In this document: piece by piece, positions 1 to 64,000 of the stretch
Layout of the letters: each line of letters starts with the position of its first letter
How positions within the stretch are numbered: position 1 is the first letter of the stretch
Assembly: GCA_963706025.1 (NCBI GenBank)
Contig: CAVPLM010000005.1
Location: 64,001-128,000, forward strand
Length of the DNA stretch: 64,000 nt
Origin: an uncultured Actinomycetes bacterium
GTDB taxonomy: Bacteria > Actinomycetota > Thermoleophilia > RBG-16-64-13
Direction of reading: 5' to 3'
Notes under the pieces: generated by a model
Database searches by the model: none
What the model saw: only the letters and a program-made list of their open reading frames with translations
What the model was told of the DNA's origin: nothing
Position numbers and translations under genes: made by a program

Positions 1-91
1 GCAGCTCGGGTCACTATCTCTCCAATGTGATCGTCTACGGGCACCTCGTAAGGTAAGGCCAGCCCGACCTGTCCGCAGCCTTCCCACAGTC

Positions 92-120
92 TTGCGACAG
101 AAGGTACTTGGCCCTATACT
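92..120 (+). promoter_or_regulatory. sigma70-type promoter for riboswitch/CDF transcript
   Basis: TTGCGA (92-97), 17-nt spacer, TATACT (115-120). Confidence 0.75.
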
Positions 121-123
121 GCG

Positions 124-214
124 GCCTTGAACAGGCAGCCCCGCCGCACTGAAGGCGCGTGCGGGGTGTAGCCGGGCTTCTGGCAGCAGGCACGTGAGCT
201 CTGCGGGACGTGGT
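124..214 (+). ncRNA. NiCo (czcD) metal-sensing riboswitch aptamer
   Basis: Blocks TGAACAGGC, GTAGCCGGGC, GGCAGCAG and CTGCGGGAC match the NiCo pattern (GAGCAGGC..GCAGCCGGGC..GGCAACAG..CUGUGGGAC, recalled). Stems CCCCGC/GCGGGG and GCAG/CTGC; lies directly upstream of a CDF exporter. Confidence 0.8.
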
Positions 215-233
215 GTTCCCGCGGGGCTTTTTT
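197..233 (+). terminator. intrinsic terminator overlapping the aptamer 3' end (expression platform)
   Basis: AGCTCTGCGGGA (197-208) pairs with TCCCGCGGGGCT (217-228), 12 bp with two G-U pairs, followed by the T-run 228-233. Confidence 0.85.
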
Positions 234-251
234 GCGTGTTTGGAGGTCGAG

Positions 252-1235
252 ATGGGGTCAGCCAAGAAGAAGACCAGAGTAGCCGCGCTGTCAGTGGCCT
301 CCAACAGCCTGCTCATCATCCTCAAGGTGGCGGTTGGTCTGCTTACCGGATCGGTGGCGATACTGTCCGAAGCCATCCACTCAGGTGTAGATCTTGTTGC
401 TGCTTTGATCGCCCTTTTCGCGGTTCGCGCCTCCAGTCGCGAGGCCGACGATAGACATCCCTACGGCCACGGCAAGTTCGAGAACATCTCGGGCACCATC
501 GAGGCGCTGCTGATCTTCGTGGCCGCGGCCTGGATCATCTACGAAGCGGTGAAGAAGCTGATCCATCCTCAGGCCATCGAGATGCCCGGCTGGGGGGTGG
601 CGGTCATGCTGGTGTCGGCGCTTGTGAACACCTTTGTCTCGAGGCGATTGTTCAAGGTGGGTAAGGAGACCGACTCGGTGGCTTTGCAGGCCGATGCCTG
701 GCACCTGCGCACGGACGTCTACACGTCGGTCGGGGTCATGGTCGGACTGCTGGTGATCTGGGTCGGAGGGGCGTTATGGCCCGGACTCAATCTGACTTGG
801 CTGGACCCGGCCGTGGCCATCCTGGTCGCTTGCCTCATCATGAAAGCCGCCTACGATCTGACCCGGGAGTCGGCACGGGATCTTCTCGACGTGAGCCTGC
901 CCGATCAGGATGTCGAGTGGATCCATGGTTTTGTGGCCGAAAGATGGCCGGCAGTGCGCAGCTTTCACAACCTGCGGACGCGCAAGGCCGGCTCCACCCG
1001 CTTCATCGATTTCCACGTGGTCGTCGACGACCGCATGTCGGTGGCGGAGGCCCACGCTCTGGCCGACGAGATCGTGGTGGCCATCAAAGAGCGGGTGCCT
1101 GAATCCCGAGTCTACATCCACGTGGAGCCCTGTGACTACGAGTGCAGGGCCTCGTGCGTGACGGGATGTGCCGTGGACGAGGAGGCGCGCGAGCAGGGGC
1201 GGTCACAGGCACCGTCTAAGTCCCCGCCGGTGTGA
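252..1235 (+). CDS. cation diffusion facilitator (CDF) family metal efflux transporter
   Basis: GGAGG RBS before ATG 252; motifs SEAIHS.D, HPYGHGKFE and ADAWHLRTD; about six TM segments plus a cytoplasmic dimerisation domain. Confidence 0.92.
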   Translation: MGSAKKKTRVAALSVASNSLLIILKVAVGLLTGSVAILSEAIHSGVDLVAALIALFAVRASSREADDRHPYGHGKFENISGTIEALLIFVAAAWIIYEAVKKLIHPQAIEMPGWGVAVMLVSALVNTFVSRRLFKVGKETDSVALQADAWHLRTDVYTSVGVMVGLLVIWVGGALWPGLNLTWLDPAVAILVACLIMKAAYDLTRESARDLLDVSLPDQDVEWIHGFVAERWPAVRSFHNLRTRKAGSTRFIDFHVVVDDRMSVAEAHALADEIVVAIKERVPESRVYIHVEPCDYECRASCVTGCAVDEEAREQGRSQAPSKSPPV

Positions 1236-1382
1236 GTAAATAGCTCGGTCTAAGCGATTCCAGGACCCCGTCCCCGAGGGCAAGCAGGTGCGGGCGCGCA
1301 CGGGCCGGCCCAGAAAGCAGTTTTGCAGTGTGCCGCCTTCGGGCATACTGATAGCCTGTCCAACCAGACCAAGGAGGCGGCA

Positions 1383-3734
1383 GTGACCAGCAGCGAGCCG
1401 GGACGGGAGCCGGGTCAAGGGGGCGGGGCTGCACCTGAGGCCGCGGCGACTCCGCCGGCCGCAGTGACCGAGCCGTCCGCGCCGGCCGCGGCGACTCCGC
1501 CGGCCGCGGCCTCCCCCGGGCGGGCCTTGATCGAGGATGCGCTCCGAGCCGGGGCGCCTGCTCTTGACGAAGACGCCGGCAAGCAGTTCTTCGCGGCCTA
1601 CGGCATCGCCGTGCCTCAGGGCGGGACCGTGAAGACGGTCGACGAAGCCGTCCGGCTTGCCGGCGAGATCGGCTACCCCGTGGTCATGAAGGGGTCGTCC
1701 ACCCAGGTCCAGCACAAGACCGACGCCGGACTGGTGCTGCTGGGCGTCGCCGACGAGACCGAGGTCCGCGAGGCCTATCGGACGCTCGAATCCCGGGCCG
1801 CGACGGCCGGGGCCACGCTCGATGGCGTTCTGGTGGAGCACATGGTCAGGGGTAAGCGGGAATTCGTGGTCGGCCTCTCTCGCGACCTTCTCTTCGGACC
1901 GGTGGTCATGTTCGGCCTGGGCGGCATCTACACGGAGGCGCTGCACGATGTGGCGTTCGCCGTGGCTCCCGTGTCCGAGACCGACGCGTACGAGCTCATG
2001 GACCAGATCGAAGCCAAGGTCCTACTGGGCCCGGTCCGGGGCGAGCCGGCCGTCGATCGGAGCGTGTTGGCCAGGATAATCATGGCCGTGGGCCGGATGG
2101 CAGAGGATCACCCCGAGATCAGCGAGATCGACGTCAATCCCCTGCTCATCGACGGAGCCACCCCGGTGGCGGTGGACGCCCTCATCGCGGTGGGTAAGCC
2201 GGTAGAGGTGTCGACCCGACCTCCGGCCGATATCTCGCGCCTCGATGCCCTGGTGGCCCCGCGCAGCGTGGCGGTGGTCGGCGCTTCTGCCGATACGGCC
2301 AAGTGGGGGGGATGCTGGTGGCGAACCTGCGGCTGGGCGAATTCCCGGGCCCCATCTATCTGGTCAATCCCAAGGGAGGGACGATCCTGGGCCTTCCGGT
2401 CCACGCCAGTGTGTCCGAGCTTCCGGAAGCCCCCGATCTGGTCATCGTGGCCGTGCATTCGTCCTTGGTAAACGGCGTGGTGGAGGAGTGCGGCCGCAAG
2501 GGGGTGGGAGCGGTCGTGGTGGTATCCGCCGGGTTCTCCGAGGTAGGTCCGGAGGGCAGGGCGATGGAAGACGGGATGGTCGACATCGCCGAGAGGTACG
2601 GCATGGCTCTCGTGGGCCCGAACTGCATGGGCGTCATCTCCTCTCACCACAAGCTCTACGGAACAGGGTTCATGCTGGTTCGGCCGGCGCCGGGCGGGGC
2701 GAGCATGGTGTCGCAGTCCGGCAACCTGGGTCTGCAGCTGCTGGTGTCCGCGGAACGGCGCAAGGGTGGGGTGGGCAAGTTCATAGGCGTGGGGAACGAG
2801 GCCATGATCGACGCGGTGGACTTCATAAACTACCTGCACACCGACCCCGAGACCAACACCATAGTCGCCTACATGGAGGGCTTCGACGACGGCCGGCGCC
2901 TGCTGGACGTGATGAAGCGCACCACGCTGGACAAACCCGTGGTGGTGCTGCGCGGCGGGATGAGTGACTACGGCAAGAAAGCGGCCGCTTCCCACACCGG
3001 GGCGTTGACCTCGTCCACCGCCGTGTTCCAGGCGGCGGCGCGACAATCGGGCCTGATAGTGGTCACCGATCCCGACGAATTCATGGATCTCACCTTCGCC
3101 CTTGCCTATATGCCCCTCCCTCCGGGGAGGAGGGTGGCGGTAGCTACTCTGGGAGGGGGCTGGGGCGTGCTGGTGTCGGACGAGATCTCCCGCTGCGGGC
3201 TTCAGCTCGCGGAGTTGTCGCCCGATGTGATCGAGAGCTTGAACAAGGTCTTGCCTCCTTTCTGGAGCCACTCCAACCCGGTGGACATGGTGGCGACCGT
3301 TACCCCGGGCGCGCCGGAGACCGTGGTGGAGACGCTGGTAGCCAGCGAGGGGGTGGACGCGGTGATAGTCATGGGAGTGGTGGGCTCTATGAGCGAGAGT
3401 CGCCGGGCCATCACGGAGATAGAAGGCTTGAAAGCGGCGTGCGAAGGGGCAAAAGGCGCCGGCGCCGTCTGCCTGCGGCGACGAGGAGCAGGCCGAGCCG
3501 GAACTGAGCGAGCGGGAATTGGCCTTCATCAAACAGAACGCGATACTCATGGACCGCTACTGCAAGCCCATCGCCAACATATCGCAGAAGCCCATGAGCC
3601 AGGCCGTCTTCTCCGTGGGGGGGCGCTACTCGACCTTCGTTCTTCCCTCCCCGCTTCGAGGAGTGCGGATCCTGGGCAAGATGGCGGCCTACAGCGCGTA
3701 TCTGCAGAAGAACGACAGGAGCCTGCGCTGCTGA
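1383..3734 (+). CDS. fused ADP-forming acyl-CoA synthetase (ATP-grasp N-terminal, CoA-binding/ligase C-terminal); two apparent frameshifts near 2311 and 3450
   Basis: AGGAGG before GTG 1383; HKTDAG, FGPVVMFGLGG and EIDVNPL (ATP-grasp); VAVVGAS, GPNCMG, SQSG and AAASHTGAL (phospho-His). Continuous across three frames. Confidence 0.85.
1439..1511 (+). repeat. imperfect tandem repeat encoding an Ala/Pro/Thr N-terminal linker
   Basis: GGCCGCGGCGACTCCGCCGGCCGC occurs twice (AAATPPAA). Confidence 0.6.
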
Positions 3735-5015
3735 GCCGCGGAGCATCGTTGCCCGACGGCATAGCCCGACAGATCGAGGCCGAGGGGGGTCGAGTCACTT
3801 TCGCCCGCTTCATGGAACTGGCGCTGACCCACCCCACTGAGGGGTACTACACGCGGGCCGAACCTCTCCTCGGGCCGCAGGGGCACTTCAGCACCGCCCC
3901 GCGGTTATTGCCGTTCTTCAACCGGGCGGTAGCCAGGCTGCTTGCCGAGTTGGTGGACTCATGGAGCGTGGCATGTGCGACCGGCGCCGGGTCGGCAGGT
4001 ATCGGCGGCGAGCTGCCGGGTTCGGTGATCGAGTTGGGAGGGGGAGAGGGGGACCTGGCCGGCGCCGTGCTGCGGACGTGGGAGGACACCCGTCCCGATC
4101 TGCGCTCACTCGTGGTCTACAGCATAGTGGAGATCGGAGCAGGACTGCGCGCCCGCCAGGACGGGGCCTTGTCAGAGGCAAGGAGACAGGGCTGGAAGGT
4201 GCGCTGGGCGGCCGACCTGCTCGTAGCCGCGACCGGGACCCGACCGTGCGTGATCCTCGGTAACGAGTTCGTCGACGCACTGCCGGTGCATCTGGTGGAC
4301 GTGCAGGGTCGGCGACCGCGCGAGGCATGGGTGACCATCGATCGCGCCGTCGGCGATGGTGCGAGTGGGAGTGGGCATGTGGAGGCGCGACCGACCGAGA
4401 TCTGGGAGGACGTCTCCCAGGAGGCCGAAGCCGAACTGCTGGCCCTATTCGGGACCGCCGAAACGGAGGCCTTGCGGTCGCTCAGTCGCGACGGCGTCAT
4501 CGAGGTGCGGCCCGCCCTCCGGGCCGCTGATGGACCAGATCACCGCCGTCATGCCGTCGGGCTGCCTACTCACCATCGACTACGGGGAGTGGGGGGTGAC
4601 GTCGCCTGCCGAAGATGCTTACTGCGGGCGCGACTCCACGAGAGGGAACGCCTACGGGCGCACCATCCGCGGGTATTTCCGGCACCAGCTCGCGCTCGAC
4701 CCCTACATTCGCGTGGGCTTTCAGGACCTGACGGCCGACGTTGACTTCAGAGCTATGGACCTTCACGGTCGCGAGGCCGGGTTCGAGACGGTGCTCTTCA
4801 CGACCGTCGCTGCTCTGCTCACGGCCGATGGAGGCGGGGAACGATTGGCATACCTGCTCGAACGTGCGACCTCACCGTCCGGGGAGGCACTCGAGGCCGA
4901 TCACGAGGCGCAGGTGTTGGCGGGTCTCTTGGATCCCCAAGGGCTCGGGGGAGCGTACAAAGTGATGCTCCAGGTCAGGGACTGGGGGGCCAATCAGCAG
5001 GAGCGGCAGCCGTAG
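3731..5015 (+). CDS. SAM-dependent methyltransferase, MidA/NDUFAF7 family; apparent frameshift near 4522; start uncertain
   Basis: TFARFMELAL..GYY, F.TAP, IELGGGEG, NEFVDALP, LLTIDYG and QDLTADVDF motifs. Confidence 0.85.
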
Positions 5016-6318
5016 TGGTGGTAGTGGCTGGAGCATAGACCGCGCGGTCGCCCGAGCGGGTGAGCTTCAATCCCAAGTCGGAGCTCAGACGGGCCAGACG
5101 ATTCAGGATCACATCGGCCTCGTTCCCGGTGACGGGAGCTGGGACGCCGGTGGCCTCGCTCAGGTAGACGGGTACGACCTCGACGTACGGCGGCTCCCCA
5201 GGCTTCATGGCTACCTGGAGAACAAAGGTCTCTCCCGTTTCCCGGGAGTGGTGGTCCCAGACGAAATCGCCCAGGCTGTAGGCGATCAGTCTGTCTCGGT
5301 AGAGTTCTAGGCCTTGGATGACATGGGGATGGTGACCCAGGACGAGATCGGCCCCCGCGTCGATCGCCTGGTGGGCGAGTCTGCGCTGCTCCTGATTCGC
5401 CCGGCCCGTGTACTCCTTACCCCAGTGGAAGCTCACGACGACGAAGTCGGCTTTCTCCTGGGCTGAGGCGATCGCGGCCAGCAGCTTCTTGTGGTCTGGG
5501 GTGGTGGGATTGATCCCGGCTCGATCGGCGGTAGCGGCAAAACCGGGATGGATCAACTCCGTGAAGGCAAGGACCGCCACGATGCCGGCCGGGGTGAGGA
5601 GCAAGGCCGGCGCCTGCGCCGCTTCCGCGTCGGCGCCGGCGCCCGCGTGATTCACGCCTGCCTCGTCCAGCCGGTCGATCGTGTCGAGGAGGGCGGTGGG
5701 GCCGAAGTCGACGGCGTGGTTGTTCGCAAGGCTCACCACGTCGACGCCGGCTGCTGCCAGTCCGTCGACTAGAGCCGGGCGGCCGAGGAAGGTGTACTCC
5801 TTGTGGGGGTCGGGCGTGCCCCGGTCGGAGAGGGGCGATTCCAGGTTCACGAAGGCCAGGTGCGCTTCTTCGAGCAGAGGTCTGACCTTGGCGAAGACCG
5901 CCTCGCCGCCGTGCTCGTCGACAAAGGTGCCTACTCGCCGGTCGCCGAGCACGTCGCCGCCGGCGGCGACCGTGAGCGCGGGAGGTGGCGCTTCGGTCGT
6001 GGTGGTCGTGGAGGTAGTGGTCGTGGAAGCCGTGGTGGAGGAGGTCGTGGTCGAAGCGCTGGTGGAGGTGGCGGCCGGAGCGACAGTCGCAGTGGTGGCC
6101 GCTGCCAAGGTGTCCCCGAAGCCCGGCGAGGTGCCGGAGGAGCTCAGCGCGCTTATGGGTGTGGTCCCGGCCTCAGCGCTGATCGAAGAGCTCCCGTCGG
6201 CCCCCTGGGAGGAGTGGCAGCCGGCAAGCGCGATCGCGGCCGCCCAGAACACGACCGCCAGCACCACCAATCTGCGATCGGTGAAGCGCGACCCTCCGGG
6301 TGTGTTCTTGGGCCCCAT
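4975..6318 (-). CDS. CapA/PgsA-family metallophosphoesterase-like lipoprotein
   Basis: Lipobox-like LAGC, Ser/Thr linker, GDV, NLESPL, SLANNH, FHWG.EY, GHHPHV and YSLGDF. Minus-strand TATACT lies 7 nt before ATG 6318 (probably leaderless). Confidence 0.88.
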   Translation of the reverse strand: MGPKNTPGGSRFTDRRLVVLAVVFWAAAIALAGCHSSQGADGSSSISAEAGTTPISALSSSGTSPGFGDTLAAATTATVAPAATSTSASTTTSSTTASTTTTSTTTTTEAPPPALTVAAGGDVLGDRRVGTFVDEHGGEAVFAKVRPLLEEAHLAFVNLESPLSDRGTPDPHKEYTFLGRPALVDGLAAAGVDVVSLANNHAVDFGPTALLDTIDRLDEAGVNHAGAGADAEAAQAPALLLTPAGIVAVLAFTELIHPGFAATADRAGINPTTPDHKKLLAAIASAQEKADFVVVSFHWGKEYTGRANQEQRRLAHQAIDAGADLVLGHHPHVIQGLELYRDRLIAYSLGDFVWDHHSRETGETFVLQVAMKPGEPPYVEVVPVYLSEATGVPAPVTGNEADVILNRLARLSSDLGLKLTRSGDRAVYAPATTTTTAAAPADWPPSP

Positions 6319-6418
6319 GCCTGTGAGTATAATAGCCGAGCCTGCCCGGTAGGCGACTATGGTGCCGCGGCGGAGAGGGTCGAAGAGTATTCTCGTCACT
6401 CGAGGCGTCTGAGGAGCA

Positions 6419-7486
6419 ATGCGACCGGTCGGCAGAGGAGATAGAGGCAAGCGTGTGGTCGACGTCCAGACGCGTCTGGCGGCCCTTGACTACTTCCTGG
6501 GCCGGGAGGGCGCCGACGGCATGTTCGGCCCCCACACCGAGAGCGCGATCCGCGCGTTCCAGCAACAGAGGCTTCTGGTCGCCGACGGCGTGGTCGAGGA
6601 CAACACCTGGACCGAGCTCGTCGAGGCCGGGTACGAGCCGGGAGAGCGTCTTCTGTACCTACGCGTGCCCTACATGCGCGGGGACGACGTGCTCTATCTA
6701 CAGCGTCGGCTGAACGAGCTGGGATTCGACTCCGGCCCCGTGGACGGCATCTTCGGTCCGCCACTTGAGGAGGCGGTGACCGATTTCCAGCGGAACGCCG
6801 GGCTCAATGTCGACGGGATCGTGGGAGAGACGACCCTAGACCGGCTTCGTCGCCTCCGTCAGGTGAACCAGTCCGAGCACTTGGGCGGCATCCCCGACCG
6901 GATGGACGGGTACGTGGGACGGCGTTCCCTCCCGGGGCTGCGGGTGAGCATCGAACCTGCGCCTCTCGGCCTGGAGCGAGGCGCTTCGGGGGAACCCGGC
7001 CGGATTGAAAGCGGTCTTAGCCTGGCTCTGGGGACGCGGTTGGCCGACCTCCTTGAAGGTGCGGGAGCTCTGGTCTGCCTGCTCCAAAGCGAAGTCGATT
7101 CTCTGTCCCTATACGAGCAGACTGAAGCCGCCAGCGCTTGGGAACCCGATATCCACGTGTGTCTCCGTCACAGCCACAATCCGTGTCCGCGGGCCCAGGG
7201 GGCCGCTGCCTTCTACTTCGCCAATGCCGTGTATCACTCCAGGGGAGGAAGACGGCTGGCCGGTTACATCGTCGACGCACTGAGCCGGGAACTGGGCCGG
7301 GTGGACCTCCACAAGCACGGTCGGAACTACGCCTGCATGCGGGAAGTGAAGCCCCTGGCCGTTTTGGTCGAACCCGGCTTTATCAGCCACCCTCAGGAGG
7401 GCCGGCTACTGGCCGATCCGGTGGTCATCGGACGAGAAGCGGTTGCGATCATCCACGGCATCGAGGCCTATCTGGCGAGACTCTAA
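6419..7486 (+). CDS. CwlM-like protein: two peptidoglycan-binding domains plus a degenerate Amidase_3 domain
   Basis: ADGMFGP.TE.AIRAFQ and VDGIFGP..EEAV.DFQ repeats; amidase-fold C-terminus ending VLVEPGFISH. Confidence 0.85.
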   Translation: MRPVGRGDRGKRVVDVQTRLAALDYFLGREGADGMFGPHTESAIRAFQQQRLLVADGVVEDNTWTELVEAGYEPGERLLYLRVPYMRGDDVLYLQRRLNELGFDSGPVDGIFGPPLEEAVTDFQRNAGLNVDGIVGETTLDRLRRLRQVNQSEHLGGIPDRMDGYVGRRSLPGLRVSIEPAPLGLERGASGEPGRIESGLSLALGTRLADLLEGAGALVCLLQSEVDSLSLYEQTEAASAWEPDIHVCLRHSHNPCPRAQGAAAFYFANAVYHSRGGRRLAGYIVDALSRELGRVDLHKHGRNYACMREVKPLAVLVEPGFISHPQEGRLLADPVVIGREAVAIIHGIEAYLARL

Positions 7487-7626
7487 GCGTCTCCGCGAGC
7501 CTGCGTGGGCGGGAGCTCCGCCGAGGTCCGGGTTGGTATGCGCCGAGGAAAATGGTAAAGTGCGCAGAACTTCGAGACGAGCGGCGTGAAGCGGCTCCGG
7601 CCCCGTAAGCGACCAGGGAGGCTCCG

Positions 7627-8775
7627 ATCAACACCGGCACGTCAGGCGGCATCGGGCGACGTCTCATCCCAATCCTTCTCATCCTTGCCGTCATCACCTT
7701 GGTCTGCAGTGAGGCCGTACGGGCTGAGCCCGCGGCGATCACGAAGGCCAAGAACGAGGCTGAAGCCCTCGCGGAACGCATCGACGAACTGAACAATCAA
7801 CTCGAGGCCGTGGTCGAGGACTACAACTACGCCACGGAGAAGCTGAGCCAGACCAAGGCGGCTATCGAGGACAAGCGGGCCAAGCTGGCGCAGGCCGAGG
7901 CCGACCTAGAGGTTCTGCGCGCCCAGCTGACCGAGCGGGTGGTGCAAATCTACAAGCAAGGCGACCTGAGCACGCTCGACATGCTGGTGGGCGCCTCTTC
8001 CTTCTCAGACCTCATCAACCGCCTCGACATGCTCGAGCGCATGAGCGCCCAAGACAACGAGATGCTTGAAGAGGTCGATGCCTATCGGACCCGGGTGTCC
8101 GATCGCGAGAGCGAGCTGGCGGCTCAGCTCGAAGAAGAGAAGGTACTGGCAGCCGAAGCTGAGTCTGCCAAGACCAAGGTGGAGGAGACTCTCGTCGCCA
8201 ACGAGCGTGCGCTGGAGGGCAAAGAAGCCCAGATAGCGCAGCTGCAGAAGGAGGAGGCTGCCCGACAGGCGCGGCTGGCCGCTGAAGCCAGGGCCAGAGC
8301 CGCCGCAGCGGCTGCCGCGGCCAAGAAAGCGGCAGCGGCCACTGCCTTGGCCAAGAAGGCGGCCGCTGCCAACAAGTCGGGCTCGGGTGGCTCCACCAGC
8401 GTCAACGTCTCGGTGCCGGACTCGGCCAGCGCCGGCGATGTGGTCTCGATAGCCATGGAGTATCTCGGGTGCCGGTATGTGTGGGCCGGCGCTAGTCCCG
8501 ATGGTTTCGACTGCTCGGGCTTCGTCATGTACGTGTACAAGAAGGTCGGCGTCGGCCTGCCCCACTCCAGTCGTATGCAGTACGGGGCCGGCGTGGCCGT
8601 CTCGAGAGGCGACCTCAAGCCGGGCGACCTTGTCTTCTTCTACAACCCCATCCACCACGTGGGCATCTACATCGGTGACGGCAAGATGATCCACGCCGCC
8701 GGCGTGGGCAAAGGGGTGCGCATCGACAGCGCCTGGCGCAGCAGCTACTACGGCGCCTGCCGCATCATCCTGTAG
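7627..8775 (+). CDS. secreted coiled-coil NlpC/P60 peptidoglycan endopeptidase (RipA/CwlO-like); start probably ATC 7627
   Basis: Signal peptide RRLIPILLILAVITLV..AVRA, long coiled coil, and YVWAGA..GFDCSG / HHVGIY..MIHA catalytic motifs. Confidence 0.9.
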   Translation: MNTGTSGGIGRRLIPILLILAVITLVCSEAVRAEPAAITKAKNEAEALAERIDELNNQLEAVVEDYNYATEKLSQTKAAIEDKRAKLAQAEADLEVLRAQLTERVVQIYKQGDLSTLDMLVGASSFSDLINRLDMLERMSAQDNEMLEEVDAYRTRVSDRESELAAQLEEEKVLAAEAESAKTKVEETLVANERALEGKEAQIAQLQKEEAARQARLAAEARARAAAAAAAAKKAAAATALAKKAAAANKSGSGGSTSVNVSVPDSASAGDVVSIAMEYLGCRYVWAGASPDGFDCSGFVMYVYKKVGVGLPHSSRMQYGAGVAVSRGDLKPGDLVFFYNPIHHVGIYIGDGKMIHAAGVGKGVRIDSAWRSSYYGACRIIL

Positions 8776-8787
8776 ATGCCCTTCGGC

Positions 8788-9810
8788 ATGGGGATCCCGG
8801 CCGTCTACTACCATCCCTCGTTCCTGAAGCACGAGACGGGCGATCACCCTGAGAGCAAAGAGCGTCTCGTGGTCGCCAGGCAGACTCTGCTCGAAAGCGG
8901 GCTGGAATTGGAGTGGGTCACGCCCGAACCGGCATCGGTGGCGGCGATCGCGCGAGTGCACGACCGGGACTATATCGACTCAGTCCGGCAGACGGCCGAG
9001 AGCGGTGGGGGTTGGCTAGACTGGGACACCGCCGTGTCCCCTCATTCGTATGAAGCGGCACTTCTGGCCGCCGGTTCTGGTATCACGGCTGCCGAGCGCT
9101 GTCTTTCGACGGGGCAACTGGCCTTCATGCTCGTGCGGCCACCCGGCCACCACGCCACCCGTTCGCGGGGGATGGGATTCTGCCTTTTCAACAACATCGC
9201 GGTCGCTGCCGCCCACGCTTTGGAAGAATTGGGCTTGGAGCGGGTGCTCATCGCGGACTGGGACGTGCATCACGGGAACGGCACCCAGGCTACGTTCTAT
9301 GACGATCCCCGAGTGTTGTTCCTCAGCATCCATCAAGGCGGTCACTTTCCCGGGACTGGGCTCGCAAGAGAAGTTGGAAGTGGTGAGGGCGCCGGATTCA
9401 CCGTAAACGTCCCCCTGCACGGAGGTGATTCGGACGGGGCTGTACTCCTGGCCTTCGAGTCGCTCCTTTCGCCGCTCACGCGGGCCTTCAGACCTCAGCT
9501 CATCCTTGTTTCCGCCGGGTACGATCCCCAGAAGGGAGATCCTCTGGGCGACCTACGCTATTCGGAAGCGGCGTTCCAATGGATGGCCGCCCGTTTGCTG
9601 GCGCTCGCTCAGGACGTGGGCGCCGCCGGCCCCCTTTGTTTCCTGGAGGGTGGCTATGTACCGCATATGCTGGCGGCGTCGATCGTCGCCACCCTCAGAG
9701 GCTTGGGAGGCGAGGCTCCGCCGTTCGAGCGCGTGATCTCTGACGATGAGCGGGCCGATGTGTTGGGGACTCTGGAGGCCGTGAAACCCTACTGGCAAGG
9801 GGTGCTCTAG
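8788..9810 (+). CDS. zinc-dependent histone deacetylase family protein (alternative start 8776)
   Basis: HPE..ERL, RPPGHHA, GFCLFNN, DWDVHHGNGT, SAGYD and LEGGY. Confidence 0.93.
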   Translation: MGIPAVYYHPSFLKHETGDHPESKERLVVARQTLLESGLELEWVTPEPASVAAIARVHDRDYIDSVRQTAESGGGWLDWDTAVSPHSYEAALLAAGSGITAAERCLSTGQLAFMLVRPPGHHATRSRGMGFCLFNNIAVAAAHALEELGLERVLIADWDVHHGNGTQATFYDDPRVLFLSIHQGGHFPGTGLAREVGSGEGAGFTVNVPLHGGDSDGAVLLAFESLLSPLTRAFRPQLILVSAGYDPQKGDPLGDLRYSEAAFQWMAARLLALAQDVGAAGPLCFLEGGYVPHMLAASIVATLRGLGGEAPPFERVISDDERADVLGTLEAVKPYWQGVL

Positions 9811-9899
9811 CTCAGGATCCTCTCAAGTCTGAGGCGGTTTGCACCGACACATGGAGAGGACGGGTAGTCGAGACGCGGACCCGGGAGGGTCTGGGGTTT

Positions 9900-10988
9900 A
9901 TGAAGACTATAGATGAGCTACTGCAGAAGGTGGTCGAGGCGGGCGCCTCCGACCTGCACCTCAAAGTGGGTAGTCCTCCGACGATCCGGGTGGACGGTGA
10001 ACTGGATGAACTCGACGAGCCGTCTTGCACACCCGAGGACACCAAGGATTACGCCGCCTCCCTCATGAGTGAGAAACAGATCCGGCGTTTCAGCGAGACC
10101 AACGAGATCGACTTCGCCTACAGCGCGCCCAGTGTCGGCCGCTACCGGATCAATGTCTACCGCCAACGAGGGACCATCTCCATCGCTTTGCGCCAGGTGG
10201 TCACCCGCGTGCCCACCTTCGCCGAACTGAACCTGCCCCCGGTGGTACAGAAGCTGTCCCTGGAGCCGCGAGGCATGGTGCTGGTGACCGGGACCACGGG
10301 CTCCGGCAAGACCACCACTCTGGCCGCCATGATCGACCACATCAACAATCGTCTGCGCAGGCACATCGTCACCATCGAGGATCCCATCGAGATCCTTCAC
10401 CAGGACCGCCGCTGCATCGTGAACCAGCGCGAGGTAGGCCTCGACACCGAGAACTACTCCTCGGCGCTCAAGTACGTGCTGCGGCAGGACCCGGACATCA
10501 TCCTCATAGGGGAGATGCGTGACCAGGAGACCGTGCGCACGGCTCTGACGGCAGCTCAGACCGGACACTTCGTCCTCAGCACCCTGCACACCATCGACGT
10601 GGCTGAGACTGTGAACCGGATCATCGACTTCTTCCCGCTCTATCAGCAGAAGCAGGTGCGCATCATGTTGGCCGGCTCACTCAGGGGCATCATCTCCCAG
10701 AGGCTGCTCGTGCGGGCGGACGGCATAGGCCGGGTCCCGGCGGTGGAAGTCATGGTCATGACGGGCCGCATCCGCGACCTGATCCTCGATCCAGGACAGA
10801 CGCACAATATCCGGACCGCCGTCCAGGAAGGCGACTTCTACGGCATGCAGACCTTCGATCAGAGCCTGCTCGGTCTGTTCGAGAGAGACATGGTCACGCT
10901 CGAGGACGCCCAACTGATGGCCACCAGTCCGCATGACTTCCGCCTGCTGGTGCAGTCACACGGTCACGAGGTACCGGTTCTGGACTAG
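9900..10988 (+). CDS. pilT: PilT/PilU family type IV pilus retraction ATPase
   Basis: ASDLHL, Walker A GTTGSGKT, TIEDPIE, LRQDPDIILIGEMRD, TGH...STLHT and GMQTFDQSL. Confidence 0.9.
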   Translation: MKTIDELLQKVVEAGASDLHLKVGSPPTIRVDGELDELDEPSCTPEDTKDYAASLMSEKQIRRFSETNEIDFAYSAPSVGRYRINVYRQRGTISIALRQVVTRVPTFAELNLPPVVQKLSLEPRGMVLVTGTTGSGKTTTLAAMIDHINNRLRRHIVTIEDPIEILHQDRRCIVNQREVGLDTENYSSALKYVLRQDPDIILIGEMRDQETVRTALTAAQTGHFVLSTLHTIDVAETVNRIIDFFPLYQQKQVRIMLAGSLRGIISQRLLVRADGIGRVPAVEVMVMTGRIRDLILDPGQTHNIRTAVQEGDFYGMQTFDQSLLGLFERDMVTLEDAQLMATSPHDFRLLVQSHGHEVPVLD

Positions 10989-10995
10989 GGTCGTT

Positions 10996-11442
10996 TCAGG
11001 TCCGGGTCCGCGACGCCTTGGCCTCGCCATCGCGCGGGGAGCGGGTATCCATCTGACCTCGCGCGGTCGCGCGCTGCTTCTCCTTGCCGCTGAAGCCCAC
11101 CAGCCAATTGATCGTGCCGGCGAGCACAGAGATGAACACCGCCATGGCCAGTACCCACGCGAAGCTGTCGGCCGAAAGTGACGCACCCACCCAAACGAAC
11201 AGTTGCAGGACGAGAGTGTTCACCAGCACTGTGAGCACGGCGCTTACGATGGCGACCACGGGTTTACTCCGCGCCCGGCGCAGCGGACGGACGAGACTGT
11301 TCAGAAAGCCCAAGAGCAAGGCCACTATCACCGCCGCCCAAACGGCCTCCACCCGGAATCTGCCGCCGGCCACCGAATCGACAAGGTAGAGCGCCAAGAA
11401 GATGGCGAGGCTGTTCGCCGTCCAGCGAAGCCAGAACTTCAC
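10996..11442 (-). CDS. 4-TM phage holin family (YvlD/DUF360-like) membrane protein
   Basis: GAGGAG RBS; GTG start overlaps the pafBC stop (GTGA); LRW.AN.LA.. and ALLLGFLN.LVRP pattern. Confidence 0.75.
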   Translation of the reverse strand: MKFWLRWTANSLAIFLALYLVDSVAGGRFRVEAVWAAVIVALLLGFLNSLVRPLRRARSKPVVAIVSAVLTVLVNTLVLQLFVWVGASLSADSFAWVLAMAVFISVLAGTINWLVGFSGKEKQRATARGQMDTRSPRDGEAKASRTRT

Positions 11443-13511
11443 GCCGTGCTCCTCGAATAGCGGCTCATGAGCAGCGCGGCGGACTCTCTGACCCGCCGGC
11501 GCGCCGAAGCAGGTCGCTCGAGGACCGCTTCTCCCAAGAAACGTATCACTTCGCGGGCGATCCATGACTCGTCGAGGTATGGGATCCGAGCGATCAGGGA
11601 GTCTTCAGGGCCGGGTTCCCAGCCGGTCCCCCGATCCTCAAGATAGGTCCGCCAGTGGGGCGCCAAGCGCACCGTTGCCCAGTGAGCCCGGCTGTCGGGC
11701 GAGAAGGCCTGTCCCTGCTGCCGCGAGACAAGATCGACCTCGGGACGCGGGGCGAAGGTATTCTCGGTGGCGTGGGCACTGCGGACGCGTTCCAGCTTGA
11801 ACGTCCGCTGGTGCCCGGCCTTCAGGCAATAGCCCTCCAGGTACCATCCGTCCGGGGAACGGAAGAGCAAGTAGGGCTCCACCTGGCGTTCGCTCAGTTC
11901 GTCTCGCGAAGCGGTGAAGTACTCCATGACGACGATCTTCCGATCGCGGATGGCGTGAGTGAGCACCTCGACGATGCGGGGGTCGGCCGGCAACACGTCG
12001 TCGACGATGATGGCTCCCTCGCGGGAACCCTCCCCGATGAGCGCAAAGACCTTTGCCCGCACGGAAGCCAGAGACTCGATGCCCTCAAGCGTGATCGCCT
12101 CACCTATGAGGTCGAGGGCAAGCAGAAGCGCGCGGGCCATGAGGGACGAGAGCCGGGCGGGCTGGCTGAACGTGTCGGCCATGACATCGCGGACGACTTC
12201 GACCCCTTCTTCGGTGGCCTCAGCGGTCAAGGCGTACGTTCCCCCCCCGAAGTTGACCAGATTGATGAGCTGAAGGTCCGCCTCGACCTCTGCCCGGGTG
12301 AGGCCCAGGTCGGTCTTCAGCGCTCTCCACGTGACTACCTCCGGCCGGCGTTCGTCGACCAGATAGTTGAGCAGCGCGATGGCCCGCGCGAGATGCTCCG
12401 GAGCGATCGGCTCGGCCTCTCCCGGTGCCACTCGGTTCGAAAGACGAGGGCGCGGGGGGCGGCCGCGAGCGGCCGCCCCCCCTTCAGCCGTGGCCTCCTC
12501 GGTCACCACCTCTGCGTGAGCCCGGCAGACATCCTCGAGGCGCCGGCGCAACTCCCCACGAAGGGACGCGGGTTCGAGCAGTTCGCCGCAGCCGCCGAGG
12601 CCGACCACCCAGGAGAGGAGGACGATCTCGTCCGCATAGGGCACGGTGAACCGCGTGTAGCCTTCACCGTCGTCGCCGAGCAAGCCAACGTGTGGCTGTA
12701 GTCTGGTGACCCACCAAGCTAGGCCCTCACTCACCTTTATGGTAGCCGTTCCCTTCACCGCGCCGAGCAGCCAAGGAGGGCGAGCCCGGTATCTTTCCGG
12801 ATCGTAGTCGGCCGGGACGGAGAAATCGCGCACCTTCTCGGTGCGAAAACGAACGATCCCCTGGATCCTGCCCACGCGGAACGTGCGGATGGCCTGGCGC
12901 TTGTGGTCGAAACCCACGACGTACCAACGACCCTGGATGAGGAAGAGGTTGTACGGCTCGAAGGTACGTTCCTCGAGGCTCCCGTCGGCGGAGGGGTAGT
13001 GGAAACACACCGTCTTGCCCCGGTTCAGCGCGTCCTCCAGTCGGGCCAACTGCCTTCCCGCCCGCTGAGCGTCTTCGTCGGGCGCGACGGCCACCGGCAG
13101 CTGTTCCAGCTGGTCCCGGATTGGGTCCGGTTTCCCATGGGAGATCGCGGTGAGGGCCAGACGCAAGGGCCTTGCATACGCGAACCGACCGTCAAGTGCC
13201 GCCAACGCTACTGCCAAAGCGCGCGACTCGGCCGGCGTGAAGTCGACGCGAGGAAGGTGGAAATCCTCCGCCGGCAAGAAATAGAGCTGGCTCTCGGCCA
13301 TCTCGGCTTCGGTGATGCCCTTGATCTCTATCCCGATCTCAGCGAGACCGGCTCGGTCGCCAAAGAAGCGCCGGGCGAAAGTATCGTCGCTCATCTCGGC
13401 ATAGCCCTCGACCGACTCCTGGATCTCACGGCTCGTGAAAGGGCGCGGTTGGCTCAGAAGAAACGAAACGAGCGACAACTGGCGTATGAGCTTGTCCTCA
13501 TCGCGACTCAT
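11439..13511 (-). CDS. pafBC: natural PafB-PafC fusion: double HTH-WYL-WCX transcriptional activator
   Basis: Two modules: KLIRQLSLV..F.GDR..L..IGI / EPY.L...GRWYVVG..RTFRVGRI, and LARAIALL..EADL.L / VEPY.L...WYLEG..RTFKLERV, each followed by a WCX-like tail. Confidence 0.85.
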   Translation of the reverse strand: MSRDEDKLIRQLSLVSFLLSQPRPFTSREIQESVEGYAEMSDDTFARRFFGDRAGLAEIGIEIKGITEAEMAESQLYFLPAEDFHLPRVDFTPAESRALAVALAALDGRFAYARPLRLALTAISHGKPDPIRDQLEQLPVAVAPDEDAQRAGRQLARLEDALNRGKTVCFHYPSADGSLEERTFEPYNLFLIQGRWYVVGFDHKRQAIRTFRVGRIQGIVRFRTEKVRDFSVPADYDPERYRARPPWLLGAVKGTATIKVSEGLAWWVTRLQPHVGLLGDDGEGYTRFTVPYADEIVLLSWVVGLGGCGELLEPASLRGELRRRLEDVCRAHAEVVTEEATAEGGAAARGRPPRPRLSNRVAPGEAEPIAPEHLARAIALLNYLVDERRPEVVTWRALKTDLGLTRAEVEADLQLINLVNFGGGTYALTAEATEEGVEVVRDVMADTFSQPARLSSLMARALLLALDLIGEAITLEGIESLASVRAKVFALIGEGSREGAIIVDDVLPADPRIVEVLTHAIRDRKIVVMEYFTASRDELSERQVEPYLLFRSPDGWYLEGYCLKAGHQRTFKLERVRSAHATENTFAPRPEVDLVSRQQGQAFSPDSRAHWATVRLAPHWRTYLEDRGTGWEPGPEDSLIARIPYLDESWIAREVIRFLGEAVLERPASARRRVRESAALLMSRYSRSTA

Positions 13512-13517
13512 GCCGTA

Positions 13518-13523
13518 AGACTA
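13518..13523 (-). promoter_or_regulatory. -10 element of a probably leaderless pafBC transcript
   Basis: Minus-strand TAGTCT 6 nt before the ATG at 13511; no RBS. Confidence 0.5.
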
Positions 13524-13551
13524 GCGCAGAAGTGCCAGGCGGGTCAGCACC

Positions 13552-13573
13552 CGTCCGGGTCGGGCTCTACAAT
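13552..13573 (+). promoter_or_regulatory. candidate PafBC-dependent promoter for addBA
   Basis: CGTCCG-N10-TACAAT compared with the mycobacterial TGTCGG-N10-TANNNT: 4/6 match with exact spacing; no canonical -35 seen. Confidence 0.5.
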
Positions 13574-13583
13574 GGTGGGCAGC

Positions 13584-16559
13584 ATGGAGCGATCACCGGA
13601 CAACAGTAGTGCGGAGGCTGGGCCGGGGCTCACCCTTGTCCTCGGTCCTCCGAATTCGGGCAAGATGGGCTACGCTCTTGAGTGGTGGCGGGAGAGGCTC
13701 CCCTTCAGTCCGGTCGCGGTGGCGCCCACCGTGCCCGATGCCCAGGAACTCACCGTCGAAATGGTCCGGCGCGTGGGCGCCCTCGTCGGGCAATCGCCTG
13801 CACTTACGTTCGACGGCCTGGTACGCACCATCATCGGACGGCCTTTGCAGCCCCCGGGGGAGTTCCAGCGCGCTCTCATCATGGGCCGGATCCTACGAGA
13901 AACACCCCTACGCTCGCTGAGCGGGATGGCTTCGATGCCGGGGGCCGTCGCTACGCTCGCGAGGTTGCTGCAGCAGCTGGGCGAGAGCGGTAGAGGCCCG
14001 GACGACCTGTACGGCATCCTGAGCCTTTGGGCAGGGGAAGAGCCGGGTGCGGCCGGATTGGCCGCGGATATCCGGCATCTCCACGAAGCGTATGTTGCTG
14101 CCTGTGCCACCTGGGGCCTGACCGACCGCCCGGCGGCAGCTCGGGAGGCTGTGGTTCGGGCAGCCGGCTGGACCAGGCCCTTGGTACTGTACGGGTTCAC
14201 GTCCTTCACCACCGTGCAGCGGAGTCTCGTCGAGACGCTGTCCAGGGATGCCCAGATCCTGGTCACGCTACCCCATGAGCCGACCCGACCCACCAATCTC
14301 AGCACCTCCTCCGAGGTCGCGGGATGGAGGGCGATCGCCGCCGAGGTGGTCGAACTGCCCCTGCAGATCCGGGCTTACTCTTCGCCGGTGATCGCCTATC
14401 TCGAGCGCCACTTCATGACCGATCTGCCTCTGCCCGAGCCCCCTCCGCCGTCGTCGGGTCCGCAGGGGGTGCGTTTCCTGCTCGCCTCCGGACAGCGGAA
14501 CGAAGCCGAACTGGTCGCCCAGCATATCTCCGGTCTCATACGCGAAGGCTTCAGGCCGGGAGATATCGCCGTCGTCGTCCGTCGGTTGCGGACCTGGAGC
14601 AGCCTGCTCAGGCAGGTGTTCGAGTCGTGTGGCATCCCGTATCGGATCGATGACACCCGCACGCTGGGAGAGACCGGGCTTGGTCACGCGCTTCTGAGCA
14701 TTCTGCGCGGGGTGCTGAGCGATGATGCGGAAGCGATCTTGGCCTACCTTCGCAGCCCCTACAGCGGGCTGACGCCGGAGATGGTCGCCGATCTAGAACT
14801 GCGATACAGGCGAGGGACGCGCTATGGGGCCAGGGTGGTGGCGGATATCGGAGAGGAACTGTGCCCGGGATCGCTCGCTCCCCTTTGGGCGATCATCACG
14901 GCTGATCCCGACCTGACGGGTATCGACCCGGCTGGACTGGAAGATGTGTGCCGGCGGATGCTGGAAGCAAGCATCCAACTGGGGATGGCGGGCGATCAGG
15001 AGCTGGAAGAAGAGGCCCGCGCCTTCCGAGCCTTGGTCGGAGCAGCGAAGGCCATGCGCGGACTGGTCGGCAGTGGCGACGGCGCGGCCCGGCTCGAGGC
15101 CGAGTTGGTGCTTCACGTACTTGCCGGAGTCCCGATTCCGGGTAGCCGGAGCGAGGATACGGACGCGGTGCAGGTCCTCAGCGTTCAGCGAGCGCGGGCT
15201 CGTCGCTTCGCCGTGGTCGCAGTGTTGGGACTGACGGAAGGGGAGTTCCCGGGACACTCCGACCCTCCGTCCCTGCTCACCCCGGCCCAACGGGCCCGTC
15301 TCGATTCGTTGGGAGGCGGAGGTCTCTTCGTCCCTGAGACGAACCAGGAGGCCGCTCTTTTCGTGAGCGCCCTCTCTCGGGCCTGGCAGCTGCTGCTTCT
15401 GAGCGCGCGGGACGCGGATGACGGCGGCGGAGAAGTCCTGCCCTCCCGGTTCTGGTCGTTGTCGAAAGAGCTGCTGGGGGTGGCCGATCGTGACAACGAG
15501 ACGCGTACCCTGGCCGAGGTGGTGTTCGGAGTGGAGGCGGCCCCGTCGCTCAGACACTACCTGCGCGCATGCGCGGCTCAGGGTTGCTCTCCCCACCCGG
15601 GCGTCTGGCCCGACGCGGACCGCAGACGAGCGCGCGCGTGGCGGCGCGCCCCGGCGCGCCTCACCGAGCAGGTGATCCTCGATGAGTTGGCGGCGACCGT
15701 GAGCTTCGCCCCGTCGTCTCTGGAGGCGTACCTCACCTGTCCCTTCGCTTGGTTCGTGGATCGGGTGATCGGGGTCGAGGAGCTGGAACCGGAGCTGGAC
15801 GCGCGGTCCACGGGGCAGTTGCTCCACAGCGTTCTCAGCCTCACCTATCAAGAGCTGGCCTCCCGTGATGCGCTGCCGCTCTGCCCGGAGGGCGTCGCGG
15901 AAGCGGAACTCCTGGCCTTTGCGGCTATCGAACGCCTTGTGGGGGACGACGGATGCCCCGGGACTGCCGCAGAGAAGCGTTTGGCCGTGTGGAGACTCAA
16001 GAGGATGGTCCGGCACCTTTTTCAGATGGAGAGTGCCGCGGCGGGCGCGCTGGTCATGGTGGAGACGGAGTCGGCCATCGGTGGTCGAGAGGGGGTCGAT
16101 ATCGGGGGACTCAGGATCAGGGGGCGCATCGACCGGATCGACGCCGATCCTCAGGGACGAGCTCTCTTCGTGCTCGACTACAAGAGCGGGACGGTCGCCG
16201 AGTTCTCCAGCCTTGGGACCGAACGGGCCCTACAGCTGCCTCTGTACCTGATGGCACTGGCTGCGGAGCGGCCGGAGGCGCAGGTCATCGGCGGGGCCTA
16301 TCTTTCTCCTCTCCAGAAGCGGCGCTCGGGCTTGGTCTATGCCGGCTCCGAAGACCTCCTGGGCGCGGGGAGGCAAGGTTGTCGGGTGGTCGACCCGGTG
16401 GACTTGGAGAGGCTGTTCGGAGAGACCCGCGCCCTCGCGTGCGCTGCGGCGGCAGGCATGCGCGCCGGCGCGATAGCGCCGCGCCTCGAACGCGATTGCC
16501 CGCCCTGGTGCGGAATGGGACCCGTCTGCCGCGCCCGTCCGGGAGGGTACCGATCGTGA
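13584..16559 (+). CDS. addB: AddB/AdnA-like helicase-nuclease subunit
   Basis: Walker A-like GPPNSGK, degenerate helicase body, PD-(D/E)xK nuclease RGRIDRID..LDYKSG..QLPLY, and Cys pattern YLTCPF..CPPWC..VC. Confidence 0.82.
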   Translation: MERSPDNSSAEAGPGLTLVLGPPNSGKMGYALEWWRERLPFSPVAVAPTVPDAQELTVEMVRRVGALVGQSPALTFDGLVRTIIGRPLQPPGEFQRALIMGRILRETPLRSLSGMASMPGAVATLARLLQQLGESGRGPDDLYGILSLWAGEEPGAAGLAADIRHLHEAYVAACATWGLTDRPAAAREAVVRAAGWTRPLVLYGFTSFTTVQRSLVETLSRDAQILVTLPHEPTRPTNLSTSSEVAGWRAIAAEVVELPLQIRAYSSPVIAYLERHFMTDLPLPEPPPPSSGPQGVRFLLASGQRNEAELVAQHISGLIREGFRPGDIAVVVRRLRTWSSLLRQVFESCGIPYRIDDTRTLGETGLGHALLSILRGVLSDDAEAILAYLRSPYSGLTPEMVADLELRYRRGTRYGARVVADIGEELCPGSLAPLWAIITADPDLTGIDPAGLEDVCRRMLEASIQLGMAGDQELEEEARAFRALVGAAKAMRGLVGSGDGAARLEAELVLHVLAGVPIPGSRSEDTDAVQVLSVQRARARRFAVVAVLGLTEGEFPGHSDPPSLLTPAQRARLDSLGGGGLFVPETNQEAALFVSALSRAWQLLLLSARDADDGGGEVLPSRFWSLSKELLGVADRDNETRTLAEVVFGVEAAPSLRHYLRACAAQGCSPHPGVWPDADRRRARAWRRAPARLTEQVILDELAATVSFAPSSLEAYLTCPFAWFVDRVIGVEELEPELDARSTGQLLHSVLSLTYQELASRDALPLCPEGVAEAELLAFAAIERLVGDDGCPGTAAEKRLAVWRLKRMVRHLFQMESAAAGALVMVETESAIGGREGVDIGGLRIRGRIDRIDADPQGRALFVLDYKSGTVAEFSSLGTERALQLPLYLMALAAERPEAQVIGGAYLSPLQKRRSGLVYAGSEDLLGAGRQGCRVVDPVDLERLFGETRALACAAAAGMRAGAIAPRLERDCPPWCGMGPVCRARPGGYRS

Positions 16560-19500
16560 GGACGACCGCGGACATGGCGTTGTCGGACGTTCAAGAAGCA
16601 GCGGCGTTCGACACCAACGAGCGGGTCCTCGTGGCGGCCGGCGCAGGGAGCGGAAAGACTCGACTGCTGGTGGCGTGCTTCGTCCGTGCCTTGGTCGACG
16701 AGGGTCTGCCGCCGGAGCGCTTGGTAGCCGTGACCTTCACGCGGAAGGCCGCCGCCGAACTGATGACCCGCATCCGGGGGCGACTGCAAGATCTCGGGCA
16801 CCCCGGCCTAGCCCTTGCCCTGGACGCGGCCACCGTCGGTACCATCCACAGCCTCTGCGCGGGGCTGCTGCGGGAGCGTCCCCTTGAGGCCGGAGTCGAC
16901 CCAGCCTTCTCCATCCTCGAGGCCGAGGCGGCAGCTCTGGTCAAACGGGAAGTACGCGACAAGGTCTGGGATCAGGCCGTCGAGGGAGCAGAAGAGGCGG
17001 AGTTGGATGTCCTCGGCTCCCACAGTGGACTCCTGCGGGAGGAAGTCGTCTCTCTGTACGAGCGACTGCGCGGCGCCGGGCAGGAGCGACCGCGGTTGAT
17101 GATCCCGCCGGGCAGGCCGGCGGAGCACGCCCGCACGGCGCTCGCGGAGGCCGTCCGCGAAGCCTTGAGCGCCGGATCGGCGGTGTCTCGCCGGTCGATC
17201 TCTCTGGAATCCGACCTGGCGGTATTGGAGAAGTGCCTCTCCTGGATAGACGACCCGGACCCGGCGCTCGATCCAGAAGATCAGTTGCGTTTGAGCGAGA
17301 GCTTCTTTCCAAGCAGGAAGACGTCGTCCGTGGAGCCCTATTTCGAGCCGGTCAGAGCAGCCCTCACCATCTATAGGTGCTCTCTTGCCGAGCATCAGCT
17401 TCGACCGGTCGTCGCGGCAGTGAACGATCTGCTCGCTCGTTTCCACCGGGCCTACGAAGCCTACAAGCGGGAACGGAGCCTGCTGGACTTCACCGACCTG
17501 GAATTGCGCGCCCGGGCCCTGCTCCGCGAGGAGGGGGGATCGGCAGCGGAGGCCGATGCGCCGGGCCCACGGGTCATGATCGACGAATTCCAGGACACCA
17601 ACGAACTGCAGTGTTCGATACTCGAAGGGCTCGGAGCTTCGAGACTGCTCATGGTCGGAGATGAACGCCAGAGCATCTACCGTTTTCGGGGGGCCGATGT
17701 CGAAGTGTTCAGGCGCAGAGAAGCCGAGTTCGAACTCCAGGGCGGGCACAACAAGGGGCCGAGCGGTTCCATCCATCGGCTGGTCGTCAACTACCGCAGT
17801 CGCGCCGAAATACTGGCTTTCATCAACCGGCTGTTCGCAGACGAGCGCTTCTTCGGTTCCCGGTTCGTCGCCCTCGGGTATGGCCGCGACGACCATGGCC
17901 GAGACGAGCATGACTGCGACGGACACGGCCGCGACAGGCCGAGCGTCGGCGGTGCTGCGGATCCTGGACTCGGACGTCCGCCGGTGGCCGTCGAGGTCCT
18001 GGCGGTGGAGCGTTTGGAGAAACCCGGGCCCGATGCGCGGTCGCGTCTCATGCAGGAGGCTGAGGCGCAGGCCGTCGCCTCGTGTGTCCGGCGGCTGCTG
18101 GACGAAGAGCGCTGGGAGCCCCGCGAGATCGTGGTGCTGACCCCGGCTCAGACGCACGTCGATCTGTACCAGCAGGCTCTCCTGGACCGCGGGGTGGAGG
18201 TGTACGTCGTAGGGGGCAAGGGCTACTACGGCAGGGATGAAATAGCCGATCTGACGGCGTTGCTGAGGCTACTGGTCAATCCCCATGACGATCTGGGGCT
18301 GGTCACGGTCCTGAGGTCGCCGATAGTCGGGTTATCCGACGATGGTCTTTACCTGCTCGGAAGCGAGGCCCGCGCGAGGAGGGCCCGATCCCTCTGGGAG
18401 GTGGTCCGCGAGGGAGCGATCCCCGGTATCGGTGAAGCCGATCGGGAGCTCCTCTTCGATTTCGTGGCGCGACTCATGGTTCTCAGGCGCCGGGTCGGGA
18501 GGCCGGGGCTGGCCCGACTGATCGACGATGCGGTGAGCGACTGCGGCTACGATGTCTGTCTCCTCACCTCGACCGAGGGGAGGCGCCGGTTCGCCAATGT
18601 GCGCAAGCTGATGCGCATCGCCGACGACTATGAAGCCCTGCGGGGCCCCGACTTGGCCGGCTTCGTAAGCGCCATCGAGTCCATGGGCGACCTCAGCGAC
18701 AAGGAAGGCAGCGCTCCTACTTTGGCCGAGGGAGAGAACGTGGTGCGGGTGATGACCGTCCACCAAGCCAAGGGTCTCGAATTCCCGGTAGTCGTCCTGG
18801 CCGGTCTCGGTTCGGACGTGCCCCGGGGTAGCCGTCCTCGCTTCGCTTTGAGCGGCGACGGACGCATGGGGGTCTTCCTCAAGGGCTCCGGGCACAAGAC
18901 GTACGAGTCGGGTGATCTCAGCTGGGGTCCGGCCGCCGAGATAGTCGCTGAGGAGACAGCCAAGGAACGGGAGGAAGACGTCCGCCTGCTGTACGTGGCC
19001 ATGACCCGGGCGGAGGAGCGACTCGTGCTCGTGGGAGCCAAGCCGGTTGGGAAAGGACTGGACGGTTGCCGCATAGGTCGCATAGCCATGGCCCTGGGCT
19101 TCGACACGCTGCCCGGAGTGGACACGACCGTACCCGTCGAAGGACTCGACGCGATCGTGGTCGGCGCGACCGCTTCTGCCGCGGAAACCGAGGGGAGGCA
19201 TGGTGCAGGAGCCGAGCGGGAGCAGGCGCTTTCAGCCGGACCAGGCCGGCAGGAAGCGCAGGAACCTCCGGGTCCCTGTCCCAGTTTCGTGGAATGCGCG
19301 TCCCGGGGAGCCAGTCCGCGGCAAGTCAGCTTCTCCGCACTCGCTCTCTACCTGCGTTGTCCGAGGCGGTTCTATTTGGAGAGGTTGCTGGGTCTCCAGC
19401 TCGATCCGGTCGGAACGCCTGTTTCCTCTGGAACGAGGTCTAGCCGGTATGGGGAGGAGCCAGACAGCGGGCCGGAGACTCCTTCCGCAGAAGAGGAACT

Positions 19501-20170
19501 GATCGACGAAGGGGAGACCCAGTCCGGTCGCACCGTCGGCCTCATCGTCCACGCGTTACTCGAACGACATGCGCTCGACGAGGAGTGCCCGGCCCCCGAT
19601 CTCCTTCGCCTGGAGGCGGCCGACTCGGCTCAGCAGGTGGCCGCCGATGTCTGCCTCTCGGAGGCCGACCAGGAGCGCGCCCTCTCCCTGACCCAGGCTT
19701 TCTGGCGTTCGCCCTTCCCGAGAGATCAAGCCCTTGCCCGTGCTACCCGGGAGACGTCGTTCGTGTTCACCCTGGACGACACCATCGTGTCCGGGGTGAT
19801 GGACCTGATGTGGCTGGACGAGGGCGTCTGCCACATCGTGGACTACAAGACCAACGCCCTCGATGGGCGCGCGCTCGCCGAGGTGGCCGCCGGCTATGAG
19901 CTACAGGGAGCCGTCTATGCTCTGGCCGCGCTCCGAGCGGGTGCCGAGGCCGTGCTGATGCACTTCTTGTTCCTGGAACGGCCGGAGGCCCCCGTAAGCC
20001 GATCGTTCGATCGGGGCGATGAGCCACGCCTGGAGTCCATGCTCGAACAAGTGCTTGGCCGGATGAGGCAGGGTGACTTCGCCGCGCAGCCTGGAGGAGA
20101 TTGCCCTCGCTGCTCGGTCGGGACGCTCTGTGCAGGAATGGCCGGCTCCATCGGTCATGGTATACAATAG
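16556..20170 (+). CDS. addA: AddA/AdnB-like UvrD helicase-nuclease subunit
   Basis: GTGA overlap with addB; AGAGSGKT, VTFT.KAA, IDEFQDTN, VGDERQSIYRFRGA, NYRS, MTVHQAKGLEF, LYVAMTRA; C-terminal nuclease GVMDL..VDYKT. Confidence 0.9.
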   Translation: MRTTADMALSDVQEAAAFDTNERVLVAAGAGSGKTRLLVACFVRALVDEGLPPERLVAVTFTRKAAAELMTRIRGRLQDLGHPGLALALDAATVGTIHSLCAGLLRERPLEAGVDPAFSILEAEAAALVKREVRDKVWDQAVEGAEEAELDVLGSHSGLLREEVVSLYERLRGAGQERPRLMIPPGRPAEHARTALAEAVREALSAGSAVSRRSISLESDLAVLEKCLSWIDDPDPALDPEDQLRLSESFFPSRKTSSVEPYFEPVRAALTIYRCSLAEHQLRPVVAAVNDLLARFHRAYEAYKRERSLLDFTDLELRARALLREEGGSAAEADAPGPRVMIDEFQDTNELQCSILEGLGASRLLMVGDERQSIYRFRGADVEVFRRREAEFELQGGHNKGPSGSIHRLVVNYRSRAEILAFINRLFADERFFGSRFVALGYGRDDHGRDEHDCDGHGRDRPSVGGAADPGLGRPPVAVEVLAVERLEKPGPDARSRLMQEAEAQAVASCVRRLLDEERWEPREIVVLTPAQTHVDLYQQALLDRGVEVYVVGGKGYYGRDEIADLTALLRLLVNPHDDLGLVTVLRSPIVGLSDDGLYLLGSEARARRARSLWEVVREGAIPGIGEADRELLFDFVARLMVLRRRVGRPGLARLIDDAVSDCGYDVCLLTSTEGRRRFANVRKLMRIADDYEALRGPDLAGFVSAIESMGDLSDKEGSAPTLAEGENVVRVMTVHQAKGLEFPVVVLAGLGSDVPRGSRPRFALSGDGRMGVFLKGSGHKTYESGDLSWGPAAEIVAEETAKEREEDVRLLYVAMTRAEERLVLVGAKPVGKGLDGCRIGRIAMALGFDTLPGVDTTVPVEGLDAIVVGATASAAETEGRHGAGAEREQALSAGPGRQEAQEPPGPCPSFVECASRGASPRQVSFSALALYLRCPRRFYLERLLGLQLDPVGTPVSSGTRSSRYGEEPDSGPETPSAEEELIDEGETQSGRTVGLIVHALLERHALDEECPAPDLLRLEAADSAQQVAADVCLSEADQERALSLTQAFWRSPFPRDQALARATRETSFVFTLDDTIVSGVMDLMWLDEGVCHIVDYKTNALDGRALAEVAAGYELQGAVYALAALRAGAEAVLMHFLFLERPEAPVSRSFDRGDEPRLESMLEQVLGRMRQGDFAAQPGGDCPRCSVGTLCAGMAGSIGHGIQ

Positions 20171-20201
20171 GCGACCGCGCCAGGGCGGGAACGCATGAGG
20201 G

Positions 20202-20278
20202 CGGGGTGTAGCGCAGCCTGGTAGCGCGCATCGTTCGGGACGATGAGGTCCCGGGTTCAAATCCCGGCACCCCGACCA
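20202..20278 (+). tRNA. tRNA-Pro(CGG)
   Basis: CGGGGTG/CACCCCG acceptor, anticodon arm CATCG-TTCGGGA-CGATG, GGTTCAAATCC, encoded CCA. Confidence 0.96.
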
Positions 20279-20280
20279 TG

Positions 20281-20318
20281 GACAGCAATGAGCCGCGATC
20301 GCGGCTCTCTGTCTTTCT
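20281..20318 (+). terminator. hairpin terminator after tRNA-Pro
   Basis: Perfect 18-nt palindrome GAGCCGCGATCGCGGCTC (20290-20307) with outer GACAG/CTGTC pairing, then TTTCT. Confidence 0.6.
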
Positions 20319-20380
20319 GGTGGCTCCCGCCGGAGGCTCGCCGTCGCGTAGGCGGCCCGTCCTCGCGCAGAGAGCCCGCG

Positions 20381-21598
20381 CTAGGGATTCTGCACGTAGA
20401 TGACCACGAGGACGTGTCCTCCGGCCTCGTCCGGCGGTACCCACTCGACGCCATCTTCCTGGTCCCCAGAGGGAAGCAAGGTGGAGGTCGTGAAGTTCCA
20501 GTTCATGACGGCGGGTTGAGGGGCCCTGTCGGCGGCAAGCACACAAAGGTCTCTCTTGTTTTCGAGCAGGCGGGCATTGGCCTCGGCAGCTCCTGCCGGC
20601 GGCGCCACGATCAGGCCGACTACGAGCCCTACGGAGGTTGCTATGGAGCGCACCAGGTCGACCAACTCCTCTGCGTCTTCCCGGGGAAGGTAAGCCGCGA
20701 ACGTCGGGCCTCCCAGCCAGAGGCTTGCATCCAATGGCGTCAGCCCTGTGAAAGTGGTGATCTGAGAAGCGACGTCCTCCACTTGCTTGGCGGAGACCAC
20801 TCCAGTCTCGTCACCGGCCGAGGTCTCGCTGGTGGACTCGGTAGCGGTCGAGCTGACCTCAGTGGATCCAGAGTCGTCAGACTGCTCCGGGGCGGCAGCC
20901 ATGAAGGCAAGGTACGCGGGAGCCTCGGCGTCGCCAAGCTCGGCGACCATGGCCTTCTTGTCCACCGTGAACACGGGCTCGGCGAGTCCTGACGCCGCCA
21001 TGGGGACAGTAGACTCCGTGCCACCCGCGGCAACGTCCGTCGCCGTCGTGGTCGCCGCGGCCGCCGTGGTGCTGGTGGCGCTGAGCGTCGCCTCCCGGGT
21101 AGTGTTGTCGGACGCCTGTTCCGCGGCCGCGACGGGCTGGGAGGTATCCCCACCCTCTGTGGAGAGGTCGTTGCCCGACCGGACCACTCCGTACCCTATT
21201 ACTGCCGCCAAGAGCGCGACCACCGCGATGGTGGCGGGAATCCAGGGTCTGATCCTTTTGTTCCACGTGGCCGACCAGCCTTTCGGCTCTTCCTTTCGCG
21301 GCGCAGCTACCGGCTGAGAGGGGAACAAGACCTCGCCGAGTACTCGATCCTCGAGATCGATCGGGGGGTCGTCGAGATAGGTCTCTTGCAGGAAGGTGAC
21401 CACGCTCTGCTGGGTGCGCAGGCGGGCGGCGCATTCGGGGCATTCTCGGAGGTGGCTCTGGATCGCGGCCTTGGCTTCGGGAGCCGCTCGCCCGTCCAGA
21501 TAGTCGACGGCCAGTTCGGCCCACTCATCCAGGTGGCCGGAAGGCACGGGCATAGACGCCCGTCCGTGACCGTCTTTTTCGTTGCCCCTTGACATCAT
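20381..21598 (-). CDS. zinc-binding (ZAS) transmembrane anti-sigma factor
   Basis: YLDG...HLRECPEC (HxxxCxxC), a single TM helix, and a Ser/Thr/Ala-rich extracellular domain; coupled to the sigma gene. Confidence 0.85.
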   Translation of the reverse strand: MMSRGNEKDGHGRASMPVPSGHLDEWAELAVDYLDGRAAPEAKAAIQSHLRECPECAARLRTQQSVVTFLQETYLDDPPIDLEDRVLGEVLFPSQPVAAPRKEEPKGWSATWNKRIRPWIPATIAVVALLAAVIGYGVVRSGNDLSTEGGDTSQPVAAAEQASDNTTREATLSATSTTAAAATTTATDVAAGGTESTVPMAASGLAEPVFTVDKKAMVAELGDAEAPAYLAFMAAAPEQSDDSGSTEVSSTATESTSETSAGDETGVVSAKQVEDVASQITTFTGLTPLDASLWLGGPTFAAYLPREDAEELVDLVRSIATSVGLVVGLIVAPPAGAAEANARLLENKRDLCVLAADRAPQPAVMNWNFTTSTLLPSGDQEDGVEWVPPDEAGGHVLVVIYVQNP

Positions 21599-22251
21599 CC
21601 ATCTTCCCCTATTGTGCCCTGTCGTGTGACGCCGTCCCCATGCCCGGGGTTCCGTGCGCCCGGCAAGTCATAACCGGCCTCGATCAAGGCGGCAGCAAGC
21701 GCCTCGCGAGCTCGAAAGATGCGGGACTTGATGGTCCCTTCTTGCACACCCAGGATCTCGGCGGCCTCGTTGTAAGGGAAGCCCAGTAGGTCACAGAGCA
21801 CCACGGCGAAACGGAAGCCTTCGTTCAGACTCATTAATGCTTGACGGAGGGGATCGGATAGGCCGTCGAGTGCCGGATCGGTGCCTTGCCGGCCCGATCC
21901 CACGACAGCCCCGGATCCGGATGGGCTGGAGAGATCAGCGATGATCTCGGCGTCCATCGGCTCCGGTCTCTGGCGACGAAGGTGATCGTAAGCCGCGTTC
22001 ACCACGATGCGATGCAACCAGGTGGTGAAACGCGCTTCTCCCTTGAAGGAATCCAGGCTCCGAAAGGCCTTGATGAAGGCTTCCTGAGAAACGTCGGCCG
22101 CATCCCAGGGATTTCCCAGCGTGCGCAAAGCCAGGTTGTATACGCGGCGCTCATGGCGCCGGTAGAGCTCGGTCACGGCGTCGCTATCGCCTTCACGGGC
22201 GCGTTGGACAAGATGGGCGTCCGCATCCCGCACTTGTTCGATCGCACTCAA
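21595..22251 (-). CDS. ECF sigma-70 factor (start TTG 22251 probable)
   Basis: D..LV..A..GD..A..ELY.RH, DAADVSQEAF, F.TWL.RI..N, and region 4 EAAEILGVQEGTIKSRIFRAR. Confidence 0.92.
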   Translation of the reverse strand: MSAIEQVRDADAHLVQRAREGDSDAVTELYRRHERRVYNLALRTLGNPWDAADVSQEAFIKAFRSLDSFKGEARFTTWLHRIVVNAAYDHLRRQRPEPMDAEIIADLSSPSGSGAVVGSGRQGTDPALDGLSDPLRQALMSLNEGFRFAVVLCDLLGFPYNEAAEILGVQEGTIKSRIFRAREALAAALIEAGYDLPGARNPGHGDGVTRQGTIGEDG

Positions 22252-22477
22252 GCTGACTCTGGACTCCTCTGGCTCGAATCGGCCTGTATGACCTCTCATT
22301 CTAACAGCGCCGTCGCCGCAAAGGCCCCGGTGCTCGAGTGCCTTAAGCGCCCCTGCGTCCTCGGCGCCGGCGGACTCCCTGCCCTACGGGACTCGCGCAG
22401 CCTTCGCGCCAGAGAGCCCTCGTCGCTATGGTAACGTCGATCGGGAACGATATCGGTGCAAGGAGGTGACGGTACCC

Positions 22478-22867
22478 ATGGCAGAGGAAGAGGAAAGCGG
22501 ACCGGATGTTGATGAAGCGGAGATGATGCAACAGCTGCGCCAGGAACTGCAGAACCTGACGGTGAGCGACCACCTGCTCTTCATGATGCACTCCTTGTCG
22601 GCGCTGGCGGTCGATCGCCTGGGTCTGACGGGGGAGGCGGGCGCCCGCCGGGACCTGGACGAGGCGCGGCTCGCCATCGACGCCTTCAAAGCTCTGGTCG
22701 AGTTGGTGGGAAGAGTGCGGCCGCCGGAGGAGATGGCCGTTCACCGAGACGTGCTTTCGCAACTGCAGATGAACTACGTCGGCGTCCTTGGCGGCGGCGG
22801 GTCCGAAGACGCGCCGGCCGACACGCCGGCCGACGCGCCGGCGGACACGCCGGGGAGCGAAGACTGA
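22478..22867 (+). CDS. small acidic protein, DUF1844-like
   Basis: AGGAGG RBS; LA..RLGL...[10 protein letters not shown]...L.QLQMNYV pattern. Confidence 0.6.
22808..22855 (+). repeat. four copies of a 12-bp tandem unit (GACRCGCCGGSS)
   Basis: Encodes [16 protein letters not shown]. Confidence 0.7.
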
Positions 22868-22974
22868 CGGCTCCCGCGTGGTAGGCTGTTTCGGAAGCGG
22901 GGCCCGAGGTGGGTTGCCGTCGGATCGAGGCCATCGCGAGGAGCTGCGCGGCCGCACGTCCCTGAAGGAGGAGC

Positions 22975-23835
22975 ATGTCGGTCCAGATTGGCATCATCGG
23001 TGGGAGCGGGCTCTACGACATGGAGGAACTGACGGACCGCAGGAGGTCCGGCTGTCGACGCCGTTCGGCGACCCGAGCGGGCCCTATGTGACCGCGACGC
23101 TGCGCGGGCGTCGCGTAGCGTTCCTGGCCCGGCACGGGGCCGGCCACCGGATCCTGCCGTCGGAGCTGAACTTCCGCGCCAACATCTACGGATTCAAGCT
23201 TCTCGGCGTCGAGCGGATCTTCTCGGCGAGCGCGGTCGGCAGCCTCAAAGAAGAGTACCCACCGCTCGACGTGGTCGTGCCGGACCAGTTCTTCGACAGG
23301 ACCCGCGGGCGGATCAGCACCTTCTTCGGCGGCGGCATCGCAGGGCACGTGTCGTTCGCGCACCCGGTCTGCCCCGATCTGAGCCGGATAGCGTTCGAGT
23401 CGGCGCAGGCGGCGGGCGCGCACGCCCACAGGGGCGGCACCTACGTGTGCATAGAGGGGCCCCAGTTCTCGACGCTGGCCGAGTCGCAGCTCTACCGGAG
23501 CTGGGGAATGGACGTCATCGGGATGACGAACCTTCAGGAAGCGAAGCTGGCCCGCGAAGCCGAGATCTGCTACACGACCATCGCGCTCGTCACCGATTAC
23601 GACTGCTGGCATCCCGAGCACGATCACGTGACCGTGGACATGATCGTCGCGAACCTGCATCCGGAACGCCGAGATGGCGCAGAAGCTGATCGCGGAGGCT
23701 GTCGGGCGCGTGCCGGACGAGCGCGGCTGCGCGTGCGCCAGCGCGCTGGCGGCGGCGATCATCACGAGCCCCGACGCGATTCCCGCGGACACGAAGCGGG
23801 ATCTCGCCCCGATCATCGGCAAGTACGTCAGGTGA
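22975..23835 (+). CDS. mtnP: S-methyl-5'-thioadenosine phosphorylase; apparent frameshifts near 23041 and 23660
   Basis: GGAGGAG RBS; [43 protein letters not shown]...[12 protein letters not shown] and VTDYDCW. Confidence 0.88.
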
Positions 23836-23842
23836 GGTGCGC

Positions 23843-24760
23843 ATGAACCCGATTCTGGCCGTCGGTTCGGTGGCGTTCGATACCATCAAGAACCCGTTCG
23901 GTGAGGCGTCGCGCGTTGTCGGGGGCTCGGCCACGTACTTCTCCGTGGCGGCGTCGTTCTTCACCGAGGTGAGACTCGTGGCCGTGGTTGGCGAGGACTT
24001 CGCGGGCCGGGGTGCGTCCGTGTTCGAGGGGCGTCCGATCGATCTTGCCGGTCTGCAGACCGTGCCCGGCGAGACCTTCCGCTGGAAGGGAGAGTACGGG
24101 TTCGACCTGAACACGCGGGAGACGATCTATACGAAACTGAACGTCTTCGAGCAGTTTGAGCCCGTCATACCCCAGGCCTACCGCTCGTCCCCGTTCGTGT
24201 TCCTGGGCAACATCCATCCCCGGCTCCAGCTCGACGTCCTGGACCAGGTGAAGGCGCCTCGTCTGGTGGCTGCCGATACGATGAACTACTGGATCGAGCG
24301 CACGCCGGATGACCTGCGCGAGGTGCTGAAGCGCGTCGACGTGCTGATCATCAACGATTCCGAGGCGAGGGAACTGTCGCATGAGGCCAACCTCGTCAAG
24401 GCCGCGCGCGCCATCCGGTCGATGGGGCCTTGCACGGTCGTCATCAAGCGCGGCGAGCACGGCGTACTGATGACGTGTCCGGGTGAAGGAGAGTTCTTCG
24501 CGGCGCCCGCCATGCCGCTCGAGGAGGTCTTCGATCCGACGGGGGCCGGCGACACGTTTGCCGGCGGCTTCATCGGCTCACTCGCAGCGTGCGGCGAGAA
24601 CACCGACGCCGCGATGGCGCGCGCCATCATCTACGGCAGCACGCTCGCGTCGTTCGCGGTCGAAGACTTCAGCCTGGATCGTCTCCTGCGCCTGACGCAG
24701 GACGAGATCAGGGACCGCTTCCGCCAATTCAAGCGCCTGACCTATTTCGACGAGGGCTAG
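23843..24760 (+). CDS. PfkB-family carbohydrate/nucleoside kinase
   Basis: VGSVAFD, GGSATY, INDSEA, IKRGEHG and [12 protein letters not shown]. Confidence 0.92.
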
Positions 24761-24928
24761 CCGACCCTCTAGTCTCTCCGTCCGGCTGCGGCGCGTGCCT
24801 GCGTGAACTGCGAGTGCGGCTGGGTCTTGGCGGGGGCCCGGAGCCGGCGGCCGGACGCGCGCCGTTACGGAAGCCTCCCGGCCGCCCGACGATGAGGCCG
24901 CCGGCGTGTCCCGGCGCCGGCCCGAGGA

Positions 24929-25306
24929 TCACTCGCCGGAGGAGGCCTCCTCGGGCTTTCCTTCGGCCGGGTACTCCACCACAAGCCCGTCCCCTTCGCG
25001 ACGAACGACGGTGTTCTGAATATGCGCAAGCACTGAAGACTTGCGGGTGTCGTCGGACTCACCCGCGAGCTTGACATCCATCTCCAGCACGTTCCCGTAC
25101 AGTTGCTCGACGAGCCTAATGGACTCCTCCGGGGTCAACTGAAGCGGCTTGAGAAGCGAGGCGACCTTGGCCAGGATGCCCTTGAGTGCTGTGAGCGACT
25201 CACCCTCCTGCATGTCGGTATCGCCCGTCCGGCGTTGTTGCTCGTCCTCCGGTTGACCGTCACGCCGGTCATCCCGCCGGTCATCCCGTCGGTCCCTCCT
25301 GCTCAC
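24929..25306 (-). CDS. hypothetical protein with N-terminal RDDR repeats
   Basis: GTG start overlaps the epimerase stop (GTGA); plausible helical composition. Confidence 0.6.
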   Translation of the reverse strand: MSRRDRRDDRRDDRRDGQPEDEQQRRTGDTDMQEGESLTALKGILAKVASLLKPLQLTPEESIRLVEQLYGNVLEMDVKLAGESDDTRKSSVLAHIQNTVVRREGDGLVVEYPAEGKPEEASSGE

Positions 25307-26238
25307 GGTAGTTTCCCCTTGGTCTGCCTGCGGTAGAAATCCACTGCCTCTGCCACCCCTTCGTTCAGACCCACCTTCCATATCCACCCCAACTCTCTCC
25401 CGGCCTTGGAGGCGTCCAAGGCGATATGCTCGACCTCTCCCGGCCGTACGGCGGCGAACACCGGCTCAGTATCCGAACCTACGGCCGCGCGTACGGTCTC
25501 GAATACCTCCAGGTCGCTCACCTCGATGCCTCGTCCAAGATTGTAGACGCCGCAGGCCGGGCTGTTAAGGGCGATGATGTTCGCTTCTACGATGTCGGCC
25601 ACGTAGCAGTAGTCGCGCGTCTTGGTGCCGTCACCGAATATCACCGGCTGCTGCCCGGTCAGCAACTGCAGAGAGAAGATGGCCACTACCCCCGCTTCCC
25701 CGTGAGGATCCTGCCTGGGACCATAGACGTTGGGATACCGGAGCACGATGTAATCGAGACCGTGATTGGCGTGATAAGCGAAAAGATAGTGCTCGACCGT
25801 ATGCTTGCTCACTCCGTACGGCGAGATGGGGTCGATAGGATGATCCTCGTCCACCGGCAGGTAGCTCGGCTCCCCGAAAAGGGCTCCTCCCGTCCCCGCG
25901 TACATGATCTTCCGTACGCGGTGTTCCCGGCAGCATTCGAGCAGGTTGAGCGAGCCCAGGATATTGATGGAGGCGTCGTAGGCGGGTTCTCGCACGGACC
26001 GGGTAACGTCGATGTGGGCCGCGTGGTGAATGACCAGCTCCGGTCGTTCGACGCGAAAGACACGATGAAGATCCTGGTCACAGATGTCGGTCTCGTAGAA
26101 GACCGCGCCCCCGGGTAGGTTCTCCCGCTTGCCGGTGACCAGGTTGTCCACGATGGCGACCTGATGGCCCAGGGCGAGCAGGCGATCGCTCAGGTGCGAG
26201 GCGATGAAGCCGGCTCCTCCGGTGACCAGTATCTTCAA
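25303..26238 (-). CDS. NAD-dependent UDP-sugar 4-epimerase (GalE-like SDR)
   Basis: GGAGFIAS, HHAA, YGVSK, RYPNVYGPRQ and GDG..TRDY.YV.D. Confidence 0.93.
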   Translation of the reverse strand: MKILVTGGAGFIASHLSDRLLALGHQVAIVDNLVTGKRENLPGGAVFYETDICDQDLHRVFRVERPELVIHHAAHIDVTRSVREPAYDASINILGSLNLLECCREHRVRKIMYAGTGGALFGEPSYLPVDEDHPIDPISPYGVSKHTVEHYLFAYHANHGLDYIVLRYPNVYGPRQDPHGEAGVVAIFSLQLLTGQQPVIFGDGTKTRDYCYVADIVEANIIALNSPACGVYNLGRGIEVSDLEVFETVRAAVGSDTEPVFAAVRPGEVEHIALDASKAGRELGWIWKVGLNEGVAEAVDFYRRQTKGKLP

Positions 26239-26366
26239 ACCCGCTCCTCCCTGCCGTGCCGTGGTCGCCTTTCGACGGCTCCAGTGTAGTCCACAAACGC
26301 CCGCAAGGTCAGGCCGTGGGGCGATACGCTATACTCTCGCGGCCGAAGCCGGAGACGCACGGACGA

Positions 26367-26443
26367 CGGGACGTGGCGCAGCCTGGTAGCGCACCTGCTT
26401 TGGGAGCAGGGGGTCGGAGGTTCAAATCCTCTCGTCCCGACCA
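26367..26443 (+). tRNA. tRNA-Pro(TGG)
   Basis: CGGGACG/CGTCCCG acceptor, CCTGC-TTTGGGA-GCAGG arm, CCA; upstream TATACT at 26330. Confidence 0.96.
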
Positions 26444-26474
26444 TGGTTCGGTTGGAGCAGCAGGACATGCGCAG

Positions 26475-26547
26475 GCGGGTGTAGCTCAGTTGGCAGAGCA
26501 TCGGCCTTCCAAGCCGTTTGTCGCGGGTTCGAATCCCGTCGCCCGCT
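26475..26547 (+). tRNA. tRNA-Gly(TCC)
   Basis: GCGGGTG/CGCCCGC acceptor, CTTCCAA anticodon loop, GGTTCGAATCC. Confidence 0.94.
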
Positions 26548-26587
26548 CTTTCGCCGGTCGAAAGCCACAGCGGCCGCGACGGCATGT

Positions 26588-26665
<78 letters not shown>

Positions 26666-26813
26666 TGTTGTAGGTATTTTCTCTCGGAACGGGGTCCGTT
26701 CCTCTCTCCATCCGCGCCATATGCTAGGCGTTTACGATGGGCGACTTTGAGGCGTGGGCTCGAAAGGGAGACCCTCTCGTCTGAGTTTCGTTCACTCTCC
26801 CGGCCGGCCGTTT

Positions 26814-26842
26814 TTGACAAGCTCATCCATGACGCGTAGTTT
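26814..26842 (+). promoter_or_regulatory. sigma70 promoter for islet cargo
   Basis: TTGACA (26814-26819), 17-nt spacer, TAGTTT (26837-26842). Confidence 0.75.
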
Positions 26843-26880
26843 TGGCGTGTCGAGGAGAGCAGATTTGTTGGAGGCCACCT

Positions 26881-28491
26881 ATGCGGTTACCTACGAGGGG
26901 CGGCTCTTGCGTCGCTTTCCTTTGTGTCCCAGTTCTGGTCCTTTTTCTGCTTTTCACTTCGTCCGCCTTGGCAGTTTCTTCCTTCTCGGATGTCCCCGAC
27001 ACCCATCCCTACGCGCCGGCCATCAACGACCTCAAGGGTCGAGGCATCATCAGCGGGTTCGCAGACGGGACCTTCCAGCCGAACAGTCAGATGACCCGGC
27101 AGCAGTTGGCGAAGGTGATCGTGAAGACCCTGGGGCTGACAGTTACCGGGGACGAGACCTGCCCGTTCAGCGACGTCGGTCAGGGGTTGAGTGCCGGCGA
27201 TCCCTTCTACCCGGACAAATACGTTGCCGTTTGTGCGGTGGCCGGCATCACGACGGGCAAGACAGCATCGGCCTTTGACCCTAATGGCGATGTGACGCGG
27301 GCCCAGCTCATCACCATGGTGGCCCGGGCCGCGGGGTTGGCGGACCCACCCGCATCCTACGTGCCTCCCTTCGGCGACTTCAGTGAGGCTCACTACCCGT
27401 GGGCGCGGAAAGCGGCCTACGCAGGACTGCTCGACGGCCTGCAGGGCATGGGACCGAGCTTCAATTTCTTCGCCTCCGCCACGAGGGGAGAGGTGGCGGA
27501 GGTGCTGACAGGTGACAGGCGCTACGGCGTGGACTACTCCATGACCAAAGTCGACTGGCCCACCTTCTTCCGCCGGCTCAAAGCCTCCGGCCGCGATTTC
27601 GTCGGGCGCTATCTACCGTGGAAGGGGGCCGCGTGGCGGCAGGTCAGCAAGGCCGAACTCCAGGCGGCGACCGCCGCCGGTGTCGACTTCTTCTTCTGGT
27701 TCGAGGACTCCGACAACCACTTCGCGGCCCGTAACGGCTTCGCGCAGGGAGCGGCGGATGCTCAGGAAGCTCTGCGCGCCCTCGAGAGGCTCGGTGTCCC
27801 GACCGACACCCCTGTCTACTACACGGTCGACTTCCCCGCCTCGGACGGTAGTGAGATCGACGCCTACTTCCGGGGCGTCGTCTCGGTGGTACCCGTCTCC
27901 CAAGTGGGCGTCTATGGCAACTACGTGACCATCGACTGGATCTACGAGCATGGCCTTGCGACCTACTTCTGCCAATCAAACGCTTGGCCTCAGCCGCAGG
28001 GCTGGCATCCCCAGGCCCAGATGCGTCAGGACGTGACCGGGCTCTGGATCGGCGGTGTCCATTGCGACAGGCTCACGGTGACGGCGGATGACTTCGGCCA
28101 GTGTCGCCGCCGGGAGCAGTCCGACCCGCGATTCCACTACACCGGCACCTGGTCCAGCATCGGCCAGACCCTCGCCTCCGGGGGCAGCTACAGAAGGTCG
28201 TCTACGCCTGGGGCCTCGGTCACCGTCTACTTCCATGGCACCCGCCTGGACTGGATGGCGGTGAAGGGCCTCACCCCCGGGGTGGCCGACGTCTACCTCG
28301 ACGGAGTGAAGAAGGCGACAATCGACCTGGCCGCCCCGGCATCCACCTACCAGGTGAACGCCTGGTCTACCGGCAGCCTCCCCGAGGGCGACCACATGGT
28401 GGAGATCGTCCGCAGCTCAAGCAGCACCACGGGCAAGTACCTCACCCTCGATGCCCTGGACGTCTGGGGGACGATGAGGACCGGGCCGTAG
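26881..28491 (+). CDS. secreted SLH-domain protein with a DUF1906/Rv2525c-like hydrolase domain and a C-terminal beta-sandwich
   Basis: Signal peptide; FSDV..HPY..I..L..GII.G..DGTF.P...TR SLH repeats; GVDYS..FVGRYL..VYYTVDF..GVYGN TIM-barrel; VADVYLDG module. Confidence 0.8.
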   Translation: MRLPTRGGSCVAFLCVPVLVLFLLFTSSALAVSSFSDVPDTHPYAPAINDLKGRGIISGFADGTFQPNSQMTRQQLAKVIVKTLGLTVTGDETCPFSDVGQGLSAGDPFYPDKYVAVCAVAGITTGKTASAFDPNGDVTRAQLITMVARAAGLADPPASYVPPFGDFSEAHYPWARKAAYAGLLDGLQGMGPSFNFFASATRGEVAEVLTGDRRYGVDYSMTKVDWPTFFRRLKASGRDFVGRYLPWKGAAWRQVSKAELQAATAAGVDFFFWFEDSDNHFAARNGFAQGAADAQEALRALERLGVPTDTPVYYTVDFPASDGSEIDAYFRGVVSVVPVSQVGVYGNYVTIDWIYEHGLATYFCQSNAWPQPQGWHPQAQMRQDVTGLWIGGVHCDRLTVTADDFGQCRRREQSDPRFHYTGTWSSIGQTLASGGSYRRSSTPGASVTVYFHGTRLDWMAVKGLTPGVADVYLDGVKKATIDLAAPASTYQVNAWSTGSLPEGDHMVEIVRSSSSTTGKYLTLDALDVWGTMRTGP

Positions 28492-28595
28492 ACGGGGCCG
28501 AACCAGAAGCCACGCTTGGCCGTTGGGGGCGTCTGCTTCTATCGCGCCCTCAAGAGCGGTACAGTGAAGAGAAGGACGATGCCAGGGGGAGGACC

Positions 28596-29630
28596 ATGAT
28601 GAACTTGAAGCCGGCCGTTCGCACCTCTCTCGGTGGTGGGCACCGGCGGAGACTAGCAATCAGTCTGGGCGCCGGGGCTATCGTACTGCTGGCCTTCATG
28701 GTGTCCATCGCATCGCCGGCCGTTGCCGCCTCCAGCTTCCCCGACGTTTCCGCTTCCCATCCCTACTACACAGCTATCGAGGGCATGGCCACGCGGGGCA
28801 TCATAGAGGGATACACCGATGGCACCTTCGGCCCCTCCGACCTCGTCAAGCGCCAACAGTTCGCCAAGATGATCGTTCTCACCATGGGATATGAGCCGAC
28901 CGAGAGCGACTGGTGTCCCTTCCCCGGCGTGGAACACATACCGGGTGACCTGTATCCGTTCCACTATGTCGCCAAGGCCGCTTCCACTGGACTGACCACG
29001 GGATACACAAACGGCACCTTCGGCCCGGACAACCCGATCACCCGTCAGCAGGTGATAACCATGGTGGTGCGAGCCGGAGGCTCAAAGCTGGAGACTCCTC
29101 CCCTGGAGTGGGGGGGCCTCTTCAATTATGGAAACCCCACGCACGGCGAGAACACTCGCATAGCCGAGTTCAACAGCCTTCTTGAGGGGCTGGAGGGACC
29201 AGCGGCGTATTGGGACGCTACCCAGTACGCCACACGGGGTGAGTGCGCCCAGATGCTATGGAGCCTGACCGCGTATCTCGTGGAAAAGAGGACGTACGAG
29301 ACCGTAGATGTTCTGACGACCTATGAGCGGTTGAGCGCGAACCACGAAGCGCGGTTGATAGACGTGCGTGAGCCCGCCGAGTGGGCGGCGACGGGTGTTC
29401 CCCCGGGAGCGTTGCTCGTCCCTCTGGCGGAGGTCGAAGGCCGAGCCCCTGCCGAACTAGCATGGAACAGGCCCGTCTACGTGATCTGTAAGAGCGGCAC
29501 CCGCAGCCGGCAAGCCGCCGAAACACTGATTCGGTTGGGATTCACTGAGGTGTACAACGTGGACGGAGGCATTCAGGCCTGGCTACAAGCCGGGCTGCCG
29601 GTTGAGATCTACGAGGAACCCTGCGGCTGA
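28596..29630 (+). CDS. secreted SLH-domain protein with a C-terminal rhodanese domain
   Basis: Signal peptide, SLH repeats (FPDV..HPYY..GIIEGY.DGTF.P), then LIDVREPAEW..ICKSGTRS..V.GGI.AW. Confidence 0.85.
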   Translation: MMNLKPAVRTSLGGGHRRRLAISLGAGAIVLLAFMVSIASPAVAASSFPDVSASHPYYTAIEGMATRGIIEGYTDGTFGPSDLVKRQQFAKMIVLTMGYEPTESDWCPFPGVEHIPGDLYPFHYVAKAASTGLTTGYTNGTFGPDNPITRQQVITMVVRAGGSKLETPPLEWGGLFNYGNPTHGENTRIAEFNSLLEGLEGPAAYWDATQYATRGECAQMLWSLTAYLVEKRTYETVDVLTTYERLSANHEARLIDVREPAEWAATGVPPGALLVPLAEVEGRAPAELAWNRPVYVICKSGTRSRQAAETLIRLGFTEVYNVDGGIQAWLQAGLPVEIYEEPCG

Positions 29631-29748
29631 GGGTAGAACCCCCTGCCGGTCGGCGGGGAAGCGCAATTCGGCGAGTGGAGGGCCAAGGCACCCGGGGTAA
29701 TCTTGGAAGCCACTCGGATCGTTCTCGCAAGTGAACACGTTCAGCCAT

Positions 29749-29799
29749 GACGAAGGCCCCCTTCGGTAGCGTTCACGCTCGGCCGGCGGGGGCCTCGTC
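29749..29799. terminator. GC-rich hairpin near the islet right end
   Basis: GACGAAGGCCCCC...GGGGGCCTCGTC inverted repeat with a long loop; no clear U-tract. Confidence 0.4.
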
Positions 29800-29960
29800 G
29801 TCGCGGTATAGGTGAATCCGTTATACTGCTAGGCGCTTGCTAGGCGACCAGCCGTCAGAAGGCGTCAGGGCGCGGCAGACAAGGGCGCGAGGGGTTTGAA
29901 AAGTCCCTGCACAGAGCACCAATCCGGCATGAGGCGTCAGAGCGCGGCAGGGCCTGGACT

Positions 29961-30009
29961 GGACTTCTAATCCGTGGGTCGCAGGTTCGAATCCTGCCAG
30001 GCGCGCCTT
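29961..30009 (+). repeat. att core, right copy (tRNA-Arg 3' fragment)
   Basis: Identical to 26617-26665; the 5' half of the tRNA is absent. Confidence 0.92.
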
Positions 30010-30043
30010 CGGACCGGTGCAGGGTCACCGGAGTGGAGAACGT

Positions 30044-30117
30044 GGTGAACGTAGCTCAGACGGTAGAGCACTGGGTTGTGGCCCCAGCGGTCGCGGGTTC
30101 AAGTCCCGTCGTTCACC
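30044..30117 (+). tRNA. tRNA-His(GTG)
   Basis: G-1 plus GTGAACG/CGTTCAC acceptor, TTGTGGC loop, C discriminator. Confidence 0.94.
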
Positions 30118-30129
30118 CCTCGGGCGTGA

Positions 30130-30209
30130 GCGGGTGTGGCGGAATGGCAGACGCGCATGATTTAGGATCATGTGTCTTTGACGTGGAGGTTCGAGTCCTC
30201 TCACCCGCA
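30130..30209 (+). tRNA. tRNA-Leu(TAG)
   Basis: GCGGGTG/CACCCGC acceptor, CATGA-TTTAGGA-TCATG arm, variable arm. Confidence 0.94.
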
Positions 30210-30248
30210 TTCGAGTAGCCCTGACCCGTACCCAGAGAAAGGACGGAC

Positions 30249-31661
30249 GTGAAGACGACCCTCAGCGAGCGCGAAGGAAACACGGTCAAATTTGCGGTCG
30301 AGGTTTCCAGTGAGGAGCTGCAGGAAGCCTTCAACAAGAACCTGAGAGAACTGGTGCGCGAAGCGCGGATACCCGGATTCCGGCCCGGCAAGGCGCCGGC
30401 GGCCATGGTCCGTCAACGGATGGGGGATGAAGCCATCCTGGCGAACACCGTGGAGGAGTCCATGTCCGGCTGGTTCACAGCCGCCGTGATGGAGCTGGGT
30501 CTCGACCCGGTGGACCGCCCCGAGATCGAGCTCGACGACGACGACCCCGAACTCGGCAAGACTCTGGGCTTCACGGCGAAAGTCACGGTGATGCCGGAAG
30601 TGGTCCTGGGCGAATACAAGGGCGTGGAGGCTCCCAAAGAACCGGTCGAGGTTGAGGACCGGGAAGTCGATGCCCAGATGGAGCGGCTGCAGAACGAGTT
30701 CGCGGAACTGCGGCCGGTGACGGGCAGGCCGGCGCAGGCGGGTGACTTCGTCACCGTCGATTTCCGTTCGTCCTTGGACGGCGTCCCGGTCGAGGGCTTC
30801 GATGCCGGCGACTTCGTGTTCGAAGTGGGCGGGGGCCGGATCTTCCCCGAGATCGAGGAGCAGATCCTGGGCATGAACGCGGGCGAGGAGCGCACCTTCC
30901 CCTTGACGCTGCCGGAAGGCGTCGGCCCAGCCGGCGCAGAGGGCAAGACCGTCGACTTCACGATGGCATTGAAAGAGGTCAAGGAAAAAGTACTTCCCCG
31001 TCTTTCCGACCAATGGGCCTCCGAAGTGAGCGAGTTCGCCACTCTCCTCGAGCTGCGCCTGGATATTCGCGGCAAGCTTCAGGCGGGCAAAGCCTACGCC
31101 TCCGACCAGCGCTTCCGGTCTCTGGCGGTCAAGGCGGTCACCGACAACGCCACGCTGGATCTGCCCGATGTGGTGGTACGCGAGCAGGCTGAGGAGATGG
31201 TGGGCGACTTCAAACGTTCTCTCGAGTCGCAGGGTGCCTCCTTGGAGGCATACCTCGAGGCCACCGGGGCCACGGTCGAGCAGATGATCGATGATCTGAA
31301 GCCGCAAGCAGCCAACAACGTGAAGACGGGCCTTGTGCTGGACGCGGTGGCGAGAGCCGAAGGTATCGTGGCCGGCGACGAGGAGATAAGCGCCGCGGTG
31401 GGCCAGATGGCCGCCGCGGGCCGGGTGGACGCCAAGTCGTTCGAGGCCCGGCTGCGTAAGAGCGGTCGTATCGAGCCGGTGAGATGGCAGATAGTCCGCG
31501 ACAAAGCGGCCAACTTCATCGCGGCGAACGCCGTGGCCGTGACGCCGACGCGGCATCGGAAGCCTGGGCAGCGCCTGGCCGAGCCGGTTCTGGAGGAACC
31601 AACCGCCGCCGAGCTTGCCGAGGCCGGGCCGGCTGCCGATACTCCTGCAGAAGGTACTTGA
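30249..31661 (+). CDS. tig: trigger factor
   Basis: [10 protein letters not shown] ribosome-binding motif, FKBP domain, position before clpPX. Confidence 0.95.
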
Positions 31662-31684
31662 GTCTACGCGGAAAGGATGAGGCC

Positions 31685-32269
31685 GTGAGTCCACTGATCC
31701 CGATGGTGGTCGAGCAGACCAGCCGCGGCGAGCGGGCGTTCGACATCTACTCGCGCCTGCTCAACGAACGCATCATCTTCCTGGGCACGCCCATCAACGA
31801 CCAGGTGGCCAACCTGGTCGTGGCTCAACTCCTGCATCTGGAGTCGGACGATCCTGACAAGGACATCTCCCTCTACATCAACAGTCCGGGCGGAAACGTC
31901 TACGCCGGGCTGGCCATCTACGACACCATGCAGTTCATCAAGCCCGACATCTCGACCATCTGCGTCGGTATCGCCATGTCGATGGGCGCTCTCCTACTTG
32001 CGGGGGGTGCTAAAGGTAAACGCTATGCTCTCCCGAATTCGAAGATACTGATCCATCAGGTATCGGGAGGCTTCGAAGGGCCGGCGACCGACATCGAGAT
32101 CCACGCTCGCGAAGCGCTCAGCCTGCGAAAGCGTCTTGACGAGATACTCGCCGAGCAGACAGGCCAAGAGCTGGAAAAGGTCGAGCAGGACACCGAGCGG
32201 GACTACTTCATGACGGCCGAGGATTCTCTCGCGTACGGGATCATCGACAAGATACTCGAGCACAGGTAG
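31685..32269 (+). CDS. clpP: ATP-dependent Clp protease proteolytic subunit
   Basis: [21 protein letters not shown] and ILIHQ. Confidence 0.97.
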
Positions 32270-32282
32270 AGGGGGTCGACTG

Positions 32283-33554
32283 GTGCCGAAGCCGCCGGGA
32301 GGGTCCGAGCAGCTGCTCTGCAGCTTCTGCGGGAAGAGCCAGCGTCAGGTCAAGAAGCTGATCGCCGGGCCGGGCGTGTATATCTGCGACGAGTGCATCG
32401 ATCTCTGCAACGAGATCATCGATGAGGAACTCGCTCCGCCGGCGTCTCTCGACCTGGAGAACCTGCCCAAGCCCAAGCAGATCTACTCCGTCCTGTCCGA
32501 CTACGTGATCGGGCAGGAGGAGGCCAAGCGCGCTCTGTCGGTGGCCGTCTACAACCACTACAAGCGCGTGCACATGGGCGCCTTCGACGAGGGCGACGTG
32601 GAGCTGCAGAAATCCAACATCCTCCTCCTCGGTCCCACCGGGTGCGGCAAGACCCTCCTGGCCCAGACCCTGGCCCGCATCCTCAACGTGCCCTTCGCCA
32701 TCGCCGACGCCACCGCCCTTACCGAAGCCGGCTACGTGGGCGAGGACGTGGAGAACATCCTCCTCAAGCTCATCCAGGCGGCGGACTTCGATGTCAAGAA
32801 GGCCGAGACCGGCATCATCTACATCGACGAGGTCGACAAGATCGCCCGCAAGGCCGACAACCCTTCCATCACCCGGGACGTCTCGGGGGAGGGAGTGCAG
32901 CAGGCCCTGCTCAAGATCCTGGAAGGCACCACGGCCAGCGTCCCGCCCCAAGGCGGTCGAAAGCACCCGCACCAGGAGTTCCTGACCATCGACACCACGA
33001 ACATCCTCTTCATCTGCGGCGGAGCCTTCGCCGGTCTGGAGAAGATCATCGAACGCAGGATCGGCAAGAAGGGCGTGGGCTTCGGGGCCGAGATCGAGAG
33101 CAAGAATCAGCGCGACGTGGGCGAGCTGTTCGCCAAGGTGCTGCCCGAGGACCTGCTGGAATTCGGGCTCATCCCCGAGTTCATCGGGCGTCTGCCGGTG
33201 ATCTGCAACGTGCATCAGCTCCGCCAGGAGGACCTGGTCGCTATCCTCACCGAGCCTAAGAACGCCCTCTCCAAGCAGTATCACAAGTTCTTCGCGTACG
33301 ACGGGGTGGATCTGATCTTCGCCAGGGACGCGCTCGAGGCCATCGCGCAGCAGGCGTTGAAACTGGAGACGGGGGCTCGCGGGTTGCGCTCGATCATCGA
33401 ATCGGCGCTCACCAATGTGATGTTCGAACTGCCCAGCCGACGGGATGTGAGCAAGTGCGTGGTCACCCGGGAGGTCATAGAGAAGCGGATCGACCCCACT
33501 CTGGTCACCAGCACTGCGCGCGAGGAGCTGGAGCTGGATCAAGAATCCGCATAG
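32283..33554 (+). CDS. clpX: Clp protease ATP-binding subunit ClpX
   Basis: CSFCGK zinc finger, [20 protein letters not shown] and VGF loop. Confidence 0.98.
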
Positions 33555-33567
33555 GCGGGGACGGATA

Positions 33568-36207
33568 ATGTCTGAATTGCAGCGGGCGGTCCCGCTCCTG
33601 GCCACGCGCGACCTCGTTCTCTTTCCCGGAATGCTGGCGCCGATCTTCGTCGAGCGGGACAAGGGCGTTCGTGCCCTCGAGCAGACGAGCCAGTCCGACG
33701 GGCTCCTGATCATGGCGGCGCAAAGATCGGCGGTCACCGACGACCCTGAGCCCGGAGATATCCATCGCGTCGGGACTCTGGCCAAGGTGGTGCAGTTCTC
33801 CCGTCTCTCCGACGGGACCTTGAAGGCACTGATCGAGGGCCGGCAGCGGGTCGTGATCGATACCTTCGAATCGGTATCGCCGTTCTTCACCGTGGCCTAC
33901 AGTCCGGTGCTCACCAAGCCCAAGGGCAGGCAGCCCCGTCTGCGGGCGCTGATGGACTCGGTGGCGCGGGAGTTCGCCAACTACGTGGGTCAGACCCCCC
34001 AATTGCCCGAGGAGGCCGAGACCGCCCTGGAGGTGGTCACCGACCCTGAGGAGATGGTGAACGTAGCGGCCTCGAATCTCATGATCGGGCCCGACCGCAA
34101 GCAGGAGCTTCTGGAAGGGGAAGAGCCCGAAGCCCGCCTACTCCTATTGCTCGAGACCCTTATCCAGGAGAACGAGTTCATCGCGCTGGAGAACGAGATC
34201 TCCGAGCGCGTGCACGACAACTTCGAACGACAGCAGCGCCGGGTGTTTCTTCACGAGCGTCTGAAGGTCCTTCAGGAGGAGCTGGGCGAGGAGGGCGAGG
34301 AGGACAGCGAGAGAGGCACGTACCTCAGGCAGCTGGCGGAGAAGAAGCTGCCCGAGGCGGCTGCGGCTGCGCTCACCAAAGAGATCAAGCGCCTGGGCGA
34401 TCTTCCGCCCTTGTCGGCCGAGGTGGCGGTGGCCAAGACCTACCTCGACACCGCCCTGGGGCTGCCCTGGGGGGTGCAGTCAGGGTCTTCCGCCCCCGAC
34501 GTAGCCGCTGTGGCCCGGGTCCTCGACGAGACTCACTACGGGCTGAAGAACGTGAAGGACCGCATCATCGAATATCTGGCCGTGGCTTCGTTGCGGGGCG
34601 GTACGCCCCCTCACGCCATCCTGTGCCTGGTGGGTCCCCCCGGAGTGGGCAAGACCTCGGTGGCTATGGCCACCGCCAAGGGGCTGGAGCGTCCCCTTCA
34701 GCGCATCAGTCTGGGCGGGGTGCGGGACGAGGGCGAGATCCGGGGACACCGGCGCACCTACGTGGGCGCCATGCCCGGCCGCATCATCGACGCCCTGAAG
34801 CGGGCGGGGGTGGACGATCCGGTGGTGGTCCTTGACGAGATCGACAAGATGGAGTCAGACTGGCGGGGCGACCCGGCGGCGGCTCTGATGGAGGTCCTCG
34901 ACCCGGTGCAGAACCGGACGTTCCGGGACAACTACCTGGAGTTGGAGTACGACCTGTCGCACGTGTTCTTCATCGCCACAGCGAACTACGAAGAAGACAT
35001 CCCCGAGACCCTGCACGACCGGCTGGAGATCATCCGCCTGCCGGGCTACACCGACCGGGAGAAGTCCGAGATCGCCCAACGCCATCTGGTCCCCAAGATC
35101 GCTGAGGAGAGCGGGTTGAGCGACCTGGGCAACGTGTTCACGCCGGCGGCGCTGCGCCTGCTGATACGCGAGTACACGCGGGAAGCAGGAGTGCGGGAGG
35201 TGGCCCGTTTGGTCGGCAAAGTGTACCGGCGCTTGGCGCGCATGAAGGTGGAGAGCAGGCCGGTGCCGCGCAGGCTGGGGCCGCGCGATCTGGCCCGGTT
35301 GGTGGGGCCGGCGCCGTTCCTGGCGGCTCGTCTTGGTACGGAACCCCAGGTGGGGGTCAGTCTGGGTCTGGCATACACCGGAGCCGGGGGAGATGTCCTG
35401 CGCATCGAATGCGTGGTCAGTCCCGGTAAAGGGGACTTCCATCTCACCGGCCAACTGGGCGAGATCATGCAGGAAAGCGTGACCGCGGCCTGGGGCTACC
35501 TGAAGACATCGCTGGCCAGGGACCCCGCGCTGTCCGGTCTCTGGTTGGACTCTCCCGGCCGCGCGTACCTTCTCGAGAACTATCAGCCTCCGGAGACGGC
35601 GGAGGATGCCGGTGTCCCTGCACTGCCGGCGGACCGGAACGACACCGAGGCCGTCTGGGGGCCCGCGGACTTCCCGACGGCCATGGGGAAGGTGATCGAG
35701 ATAGGGGGGCGCGACTCCAGCTTCCGCCCGGATGAGACCGGAGAAGAGAGCGGACCGCGCCGGACCGAACGTGGCCACGATCGACGGGCATCCGAGTGCG
35801 AGCCTCCGCAGCCCTCGGACCACGAGCTGTTGTCGGCTCTGGAAGTGCGCATGCATTTCCCCGAAGGGGGCGTCCCCAAAGAGGGGCCGTCGGCGGGGAT
35901 AGCCGTGGCCACCGCGCTACTTTCGGCTCTGGTCCAAGCGCCGGTCTTGCCCAAGGTGGCCTTGTCCGGCGAGATCACGCTTACAGGCCAGGTGCTGCCG
36001 GTGGGCGGTCTCAAAGAGAAACTCCTCGCCGCCCTCCGGGAAGGAGTGGAGACGGTGGTCCTGCCGGGGACGATCCGGCCGCAGGTGCACGAGTTGCCCG
36101 CCGAACTCAAGAAGGGGCTCGACATCGTGTACGTGGACAACTTCGTCGACGTGCTCCCTCACGTGTTCCTAGGGTCCAGCGGGCCAGAGGAGGCGGAGCA
36201 GCCTTGA
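33568..36207 (+). CDS. lon: Lon protease with a large insertion in the protease domain
   Basis: LON N-domain, [29 protein letters not shown] (Ser) and GGLKEK (Lys). Confidence 0.95.
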
Positions 36208-38885
36208 CCGAGATCGTCATGGCCGCTCGCTACGCGGCTAACGAAGTCGAGGGGCGGATCATGCAGCGTTGGCTCGACCGCTCGGCCTTCCGGGCGGCCG
36301 CCGCCGACCCTCGTCCGCCCTACACGATCGCCATCCCGCCGCCGAACGTCACCGGCTCGCTGCACATGGGCCACGCCCTCAACGACACCATCCAGGACAT
36401 CCTGATCCGCTATCACCACCTGCGCGGGCTGAACACTCTGTGGATAGTGGGCACCGACCACGCCGGCATCGCCACCCAGAACAAAGTGGAGGCCCAGCTG
36501 GCCGACGAAGGGGTGCGGAAGGAAGACATCGGCCGCGAGGCCTTCGAGCAACGGGTGTGGGAATGGAGGCGCCAGTACGGCTCCACCATCATCCACCAGC
36601 TCAAGCGCCTGGGCTGCGCCTGCGACTACGAGTCCGAGCGGTTCACGATGGACGAGGCCTACCAACAGGCGGTGGTCAAGGTCTTCGTGTCGCTCTACGA
36701 GAAGGGCGACATCTACCGGGATGTCTACCTGGTCAACTGGTGCGTCCGCTGCGGTTCGGCTATCTCCGACCTGGAGGTGGAGCACGAGGAGCGGTCGGCC
36801 AAGCTGTACTACGTGAAGTACCCCGTGGCGGACTCGGGCGAGACGCTGATGGTCGCTACCACACGCCCCGAGACCATCCTCGGAGATACCGCGGTGGCGG
36901 TCAATCCCAAGGATACTCGCTATGGGCGCTTTGTAGGGAAGACCGCGGTGGTGCCGCTGGTGGGCCGCGAGGTTCCCATCATCGCCGACGAGCACGTGGA
37001 TATCGGCTTCGGGACCGGCGCCCTCAAGATCACCCCGGGTCACGACCCGGACGACTGGGAGATCGGTCTGCGTCACGGCCTTCCCAGCGTGTCCGTCATC
37101 GGCCTGGATGGACTCATGACCGCGGAGGCGGGCGAGTTCGAAGGGCTCACCGCCGTCGAGGCCCGCGAGGCGGTCGTGGAACGACTGGAACAGCAGGGCT
37201 TGTTCGTCAAAGCCGAGGATTACGATCACGCGGTCAGCACCTGCTACCGCTGCGGTACGACCATCGAGCCGCTTCTGTCCCTGCAGTGGTTCATGGACAT
37301 GAAGCGCCTGGCGCAACCCGCGATCGAGGCCGTGGAAGACGGACGAGTCCGCTTCGTGCCCGGGCGCTGGGGCGAGGTGTACCTCGACTGGATGCGGGGC
37401 ATCCGGCCCTGGTGCATCAGCCGCCAGCTGTGGTGGGGGCATCGCATACCGGCCTATTTCTGCGAGGCCTGCGACCACCTCATGGTGGCGGCGGTCCCGC
37501 CGGCCGCTTGCGAGAAGTGCGGCGGATCCGTGCGCCACGAGGAGGATGTGCTCGACACCTGGTTCAGCTCCGCTCTCTGGCCGTTCGCCACTCTGGGCTG
37601 GCCGGAGGAGACGCCGCAGCTCCAGACCTTCTATCCCACCACGGTACTGTCCACCGCCCGGGACATCATCTACCTGTGGGTGGCTCGGATGATCATGATG
37701 GGACTCGAGTTCAGAGGAGACGTGCCTTTTAGGGACGTCATCATCCATCCGACGGTGCTGGCCGCGGACGGAAGACGCATGAGCAAGAGCCTGGGCACGG
37801 GAGTCGACCCGCTCGACCTCATCGCCGAATACGGAGCCGACGCCACCCGCTTCGGGCTGGCCTACATGAGCTCGGTGCAAGACGTGCGCTTCAGCGCGGA
37901 GCGCATCGAGATGGGCCGGAATTTCGCCAACAAGATCTGGAACGCTTCTCGCCTGGTGCTTCAGGGTACCCACCCTCAGGCTGAACCACAGGTGGAGCTT
38001 GGGACGGTAGCCGACCGCTGGATCTTCAGCCGGCTGGCGACGGTCACCAAAGAAGTCGCCGTCCTGTACGAGAGCTACGAGTTCGACGATGTGGCCCGGC
38101 TCCTGTATCGCTTCGTTTGGAACGAGCTCTGCGACTGGTACCTGGAGGTGGCCAAGACCCGCCTCTACAGCGCCGACGAGACGGAGCGCCGCCAGGTGAG
38201 CGGGAACTTGCTCTACCTCCTCGAGCGGGTGATGGTTCTGCTGCATCCGCTCATGCCGTTCGTGACCGAGGAGATCTACGGCTACCTGCCCCAGGTGGTC
38301 TCGGGACGGCATCCCGCGAGCCTGTTCGATGCGCGGTACCCCGACGAGCAGACCACGTGGATGGATCCCGACGCTGAGGCGGCTATGGCGGCGTTCACCG
38401 CTGTGGTCGGGGGGCTGAGGTCGGCGAGGGAGGAGCTGGGCCTGGCTCGGGACGTGACCGGCAAAGTGGTGGTGCTCGAACTGGAACCGGGGGCGGTCTC
38501 GGCTCTTGCCGGCCTCAAGGGCGCGTTCCGCCAACTCTCTGGATGCGAGCTCCTTCAGGTCGTCCTCGGCGGAGAGAGCCCGGCCGGGCGCTACGCGTCC
38601 ATCGAGGGACCGGGGGTGAAAGCCCTGCTCGATCTCGAGGGCTTGGTGGACGTCGACCGGGAGCGCGCTCGCCTGGTGGCCAAGGCTCAGAAGGCGCACG
38701 GAGAAGCCGCCAAGGCCCGGGCGAAGCTGGGCAACCCCGGCTTTCTGGCCAAGGCGCCCGAAGCGGTGGTGGCCGAAGAGCGAGGCCGCCTGGCGGAGGC
38801 CGAAGCGGTGCTGGAGGAGGTAGGGCGGCAGTACGCCGAGCGCGTCGGGGGAGAGCTGCCGTTCACGGAGGTAACGAAGAAGTGA
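36204..38885 (+). CDS. valS: valyl-tRNA synthetase
   Basis: PPPNVTGSLHMGH, WCISRQLWWGH, RMSKS and C-terminal coiled coil; TTGA overlap with lon. Confidence 0.97.
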   Translation: MTEIVMAARYAANEVEGRIMQRWLDRSAFRAAAADPRPPYTIAIPPPNVTGSLHMGHALNDTIQDILIRYHHLRGLNTLWIVGTDHAGIATQNKVEAQLADEGVRKEDIGREAFEQRVWEWRRQYGSTIIHQLKRLGCACDYESERFTMDEAYQQAVVKVFVSLYEKGDIYRDVYLVNWCVRCGSAISDLEVEHEERSAKLYYVKYPVADSGETLMVATTRPETILGDTAVAVNPKDTRYGRFVGKTAVVPLVGREVPIIADEHVDIGFGTGALKITPGHDPDDWEIGLRHGLPSVSVIGLDGLMTAEAGEFEGLTAVEAREAVVERLEQQGLFVKAEDYDHAVSTCYRCGTTIEPLLSLQWFMDMKRLAQPAIEAVEDGRVRFVPGRWGEVYLDWMRGIRPWCISRQLWWGHRIPAYFCEACDHLMVAAVPPAACEKCGGSVRHEEDVLDTWFSSALWPFATLGWPEETPQLQTFYPTTVLSTARDIIYLWVARMIMMGLEFRGDVPFRDVIIHPTVLAADGRRMSKSLGTGVDPLDLIAEYGADATRFGLAYMSSVQDVRFSAERIEMGRNFANKIWNASRLVLQGTHPQAEPQVELGTVADRWIFSRLATVTKEVAVLYESYEFDDVARLLYRFVWNELCDWYLEVAKTRLYSADETERRQVSGNLLYLLERVMVLLHPLMPFVTEEIYGYLPQVVSGRHPASLFDARYPDEQTTWMDPDAEAAMAAFTAVVGGLRSAREELGLARDVTGKVVVLELEPGAVSALAGLKGAFRQLSGCELLQVVLGGESPAGRYASIEGPGVKALLDLEGLVDVDRERARLVAKAQKAHGEAAKARAKLGNPGFLAKAPEAVVAEERGRLAEAEAVLEEVGRQYAERVGGELPFTEVTKK

Positions 38886-40210
38886 GCGGAGAGAGAGCGA
38901 GCGAGGACAAGGCGGGCGGGTCCGCGTGCAGCCCTGAGGAGACGTGGGAGTACGTCAACAGCCTGGAGCGGTTGGGTATGCGTCTGGGCCTCGAGCGTGT
39001 CACCAAGCTGGTGGAAGCCCTGGGAGATCCTCACAAGGCCTACCGCACCATCCACGTGGTGGGTACGAACGGCAAGAGCTCGACCACCCGCTTCATCTCC
39101 TCGCTATTGGAAGCCCAAGGCTTCAGGGTGGGCGCGTACGTGTCCCCCCACCTGGTCAGCCTGGCCGAGAGGCAGATGGTGGACTCCTGCCCTTCCACCG
39201 AAGCTGAGTTCTGCGAACTTGTCGCCCGCGTCCGCCCCGTCGTCGAGGAGCTCGAGCGTACGCTCCCTGAGGGAGAGCACCTGACTCAGTTCGAGGTGCT
39301 GACCGCCGTCGCCTTGCTCCATTTCAGGGAGCAAGGCTGCGAGGTGGCCGTTATCGAGGCCGGCCTGGGCGGCCGCCTTGACGCGACCGCGGTCATCTCT
39401 TCCGAGGTGCAGGTCCTCACCAGCATCGGTAGGGAGCACACTGAGCTTCTGGGCGAAACGCTCTCCGCCATCCTCAAGGAGAAGGCGGCGGTCATCCCGT
39501 CGAAGGGGCGGGTCGTCGCCGGATGGCTGGACCCGGATTTGAAGGCCGAGTTGAAGGATATCTGCGTCGACCGAGACGCAGCGTGTCACTTATTGGGCGA
39601 GGAAGTCGTGATCCTCACCGATCCGCGGGCGGAGTCGTTCGACGTCTTCGGCGTCTATGGCTGCTACACCGATCTGCGCCTCAGAGTGTTGGGTGGTTAC
39701 CAGCGGGCCAATGCTGCCCTGGCTGTGGCCGCTGTGGAGCTGTTCACCGGCGGGGAATTGGACCCCGCTTCGGTCCGCGAGGCTCTTGCCTCCACTGCGG
39801 TCCCCGGCCGGCTGGAGGTCATCGGCACCCAGCCGCTTTGCATCTTCGATGGCTCTCACAATCCCCCAGGGATGGCGGAGACCGTGGCGTCACTCGATCA
39901 GATCCTCGAGCGGCGTAGGTTGATCGCCGTGGTCTCGATCCTTCGGGACAAGGAGGCCTCGGAGATGATGCGCCATCTGGCTTCCCGGTGCGACATCATC
40001 TTCGCCACACAGAGTTCCAGTTCCCGCGCATTGACCGCCGACGAGCTGGCCGCTGTCATATCGGGATTAGGCAAAGGTCCGGAGGTGTTCGTCGACCCGG
40101 ACCCACGCTCGGCCATGGTGAGCGCGTACCGGCTGGCAACGTCCAATCAAGTGATCCTGGTGACCGGCTCTTTGACGCTCATCTCCGATTTGAAGCGAGG
40201 ACTGAGCTGA
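38882..40210 (+). CDS. folC: folylpolyglutamate synthase/dihydrofolate synthase
   Basis: HVVGTNGKSS, EAGLGGRLDAT, PGRLE and DGSHNP. Confidence 0.95.
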   Translation: MSGERASEDKAGGSACSPEETWEYVNSLERLGMRLGLERVTKLVEALGDPHKAYRTIHVVGTNGKSSTTRFISSLLEAQGFRVGAYVSPHLVSLAERQMVDSCPSTEAEFCELVARVRPVVEELERTLPEGEHLTQFEVLTAVALLHFREQGCEVAVIEAGLGGRLDATAVISSEVQVLTSIGREHTELLGETLSAILKEKAAVIPSKGRVVAGWLDPDLKAELKDICVDRDAACHLLGEEVVILTDPRAESFDVFGVYGCYTDLRLRVLGGYQRANAALAVAAVELFTGGELDPASVREALASTAVPGRLEVIGTQPLCIFDGSHNPPGMAETVASLDQILERRRLIAVVSILRDKEASEMMRHLASRCDIIFATQSSSSRALTADELAAVISGLGKGPEVFVDPDPRSAMVSAYRLATSNQVILVTGSLTLISDLKRGLS

Positions 40211-40275
40211 CCGTGACCGTGGTATTCTTTACGGCCGGTTATGTCTTCACCCAGGTCCTGAACTAGGGGTGCGGG

Positions 40276-40782
40276 TTGGACGAGCTCTTCGAGACCGTCA
40301 ACACGATCATCAGCTCTCCTCTCTGGATACTCGCCGGGTATGTCTTTGGTTTCTGCGTGGTGGTCCTCTGGTTGGCGCTCGTTTTCTGGACCTACAAAGA
40401 TGCCCGCAAGCGCATCGACGATCCGGTCATCGTGGCGGTGGCCGTTCTCACCTCGCTGATCCTGCCCTTCATGGGCACTGTGGTCTATGCGATTCTCCGG
40501 CCGGCCGAATACTTGGCCGAGGCCCGAGAGCGAGAGTTGGAGGTGCGGGCCATGGAGCAGGAGTTACAGGTCCTGAGGGCTTGTCCCTCCTGCGGCGAGT
40601 TGATCCGACCGGACTACCTGGCCTGTCCCAGCTGTCGGCGGCCCCTGCGGTCGGCCTGCCCCTCGTGCGACAGGGTACTGGAGCCGAGCTGGAAGATATG
40701 TCCTTATTGCGCCCACGACTCGAAGGCCCGTAGGGTCCCACCTCCGATGGATGAGACCTCCGAGCTCATTGAGGCCCGGTGA
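40276..40782 (+). CDS. membrane protein with a double zinc ribbon
   Basis: Two TM segments, then CPSC..CPSC..CPSC..CPYC. Confidence 0.85.
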   Translation: MDELFETVNTIISSPLWILAGYVFGFCVVVLWLALVFWTYKDARKRIDDPVIVAVAVLTSLILPFMGTVVYAILRPAEYLAEARERELEVRAMEQELQVLRACPSCGELIRPDYLACPSCRRPLRSACPSCDRVLEPSWKICPYCAHDSKARRVPPPMDETSELIEAR

Positions 40783-40887
40783 AGATCTGACCGGCGTTTG
40801 CGCCTCGTGTCCTGTGTGATCGGGCTCCGTGGGGGCCCTTATCATGAATCGTGCGCTGATTATCGCCCGGAGAGTCTGGAGGGAAGA

Positions 40888-41310
40888 GTGATAGAACGGA
40901 CGCTCGTATTGGTCAAGCCAAGCGGTGTGGCTCGTGGTCTCATCGGGGAAGTCATAAGCAGATTGGAGCGGCGGGGCCTCTCCATCAAGGTCGCACGCTT
41001 GCTCGTGGTGACCCCGGAGATGGCTGCCAGCCACTACGCGGAGCACAAGGGGAAGGACTTCTACGAGGTTTTGGTTGAGCACATCACGTCGGCCCCGATC
41101 TTCGCCATGGTCGTCGAGGGCCCCTCGGCGGTGAAGGTGGTCCGGGGCATGATGGGAGCCACGAACCCTCTGGAGGCTGCTCCGGGTACGGTGCGGGGCG
41201 ATTTCGGGCTGGATGTGCGGCGAAACGTGGTGCACAGCGCGGACAGCTTGGCCAGTGCCGAGCGCGAGATCGAGATCTTCTTCCCGGAGGGTGGAGACCT
41301 GGTCCCCTGA
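40888..41310 (+). CDS. ndk: nucleoside diphosphate kinase
   Basis: ERTLVLVKP, GATNP..AAPGTVRGDF and RNVVHSADS. Confidence 0.97.
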   Translation: MIERTLVLVKPSGVARGLIGEVISRLERRGLSIKVARLLVVTPEMAASHYAEHKGKDFYEVLVEHITSAPIFAMVVEGPSAVKVVRGMMGATNPLEAAPGTVRGDFGLDVRRNVVHSADSLASAEREIEIFFPEGGDLVP

Positions 41311-41343
41311 GCGGTTCCGTAGATCACTCAATCAGAGAAAAGG

Positions 41344-42042
41344 ATGACTTCGGGCGGGACTGTGGATCTCAGGCCGTCATTCCCAGCTGATTTCCAGCTT
41401 GTCCTCGCGTCGCAGTCTCCGCGCCGGCACTCTCTTCTGCGAGATGTCGGGGTCCCTTTCACCGTCGTGCCCTCAGATGCCGAGGAAGTGCTTGAGGGAG
41501 AGGCTGTCGCCGCTTTGGCCGAGAAGAACGCCGTATCCAAAGTGCGAGGAGGAGCTCTGCCTGCCGGTATCGTGCCGGGTGCGTTCGTTTTGGGCACGGA
41601 CACCCTGGTGACCGTCGGCGGTCGAGCCATGGGCAAGCCGGGCTCGGCCGGCGAGGCGGCCCAGATGCTCGAAGCCCTCTCGGGTAGGACGCACCAGGTC
41701 GTCTCTGGGGTGGCGCTCGCGCGGACCGTTCGGCCTTCTGGAATGGTCGATGCCTTCTTGACGGTCGGACGCGGCGGCTCCGTGATCCTGTCCGAGGTCC
41801 TTGTCGAGCATGCCGTGACCGACGTGACCTTTCTCGCTCTGGAAGCGGCGGACGTGGATGCCTACATCGCCTCGGGGGAATGGAGGGGCAAGGCGGGGGC
41901 CTATGCCGTCCAAGGCTTGGCCGGATCTTTCGTCTCGGAGATACGGGGTGAGTACAGCAATGTGGTAGGACTCCCTCTGTGCCTGCTCGCTCGCATGTTC
42001 AGGGAGTCGGGCTTCGATCTGCTGCGGCGGACCTGGCTTTGA
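41344..42042 (+). CDS. maf: Maf-family nucleoside triphosphate pyrophosphatase
   Basis: LASQSPRR, GTDT.V, GKAGAY and NVVGLP. Confidence 0.95.
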   Translation: MTSGGTVDLRPSFPADFQLVLASQSPRRHSLLRDVGVPFTVVPSDAEEVLEGEAVAALAEKNAVSKVRGGALPAGIVPGAFVLGTDTLVTVGGRAMGKPGSAGEAAQMLEALSGRTHQVVSGVALARTVRPSGMVDAFLTVGRGGSVILSEVLVEHAVTDVTFLALEAADVDAYIASGEWRGKAGAYAVQGLAGSFVSEIRGEYSNVVGLPLCLLARMFRESGFDLLRRTWL

Positions 42043-42086
42043 GCGGCTTGTTTGCCGGCCGCCCGCCGCGTTCGCGGGCCAGCGGG

Positions 42087-42092
42087 TATAAT
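42087..42092 (+). promoter_or_regulatory. -10 element upstream of mreB
   Basis: Perfect TATAAT in a GC-rich intergenic region. Confidence 0.6.
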
Positions 42093-42151
42093 ACCCGGGC
42101 GCCGTGTCCCGAGGGACGCGGCTCGGCGAGCGCTTACCTGGAGGACGCTTT

Positions 42152-43195
42152 ATAGGCTTTGCTGAGTTCATCACCGGCTTTGCCGGACGAGATATGGCAG
42201 TGGATCTGGGTACTGCCACCACGCTGGTGTACGTCCGCGGACGAGGCATCGTCCTCTCCGAGCCGTCGGTCGTGGCCATCGATTCCCGATCGGGAGAGGT
42301 TCTGGCGGTCGGCTCCGATGCCAAGCGCATGCTCGGCCGGACGCCGGGGACCATCACAGCCATCAGACCGCTGAAGGACGGAGTCATCGCCGACTTCGAC
42401 GTGACCGAGCAGATGTTGCGGCACTTCATCCAGCGGGTCCACCAGAATCGCTGGGCTCACCCTCGAGTGGTCGTGTGCGTGCCCTCCGGGGTGACCGGGG
42501 TGGAGCGGCGCGCGGTCGAGGAAGCCACCATCAGCGCCGGCGCCCGTTCGGCCTACCTGATCGAGGAGCCCATGGCTGCCGCCATCGGGGCGGGCCTCCC
42601 TGTGGTCGAGCCCACGGGCAGCATGATCGTCGACATCGGCGGCGGCACCAGCGAGGTGGCGGTCATCTCCCTGGCGGGGATAGTCGTGGCGCAGTCGGTC
42701 CGGATCGGGGGCGACGAGCTCGACGAGGCGATCATCGCCTACATCAAGAAGGAATATAAGCTCATGATCGGCAGCCAGACCGCCGAGGAGTTGAAGCTGG
42801 AGATCGGCTCGGCCTTCCCGTTGGAGCAGGAAGAAGAGGCCGAGATCAGAGGACGCGACCTCGTGACCGGCCTGCCGAAGACCCTGGTGATCTCCTCCGA
42901 GGAAGTGCGCGAAGCCATCGCCGAACCGGTGGCGGTCATCATCGATGCCATCAAAGCCACCCTCGACAAGACTCCCCCGGAACTGGCCTCCGACATCATG
43001 GACCGGGGCATCATGCTCGCGGGAGGAGGGTCTTTGCTGCGAGGCATGTGCGAGCGTGTCCGCGATGAGACCCAGATGCCGGTGAATCTGGCCGAGTCAC
43101 CGCTCACTTGCGTAGCGGTGGGCTCCGGCCGGTCCCTCGAGGAGTTCGATACGCTACATCGGACGTCACAAAAGGCGAAGAGACGCCGCTACTAG
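42152..43195 (+). CDS. mreB: rod shape-determining protein MreB; start probably ATA 42152
   Basis: [34 protein letters not shown] and LAGGGSLL. Confidence 0.97.
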
Positions 43196-43210
43196 ATAGC
43201 GGGGGCCCAG

Positions 43211-44080
43211 ATGGTGCGTAACAAGGTAGTCTGGAGACGACTGGTGTTCGTCGTCTTGATAATCGCGTCATTGGCGATCCTCACCGTCTCGTTCAGGGAA
43301 TCGGAGTCGGGTCCTGTTCACGCGGTTCAGCAGGCCGGACTCAGCCTCCTGTCTCCGCTTCAGTCATGGGGCGCTCGGGCCGCGGAACCCTTCCAGGACG
43401 GCTATGGTTGGATCCGGACCCTGTGGTCGGCGCATCAAGAGGTCGAACGCCTGGCGGCAGAGCTGCAAGAGCTCCAGGGGGAAGCCGTGAAACTCAAGGA
43501 ACAGGCGGAAGAGAACCAGCGCTTGAAGAGCCTGCTGGATCTCCGAGACAAGGCTACCTTCCCTGAGGGGACCGATTTCGAAGTGGCTCGGGTCACCGGG
43601 AAGTCGCCCACCCGCTGGGAGGCTTGGATCCAGATAGACAAGGGCTCGGCCGACGGTATCAGGGTGGATCAACCGGTGGTGGGAGCTACGCCTACGGCCG
43701 GAGAATCGCTGGCAGGCAAGGGGCTGGTGGGCAAGGTCACCGCGGTCACCGCTCATTCGGCCCAGGTGCAGCTCATAACCGACTCCGAATCGAGCGTGGC
43801 CGCGAAGATACAAGGACCCCGGGCCGAAGGTATCGTCGAGGGTTCGGTGTCGGGCACGCTGACCATGGATTTCGTCGACCGGGACATTCCCGACGTGGAG
43901 CCCAAGCTGGTGGTGGTCACCTCGGGGTTCGGCGGCATCTATCCTCCGGCCATCCCTATCGGCATAGTCGCAGACGTGGGCGAGGAGGATGTCAACATTT
44001 ACAAAGAGATCGAGGTCCAGGCCTTCGTCGATTTCCGGGTGCTCGAGGAAGTCATGGTACTGATCCTTCCGGAGGCATGA
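43211..44080 (+). CDS. mreC: rod shape-determining protein MreC
   Basis: N-terminal TM, coiled coil EENQRLK.LL, IDKGS.DG and TSG.GG.YP..IPIG. Confidence 0.93.
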   Translation: MVRNKVVWRRLVFVVLIIASLAILTVSFRESESGPVHAVQQAGLSLLSPLQSWGARAAEPFQDGYGWIRTLWSAHQEVERLAAELQELQGEAVKLKEQAEENQRLKSLLDLRDKATFPEGTDFEVARVTGKSPTRWEAWIQIDKGSADGIRVDQPVVGATPTAGESLAGKGLVGKVTAVTAHSAQVQLITDSESSVAAKIQGPRAEGIVEGSVSGTLTMDFVDRDIPDVEPKLVVVTSGFGGIYPPAIPIGIVADVGEEDVNIYKEIEVQAFVDFRVLEEVMVLILPEA

Positions 44081-44081
44081 A

Positions 44082-44621
44082 GTGGGTCGCAGGCGCCTCA
44101 TAGCGGCGGGGAAAGTGCTGTTGCTCCTCGTCATCGCGGTCGCGTTGCAGACCCTTATCGTGTCGCGAGTGAGTGTCCTTGGGGTCACCGCCGATCTCTT
44201 TCTGATCTTCACCGTGGTGGTGGCGATGGGTCGGGGTTCCATGGAGGGCGCTATCTTCGGCTTCTTCGCCGGCCTGATCGCCGACATCGCCTTCTTCCAG
44301 CCCTTGGGAGTGCGGGCGCTCATCTACGTGCTTGCAGGTTACTTCGTGGGGATGTTCGTCGCCCGGTTCGGGATGATGACCCCCTGGGGGGTACTGTTCT
44401 TGGCGGGGGGAACTTCCTTCGTCGCCCAGTTCGTCTTTGGGTTGTTCCAGTACATCATGGGCCCGCAGGCTGATTTCCTTACCATGGTGGGCACGCAGAT
44501 GCTGCCGGAGGCCATCCTCGACGCGCTCATCGCCGTCCCGGTCTACGCGCTCTTGGTCCGTCTGCGGGTCATCCGGGCTCCCGGTGTGTCACCAGCAACG
44601 GGTAGGAGTGGGGCGGAATGA
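44082..44621 (+). CDS. mreD: rod shape-determining protein MreD
   Basis: Hydrophobic protein with GAIFGFFAGLIAD; operon position. Confidence 0.9.
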   Translation: MGRRRLIAAGKVLLLLVIAVALQTLIVSRVSVLGVTADLFLIFTVVVAMGRGSMEGAIFGFFAGLIADIAFFQPLGVRALIYVLAGYFVGMFVARFGMMTPWGVLFLAGGTSFVAQFVFGLFQYIMGPQADFLTMVGTQMLPEAILDALIAVPVYALLVRLRVIRAPGVSPATGRSGAE

Positions 44622-46543
44622 TCCTGCGTCCGGTAAAAGAGAGAAGACCGCCCGAGGACGATTCCTTTGTGGGCATCAGGGTGGGCGTGCTGCTGCTTGT
44701 CGCTTTCGCCCTTCTTGCGGTGCTTGTCTTCCGTTTGTGGTTCCTCCAGGTCCTCTCCGGCGACGAGTTCGTCGCCTACGCGAAAGACAATCGAGTGCGC
44801 GAGGTGGTGATCGAGGCGCCCCGGGGGGTCGTTTATGATCGCAATGGACAGATCCTGGTTGAGAATCGGGCGGGTCTGAGCGTCGGGCTTCTGCCTATGC
44901 GTATGTACGACCCGGAGGAAGAACCCGCGCAGTTCCAGGCTGAGATCTCCAACTTGGCGGGACTGCTCGAGATCCCCGAAGCCGATCTACTCAAGGCCTA
45001 CGAGCGGGCCACGAAGGACCCCTACGTGACACATACGGTCAAAGATGACGTTTCGGAGAGCTCGACGGTGGCCTACCTCAAAGAGCACAGCCTGGATTTT
45101 CCCGGCGTCGAGGTGGAGACATCGTCTTTGCGCCAATACCCGTATAGATCGTTTGCCACTCACCTGCTGGGCTATGTCGGCGAGATATCCGAGAACGATC
45201 TGGATCAGACCTTGTTCGCCGAGCTCGAGGCCGGAGCCCACATCGGCAAGGATGGGGTGGAACGCACCTACGACTCGTTCCTCCGCGGTACGGATGGCCG
45301 TAAGACGGTCGAGGTGGACGCAGCCGGCCGCCCGAAGAAGTTCCTCGAGGATGTGGCGGCCAAGCCGGGCAACAATCTGGTCCTGACCATCGACACCGAG
45401 TTGCAGCAGGCGGCGGAAGAAGCCATCGCAGAGGGCCTCGAGCGGGCCCACCAGGACCCACAATTCGCGAAAGCGGCCGCTGGGGCGGTGGTGGCTCTCG
45501 ACCCGCGCAGCGGGCAGGTACTGGCCCTGGCCTCCTATCCGGACTACGATCCTACGCTGTGGGTGGGAGGCATGAGCAGCGAGTCGTACGCGGAGCTGAA
45601 GGCGCCGGAGGCCCACAATCCTCTGTTCGATCGGGTCCTCAGCGGTCTGTATCCGGCCGCCTCCACGTTCAAGGCCTTCGTAGCCGCCGCGGCTCTCGAC
45701 GCAGGGATCGTCAAAGCGGACACCATCCTGCACTGCGACGGCAGCTTCGAGGCGGCTGGGCAGAAGTGGAAGTGCTGGAAGGATGAAGGCCATGGCGATC
45801 TGAACCTTATCGCGGCCATCGCCCAATCCTGCGATGTCTATTTCTACAACCTGGGATACCTGCTGTACAAGCAGACCGGGGCCGTGCTCCAGGAGGGGGT
45901 ACGCGAGTTCGGTTTCGGGCGGCCGACCGGCATCGACCTTCCCGGAGAGACGAACGGGACTCGGGTCCCCGACAGATTGTGGAAGCAGGAAACCGGTAAG
46001 GACGCGGAAGCGCAGGCTTGGAAGCCCGGGGACGAGATCAACTTGGCCATCGGGCAGGGCGACCTCTTGGTCACGCCCCTGCAGATGGCCGTGGCGCTGT
46101 CCGCCATCGCCAACGGCGGTGATGTGTGGGTGCCTCATCTGGGTCTGAAGATCACGGACTCCTCCGGCAACGTCATCCACCAGTTCGAGAGCGAGAAGCG
46201 CGGGGAGCTCGGCTTCAGTGACGATATCTTGAGCACGGTGAGGAGAGGCATGAGACTGGTGACCTCCGACCCCTCCGGCACCGCGTACGCCACTTTTGCG
46301 AACTTCCCCCTGTCCGTGGCCGGCAAGACGGGTACTGCGGAGAAGAAGCCGGATGCCGACTACGCGCTCTTCATGGGATACGCCCCCGCCGACGGCAACT
46401 CCGAGCCGGAGATAGTGGTGGTCGCCATCGTTGAGCAAGGAGGGCACGGCAGTTCCGTGGCTGCTCCGGTGGTCCGCCGTGTCATGGAGGCCTATTTCCA
46501 TACCGAATCACCGGGACCGCAAAACGTCCCGGTGACGGAATAA
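44618..46543 (+). CDS. mrdA: penicillin-binding protein 2
   Basis: APRG..YDRNG, STFK (SxxK), SCD (SxN-equivalent) and KTGT. Confidence 0.95.
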   Translation: MILRPVKERRPPEDDSFVGIRVGVLLLVAFALLAVLVFRLWFLQVLSGDEFVAYAKDNRVREVVIEAPRGVVYDRNGQILVENRAGLSVGLLPMRMYDPEEEPAQFQAEISNLAGLLEIPEADLLKAYERATKDPYVTHTVKDDVSESSTVAYLKEHSLDFPGVEVETSSLRQYPYRSFATHLLGYVGEISENDLDQTLFAELEAGAHIGKDGVERTYDSFLRGTDGRKTVEVDAAGRPKKFLEDVAAKPGNNLVLTIDTELQQAAEEAIAEGLERAHQDPQFAKAAAGAVVALDPRSGQVLALASYPDYDPTLWVGGMSSESYAELKAPEAHNPLFDRVLSGLYPAASTFKAFVAAAALDAGIVKADTILHCDGSFEAAGQKWKCWKDEGHGDLNLIAAIAQSCDVYFYNLGYLLYKQTGAVLQEGVREFGFGRPTGIDLPGETNGTRVPDRLWKQETGKDAEAQAWKPGDEINLAIGQGDLLVTPLQMAVALSAIANGGDVWVPHLGLKITDSSGNVIHQFESEKRGELGFSDDILSTVRRGMRLVTSDPSGTAYATFANFPLSVAGKTGTAEKKPDADYALFMGYAPADGNSEPEIVVVAIVEQGGHGSSVAAPVVRRVMEAYFHTESPGPQNVPVTE

Positions 46544-46554
46544 ACGGCGGCCCG

Positions 46555-47755
46555 ATGAATCAACACGCCAGCGTGCTACAGACGGGGCGAGAACGCCGGC
46601 AGCCCCTGGGTTTCTCCCTGGGCGCGTACCTGCGCAGCCTCGACTGGATCTTGCTGGCGGCCACGCTTGCTCTGGCCGCGTTCGGCCTGTTCATGCTCTA
46701 CTCGGCCACCCACGCCGACCCGAACATCTCCAGCCCGTTCTTCTACGTGCGGTCACAGGGGATCGGCTTGGTGCTGGGATTCGTCTTCATGATCATTCTG
46801 AGCGTCGTGAACTACCAGCACATCGCTCGATGGCGGACCTATATCTATGGGCTCACCCTGGTGCTGCTCGTCCTGACTCTGGTCCTCGGCTCCGGGGACG
46901 AGACGGTGGGGGCCAACCGTTGGCTCGAGTTGCCGTTCTTGAGACTGCAGACGTCCGAACTGGCCAAGCTTCTACTCATCCTCTCCCTCGGAGCCGTGCT
47001 CGCCGAGGGGGTCGAGCTCCGGCGACGTCTGCGCTTCGTGATCCTGTGCGTCGTGTACACGCTCATCCCCTGCGCGCTCGTGTTCTTGCAGCCCGATCTC
47101 GGGACCGCACTGGTGTTCCTCGCCATCCTCATGGTCATGCTGATCGTCTGGGGCATCCGCCTGTCGCATCTGGGGCTTCTGGCCGGCGTAGGGATCTTCG
47201 CGATCGTGTTCGCTCTGCGGATCCTACCCAGCGTCTTTGGCGTCAGCCTCCTCAAGGACTACCAGATGAATAGGCTCACGACCTTCCTGAATCCGGAGAA
47301 TCGATCCCACGGGCCTGGGATACCAGTTGACCCAGAGCAAGATCGCAGTGGGCAGCGGCATGTTCACCGGGAAGGGCTACATGGAAGGAACGCAGACGCA
47401 TCTCAATTTCTTACCGGCCCATCACACCGACTTCATCTTCTCGGTCATCGGTGAGGAGTTGGGCTTCATGGGAGCGATGCTACTGCTCGGACTGTTCGCG
47501 TTGATCATCTGGCGGGCGTTTCGGATCGCCCGCATGTCTCGCCACCTGTACGGTACCCTGATCGCCGCCGGTGTGGCGGCCGTGTTCGTCTTCCAGGTCT
47601 TCGTGAATGTAGGCATGACCATGGGGATCATGCCGGTGACCGGGATCCCGTTGCCCCTCGTCAGTTTTGGTAGCAGCTCCCTGGTAGTATTCTTTATGGC
47701 TGTCGGCCTATTGGAGAGCGTGCACGTCCATTCAGTGGCCGGCCCGAACACGTAG
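46555..47755 (+). CDS. rodA: SEDS glycosyltransferase RodA; apparent frameshift near 47300
   Basis: GANRWL, QTSELAK and QPDLGT, then in the next frame SKIAVGSG, HTDFIF, PVTGIPLPLVSFG. Confidence 0.93.
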
Positions 47756-47789
47756 GGACCTTGACACCAGAGGGATCGGGAGGGTGCAA

Positions 47790-48642
47790 GTGGCCAAGTT
47801 ACCGCTCAACTTGTCGAAAGCCATCGAGGCCTGGAAAGAAGTCTCGACCAGGACCGAGCAGTCGGCCGGCATACGTCCTGGCCGGGGAGAGCCGGCTGGT
47901 GGAGTTGGCGCAGCACCACTTCTCGGTCGGGGGAACCGTGCCGGCCACCTGGGTCGGACCCTTGGCGGAGCTGCCCGGATTCTTGTCAGGCCCCGGCGAA
48001 GTCCTGGTGGTGCTGGTTCCGGCCGCCGCCGAAGCGGAAGCTTTGGACGCGATAGAGCGGTCGGCGCCGAGGGGCGGAGCTGTCATCGCGGTCGAAGAAG
48101 GCGCGCAGGCAACGGGCAGGGTGACTCATCCGGGTCTGGGGCTTGCACGAGTGTCGTTCTCCGACTCGGCTGCCGGCTGGCGTCAGGTCTTTGCCTGTTG
48201 CGCCACCGAGGCGGGGCATCAATCGGTGGCCCTCGCCCGCCGCTATCCGGCACTGAGGATGGCCGCGGCCCAGAAAGTGATCAACAGGACCGCCGGCCAG
48301 AACGCCTTGATCGGTTTGGCGTTCTTCGTTCCCGGGGCCGACATGCCGGCCATGACTCTCAACCAGATCAAGATGGTGCTATCCGTCGCCGGCATCCACG
48401 GGGAAAGGATCGATCTCGATCGGGCGGTGGAGCTTGCGGCGATCGTGGGGATGGGCTTCGGGTTCCGATCCGTTTCCCGCAGGCTCGCCCGGCGGATGCC
48501 GGCGGTCGGCTGGGTGCTGAAGCCCCTGACCGGCTATGGGGCGACCATGGCGATGGGTCTGGGTGCAGTCCGCTACTTCGAGAAAGGCGCTCCTGCCTCC
48601 ACCAGCCGGGTGGTGGCTCTTGCCGGCTCTCTGAAGCATTGA
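47790..48642 (+). CDS. hypothetical protein with a DUF697/EcsC-like C-terminus; apparent frameshift near 47873
   Basis: GGAGG before GTG 47790 (MAKLPLNL); C-terminal PGADMP.MTLNQIKMV...G..T.AMG. Confidence 0.65.
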
Positions 48643-51186
48643 CTCAGACGGCGGTCCAGCTTCGCTTCGAAGAAATCCTCTCGAGGATCCGGCAGCCCGC
48701 CAGACTGATAGGCGAAGAATTCGGAGCCGGTCCCGGCTTCGCGGGGTTTCCCGGCGAACTTCGCGTCGTGCTGGGTTTTCCGGACACTTACGAGATCGGT
48801 ATCTCCAACCAGGCCATCCAGATCCTCTATCACCTCGCGCGAGAGATGGAGGGAATAGCGGTCGAGCGCACCTATCTGCCTTGGATCGACGCCATCACCG
48901 AGATGAGGCGGCAGGGAGTCCCGCTCTTGACCCTCGAAACCTGGAGCCCGGTGCGGGAGGCCGACTTACTCGGGCTGACGCTCCAGCACGAGTTCAACTA
49001 CTCCAACCTGCTCGAGATGCTCGACCTGGCGGGTATCCCGCTGCTTGCCCGCGAGAGGACAGAAGCGGATCCTATCGTGCTGGCGGGCGGTCCGGCCTGT
49101 GGCCGACTTCCTGCCCTTGAGCCGGTTCCTGGACGCCGTGGCCGTTGGCGACGGTGAGGAGTTGTTCCCCGAGATCCTTCACGCTCTCGTGGAGAGCAAG
49201 AGCTGGGGAGGCCCGCGAGCCGAAGTGAAGCGGCAACTCGCGCTGATCGAGGGAGTCTACGTGCCCGGTCTGAGCGCCACCGTCACTCGGAGAGGCCTGC
49301 CCCGGCTTGCAGGCGCTCCCTATCCGGAGTCTTGTCTCGTGCCTCTGACGGCCGGGGTGCACGATCGCGCCTGGGTGGAGATCATGCGCGGCTGCACCCG
49401 GGGCTGCCGCTTCTGCCAAGCGGGTATGTGGTACAGGCCGGTGCGGGAGCGGTCGCCGGTCGAAATCGTGACGATGGCCGGCGCCCAGTTCGCAAGCAGC
49501 GGCCATCAGGAACTGGCTTTGGCCTCGCTCTCGACCACGGACTACTCGCGACTCGGTGAGCTGCTGGCGGAGACGGTGCGGTCGTATCCTGACGTCAAAG
49601 TGTCGCTGCCTTCGCTGCGGGTGGACAGCGCGGCGGTGAGGCTCGCACAGTTGGCGTCTCCCACGGGGCCTTCGCTAACGTTGGCCCCGGAGGCGGGCAG
49701 CCAGCGCATGTGGGACATCATCAACAAGAACGTGACCGAGGCGGACGTTCTGGCGGCCGCCGAGGAGGCCCTGCGGTCGGGACGGACCACTCTCAAGCTC
49801 TATTTCATGATCGGGCTGCCGCTGGAAACGGAGGCCGACGTCATGGCCATCGCCGATCTGTGTCTGCGCGTGCGCGACCTGGGCCGACGCGTGTTGGGGG
49901 CCCGGGCGGGGCGGCTGCAGCTCAACGTGAGCGTCAACAACTTCGTACCCAAGCCTTTCACTCCGTTCCAATGGGCCGGCATGGCCGACCGCGACACCCT
50001 GGCCCGTCGGCAGGACCTGCTGCGTTCACGGCTGCGGAAGCCGGGCGTGAAGCTCACCCTGCATGGGGTGGACAAGAGCTACCTGGAGGCGGCCCTAGCC
50101 CGAGGCGGGGAGGAGATGGGCGAGGTCATTGAGGAAGCCTGGCGGCGAGGGGCCCGCTTCGACTCCTGGACCGAGCAGTTCCGCGGTGACGCCTGGGCCG
50201 AGGCGCTGGCGGGCGCCGGCACGTCGGCCGAGCGCCTGGCCACGACCCCGATCCCGCGAGATTCGCCTTTACCTTGGGAGGTCATCAGAGGTGTCGTGGA
50301 CCGGGACTTCCTCTTGGAGGAGTGGAAGCGAGCCGTGGATGGTGCAGTCACAGCGGACTGCCGGTGGGAGGGTTGCAGCGCCTGTGGGGCATGCCCGGAT
50401 TCCCCGGCGAACGACCTGGCTGCGCCGTCCGGCCGGCCGGTGGAGGCGGCCGGAGACCCGGCCGCCATCGAACAGGCTGCCCCCCAGCAACACGGTCCCC
50501 GAGGTCAGACCCAGCGGCGGCGGTACCTACTCGCTTTCTCGGTCACAGGAAAGGGCCGGTTCGTAGGGCATCTGGACCGGGTAGAGATCTTCCGGCGGGC
50601 GGTGAGGAAGGCCGGGGGACGGTTGGCCCTCTCTGAAGGCATGCGTCCCAAGCCTCTCCTCAGTCTGGCTCTTCCCTTGGCCGTGGGATGGGAGGGTGTC
50701 CAGGAGTTGTGCGAGTTCGAACTGGCCGAAGAGCCGCCGCCGCTGTTCTTCCAGCGGCTCAGCTCAGTGGTGCCTGCGCACATGCGACTGCTCTCGCTTG
50801 CTCCACACGAGGCGCTGCGTTCGCTCCCCGCGCGAGTGGTCGGGGCGGTGTACGAGGTCCGGATACGCGTGCTGTCTCCTGGACCAGGTGCGGGTCCCGA
50901 ATCGGGCCTACTGCTGTCCGATGCCTCCGAGCGCTTCGAACGAGCTCCTGCGCTGGTGGTGGAAGAGAGGCGAGAGGGGAGGGTCCGCAACCTCGATGTC
51001 AAAGCCTACGTCGACCGCCTCAGGGTGGAGACAGGCGAGCAGGAGGTGCATACCCTGACGTTCAGGGCCGCGGTCACACCTTCGGGCACCGCCCGCCCGG
51101 AACGCATCGTCGAAGCCATGAGTGCCCTGACCGGCCTGGAGCTTGGCATCGTACAGATCATCCGAACGGAGATCGAGCTCGTATGA
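48639..51186 (+). CDS. TIGR03960-type radical SAM protein fused to a TIGR03936 radical-SAM-linked domain; apparent frameshift near 49101
   Basis: FPDTYEIG.SN, CTRGCRFC, SLPSLR, APEAGS and FVPKP.TPFQW; C-terminal GHLD..FRRA.R..SEG.RPKP.LS. Confidence 0.85.
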
Positions 51187-52629
51187 AACAGCTTCTCATC
51201 TCCCGTGACGCTTTGGAGACTCGCGTCGCCCTGCTCGAGGAAGGACGGTTGGCTGAACTCTACCTGGAACGTCCGGGGCACCTCTCTCTGGTGGGCAACA
51301 TCTACAAGGGGAGGGTGGAGAACGTCTTGGCCGGGATGGACGCGGCCTTCGTGGATATCGGTCTGGAGCGCAACGGGTTCCTCTATGTGGACGAAGTCGC
51401 ACCCCCCGACGGAGGGGCGGGGCAGACTCGAAAGATCACCAACTTGCTACGGGGCGGGAAAGAGCTGCTCGTCCAAGTGACCCGCGACGCTATGGGAGGC
51501 AAGGGTCCGCGGCTGACCACGCAGCTTGGACTTGCCGGCCGCTACGTCGTCTATCTACCGCAGGCCGCGACCTCAGGAGTATCTCGTCGGCTGGACGACC
51601 CGGAGCGGGAGCGGTTGCGTGATATCTGCCGGGAACTCAAGCCCGACCGCGGAGGGTTGATCGTCCGCACTGCGGCCGAAGGCGTAGGGGAAGAGGCCGT
51701 CGAGCGGGACCTGCGCTTCTTGCAGAGGGTCTGGGACGGGGTCGAACGCCGCGCTCTTGCGTCCCGGGCGCCATCCCTCGTGTATACGGAGGTAGAGGTG
51801 GCCATGCGCGCGGTGCGCGATCTTCTGGGCGCCGAGTTCGGCGGCGTGCTGGTAGACGACGAGAAGCTTCATCGCCGCCTGGTGAACTACCTTAGAGCCG
51901 CTGCCCCTGAGTTGGCGGGGCGAGTGGAGCTCTACGAGGAGCCGGTGTCGCTCTTCGAGCGTTTTGGCCTCGAGCAAAGAGGCGCAGAAGGCGCTGGTCC
52001 GCCGCGTAGAGCTGCCTTCGGGCGGATACATCGTGATCGACCACACCGAGGCGATGACCGTGGTCGACGTGAACACCGGCCGCTACGTAGGTCGGCGATT
52101 CCTGGAAGAGACAACCCTCAAGACCAACCTGGAAGCCTGCAGGGAGATCGTCCGCCAGCTGCGGCTGCGGGACATCGGAGGCATCATCGTCATCGATTTC
52201 ATCGACATGACCGCTCGAGCCAACAGGGAGGCCGTGCTATCGGCTCTGGAGGCCGAACTGGCTCAGGACCGTACCAAGACCTACGTGGTCGAGATCTCAC
52301 CCCTGGGTTTGGTAGAGATGACCCGTCAGAACGTCACCCGAGGGTTGCGCGAGGCGATGACCTGCACGTGCCCGGTCTGTCACGGAGAAGGACGGGTGAT
52401 CTCCGAGGAATCCGCGCTTATCGAAGTTGAACGACGCCTACGGAGCCTGGCGCTAGCGGCCACTCTCCAGGGACTAAGGGTAGAGGTGCATCCGCGGATA
52501 GCGGTGCTCCTGCTGGGAGGACGGAGTCCGCGCATACGGAAGCTCGAGGCGCTCACCGGGCGTCAATTCTTCGTGGATGCCGCCGGTGAAGGCGTTCCCC
52601 TCGACTACCTGACCGTCGCACCGGACTAG
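51183..52629 (+). CDS. rng: ribonuclease E/G family; apparent frameshift near 51977
   Basis: GNIYKGRV..V..GMDAAFVDIG (S1), VVDVNTG and LRDIGGIIVIDFIDM. Confidence 0.93.
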
Positions 52630-52649
52630 TGGTCTCCCACGGGCAGGCT

Positions 52650-52658
52650 TGCTATACT
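52650..52658 (+). promoter_or_regulatory. extended -10 promoter for rplU-rpmA
   Basis: TGcTATACT followed by a GC hairpin GGCCGCG-CCG-CGCGGCC. Confidence 0.6.
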
Positions 52659-52721
52659 GCCTTGCTCGCGGCCGCGCCGCGCGGCCCGTGCAGCAAGGTA
52701 TGAGAACGCGAGGTACTTCAG

Positions 52722-53024
52722 ATGTTCGCTATCGTCGTGATCGGCGGCAAGCAGTACCGTGTAGAAGAGGGACGGGAGGTCGTGGTCGACCGCCTCGACG
52801 CTGCCGAAGGGACGACAGTCGAGTTCCAACCTCTGCTGGTGGCTGACGGCAAGAAGGTCAGACTGGCAGGGGGAGGCAAGGAAGCCACGGTCACGGCCCG
52901 GGTCGTGGAGCATTTTCGGGGACCCAAGATCACCATCTCGAGATTCAAGCCCAAGCGGGGCTGGCGCAAGAAGACCGGCTTCCGCTCGGGGCTTACTCGT
53001 CTCGAGGTGCAGAAGATCTCTTAG
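52722..53024 (+). CDS. rplU: 50S ribosomal protein L21
   Basis: [14 protein letters not shown]. Confidence 0.97.
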
Positions 53025-53037
53025 GAAGGAACTAGAG

Positions 53038-53289
53038 ATGGCTCACAAGAAAGGCGGCGGCAGTTCCAGGAACGGCCGTGATTCCAACGCCCAGCGTCTG
53101 GGCGTGAAGGCGTTTGCCGGCGAGACGGTCAAGGCCGGCGCCATCCTGGTGCGCCAGCGTGGCACTCGCTTCCGCCCGGGCCTCAACGTAGGCATTGGCT
53201 CTGACGACACCCTGTTTGCGAAAGCCGCCGGTCGGGTGGTCTTCGCCAAAGGCAGAGTGGGGCGCGTCGTCAGCATCCTCGCCGAGTAA
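53038..53289 (+). CDS. rpmA: 50S ribosomal protein L27
   Basis: [16 protein letters not shown]. Confidence 0.98.
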
Positions 53290-53337
53290 CGGCCTCTCGA
53301 TCATCCACGGCTGGGCTCGCCTCCTCCGGGGCCGTCC

Positions 53338-54758
53338 ATGTTCTTCGATCAGGCAAAGATCCATGTGGCGGCCGGGAACGGCGGGAACGGCTGCGTTTCT
53401 TTCCGCCGAGAGAAGCACGTTCCTCGCGGTGGACCGGATGGAGGTGACGGTGGCCGCGGTGGCGATGTCATCGTGGTCTCCGACCCGCAGCCGCGCGATC
53501 TGCAGCAGTTCACTTACAAGATCCACTTCAAGGCCGGTGTGGGCCAGGCCGGACAGGGTGCCCGCAAGCATGGCGCGGCCGGGGAAACGATCTACATCCG
53601 GGTGCCCCTCGGCACGCAGGTCTGGGCCGAAGACCGACTGATCGCCGACCTGGTTGAAGCCGGCAGAGAGACGCTCGTCGCCCGCGGCGGCAGCGGCGGC
53701 CGGGGCAATGCTCGTTTCACGAGTTCCGTGCGCCAGGCCCCCAAGTTCGCCGAACTGGGCGAGGAAGGCGAGAGCCTCTGGTTGCGGCTCACGCTCAAGC
53801 TCATGGCCGATGCCGGGCTGGCCGGACTGCCGAACGCGGGCAAATCCTCTCTGCTCCGCCGCCTGTCCAACGCCAAACCCAAAGTGGCTGCCTATCCGTT
53901 CACCACCGTCGAACCGATGTTGGGAGTGGTCGACTGGTCGGGTGAGGGGGATTCTTTCGTCCTGGCCGATGTCCCCGGGCTTCTCGAGGGGGCCAGCCTC
54001 GGTGTCGGCCTGGGTCACGAGTTCTTGTCCCATCTGGAACGGTGCCAACTGATCCTACACGTGGTAGATCTGACCGGCTACTACGGGTCCGAACCCCTGG
54101 ACGGATTCCGGATCATCCTCGCGCGAGTTGGACGCCCACGGTCTCGGACTTGGGCAAGAAGCCCCAGGTAGTCCTCCTGAACAAGACCGACGCTGTTTCG
54201 TCCGACGTGGTCGCGGAACAGACGGCGGTCTTCCGAGCAGAGATCGCCCGCCTTCGCAGTGATGGCCACCCGGCCTTCTCAGGCAGTGCGGGAGCGGGGG
54301 AAGTCCCGGTCGAACGCCTCGTATGGCCTATCTCGGCCTTGACCGGTGTGGGGCTGACGCCCTTGATCCGCTGGATCGGGCCGCTCTTGCGCGACCTGTC
54401 GGCACAGCAGGCGGCGGAGCAGCTTCGAGAGTCCGCCACGTCTTCGGCGAAGGCCGGGCGGACTCCCGGGGCTCCGGGCGAGGTGGTGACGGCTGGAGAG
54501 GGCGGCGGGCACGTCACCTATCGACCCCTGGGGGCGGCTGCCAGAGCCTTCACCGTGCGCCGGGAGAAAGGGATGTTCGTGGTCGAGGGCCGCGCTGTTC
54601 AGCGCCTGGTGAGCAGGTTCGATCTGACCGATGGAGAAGCTATCCGGTATCTTGGGGAGCGGCTCGACCGGTTGGGGGTGTATGCTGCACTGCGCGCCCA
54701 AGGGGCTCAGCCGGGCGACGATGTAGAGATCGCAGGGCACGCTTTCGAGTTCCAGTAG
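53338..54758 (+). CDS. obg: GTPase Obg with C-terminal OCT domain; two apparent insertions near 54121 and 54140
   Basis: GGPDGGDGGRGG, GLPNAGKSS, YPFTT, D.PG, NKTD and a C-terminal G...GDDVEI...FEF. Confidence 0.95.
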
Positions 54759-54768
54759 AGGTGAGTGG

Positions 54769-55878
54769 ATGGCGGGCAAGCGCTCAGGCAAGACGGTAGT
54801 CGTCAAGATCGGTTCCAGCACGCTCACCAGTGAGCGGGGCACCTTCCGCCTGGACCCGGTCGCCGGTCTTGTGGCGGAGGTCTGCGAGCTGCAGGCGCAA
54901 GGGAATCGGATGCTGCTCGTCTCCTCAGGTGCCGTATCGTCCGGCATGGGAGTGCTCAGGCGCAAACGCCGGCCGGTGGAAGTGGTGGACTTGCAGGCCG
55001 CCGCGGCCGTGGGCCAGGGCCGCCTGTTCCACATCTACACTGAGCTGTTCGCCCACGAGGAAGTGATCACGGCCCAGGTGCTGCTCACGGCCTTCGATGT
55101 GGCGGCGCGCACGCAGTATCTGAACGCCCGCAACACCTTGAGACGGTTGCTGGACTGGAAAGTGGTGCCGATAATCAACGAGAACGACACCACGTCGACC
55201 GACGAGCTCTGCTTCGGCGACAACGATGCTCTGGCGGCGCAGGTGGCGCTGCTGGTCAAAGCCGACATGCTGATACTCCTCACAGACACGGACGGACTGT
55301 TCACCGCCGATCCCAAAGAGGACACCGGCGCCCTCCTCATCGAGACGATCGACGATCTGAGCCAACTGGAGTGTGTGCGGATCGGTCCGATCGGGTCGTT
55401 TGGGTCGGGAGGCATGGGGAGCAAGGTCAACAGCGCTCGAATAGCCACGAGCGGTGGAGTGGAGACCGTGATCGCTCGGGGGACTCTGCCGGGGGTCGTC
55501 AAGGCCTGTCTGGCCGGCGACCAAGTCGGTACTCGGTTCTCGGCGCGGCCCCTGGGTCTGCCCGACTACAAGCTGTGGCTTCTCTACGGCAAGCCGGCTC
55601 GAGGCAGAGTCGTCGTGGATGAAGGCGCTGCCCGGGCACTACGGGGCAAAGGGAGCCTGCTGCCCGTGGGCGTGATAGCCGCGGAGGGCGATTTCGCGGC
55701 GGGAGACGCGGTCACGGTGGTCGACGAGACCGGCACCGAATTGGCCAAGGGCCTGGCCAGCTACTCGAGAGAGGAGTTGGACCGGGTGAAGGGACTCCAC
55801 AGCAGCAAGGTGGCAAAAGTGCTTCCCCAGGCCTCTCCGGAGGCCATCCACAGGGACTATCTCGTGTTGGTATGTTGA
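54769..55878 (+). CDS. proB: glutamate 5-kinase
   Basis: VVKIGSS, INENDT, FGDND, GSGGM.SK and a PUA domain. Confidence 0.97.
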   Translation: MAGKRSGKTVVVKIGSSTLTSERGTFRLDPVAGLVAEVCELQAQGNRMLLVSSGAVSSGMGVLRRKRRPVEVVDLQAAAAVGQGRLFHIYTELFAHEEVITAQVLLTAFDVAARTQYLNARNTLRRLLDWKVVPIINENDTTSTDELCFGDNDALAAQVALLVKADMLILLTDTDGLFTADPKEDTGALLIETIDDLSQLECVRIGPIGSFGSGGMGSKVNSARIATSGGVETVIARGTLPGVVKACLAGDQVGTRFSARPLGLPDYKLWLLYGKPARGRVVVDEGAARALRGKGSLLPVGVIAAEGDFAAGDAVTVVDETGTELAKGLASYSREELDRVKGLHSSKVAKVLPQASPEAIHRDYLVLVC

Positions 55879-55894
55879 CGGACTTGGAGGCGAA

Positions 55895-57148
55895 TTGAAG
55901 ACAAGAGAGCTTGCCACGAACGCCAAGCGGGCTTCTCGCCGGTTGGCCTTGGCCTCTTCCGCTGAGAAGAACCGAGCCCTGGTGGCCATGGCGGATGCAC
56001 TCGCGCGCCGCTCGGAGGAGATCCTGGTCGAGAACGCGAAAGACGTGATCGAGGGTCGGAAGAAAGGCCTTTCTTCCGCCCTCATCGACCGCCTGATGCT
56101 CGACGAACAGCGCCTGCAGGGCATCGCCCGAAGTCTGTTGGACATCGCCGCGCTTCCGGATCCGGTGGGCCAGGTGGTCGAAGGCTGGCGGACCCCGGAG
56201 GGTCTGCAGATAGAGAAGGTACGCGTGCCGTTCGGGGTCATCGCAGTGGTCTACGAAGCCCGCCCCAACGTCACCGTCGATGCCGCTGCTCTTTGCCTCA
56301 AGACCGGCAATTCCGTCGTTTTGCGCGGAGGCAGCGACGCCTACCGCTCCAACCGGATCCTGGCGGAGGTCATCACCGGGGCGGCTCTTGAAGCAGGCCT
56401 GCCCGGCGATTGCATCCAGTTCGTGGCCAACAAGGACCGGGCGGCCCTCGTGGAGCTTCTCCAACTCCGGGACCAGATCGATCTGGTCATACCTCGAGGC
56501 GGCGAAGCCCTCAAGGAGTTCTTACTCGAGCATTCCAAGATCCCCGTGATATACGCTGCGGGGGGAAACTGTCACGTCTACGTGGACAAGGCCGCAGATC
56601 TCAGACAGGCCTTGGAGATCACCGTCAATGCCAAGTGCCAGCGGCCGGGAGTGTGCAATGCCGCGGAGACCCTGCTCGTGCATGAGGAGGTCGCGGCCGA
56701 TTTTCTCCCTGTAGCCTTGAAGGCACTGCACGAACGGAAGGTGAGACTCCACGTCGATGCCCGGACGCGCGAGATCCTGGGAGAGACCGAGATCAAACTG
56801 CTGCGGGCTACAGACAAGCATTACGCCACGGAATTCCTCGACCTGGAGATGGCGGTGAAGGTGGTCGAAGAGCTCGAGCAGGCCGTCGAGCACATCTCAC
56901 AGTACGGTACGGGTCATTCGGAGGCGATCGTCACGCAAGATCTGGAGACGAGCCGCCGGTTCGCCGAGGCGGTAGACGCAGCCGTGATCTACATCAACGC
57001 TTCCACCCGGTTCACCGATGGCGCGGTGTTCGGTCTGGGCGCTGAGATCGGCATCTCCACGCAGAAACTGCATGCCCGAGGTCCATTGGCCCTCCGGGAG
57101 CTGACGTCGACCAAGTACGTGGTGACCGGAAGAGGCCACATTCGCTAG
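55895..57148 (+). CDS. proA: gamma-glutamyl phosphate reductase
   Basis: YEARPNVT, VCNAAETLL, NASTRFTDG and ISTQKLHARGP. Confidence 0.97.
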   Translation: MKTRELATNAKRASRRLALASSAEKNRALVAMADALARRSEEILVENAKDVIEGRKKGLSSALIDRLMLDEQRLQGIARSLLDIAALPDPVGQVVEGWRTPEGLQIEKVRVPFGVIAVVYEARPNVTVDAAALCLKTGNSVVLRGGSDAYRSNRILAEVITGAALEAGLPGDCIQFVANKDRAALVELLQLRDQIDLVIPRGGEALKEFLLEHSKIPVIYAAGGNCHVYVDKAADLRQALEITVNAKCQRPGVCNAAETLLVHEEVAADFLPVALKALHERKVRLHVDARTREILGETEIKLLRATDKHYATEFLDLEMAVKVVEELEQAVEHISQYGTGHSEAIVTQDLETSRRFAEAVDAAVIYINASTRFTDGAVFGLGAEIGISTQKLHARGPLALRELTSTKYVVTGRGHIR

Positions 57149-57184
57149 CTCCCTGGCTGATCAGCCTGGGATGGCGGAGGAACT

Positions 57185-57886
57185 ATGGATGAGCAAGACC
57201 CTCTCTACCGGCTGAGCGGATGCTCCGGGATGCGCCTGGGGATCATGGGAGGCGCGTTCGACCCGATCCACATCGCGCACCTGGTCACGGCCGAGGAGGC
57301 CTTGATGCAGTTCGGCCTCGATGAGGTGGTCTTCATGCCGGCGGGCAATCCTCCTCACAAGACCCGGCGGTTGGCTCCCGCGGAGTTCCGCTATCTGCTC
57401 GCCTGCGTGGCCACTGCCAGCCACCCTCGTTTCTCAGTCTCGCGTTATGAGGTCGACCGCGAGCAGGTGGGCTATACCGTGGACACCCTTGAACATGTGG
57501 CCGCCACCTTCGGCGCGGAGACCGAGGTATTCTTCATCACCGGGGCGGATGCCGTGCTCGACATCCTCACCTGGAAAGCCCCGGCCAGGGTGTTGGAGCT
57601 GTGCACTTTGATAGCGGCTACCCGCCCGGGTCATGACCTTTCTCGTCTCTCCGGCGTGTTCGAGAGACTGGGTCTCGGGGTAGCCGGCGCCGGTCCTGAG
57701 GTTCGGGTGAAAGTGATGGAGATCCCGGCGCTGGCGGTCTCTTCCAGCATGATCCGCGAGCGTTTGGCCTCCGGCAAGCCGATCCGCTATCTAGTCCCCG
57801 ACGCGGTGGCACAGCTCATCGACAAAGCGGGCTTCTACTCCGCGCCCACTTCTCGACCCGCTGCCGGGAGTGATGGCCGGCTGTGA
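57185..57886 (+). CDS. nadD: nicotinate-nucleotide adenylyltransferase
   Basis: GGAFDPIHIAH, ITGADA and VSSSMIR. Confidence 0.96.
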   Translation: MDEQDPLYRLSGCSGMRLGIMGGAFDPIHIAHLVTAEEALMQFGLDEVVFMPAGNPPHKTRRLAPAEFRYLLACVATASHPRFSVSRYEVDREQVGYTVDTLEHVAATFGAETEVFFITGADAVLDILTWKAPARVLELCTLIAATRPGHDLSRLSGVFERLGLGVAGAGPEVRVKVMEIPALAVSSSMIRERLASGKPIRYLVPDAVAQLIDKAGFYSAPTSRPAAGSDGRL

Positions 57887-59043
57887 GCGCCGAGACAGGA
57901 TCCACGGAGCGCCCCTCTTCCACGGAGGGCCCCTCTTCCACGGAACGCCGGTCCGAGACCGGATCCCCTCACCGAGCGGAGCGCCGTTCCGCCCGCCGGG
58001 CTGTCCGTCGCCGAAAGGCGATGACCCGGCTGTCGTTCGTGGCCGGGCCGATAGTCGTCGTGATCTTGGTGATCGTGGCTCTGTTGGTGTTCTTGGGCGG
58101 TCCGGAGAGCACCAGCGGGGCTGAGACCACCACGACGACAGTGGGAGCGAGCCCTGTCAAGGGGAGCAGCATGCTGTTCATCGAGCAGGGAGAGACGGTG
58201 TCGGTCGTAGTGGTACTGCTCCCCGAAGAGGAGGGTGGCCTTGCCCTCGCGATGCCGGGGAACATGCTTCTTAAGACGGGGGAGAGCGGCTTCAAGACCC
58301 TGGCGGAGCTCCACGCTTCGAACCAGGATGAGGCACTGAGGGAGGGGCTCGCTCGAGACCTGGCCCTGGAGATCGGAGCAACCGCCTCGGTGCAGTGGTC
58401 GGAGCTGCGGGAGGCACTCGCCGAGATGGGGAAAGCCGGCTCCTTGCCCACCGAACTGCAGGCCACCGAGGAAGACGCCGCCGATGCCGCCGGGGCCGCG
58501 CTGACCATCCTTGGCGCTTCCGGCGCAGGGGAGGGGGCCGCCGTCTGGGACCAGGTGGAGATAGCTGGGGACCCAGAGGGTTTTCGGGCCGCCGTGGGAC
58601 TCTTGGGTGAATCGATTTCTGAGGGCGGTTGGACGGAGGAGGTACTCCCTGGAAAGGTCGTGGAAGGCGTGGGGTTCGAGTTCTTCGAGCCGGACCTGGG
58701 GCAGTCCAGGGCCTTGCTCGCCGGCGAGAGCGCAGGTGCGGTCATCACCGTCGAGGTGCAGAACGGCTCCGGCGTGGTGGGTGTCGCCCAGCAGGTGGGA
58801 GCGATGCTGGAACCCCTGGGCTACGATCTGCTTCCTTTTCGTAATGCGGATGACTTTCCCGATGTGAAGTCGACCCGGATCATCACCGCCCCGGATGCGA
58901 GCGCTGAGGCTCAGCGCGTGCAAGAGGCCCTGGGGGTGGGTAGGATCGAGCAAGACGACTCTCTGGATCCAGGGCGCGTTATCGTGGTGGTGGGCAAGGA
59001 CTTCATCCCTCCGGCTTCCGCTGAGACCGAGCCGACGGGCTAG
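57883..59043 (+). CDS. membrane protein with a degenerate LCP region and a LytR C-terminal domain
   Basis: Basic N-terminus, one TM helix, and VEVQNGSGVVGVA...GY...NAD...VVVGKDF. Confidence 0.8.
   Translation: MSAETGSTERPSSTEGPSSTERRSETGSPHRAERRSARRAVRRRKAMTRLSFVAGPIVVVILVIVALLVFLGGPESTSGAETTTTTVGASPVKGSSMLFIEQGETVSVVVVLLPEEEGGLALAMPGNMLLKTGESGFKTLAELHASNQDEALREGLARDLALEIGATASVQWSELREALAEMGKAGSLPTELQATEEDAADAAGAALTILGASGAGEGAAVWDQVEIAGDPEGFRAAVGLLGESISEGGWTEEVLPGKVVEGVGFEFFEPDLGQSRALLAGESAGAVITVEVQNGSGVVGVAQQVGAMLEPLGYDLLPFRNADDFPDVKSTRIITAPDASAEAQRVQEALGVGRIEQDDSLDPGRVIVVVGKDFIPPASAETEPTG
57901..57948 (+). repeat. about three copies of an 18-bp tandem unit
   Basis: TCCACGGAGSGCCCCTCT encoding STERPSSTEGPSSTER. 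Confidence 0.7.
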
Positions 59044-59052
59044 GAGGCGGCG

Positions 59053-59853
59053 ATGGACCGAGGACGGATCGACCCCAACGACCTCACTGACCCTCTCTAT
59101 CGCTACAGTAGGCAAATGCTGGTCTCGCGGATAGGTCGAGAAGGTCAGGAGAAGCTGGCCGCCGCTCGGGTCGGACTGGTCGGTTGCGGGGCACTGGGCT
59201 CGGTCATTGCCAATCATCTCGTTCGTGCGGGGATAGGCCGAGTTCGCATCGCCGATCGAGACTATCCGGAACTGCATAACCTGCATCGGCAGGTCCTCTT
59301 CACCGAGGACGATGTGGCTCGCCGCACTCCCAAGGTGGAAGCAGCAGCGGCCCATCTGCGGGCGATCAACAGCGACGTGTCGGTGGAGCCGTTGCAGGTG
59401 ACCATCGACCCGGATACCTTGCCCGCTTTCGCCGCCGGTCTCGACCTCCTGGTGGACGGGACCGACAATTTCCCCACTCGGTTCGCATTGAACGACTACG
59501 CGGTCGGCCGAGGCATGCCGTGGGTGTATGGCGGTGTGATCGGGTCAAGCGGCATGACGATGACCATCATCCCGGGCGACGGGCCTTGCCTGCGCTGCCT
59601 GATCCGCGACCTGCCCGATCGCGAGCAGACGCCGACTGCCGATGTGGCTGGGGTGCTGAACACCGTGGTGGCGGTGATAGCTAGTGTGGAGGCCACCGAG
59701 GTGATCAAGCTGCTGGTAGAGCCGGAGGCACGGAGCCGCCATCTGCTGGTGCTGGATCTCTGGGATCTCACGTTCGACAAGCTGGAGGTGGCCCGGGACC
59801 CGGATTGTGTCTGCTGCGGTCCCCGAGTCTCGATGGGCGCTGATGGACGATAA
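59053..59853 (+). CDS. ThiF/MoeB family adenylyltransferase
   Basis: RYSRQ, VGCGALG, D.D..E..NL.RQ, DGTDNF.TR, and zinc ligands CLRC/CVCC. Confidence 0.92.
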   Translation: MDRGRIDPNDLTDPLYRYSRQMLVSRIGREGQEKLAAARVGLVGCGALGSVIANHLVRAGIGRVRIADRDYPELHNLHRQVLFTEDDVARRTPKVEAAAAHLRAINSDVSVEPLQVTIDPDTLPAFAAGLDLLVDGTDNFPTRFALNDYAVGRGMPWVYGGVIGSSGMTMTIIPGDGPCLRCLIRDLPDREQTPTADVAGVLNTVVAVIASVEATEVIKLLVEPEARSRHLLVLDLWDLTFDKLEVARDPDCVCCGPRVSMGADGR

Positions 59854-60682
59854 CCGGCCGGCTTTGGGCAAAGCCCGGGCCCTTATCCGGGATGCGGGCT
59901 CGATGCTGGTGGCCTTCTCAGGCGGAGTGGACTCCACGTTGCTCCTCCGACTGGCCCTCGACGAACTGGGTCCCAGACGCGTACTCGCCGTCACTGCTCA
60001 CGGTGACGTGCACACTGCCGACGAGCTGGAGGCTGCCCGGGAGATGGCCGCCTGCCTGGGGGCCAGACACGTGATCATCACCACCCACGAGCTGGCGGTG
60101 CCGGGCTTCGCCGCCAATCCCCCGGAACGCTGCTATCTCTGTCGCCGGTCGATGTACGGCAGGCTGATCGAGTTGGCCCAGCAAGAAGGGATGCGGGCGG
60201 TCGCCGATGGCGCGAACCGCGACGACCAGGCGGACTACAGGCCGGGGATCAGAGCGGGAGAGGAGCTTGGAGTCCTCAGCCCCCTGGCCGAAGCGGGGAT
60301 GGGAAAGCAGGAAGTCCGCGAGGTGGCGCGCGAACTTGGGCTGCCCAACTGGTCTCTTCCCGCCTCGCCCTGTCTCTCATCCCGGTTCCCCTATGGCGAG
60401 GAGATCACAGCGACCGGCCTCCGGGTCGTGGCAGCCGCTGAGCGATGCCTGCGGGAGCTTGGCTTCGGCGTCTGCCGCGTCCGGCACCATGGGGATCTGG
60501 CCCGGGTCGAGGTGCCTGTCGATGACATCCCCCAAGTGGTCGAAGGATCCGGGCGGCGTGCTATCGTAAGTTGCCTGCGCAAGCTTGGCTATGCGTATGT
60601 GGCTCTGGATCTGGAGGGCTTCAGGAGCGGCAGCCTGAACGAGGTGCTCGGGGCGAGGGCCAGAACTGAGGAGGAGGAATGA
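59843..60682 (+). CDS. larE: LarE-family ATP-dependent sulfur transferase
   Basis: PP-loop [39 protein letters not shown] and GFRSGSLN. Confidence 0.9.
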
Positions 60683-61563
60683 GCGCGAAGACCAGCGGGG
60701 ACCAGAGTTCCCGGCACGGCTCCGGCCCCATGACCCTGTTCGCCTTGACGGGTGGTACATACGCATTCCTACGCTTCACCGATTCGGGAAAGCGACTGAG
60801 CGCGACCATGAAACGCGACATCCAGGCCATCAAAGAGCGCGACCCCGCTGCTCGCAGCGATCTGGAGATCATCACCTGCTATCCGGGGCTGCACGCCCTG
60901 TGGTTCCACAGGCTGGCCCGCGCTCTCTGGCGGCGGGATGTGCCTTTGGCCGCGCGATTGGTCTCCCAGGTCGGCCGTCTTCTGACCGGCATCGAGATAC
61001 ACCCGGGAGCGACGTTGGGCGAGGGGCTGTTCATCGACCATGGGGCCGGAGTGGTCATCGGCGAGACCGCGGAGATCGGGCAGAACGTCACTATCTATCA
61101 GGGGGTGACCCTGGGTGGAACGGGCAAAGAGACGGGTAAGCGCCACCCGACCGTGGGAGACAACGTGGTCATCGGAGCCGGTTCTCAGCTGCTGGGGTCG
61201 ATCACTCTGGGCGACAACGTCAAGGTCGGCGCCGGTAGTGTGGTGGTGCAGAACGTTCTTTCCGATTCCACAGTGGTGGGCAATCCGGGTCGCCCGGTGA
61301 TCATGGAGGGAGCGAAGGTCGGGATCCCCGACATCGACTACACGCATCTCCCCGACCCGGTCGCGGCGGCGATGAAATGCTTGGTGCGCCGAGTGGTGCA
61401 GCTGGAGAACGAGCTGGAGGAACTGCGCGCCGAGTCCGCGGGCGTTTCGCCGGTGGCCGCCCAGCCGAAGGCCTCCGGCAAGCGCCCGCGCCCCCGGCGT
61501 CCTATCCCGGCTTCGGAGGAGGCCTGCGACCCAGTGAGGCTCGAAGGCACGCCCGAGATCTGA
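60679..61563 (+). CDS. cysE: serine O-acetyltransferase (start 60679 or 60808)
   Basis: [32 protein letters not shown] and KRHPT. Confidence 0.95.
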
Positions 61564-61566
61564 TCT

Positions 61567-63862
61567 TTGGACCCTGAGCTAGCCAAGGACCTCAACGACA
61601 GCCAGCGCGAAGCTGTCTTTCACGACGGGGGTCCTCTCCTGGTCCTTGCCGGAGCCGGTTCGGGCAAGACCCGCGTGCTCACTTATCGCCTGGCCAATCT
61701 CATCAGGACCGGCCAGGTGAGACCCCATCAGACCCTGGCCATCACCTTCACCAACAAGGCCGCCGGGGAGATGAAGGAGCGGGTAGCCTCGCTCCTGGGG
61801 GCCTCTTCCCGGTGGATGTGGGTCTGCACTTTCCATTCGGCCTGCGCGCGCATGCTGCGTCATGACGCCGCTCTTCTCGGCTATCGCTCGAACTTCACCA
61901 TCTACGACGAAGACGACTCCGTCCGTCTCCTCAAGCATTGCCTGGACGATCTCCGCCTCGACGGCAAGCGTTTCCCTCCTCGCGCCCTGCAGAACCTCAT
62001 CTCCGATGCCAAGAACAAGTTGGTCGACGTGGACGACTTCGGGCGCCGAAGTCGCGACGGCCAGGGTGACTGGACGGAAGGGGAGGGCGGGGACGACCGG
62101 GGGCTCTCCGGCTACCTGGACGTGGCCGCCCAGGTCTATCGGCGTTACCAGGCGAGGCTCCTGGAGGCCAACGCACTGGATTTCGATGATCTCTTGATGC
62201 GGATGGTCGACGTGCTCCAGCTCTTCCCCGAGAGGCTGGAGTACTACAGGGATCTCTTCCGCCACGTACTCGTGGATGAGTATCAAGACACCAATCGGGC
62301 CCAATATGTCCTGGTCAAGCTCCTCGCGGAAGAGCACCGGCAGGTGACGGTGGTGGGAGACGACGACCAGTCGGTCTACTCGTGGCGAGGCGCCGACATA
62401 CGCAACATCCTCAGATTCGAGGACGACTTCCCCGATGCCAAAGTGGTCAAAATGGAGCAGAACTACCGTTCTTCCACCACCATCCTCGAGGTGGCGAACG
62501 CCCTGGTCTCTCACAATCGCGGCCGCAAGCCGAAGAACCTCTGGAGCGAGCGGGGTGCCGGCGAACCGGTGGTGGTACTCGAGTGTCGGGACGAGCACGA
62601 GGAGGCCCGACTCGTTGGCGAGGAGATCGTCGGGGCTCTTCGATATCGTGCTGCTTCCGACGTGGCCGTCTTCTACAGGGTCAATGCCCAGAGCCGCGGT
62701 TCTGGAGGACATGTTGGTCCGCCAAGGTGTGGGTTATCGGGTGATCGGCGGTGCTAAGTTCTACCAGCGGGCGGAGATCAAGGATCTTCTCGCCTATCTG
62801 CGCGTCACGATGAACGCAGGCGACGACGTGTCTCTACTGCGCATCATCAACACCCCTCGCCGTGGTCTCGGAGAAGTGGCGGTGGGACGTCTTCAGGGCT
62901 TTGCAGCCGAGCACGCCATCAGCGTGCGAGACGCCTTGCTCCGCGCTTGTGAAGTGGCCGGCTTCACGACCGGAGCGACCCAGACCTGCCTGGGTCTGGG
63001 GGAGAGATTCGCCTGCTGGGCGGCCGCAGCAGACATAGGCGCGGCTGACACCGGGGCGCCGCTCGCGGAGGCGGTGCCGCCCAAGGCGCCGTCGGTGGCC
63101 GGTCTGCTACGCCAGGTGCTTGATGAAAGTGGGCTTCTCGACACTCTCAAAGCCGAAAGGACGCTGGAAGCCGAGGGCCGGCTGGAGAACCTGGAGGAGT
63201 TCGTGGGAGTAGCCGAGGAGTTCGACCGTTTGAACCCGGAGAGCGGTCTGGCCGAGTTCTTGCAGGAGATCAGCCTGTATGCCGACATCGACAGCTTGGA
63301 GGAAGGTCAGCCGGTCGTCACTCTCATGACCCTCCACAACGCCAAGGGTCTCGAGTTCCCAGTGGTCTTCATAACCGGGATGGAGGAAGGGCTCTTTCCT
63401 CACTCCCGGTCCTTGGACGAACAGCGTTTGGAGGAGGAGAGACGGTTGTGCTACGTGGGCGTCACCCGTGCGCAGGATCGCCTTCACCTTTCCTTCGCTC
63501 GTTCAAGGACGCTACACGGTGGGGCGGGGTACAAGATTCCCAGCCGCTTTCTGAGTGAGATCCCGAAGAGCCTGGTCGACTATCGCAGCAGTTCGGTCCC
63601 GGCGCGGCCGGCGCACGCGGCGTCCGAGCGCGGCGCCCTTCGTCAAGGGGGCGCCGCGGGCAGGCCGGGACCCGTCCCCTCCGCGCCCCGTGATCGCACC
63701 GCTGCGGTCGGTTTGGCGCCTGGTGATCGCGTCCTGCACGCCCGTTTCGGCGAAGGAGTGGTTCTAGGAGTGGAACCAGGGGGGATCGTAAGGGTCTTCT
63801 TCTCAGACCAGGGCGAACAGAAGAGGCTCCTGCTCGAATACGCGCCTCTGCGCCGTCTCTAG
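61567..63862 (+). CDS. pcrA: UvrD/PcrA DNA helicase; apparent frameshift near 62698
   Basis: AGAGSGKT, VDEYQDTN, GDDDQS.YSWRGA, NYRS, MTLHNAKGLEF, EERRL.YVG.TRA and a C-terminal GDRV.H.RFG.G domain. Confidence 0.95.
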
Positions 63863-64000
63863 TCGGAGCGGCGATTCGCTCTCAGTCGCGGCTCGGATTG
63901 CCGCTCCAGTCGCGGTACCGGCGCTCCCCTCTTCATGACCGATCTGTCTGTTTCTGCCTGCTTTCTATGCAATAGACCATTCATTCTGATACAATTACAT

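Follow-up and report, generated by a model that had tools for sequence, protein, structure and literature searches.

Does a PafBC-type regulator encoded back to back with a helicase-nuclease serve that neighbour only, or does it belong to a wider DNA-damage circuit? The locus occurs in a 64,000-nucleotide stretch of DNA (the window) from a sediment actinobacterium of the class Thermoleophilia, probably of the order Gaiellales, with a genome of 3.66 Mb in 30 contigs (92.3% complete, 7.3% contamination). A single 1.2-Mb contig carries the divergent locus, recA and lexA; rpsF-ssb is on a different contig. Housekeeping genes flank the locus. The open reading frames called in the window place pafBC and a membrane-protein gene (transcribed leftwards) head to head with addB-addA (transcribed rightwards):

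10996..11442, minus strand: 148-aa membrane protein, PF04020 ("Phage_holin_4_2", formerly a DUF), Pfam E 4.8e-11
11439..13511, minus strand: fused PafBC, 690 aa, from Pfam and structure-sequence alignments
13584 (or 13572)..16559, plus strand: AddB-like subunit, 991 aa, PDDEXK_1 E 3.9e-34
16556/16574..20170, plus strand: AddA-like subunit, SF1 UvrD-type helicase with a C-terminal PD-(D/E)XK nuclease, from Pfam

With the pafBC ATG ending at 13511 and the addB frame offering a first ATG at 13572 and a likelier start at 13584, the starts are 60-72 bp apart, in agreement with the approximately 70 bp given in a first-pass annotation. The gene architecture proposed there (PafBC, membrane gene, AddB, AddA) is likewise upheld by Pfam domain matches.

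The regulator consists of a PafB-like half (wHTH-WYL-WCX), a linker and a PafC-like half (HTH_PafC-WYL-WCX). Two WYL stretches (E 1.4e-39), two WCX stretches (E 4.4e-21) and HTH_PafC (E 1.8e-9) were identified by Pfam, all exceeding the cut-offs. Its alignment with Arthrobacter PafBC 6SJ9 runs over the full length (phmmer E 2.9e-29, residues 12-676 of 690), and its halves align separately with M. smegmatis PafB and PafC of 7P5X. The fusion itself is already known and varies within the source family (about 14 genomes with fused vs 9 with split genes, read from the survey table). That ssDNA is the activating ligand, as had been proposed for this locus, is reported for mycobacterial PafBC (PMC11804915), where the PafB-WYL residues R181, Y196, R204, R208, R211 and R214 are required for ssDNA binding. 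By alignment these are R182, Y197, R205, R209, R212 and R215 here, and R182, Y197, R205, R209 and R215 are invariant across 20 PafBC sequences of the class. M. smegmatis PafB R50, one of two arginines that read the GTC triplet, aligns with G51, in a column that varies within the class; R46 is retained as R47, with no variation at R48 or R53.

In the AddB-like protein, a P-loop (GPPNSGKM) near the N terminus is followed by a degenerate helicase-like body and then, at the C terminus, by a PD-(D/E)XK nuclease, on either side of which the translation shows cysteines in the pattern C...CxxCx5C; a UvrD_C match falls below the Pfam cut-off. Its top NCBIfam model is addB_Gpos (72 bits, far under the cut-off) and in the PDB it matches only B. 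subtilis AddB (3U44_B, E 2.7e-10). The addA gene starts at GTG 16556, overlapping the addB TGA (GTGA), or at ATG 16574. Its product carries UvrD-helicase, UvrD_C and PDDEXK_1 domains, and the same cysteine pattern can be read around its nuclease in the translation. The top NCBIfam model is addA_Gpos (E 3.8e-96, under the equivalog cut-off), and the best structural match is B. subtilis AddA (3U44_A, E 1.4e-62, vs 5.2e-24 for mycobacterial AdnB, 6PPU_B). PDDEXK_1 matches in the genome are limited to AddB and AddA, and a genome search for RecC found none. Judged by sequence, addB-addA is the only recognisable break-resecting helicase-nuclease of this genome.

The membrane-protein gene is downstream of pafBC and translationally coupled to it, its GTG start overlapping the pafBC TGA (GTGA); a longer ORF from ATG 11565, which would overlap pafBC, is possible. 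The product has three to four hydrophobic segments and matches PF04020 at 43.6 bits (cut-off 28.8), with no match among PHROG or PADLOC families. A homologue is found directly 3' of pafBC in loci of the source family (f1), in 17 of the 30 loci L006-L035 overall, and likewise downstream of pafBC in loci L036-L043. WYL regulators frequently flank defence systems (PMC9122601), and domain-level matches were obtained to PADLOC models for WYL and UvrD-type GajB. Even so, we consider it very improbable that the locus is a WYL-regulated anti-phage defence island with the helicase-nuclease as effector. The enzyme is built of two subunits in the AddAB manner, its best solved relatives being B. subtilis AddA and AddB, and is the only one of its kind in the genome; the locus is not variable, being retained by 23 of 24 genomes of the family; and it has housekeeping neighbours and a membrane protein that matches no phage family.

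The first-pass annotation had noted the absence of pafA, pup and proteasome genes from the window, and this extends to the whole genome. Profile searches of the genome gave no matches for Pup ligase (PF03136), proteasome (PF00227) or Pup (PF05639), and for Mpa/ARC (TIGR03689) only a generic AAA+ match of 157.8 bits (cut-off 504.75). These zero matches alone do not prove absence of the Pup-proteasome system from a genome that is 92.3% complete; Pup ligase was also found in 0 of 151 genomes in the class sample.

Four elements were located between the divergent starts:

13552..13557, plus strand: PafBC-type -26 element of the addB promoter, CGTCCG (family consensus YGTCCGG), from the register of the published motif and conservation
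13568..13573, plus strand: addB -10 hexamer, TACAAT, from the letters and conservation
13542..13547, minus strand: putative -35-like hexamer of pafBC, CTGACC, 18 nt upstream of the -10
13518..13523, minus strand: putative pafBC -10, TAGTCT, 6 nt before the ATG, with a predicted promoter function

The addB promoter reads CGTCCG-N10-TACAAT (13552-13573), and no -35-like hexamer was found at 17±1 nt from its -10. It has the same register and architecture as the mycobacterial PafBC motif, tGTCgg(N10)tA(N3)T, the 5' part of which is at -23 to -28 in promoters without a -35 (PMC8635444). By analogy, we assign the addB box to PafBC as a putative binding site. Of 23 orthologous intergenic regions, which are non-independent samples, 22 carry the pattern YGTCCG/YATCCG-N9-10-TAnnnT, against an expectation of about 0.004 per 420 nt at the genome-wide rate; the sole miss (L019) reads CGTCCT. 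The spacers around the box have diverged. In the pafBC-upstream control regions of other Thermoleophilia the box occurs in 0 of 48. All 22 motif-bearing regions have a start codon 6-12 nt 3' of the addB -10, so that the addB mRNA probably has no leader or a very short one. The pafBC mRNA would also be leaderless, given a putative -10 only 6 nt before its ATG. The block TAAGACTAGCGCA at this -10 is conserved in an alignment of 21 orthologous regions, and a GGTCA block (plus strand) at the putative -35 is conserved in the alignment of orthologous regions; a strict sigma-70 scan made no call for this -35-like hexamer.

The hexamer stands 4 bp from the addB -26 element, which occupies about -41 to -46 relative to the pafBC start, so near that binding could affect the pafBC promoter. 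ssDNA-sensing WYL repressors exist (PMC11662680), and PafBC might, in the style of CapW or BrxR, repress addBA, its own gene or both until released by ssDNA. We regard this as improbable because addB has a good -10, no -35 and a box positioned exactly as in activator-dependent PafBC promoters, the regulator aligns over its whole length with PafB and PafC, and in longer spacers the box keeps with addB and moves away from pafBC. Activation by PafBC is the predicted mode.

Boxes elsewhere bear on how far the regulator reaches. In a scan with a weight matrix trained without the window's own site, the addB site ranks first in the genome (34.2 bits vs 20.1 for the next), and the second-best site is 105 nt before rpsF-ssb-rpsR. 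Of 30 relatives, 22 have a match in the 1.5 kb preceding ssb, where about 0.06 would be expected per locus; 18 of these matches are at -429 to -560. A box is found 93-104 nt before recA, the classic target of PafBC, in all three genomes of family f6 and one of family f3. In the source family it is inside pgsA, 0.9-1.1 kb upstream of recA, in 21 of 23 loci. This site falls in coding sequence; the motif-relevant synonymous codon positions (CTG, TCC, GCT) are invariant in all 21 loci, and neighbouring third positions vary, with 2-4 different bases. At a score of at least 12 the matrix gives 17 hits vs 15, 23, 9 and 13 in spacing-shifted controls, with no genome-wide excess; the plain pattern gives 31 hits at N10 vs 8-19 at other spacings, an approximately two-fold excess. 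Thus, a large regulon is unsupported.

The dominance of the addB site, the lack of matrix enrichment and the fact that pafBC is the only WYL-bearing gene in the whole genome might suggest a local module dedicated to the divergent neighbour, as for many WYL regulators (SiwR controls adjacent genes; BrxR and CapW are associated with defence or immune systems). This is unlikely given the conserved boxes upstream of rpsF-ssb and before recA or in pgsA, and five class families have PafBC without adjoining AddAB. The same box upstream of rpsF-ssb and recA implies several targets, thus the earlier description of the module as "self-contained" is not supported. PafBC probably activates a small damage regulon, of which addBA is the neighbouring target.

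The link from box to PafBC is analogical, the R50 equivalent is missing, and the GTCCG box is found in 0 of 6 upstream regions of addB genes that do not adjoin pafBC (6 genomes, 2 with weak ATCCG variants). Another factor or a sigma variant might therefore read the element, the adjacency being mere conserved gene order. We judge this less probable again than repression or a neighbour-only role. The GTC core, the distance to a sigma-A-type -10 and the missing -35 all match the published PafBC motif; PafBC was found in all 41 relatives searched; and the element marks recA, ssb and a resection nuclease, much as the mycobacterial regulon (RecA-NDp / PafBC promoters) includes recA, adnAB and recBCD (PMC8223512).

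The head-to-head arrangement is present in 23 of 24 genomes of the source family, the 24th having only a contig-end fragment, and in all three f6 genomes. It was accordingly kept in relatives, as the first-pass annotation had required of its reading. The wider synteny survey bounds this conservation: the adjacency is limited to two of the seven class families sampled, is not kept in three others, and was found in 8 of the best 80 loci and in none of the 14 sampled from elsewhere in the phylum. The gene tree, itself unsupported, is compatible with a single origin followed by losses or with two separate ones; the ancestral arrangement suggested in the first-pass annotation is one possible reading.

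We consider it likely that the locus is part of a PafBC DNA-damage circuit of a Pup-less actinobacterial class, in which the regulator gene is back to back with one target. The head-to-head pafBC/addBA pair with its PafBC-type addB promoter is a new layout of a known damage-response circuit. We predict leftward transcription of pafBC and the PF04020 gene from a standard sigma-A promoter that is leaderless and probably constitutive. Upon DNA damage, ssDNA would be bound by the WYL domains, and activated PafBC would dock on YGTCCG near -26 of the addB promoter, replacing the absent -35 contact ("sigma adaptation") and switching on addB-addA. The same box would drive rpsF-ssb and an internal promoter upstream of recA, making for a small regulon that is not neighbour-only. 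AddAB resection would make more ssDNA, thus the loop may reinforce itself until the break is repaired; we infer this positive feedback via AddAB-made ssDNA. The precedent of PafBC control of adnAB, to which the first-pass annotation appealed, is documented in mycobacteria: in M. smegmatis adnA is "exclusively controlled" by PafBC, and an M. tuberculosis pafC mutant no longer induces it (PMC8682763).

Like mycobacterial PafBC, the regulator has two wHTH-WYL-WCX modules and keeps the ssDNA-binding arginines and the WYL tyrosine. The promoters have in common a GTC element roughly 10 nt before a sigma-A -10 and no -35, and the (here putative) targets include recA and a break-resecting helicase-nuclease. 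Unlike in mycobacteria, pafBC is outside any Pup-proteasome locus, in a class sample without Pup ligase; PafB and PafC form one chain in this genome; the target immediately head to head is AddAB, not AdnAB; the box is GTCCG rather than GTCgg; and the equivalent of M. smegmatis R50 is unconserved. Three conserved sites were found here, compared to about 150 genes reported for M. smegmatis (PMC8635444). Natural PafBC fusions are described in several actinobacteria (Arthrobacter aurescens, 6SJ9; Kocuria; Thermobifida) in a study that cross-checked PafBC homologues for Pup-proteasome locus association (PMC6789036). The A. aurescens protein has the same single-chain PafB-linker-PafC order, but sequence similarity is low (phmmer E 2.9e-29).

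As in B. subtilis AddAB (3U44, 4CEH), AddA combines a UvrD-type motor with a RecB-type nuclease, and AddB a degenerate motor with a nuclease flanked by four cysteines. Different are the additional C...CxxCx5C pattern around the AddA nuclease and the scores of both subunits, far under NCBI equivalog cut-offs. We know of no description of WYL-activator control of AddAB for Bacillus.

Caulobacter DriD is also an ssDNA-activated WYL transcription activator, serving an SOS-independent damage response, and its authors regard AddAB resection as a likely ssDNA source and describe its role as an open question (PMC9186387). DriD differs in forming a homodimer, in having a single WYL in each chain and in its operator, and adjacency to addAB is not described in the available text of that report. 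SiwR, BrxR and CapW are WYL regulators beside the genes they control that respond to genotoxic stress or ssDNA; SiwR activates the genes next to it, and CapW acts as a repressor linked to an immune system. These have a single-WYL, homodimer architecture. Unlike them, the regulator described here has a PafB/PafC-type double module, an activator-type promoter at its neighbour and further conserved sites elsewhere in the genome.

The four-gene, two-unit divergent layout proposed in the first-pass annotation is borne out by the ORFs and by Pfam matches, with pafBC and a PF04020 gene running leftwards and addB-addA rightwards. The features (window coordinates) are:

10996..11442, (-): PF04020 membrane protein, 148 aa; its GTG start codon shares the letters GTGA with the pafBC stop
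11439..13511, (-): pafBC, 690 aa; two WYL and two WCX domains, with HTH_PafC in the second half; every match exceeds its Pfam cut-off
13552-13557 (CGTCCG) and 13568-13573 (TACAAT), (+): proposed addB promoter element; nothing -35-like at the usual distance
13584..16559, (+): AddB-like gene; P-loop, degenerate motor and PD-(D/E)XK nuclease with a C...CxxCx5C pattern
16556 or 16574..20170, (+): AddA-like gene; UvrD-type motor and PD-(D/E)XK nuclease

Pfam profile matches also uphold the architecture assigned to PafBC, i.e., two wHTH-WYL-WCX modules with the PafC-type HTH in the second. It aligns end to end with 6SJ9, the fused PafBC of Arthrobacter (E 2.9e-29, residues 12-676). Its first half matches PafB (E 3.1e-18, residues 7-221) and its second half PafC (E 2.8e-22, residues 376-687) of M. 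smegmatis 7P5X. The ssDNA-binding residues described for the WYL domain of M. smegmatis PafB are R181, Y196, R204, R208, R211 and R214 (PMC11804915). By alignment, their counterparts R182, Y197, R205, R209, R212 and R215 are all kept in the window protein, and five of the six positions are invariant among 20 class sequences. The GTC triplet of the promoter box is read by two arginines of the HTH-B recognition helix, R46 and R50, in M. smegmatis PafB (PMC8635444). The alignment pairs R46 with R47, which is invariant in the class sequences, and R50 with G51, in a column that is variable across the class; R48 and R53, near G51, are invariant. Retention of GTC without an R50 equivalent makes the reading of the box a testable point, and it tells against a strong claim of PafBC control.

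PafBC is present in all 41 relatives searched. The fusion is inconstant within the window's own family (f1), where the gene is a single ORF in about 14 genomes and two ORFs in 9 (counts read from a table). The genomes with two adjacent or overlapping ORFs are G001, G005, G006, G008, G010, G012, G014, G022 and G023, and some of these cases may be assembly frameshifts. Short contigs from X20, an RNA library, and X19, possibly another, map to pafBC, addB and addA (depth 2-7, 90-99% alike). Both libraries may contain DNA, and the contigs are blind to starts, strand, level and induction; no conclusion is drawn from them.

The AddB-like protein matches PDDEXK_1 (E 3.9e-34), and the cysteine pattern around its nuclease is, from the protein sequence, a predicted four-cysteine Fe-S site. 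The AddA-like gene, possibly joined to the preceding addB by a GTGA overlap, encodes a protein with matches to UvrD-helicase (E 8.7e-50), UvrD_C and PDDEXK_1. Present in this protein are GSGKT and DYK, which we take to be the named motifs of an intact P-loop and of a RecB-type nuclease. The best solved relatives of the pair are B. subtilis AddA (3U44_A, E 1.4e-62) and AddB (3U44_B, E 2.7e-10), and the match of the AddA-like protein to mycobacterial AdnB is far weaker (E 5.2e-24). Thus, AddAB is the right label. An AdnAB identity, which calls for two complete motors, was rejected: UvrD-helicase does not match the first subunit, and UvrD_C does so only below the cut-off. Scores are below the NCBIfam equivalog thresholds (addA_Gpos/addA_alphas and addB_Gpos/addB_alphas) for both AddA (323 bits vs. 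707.65) and AddB (72 bits vs. 903.7), and on its profile scores the pair is a divergent lineage of the AddAB kind, outside the curated equivalog subfamilies. RecC was not found in the window's genome, where the PDDEXK_1 profile matches AddA and AddB only, leaving AddAB as the sole recognisable enzyme of this type. The nuclease domain of AddA (window about 19650-20150, in the C-terminal part) is also flanked by cysteines in the C...CxxCx5C pattern, and both subunits might carry an iron-sulfur staple. In B. subtilis, only AddB is known to carry the staple.

The PF04020 match scores 43.6 bits (cut-off 28.8), the protein has hydrophobic segments, and its gene is second in the pafBC operon throughout f1. 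We do not favour a phage holin reading: there is no PHROG family, the neighbours are cellular and "holin" is just what the family is called. The genes on either side of the divergon are unrelated to it (NlpC/P60, a deacetylase, a PilT-like ATPase and an ECF sigma/anti-sigma pair). A defence-system reading of the locus was likewise rejected, given the two-subunit AddAB architecture, its retention in 23 of 24 family genomes and the housekeeping neighbours. A tRNA-Pro (CGG) lies 32 bp past the addA stop (window 20202-20278, (+)), and after it, at 20290-20307, comes a GC-rich hairpin that ends in a T-rich tail. Read depth jumps at this tRNA in all four sequencing runs, as expected of a conserved tRNA. 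Just past it, at 20381-22299 (-), are the genes for the ECF sigma factor and its zf-HC2 anti-sigma factor, for which no relation to the divergon was seen.

An alignment of 21 orthologous pafBC-addB intergenic regions reveals three conserved blocks amid diverged sequence. The first two, on the pafBC strand, read CTGACC, 18 nt, TAGTCT, 6 nt, ATG, from which we infer a sigma-A-type pafBC promoter that would give a leaderless message. The third block consists of YGTCCGG, then TACAAT ten bases after the G. The in vivo PafBC motif is tGTCgg(N10)tA(N3)T, with its 5' part at -23 to -28, its 3' part serving as the sigma-A -10 and no -35 (PMC8635444), and the addB element is in identical register. By strict pattern the element occurs in 22 of 23 orthologous regions (N9 in two regions), the single exception having CGTCCT, where 0.004 occurrences per 420 nt would be expected from the genome-wide frequency. 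Where intergenic regions are longer, the element holds its distance to addB and not to pafBC. The start codon is 6-12 nt past the -10 in all 22 addB regions with the element; thus, addB is probably leaderless too. On this reading the addB start is the ATG at 13584 and not that at 13572, which overlaps the -10.

As a control, a looser box pattern was found on neither strand in 48 pafBC-upstream regions of other Thermoleophilia. Against a strong reading, no GTCCG box was found upstream of addB in the six genomes in which addB lies away from pafBC. A strict sigma-70 scan of 10800-20400 returned no promoter; both proposed promoters miss its 9-of-12 rule. The pafBC -35-like hexamer is 4 bp from the addB box, so autoregulation of pafBC is conceivable. 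Loci L029 and L034 of f6, another family of the class, have a conserved basic ORF (about 48 aa) immediately after the PafBC-type promoter, ahead of addB.

Conservation of the adjacency was judged by comparing PafBC and AddB coordinates in relatives. The genes are head to head on one contig in 23 of the 24 f1 genomes; in the 24th (76% complete), AddB gave no match and PafBC is represented by just a fragment where a contig begins. All three f6 genomes also have them head to head, with a gap of 345-650 bp that contains a small ORF. The expectation that relatives would share the adjacency thus holds for these two families but not for f4, f5 and f7 (3, 2 and 1 genomes), where the genes are on different contigs or 177 kb apart. 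For f2 and f3 (4 and 3 genomes), the AddB query used gave no match. In the best 80 of 594 confirmed PafBC loci from species representatives, AddA-AddB, PafBC and PF04020 occur in the order of the divergon in 8, some of which are genomes already counted by family, and 72 are without it. None of 14 loci from other families of the phylum (10 from Pup-less families) has AddA/AddB similarity within about 7 kb. One family thus keeps the arrangement firmly and a second also has it, but it is neither class-wide nor phylum-wide.

A PafBC gene tree places f1 and locus L043 on one branch and f6 with f3 on the other. This tree (FastTree LG+gamma) has 45 sequences, i.e., 23 labelled by family, 20 hand-picked of the 80 loci and two outgroups (one a 336-aa partial), and was read by topology alone. 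We do not use it to choose between a single origin of the divergon with losses and two origins; the arrangement that the first-pass annotation calls possibly ancestral could have come about in either way. Contigs of DNA runs X1 and X3 (sediment and freshwater metagenomes from different studies) cover 30 of 30 bins of window 10900-20300. Most of these pieces are 90-99% alike, indicating that close relatives occur in sediment and freshwater habitats; one of the two runs may come from the source sample.

The first-pass annotation had noted that the window has no Pup-proteasome genes, and a search of the whole assembly gave the same result. The genome, placed in the class Thermoleophilia and probably in Gaiellales, is metagenome-assembled (3.66 Mb in 30 contigs, 92.3% complete and 7.3% contaminated), and in it no match was found for Pup ligase, Pup or the proteasome, and none above the cut-off for Mpa/ARC. 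Pup ligase was identified in none of 151 class genomes (137 of high quality), although the control Corynebacterium genome matched. Across 201 genomes of the phylum, a tally that takes in eight unpublished genomes on which no claim is built separately, Pup ligase occurs in 110 and a PafBC-like match (E ≤ 1e-15) in 130. Outside the class, four families (f15, f26, f29 and f33; 10 genomes) have PafBC-like genes and lack Pup ligase in every sampled genome. In genomes that have both, PafBC and Pup ligase are only a few kb apart (e.g., G184, G212 and G226), in agreement with the tight association of pafBC with the Pup-proteasome locus described in PMC8223512. The class has PafBC and PafBC-type promoters without Pup ligase in the 151 genomes sampled, and thus the regulator and its "sigma adaptation" promoters are independent of pupylation. 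To our knowledge, no deep-branching class is represented in the published comparison of promoters and residues. That comparison covers 14 species (Fig. 3, PMC8635444).

The divergon had been described as self-contained, which is not supported, as the box is also conserved at rpsF-ssb and recA. A weight matrix trained on 18 orthologous addB sites from relatives, with the window's own site left out, scores that site at 34.2 and the next best in the genome, 105 nt upstream of rpsF-ssb-rpsR, at 20.1, the matrix being over-fitted to the addB spacer. A match occurs within 1.5 kb upstream of ssb in 22 of 30 relatives (2 of the 3 f6 genomes included), where about 0.06 per locus would be expected, and 18 of the 22 are at -429 to -560; in this and the other conservation counts, the relatives are not independent of each other.

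The recA gene is the archetypal PafBC target. In all three f6 genomes TGTCCG-N10-TATAAT is found 93-97 nt before its start, and in one f3 genome a close variant of the box is at -104. No such element is immediately upstream of recA in f1, and the 118 nt upstream of recA in the window's genome have neither TAnnnT nor a box, leaving a site internal to pgsA as the only candidate. This site, CTGTCCG...GCTATGGT, occurs inside pgsA in 21 of 23 f1 loci, 0.9-1.1 kb upstream of recA, and precedes a 2',5'-ligase-like gene and then recA. When the alignment is anchored on the peptide and not on the DNA, all 21 loci have CTG for the Leu, TCC for the Ser and GCT for the second Ala codon, the codons that form the box and -10. 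By contrast, the first Ala codon, which falls in the spacer, varies over all four bases, and surrounding third positions show two to four. The invariant synonymous codons point to selection on the nucleotide sequence, and we infer a putative internal promoter within pgsA, upstream of recA, in f1. Backed by the conserved rpsF-ssb and recA sites, we call the element the predicted PafBC box of the class.

Scanning the genome with the matrix gave no excess over spacing-shifted controls, and with a simple pattern the enrichment at N10 is just about two-fold (31 hits vs. 8-19 at other spacings). Thus, three conserved sites are defensible and we do not claim a large regulon. Lower-ranked pattern hits, near genes for a UvrD-like helicase, a cysteine-rich ORF without a Pfam family, and nrdJ-like, macro-domain and Sua5-like proteins, were not counted. 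At C5:1045454 (locus L117; C5 and the like are contigs of the window's genome) the box-like TGTCCG-N10-TACTCT is 6 nt before an ORF without a Pfam match, whose N-terminus carries a cysteine-containing motif suggestive of RecB-family nucleases and whose second half resembles an out-of-frame translation. The contig ends C8:50 and C22:7541 share their upstream sequence as well as a UvrD-like helicase N-terminus, a duplication that may be assembly redundancy or part of the 7% contamination. Identical 28-nt stretches at C1:30122, C8:152411 and C29:34216, each 21 nt before near-identical 168-aa ORFs, are a repeated element.

LexA and RecA are both present in the window's genome. The LexA-type palindrome GAAC-N4-GTTC is not enriched genome-wide (62 hits vs. 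37-100 at other spacings), and none was found near addBA, ssb or recA. Only the strong palindromes, located at lexA and three further positions, are taken as putative LexA sites. The strong copies, among them that before lexA, are at C5:453780, C5:907138 and 907172, C5:722774 and C5:221316. A double palindrome stands ahead of a roughly 1080-aa ORF that has a divergent ORF of 617 aa beside it, a possible SOS mutagenesis cassette.

Fused PafBC, the PafBC motif, ssDNA sensing and PafBC control of a resection nuclease are already known. In open-access text we found no record of pafBC-addAB adjacency, no account of pafB/pafC distribution outside the Pup locus and, among the matches listed, no report of PafBC in Thermoleophilia, Gaiellales, Gaiella or Solirubrobacter. 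New, as far as that text shows, are the conserved head-to-head pafBC/addBA divergon with two proposed promoters in about 60 bp, a wider range of PafBC-type promoters that takes in a deep-branching class without Pup ligase in the 151 sampled genomes, and loss of the R50 equivalent with GTC retained. Whether AddAB-type resection supplies the ssDNA ligand is described as an open question by the authors of work on DriD (PMC9186387), and the pairing of an ssDNA sensor with an ssDNA-making enzyme adds genomic support on this point. The promoter pair is also a compact object for in vitro work. These findings extend current understanding and overturn none of it.

We propose a circuit in which pafBC and its membrane-protein partner would be made constitutively; in mycobacteria, PafBC levels are reported to be unchanged on damage (PMC6789036, PMC8223512). 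PafBC would be activated by ssDNA, the activator described in PMC11804915, and is predicted to bind at the addB, rpsF-ssb and recA-proximal promoters, where it would replace the missing -35 contact. AddAB would then resect breaks and generate more of the ssDNA ligand. A broader reading, which we regard as improbable, is that PafBC arose as a stand-alone break sensor wired to resection before any link to pupylation. On the same doubtful footing, the divergon would be a bistable ssDNA-driven switch in which AddAB feeds ligand to PafBC, raising AddAB, SSB and RecA together, the back-to-back geometry would let bound PafBC tune its own synthesis, and the co-translated PF04020 protein would couple the response to the envelope or cell division.

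In PMC8682763, adnA of M. smegmatis is described as "exclusively controlled" by PafBC, and mycobacteria therefore have a logically equivalent loop. There, pupylation afterwards removes RecA and other regulon proteins (PMC8223512). The physical pairing of sensor and nuclease and the absence of pupylation are what distinguish the window from the mycobacterial circuit. Unlike the PafBC that takes its name from the Pup-proteasome locus, the window PafBC is not encoded in such a locus, a difference of context and not of function.
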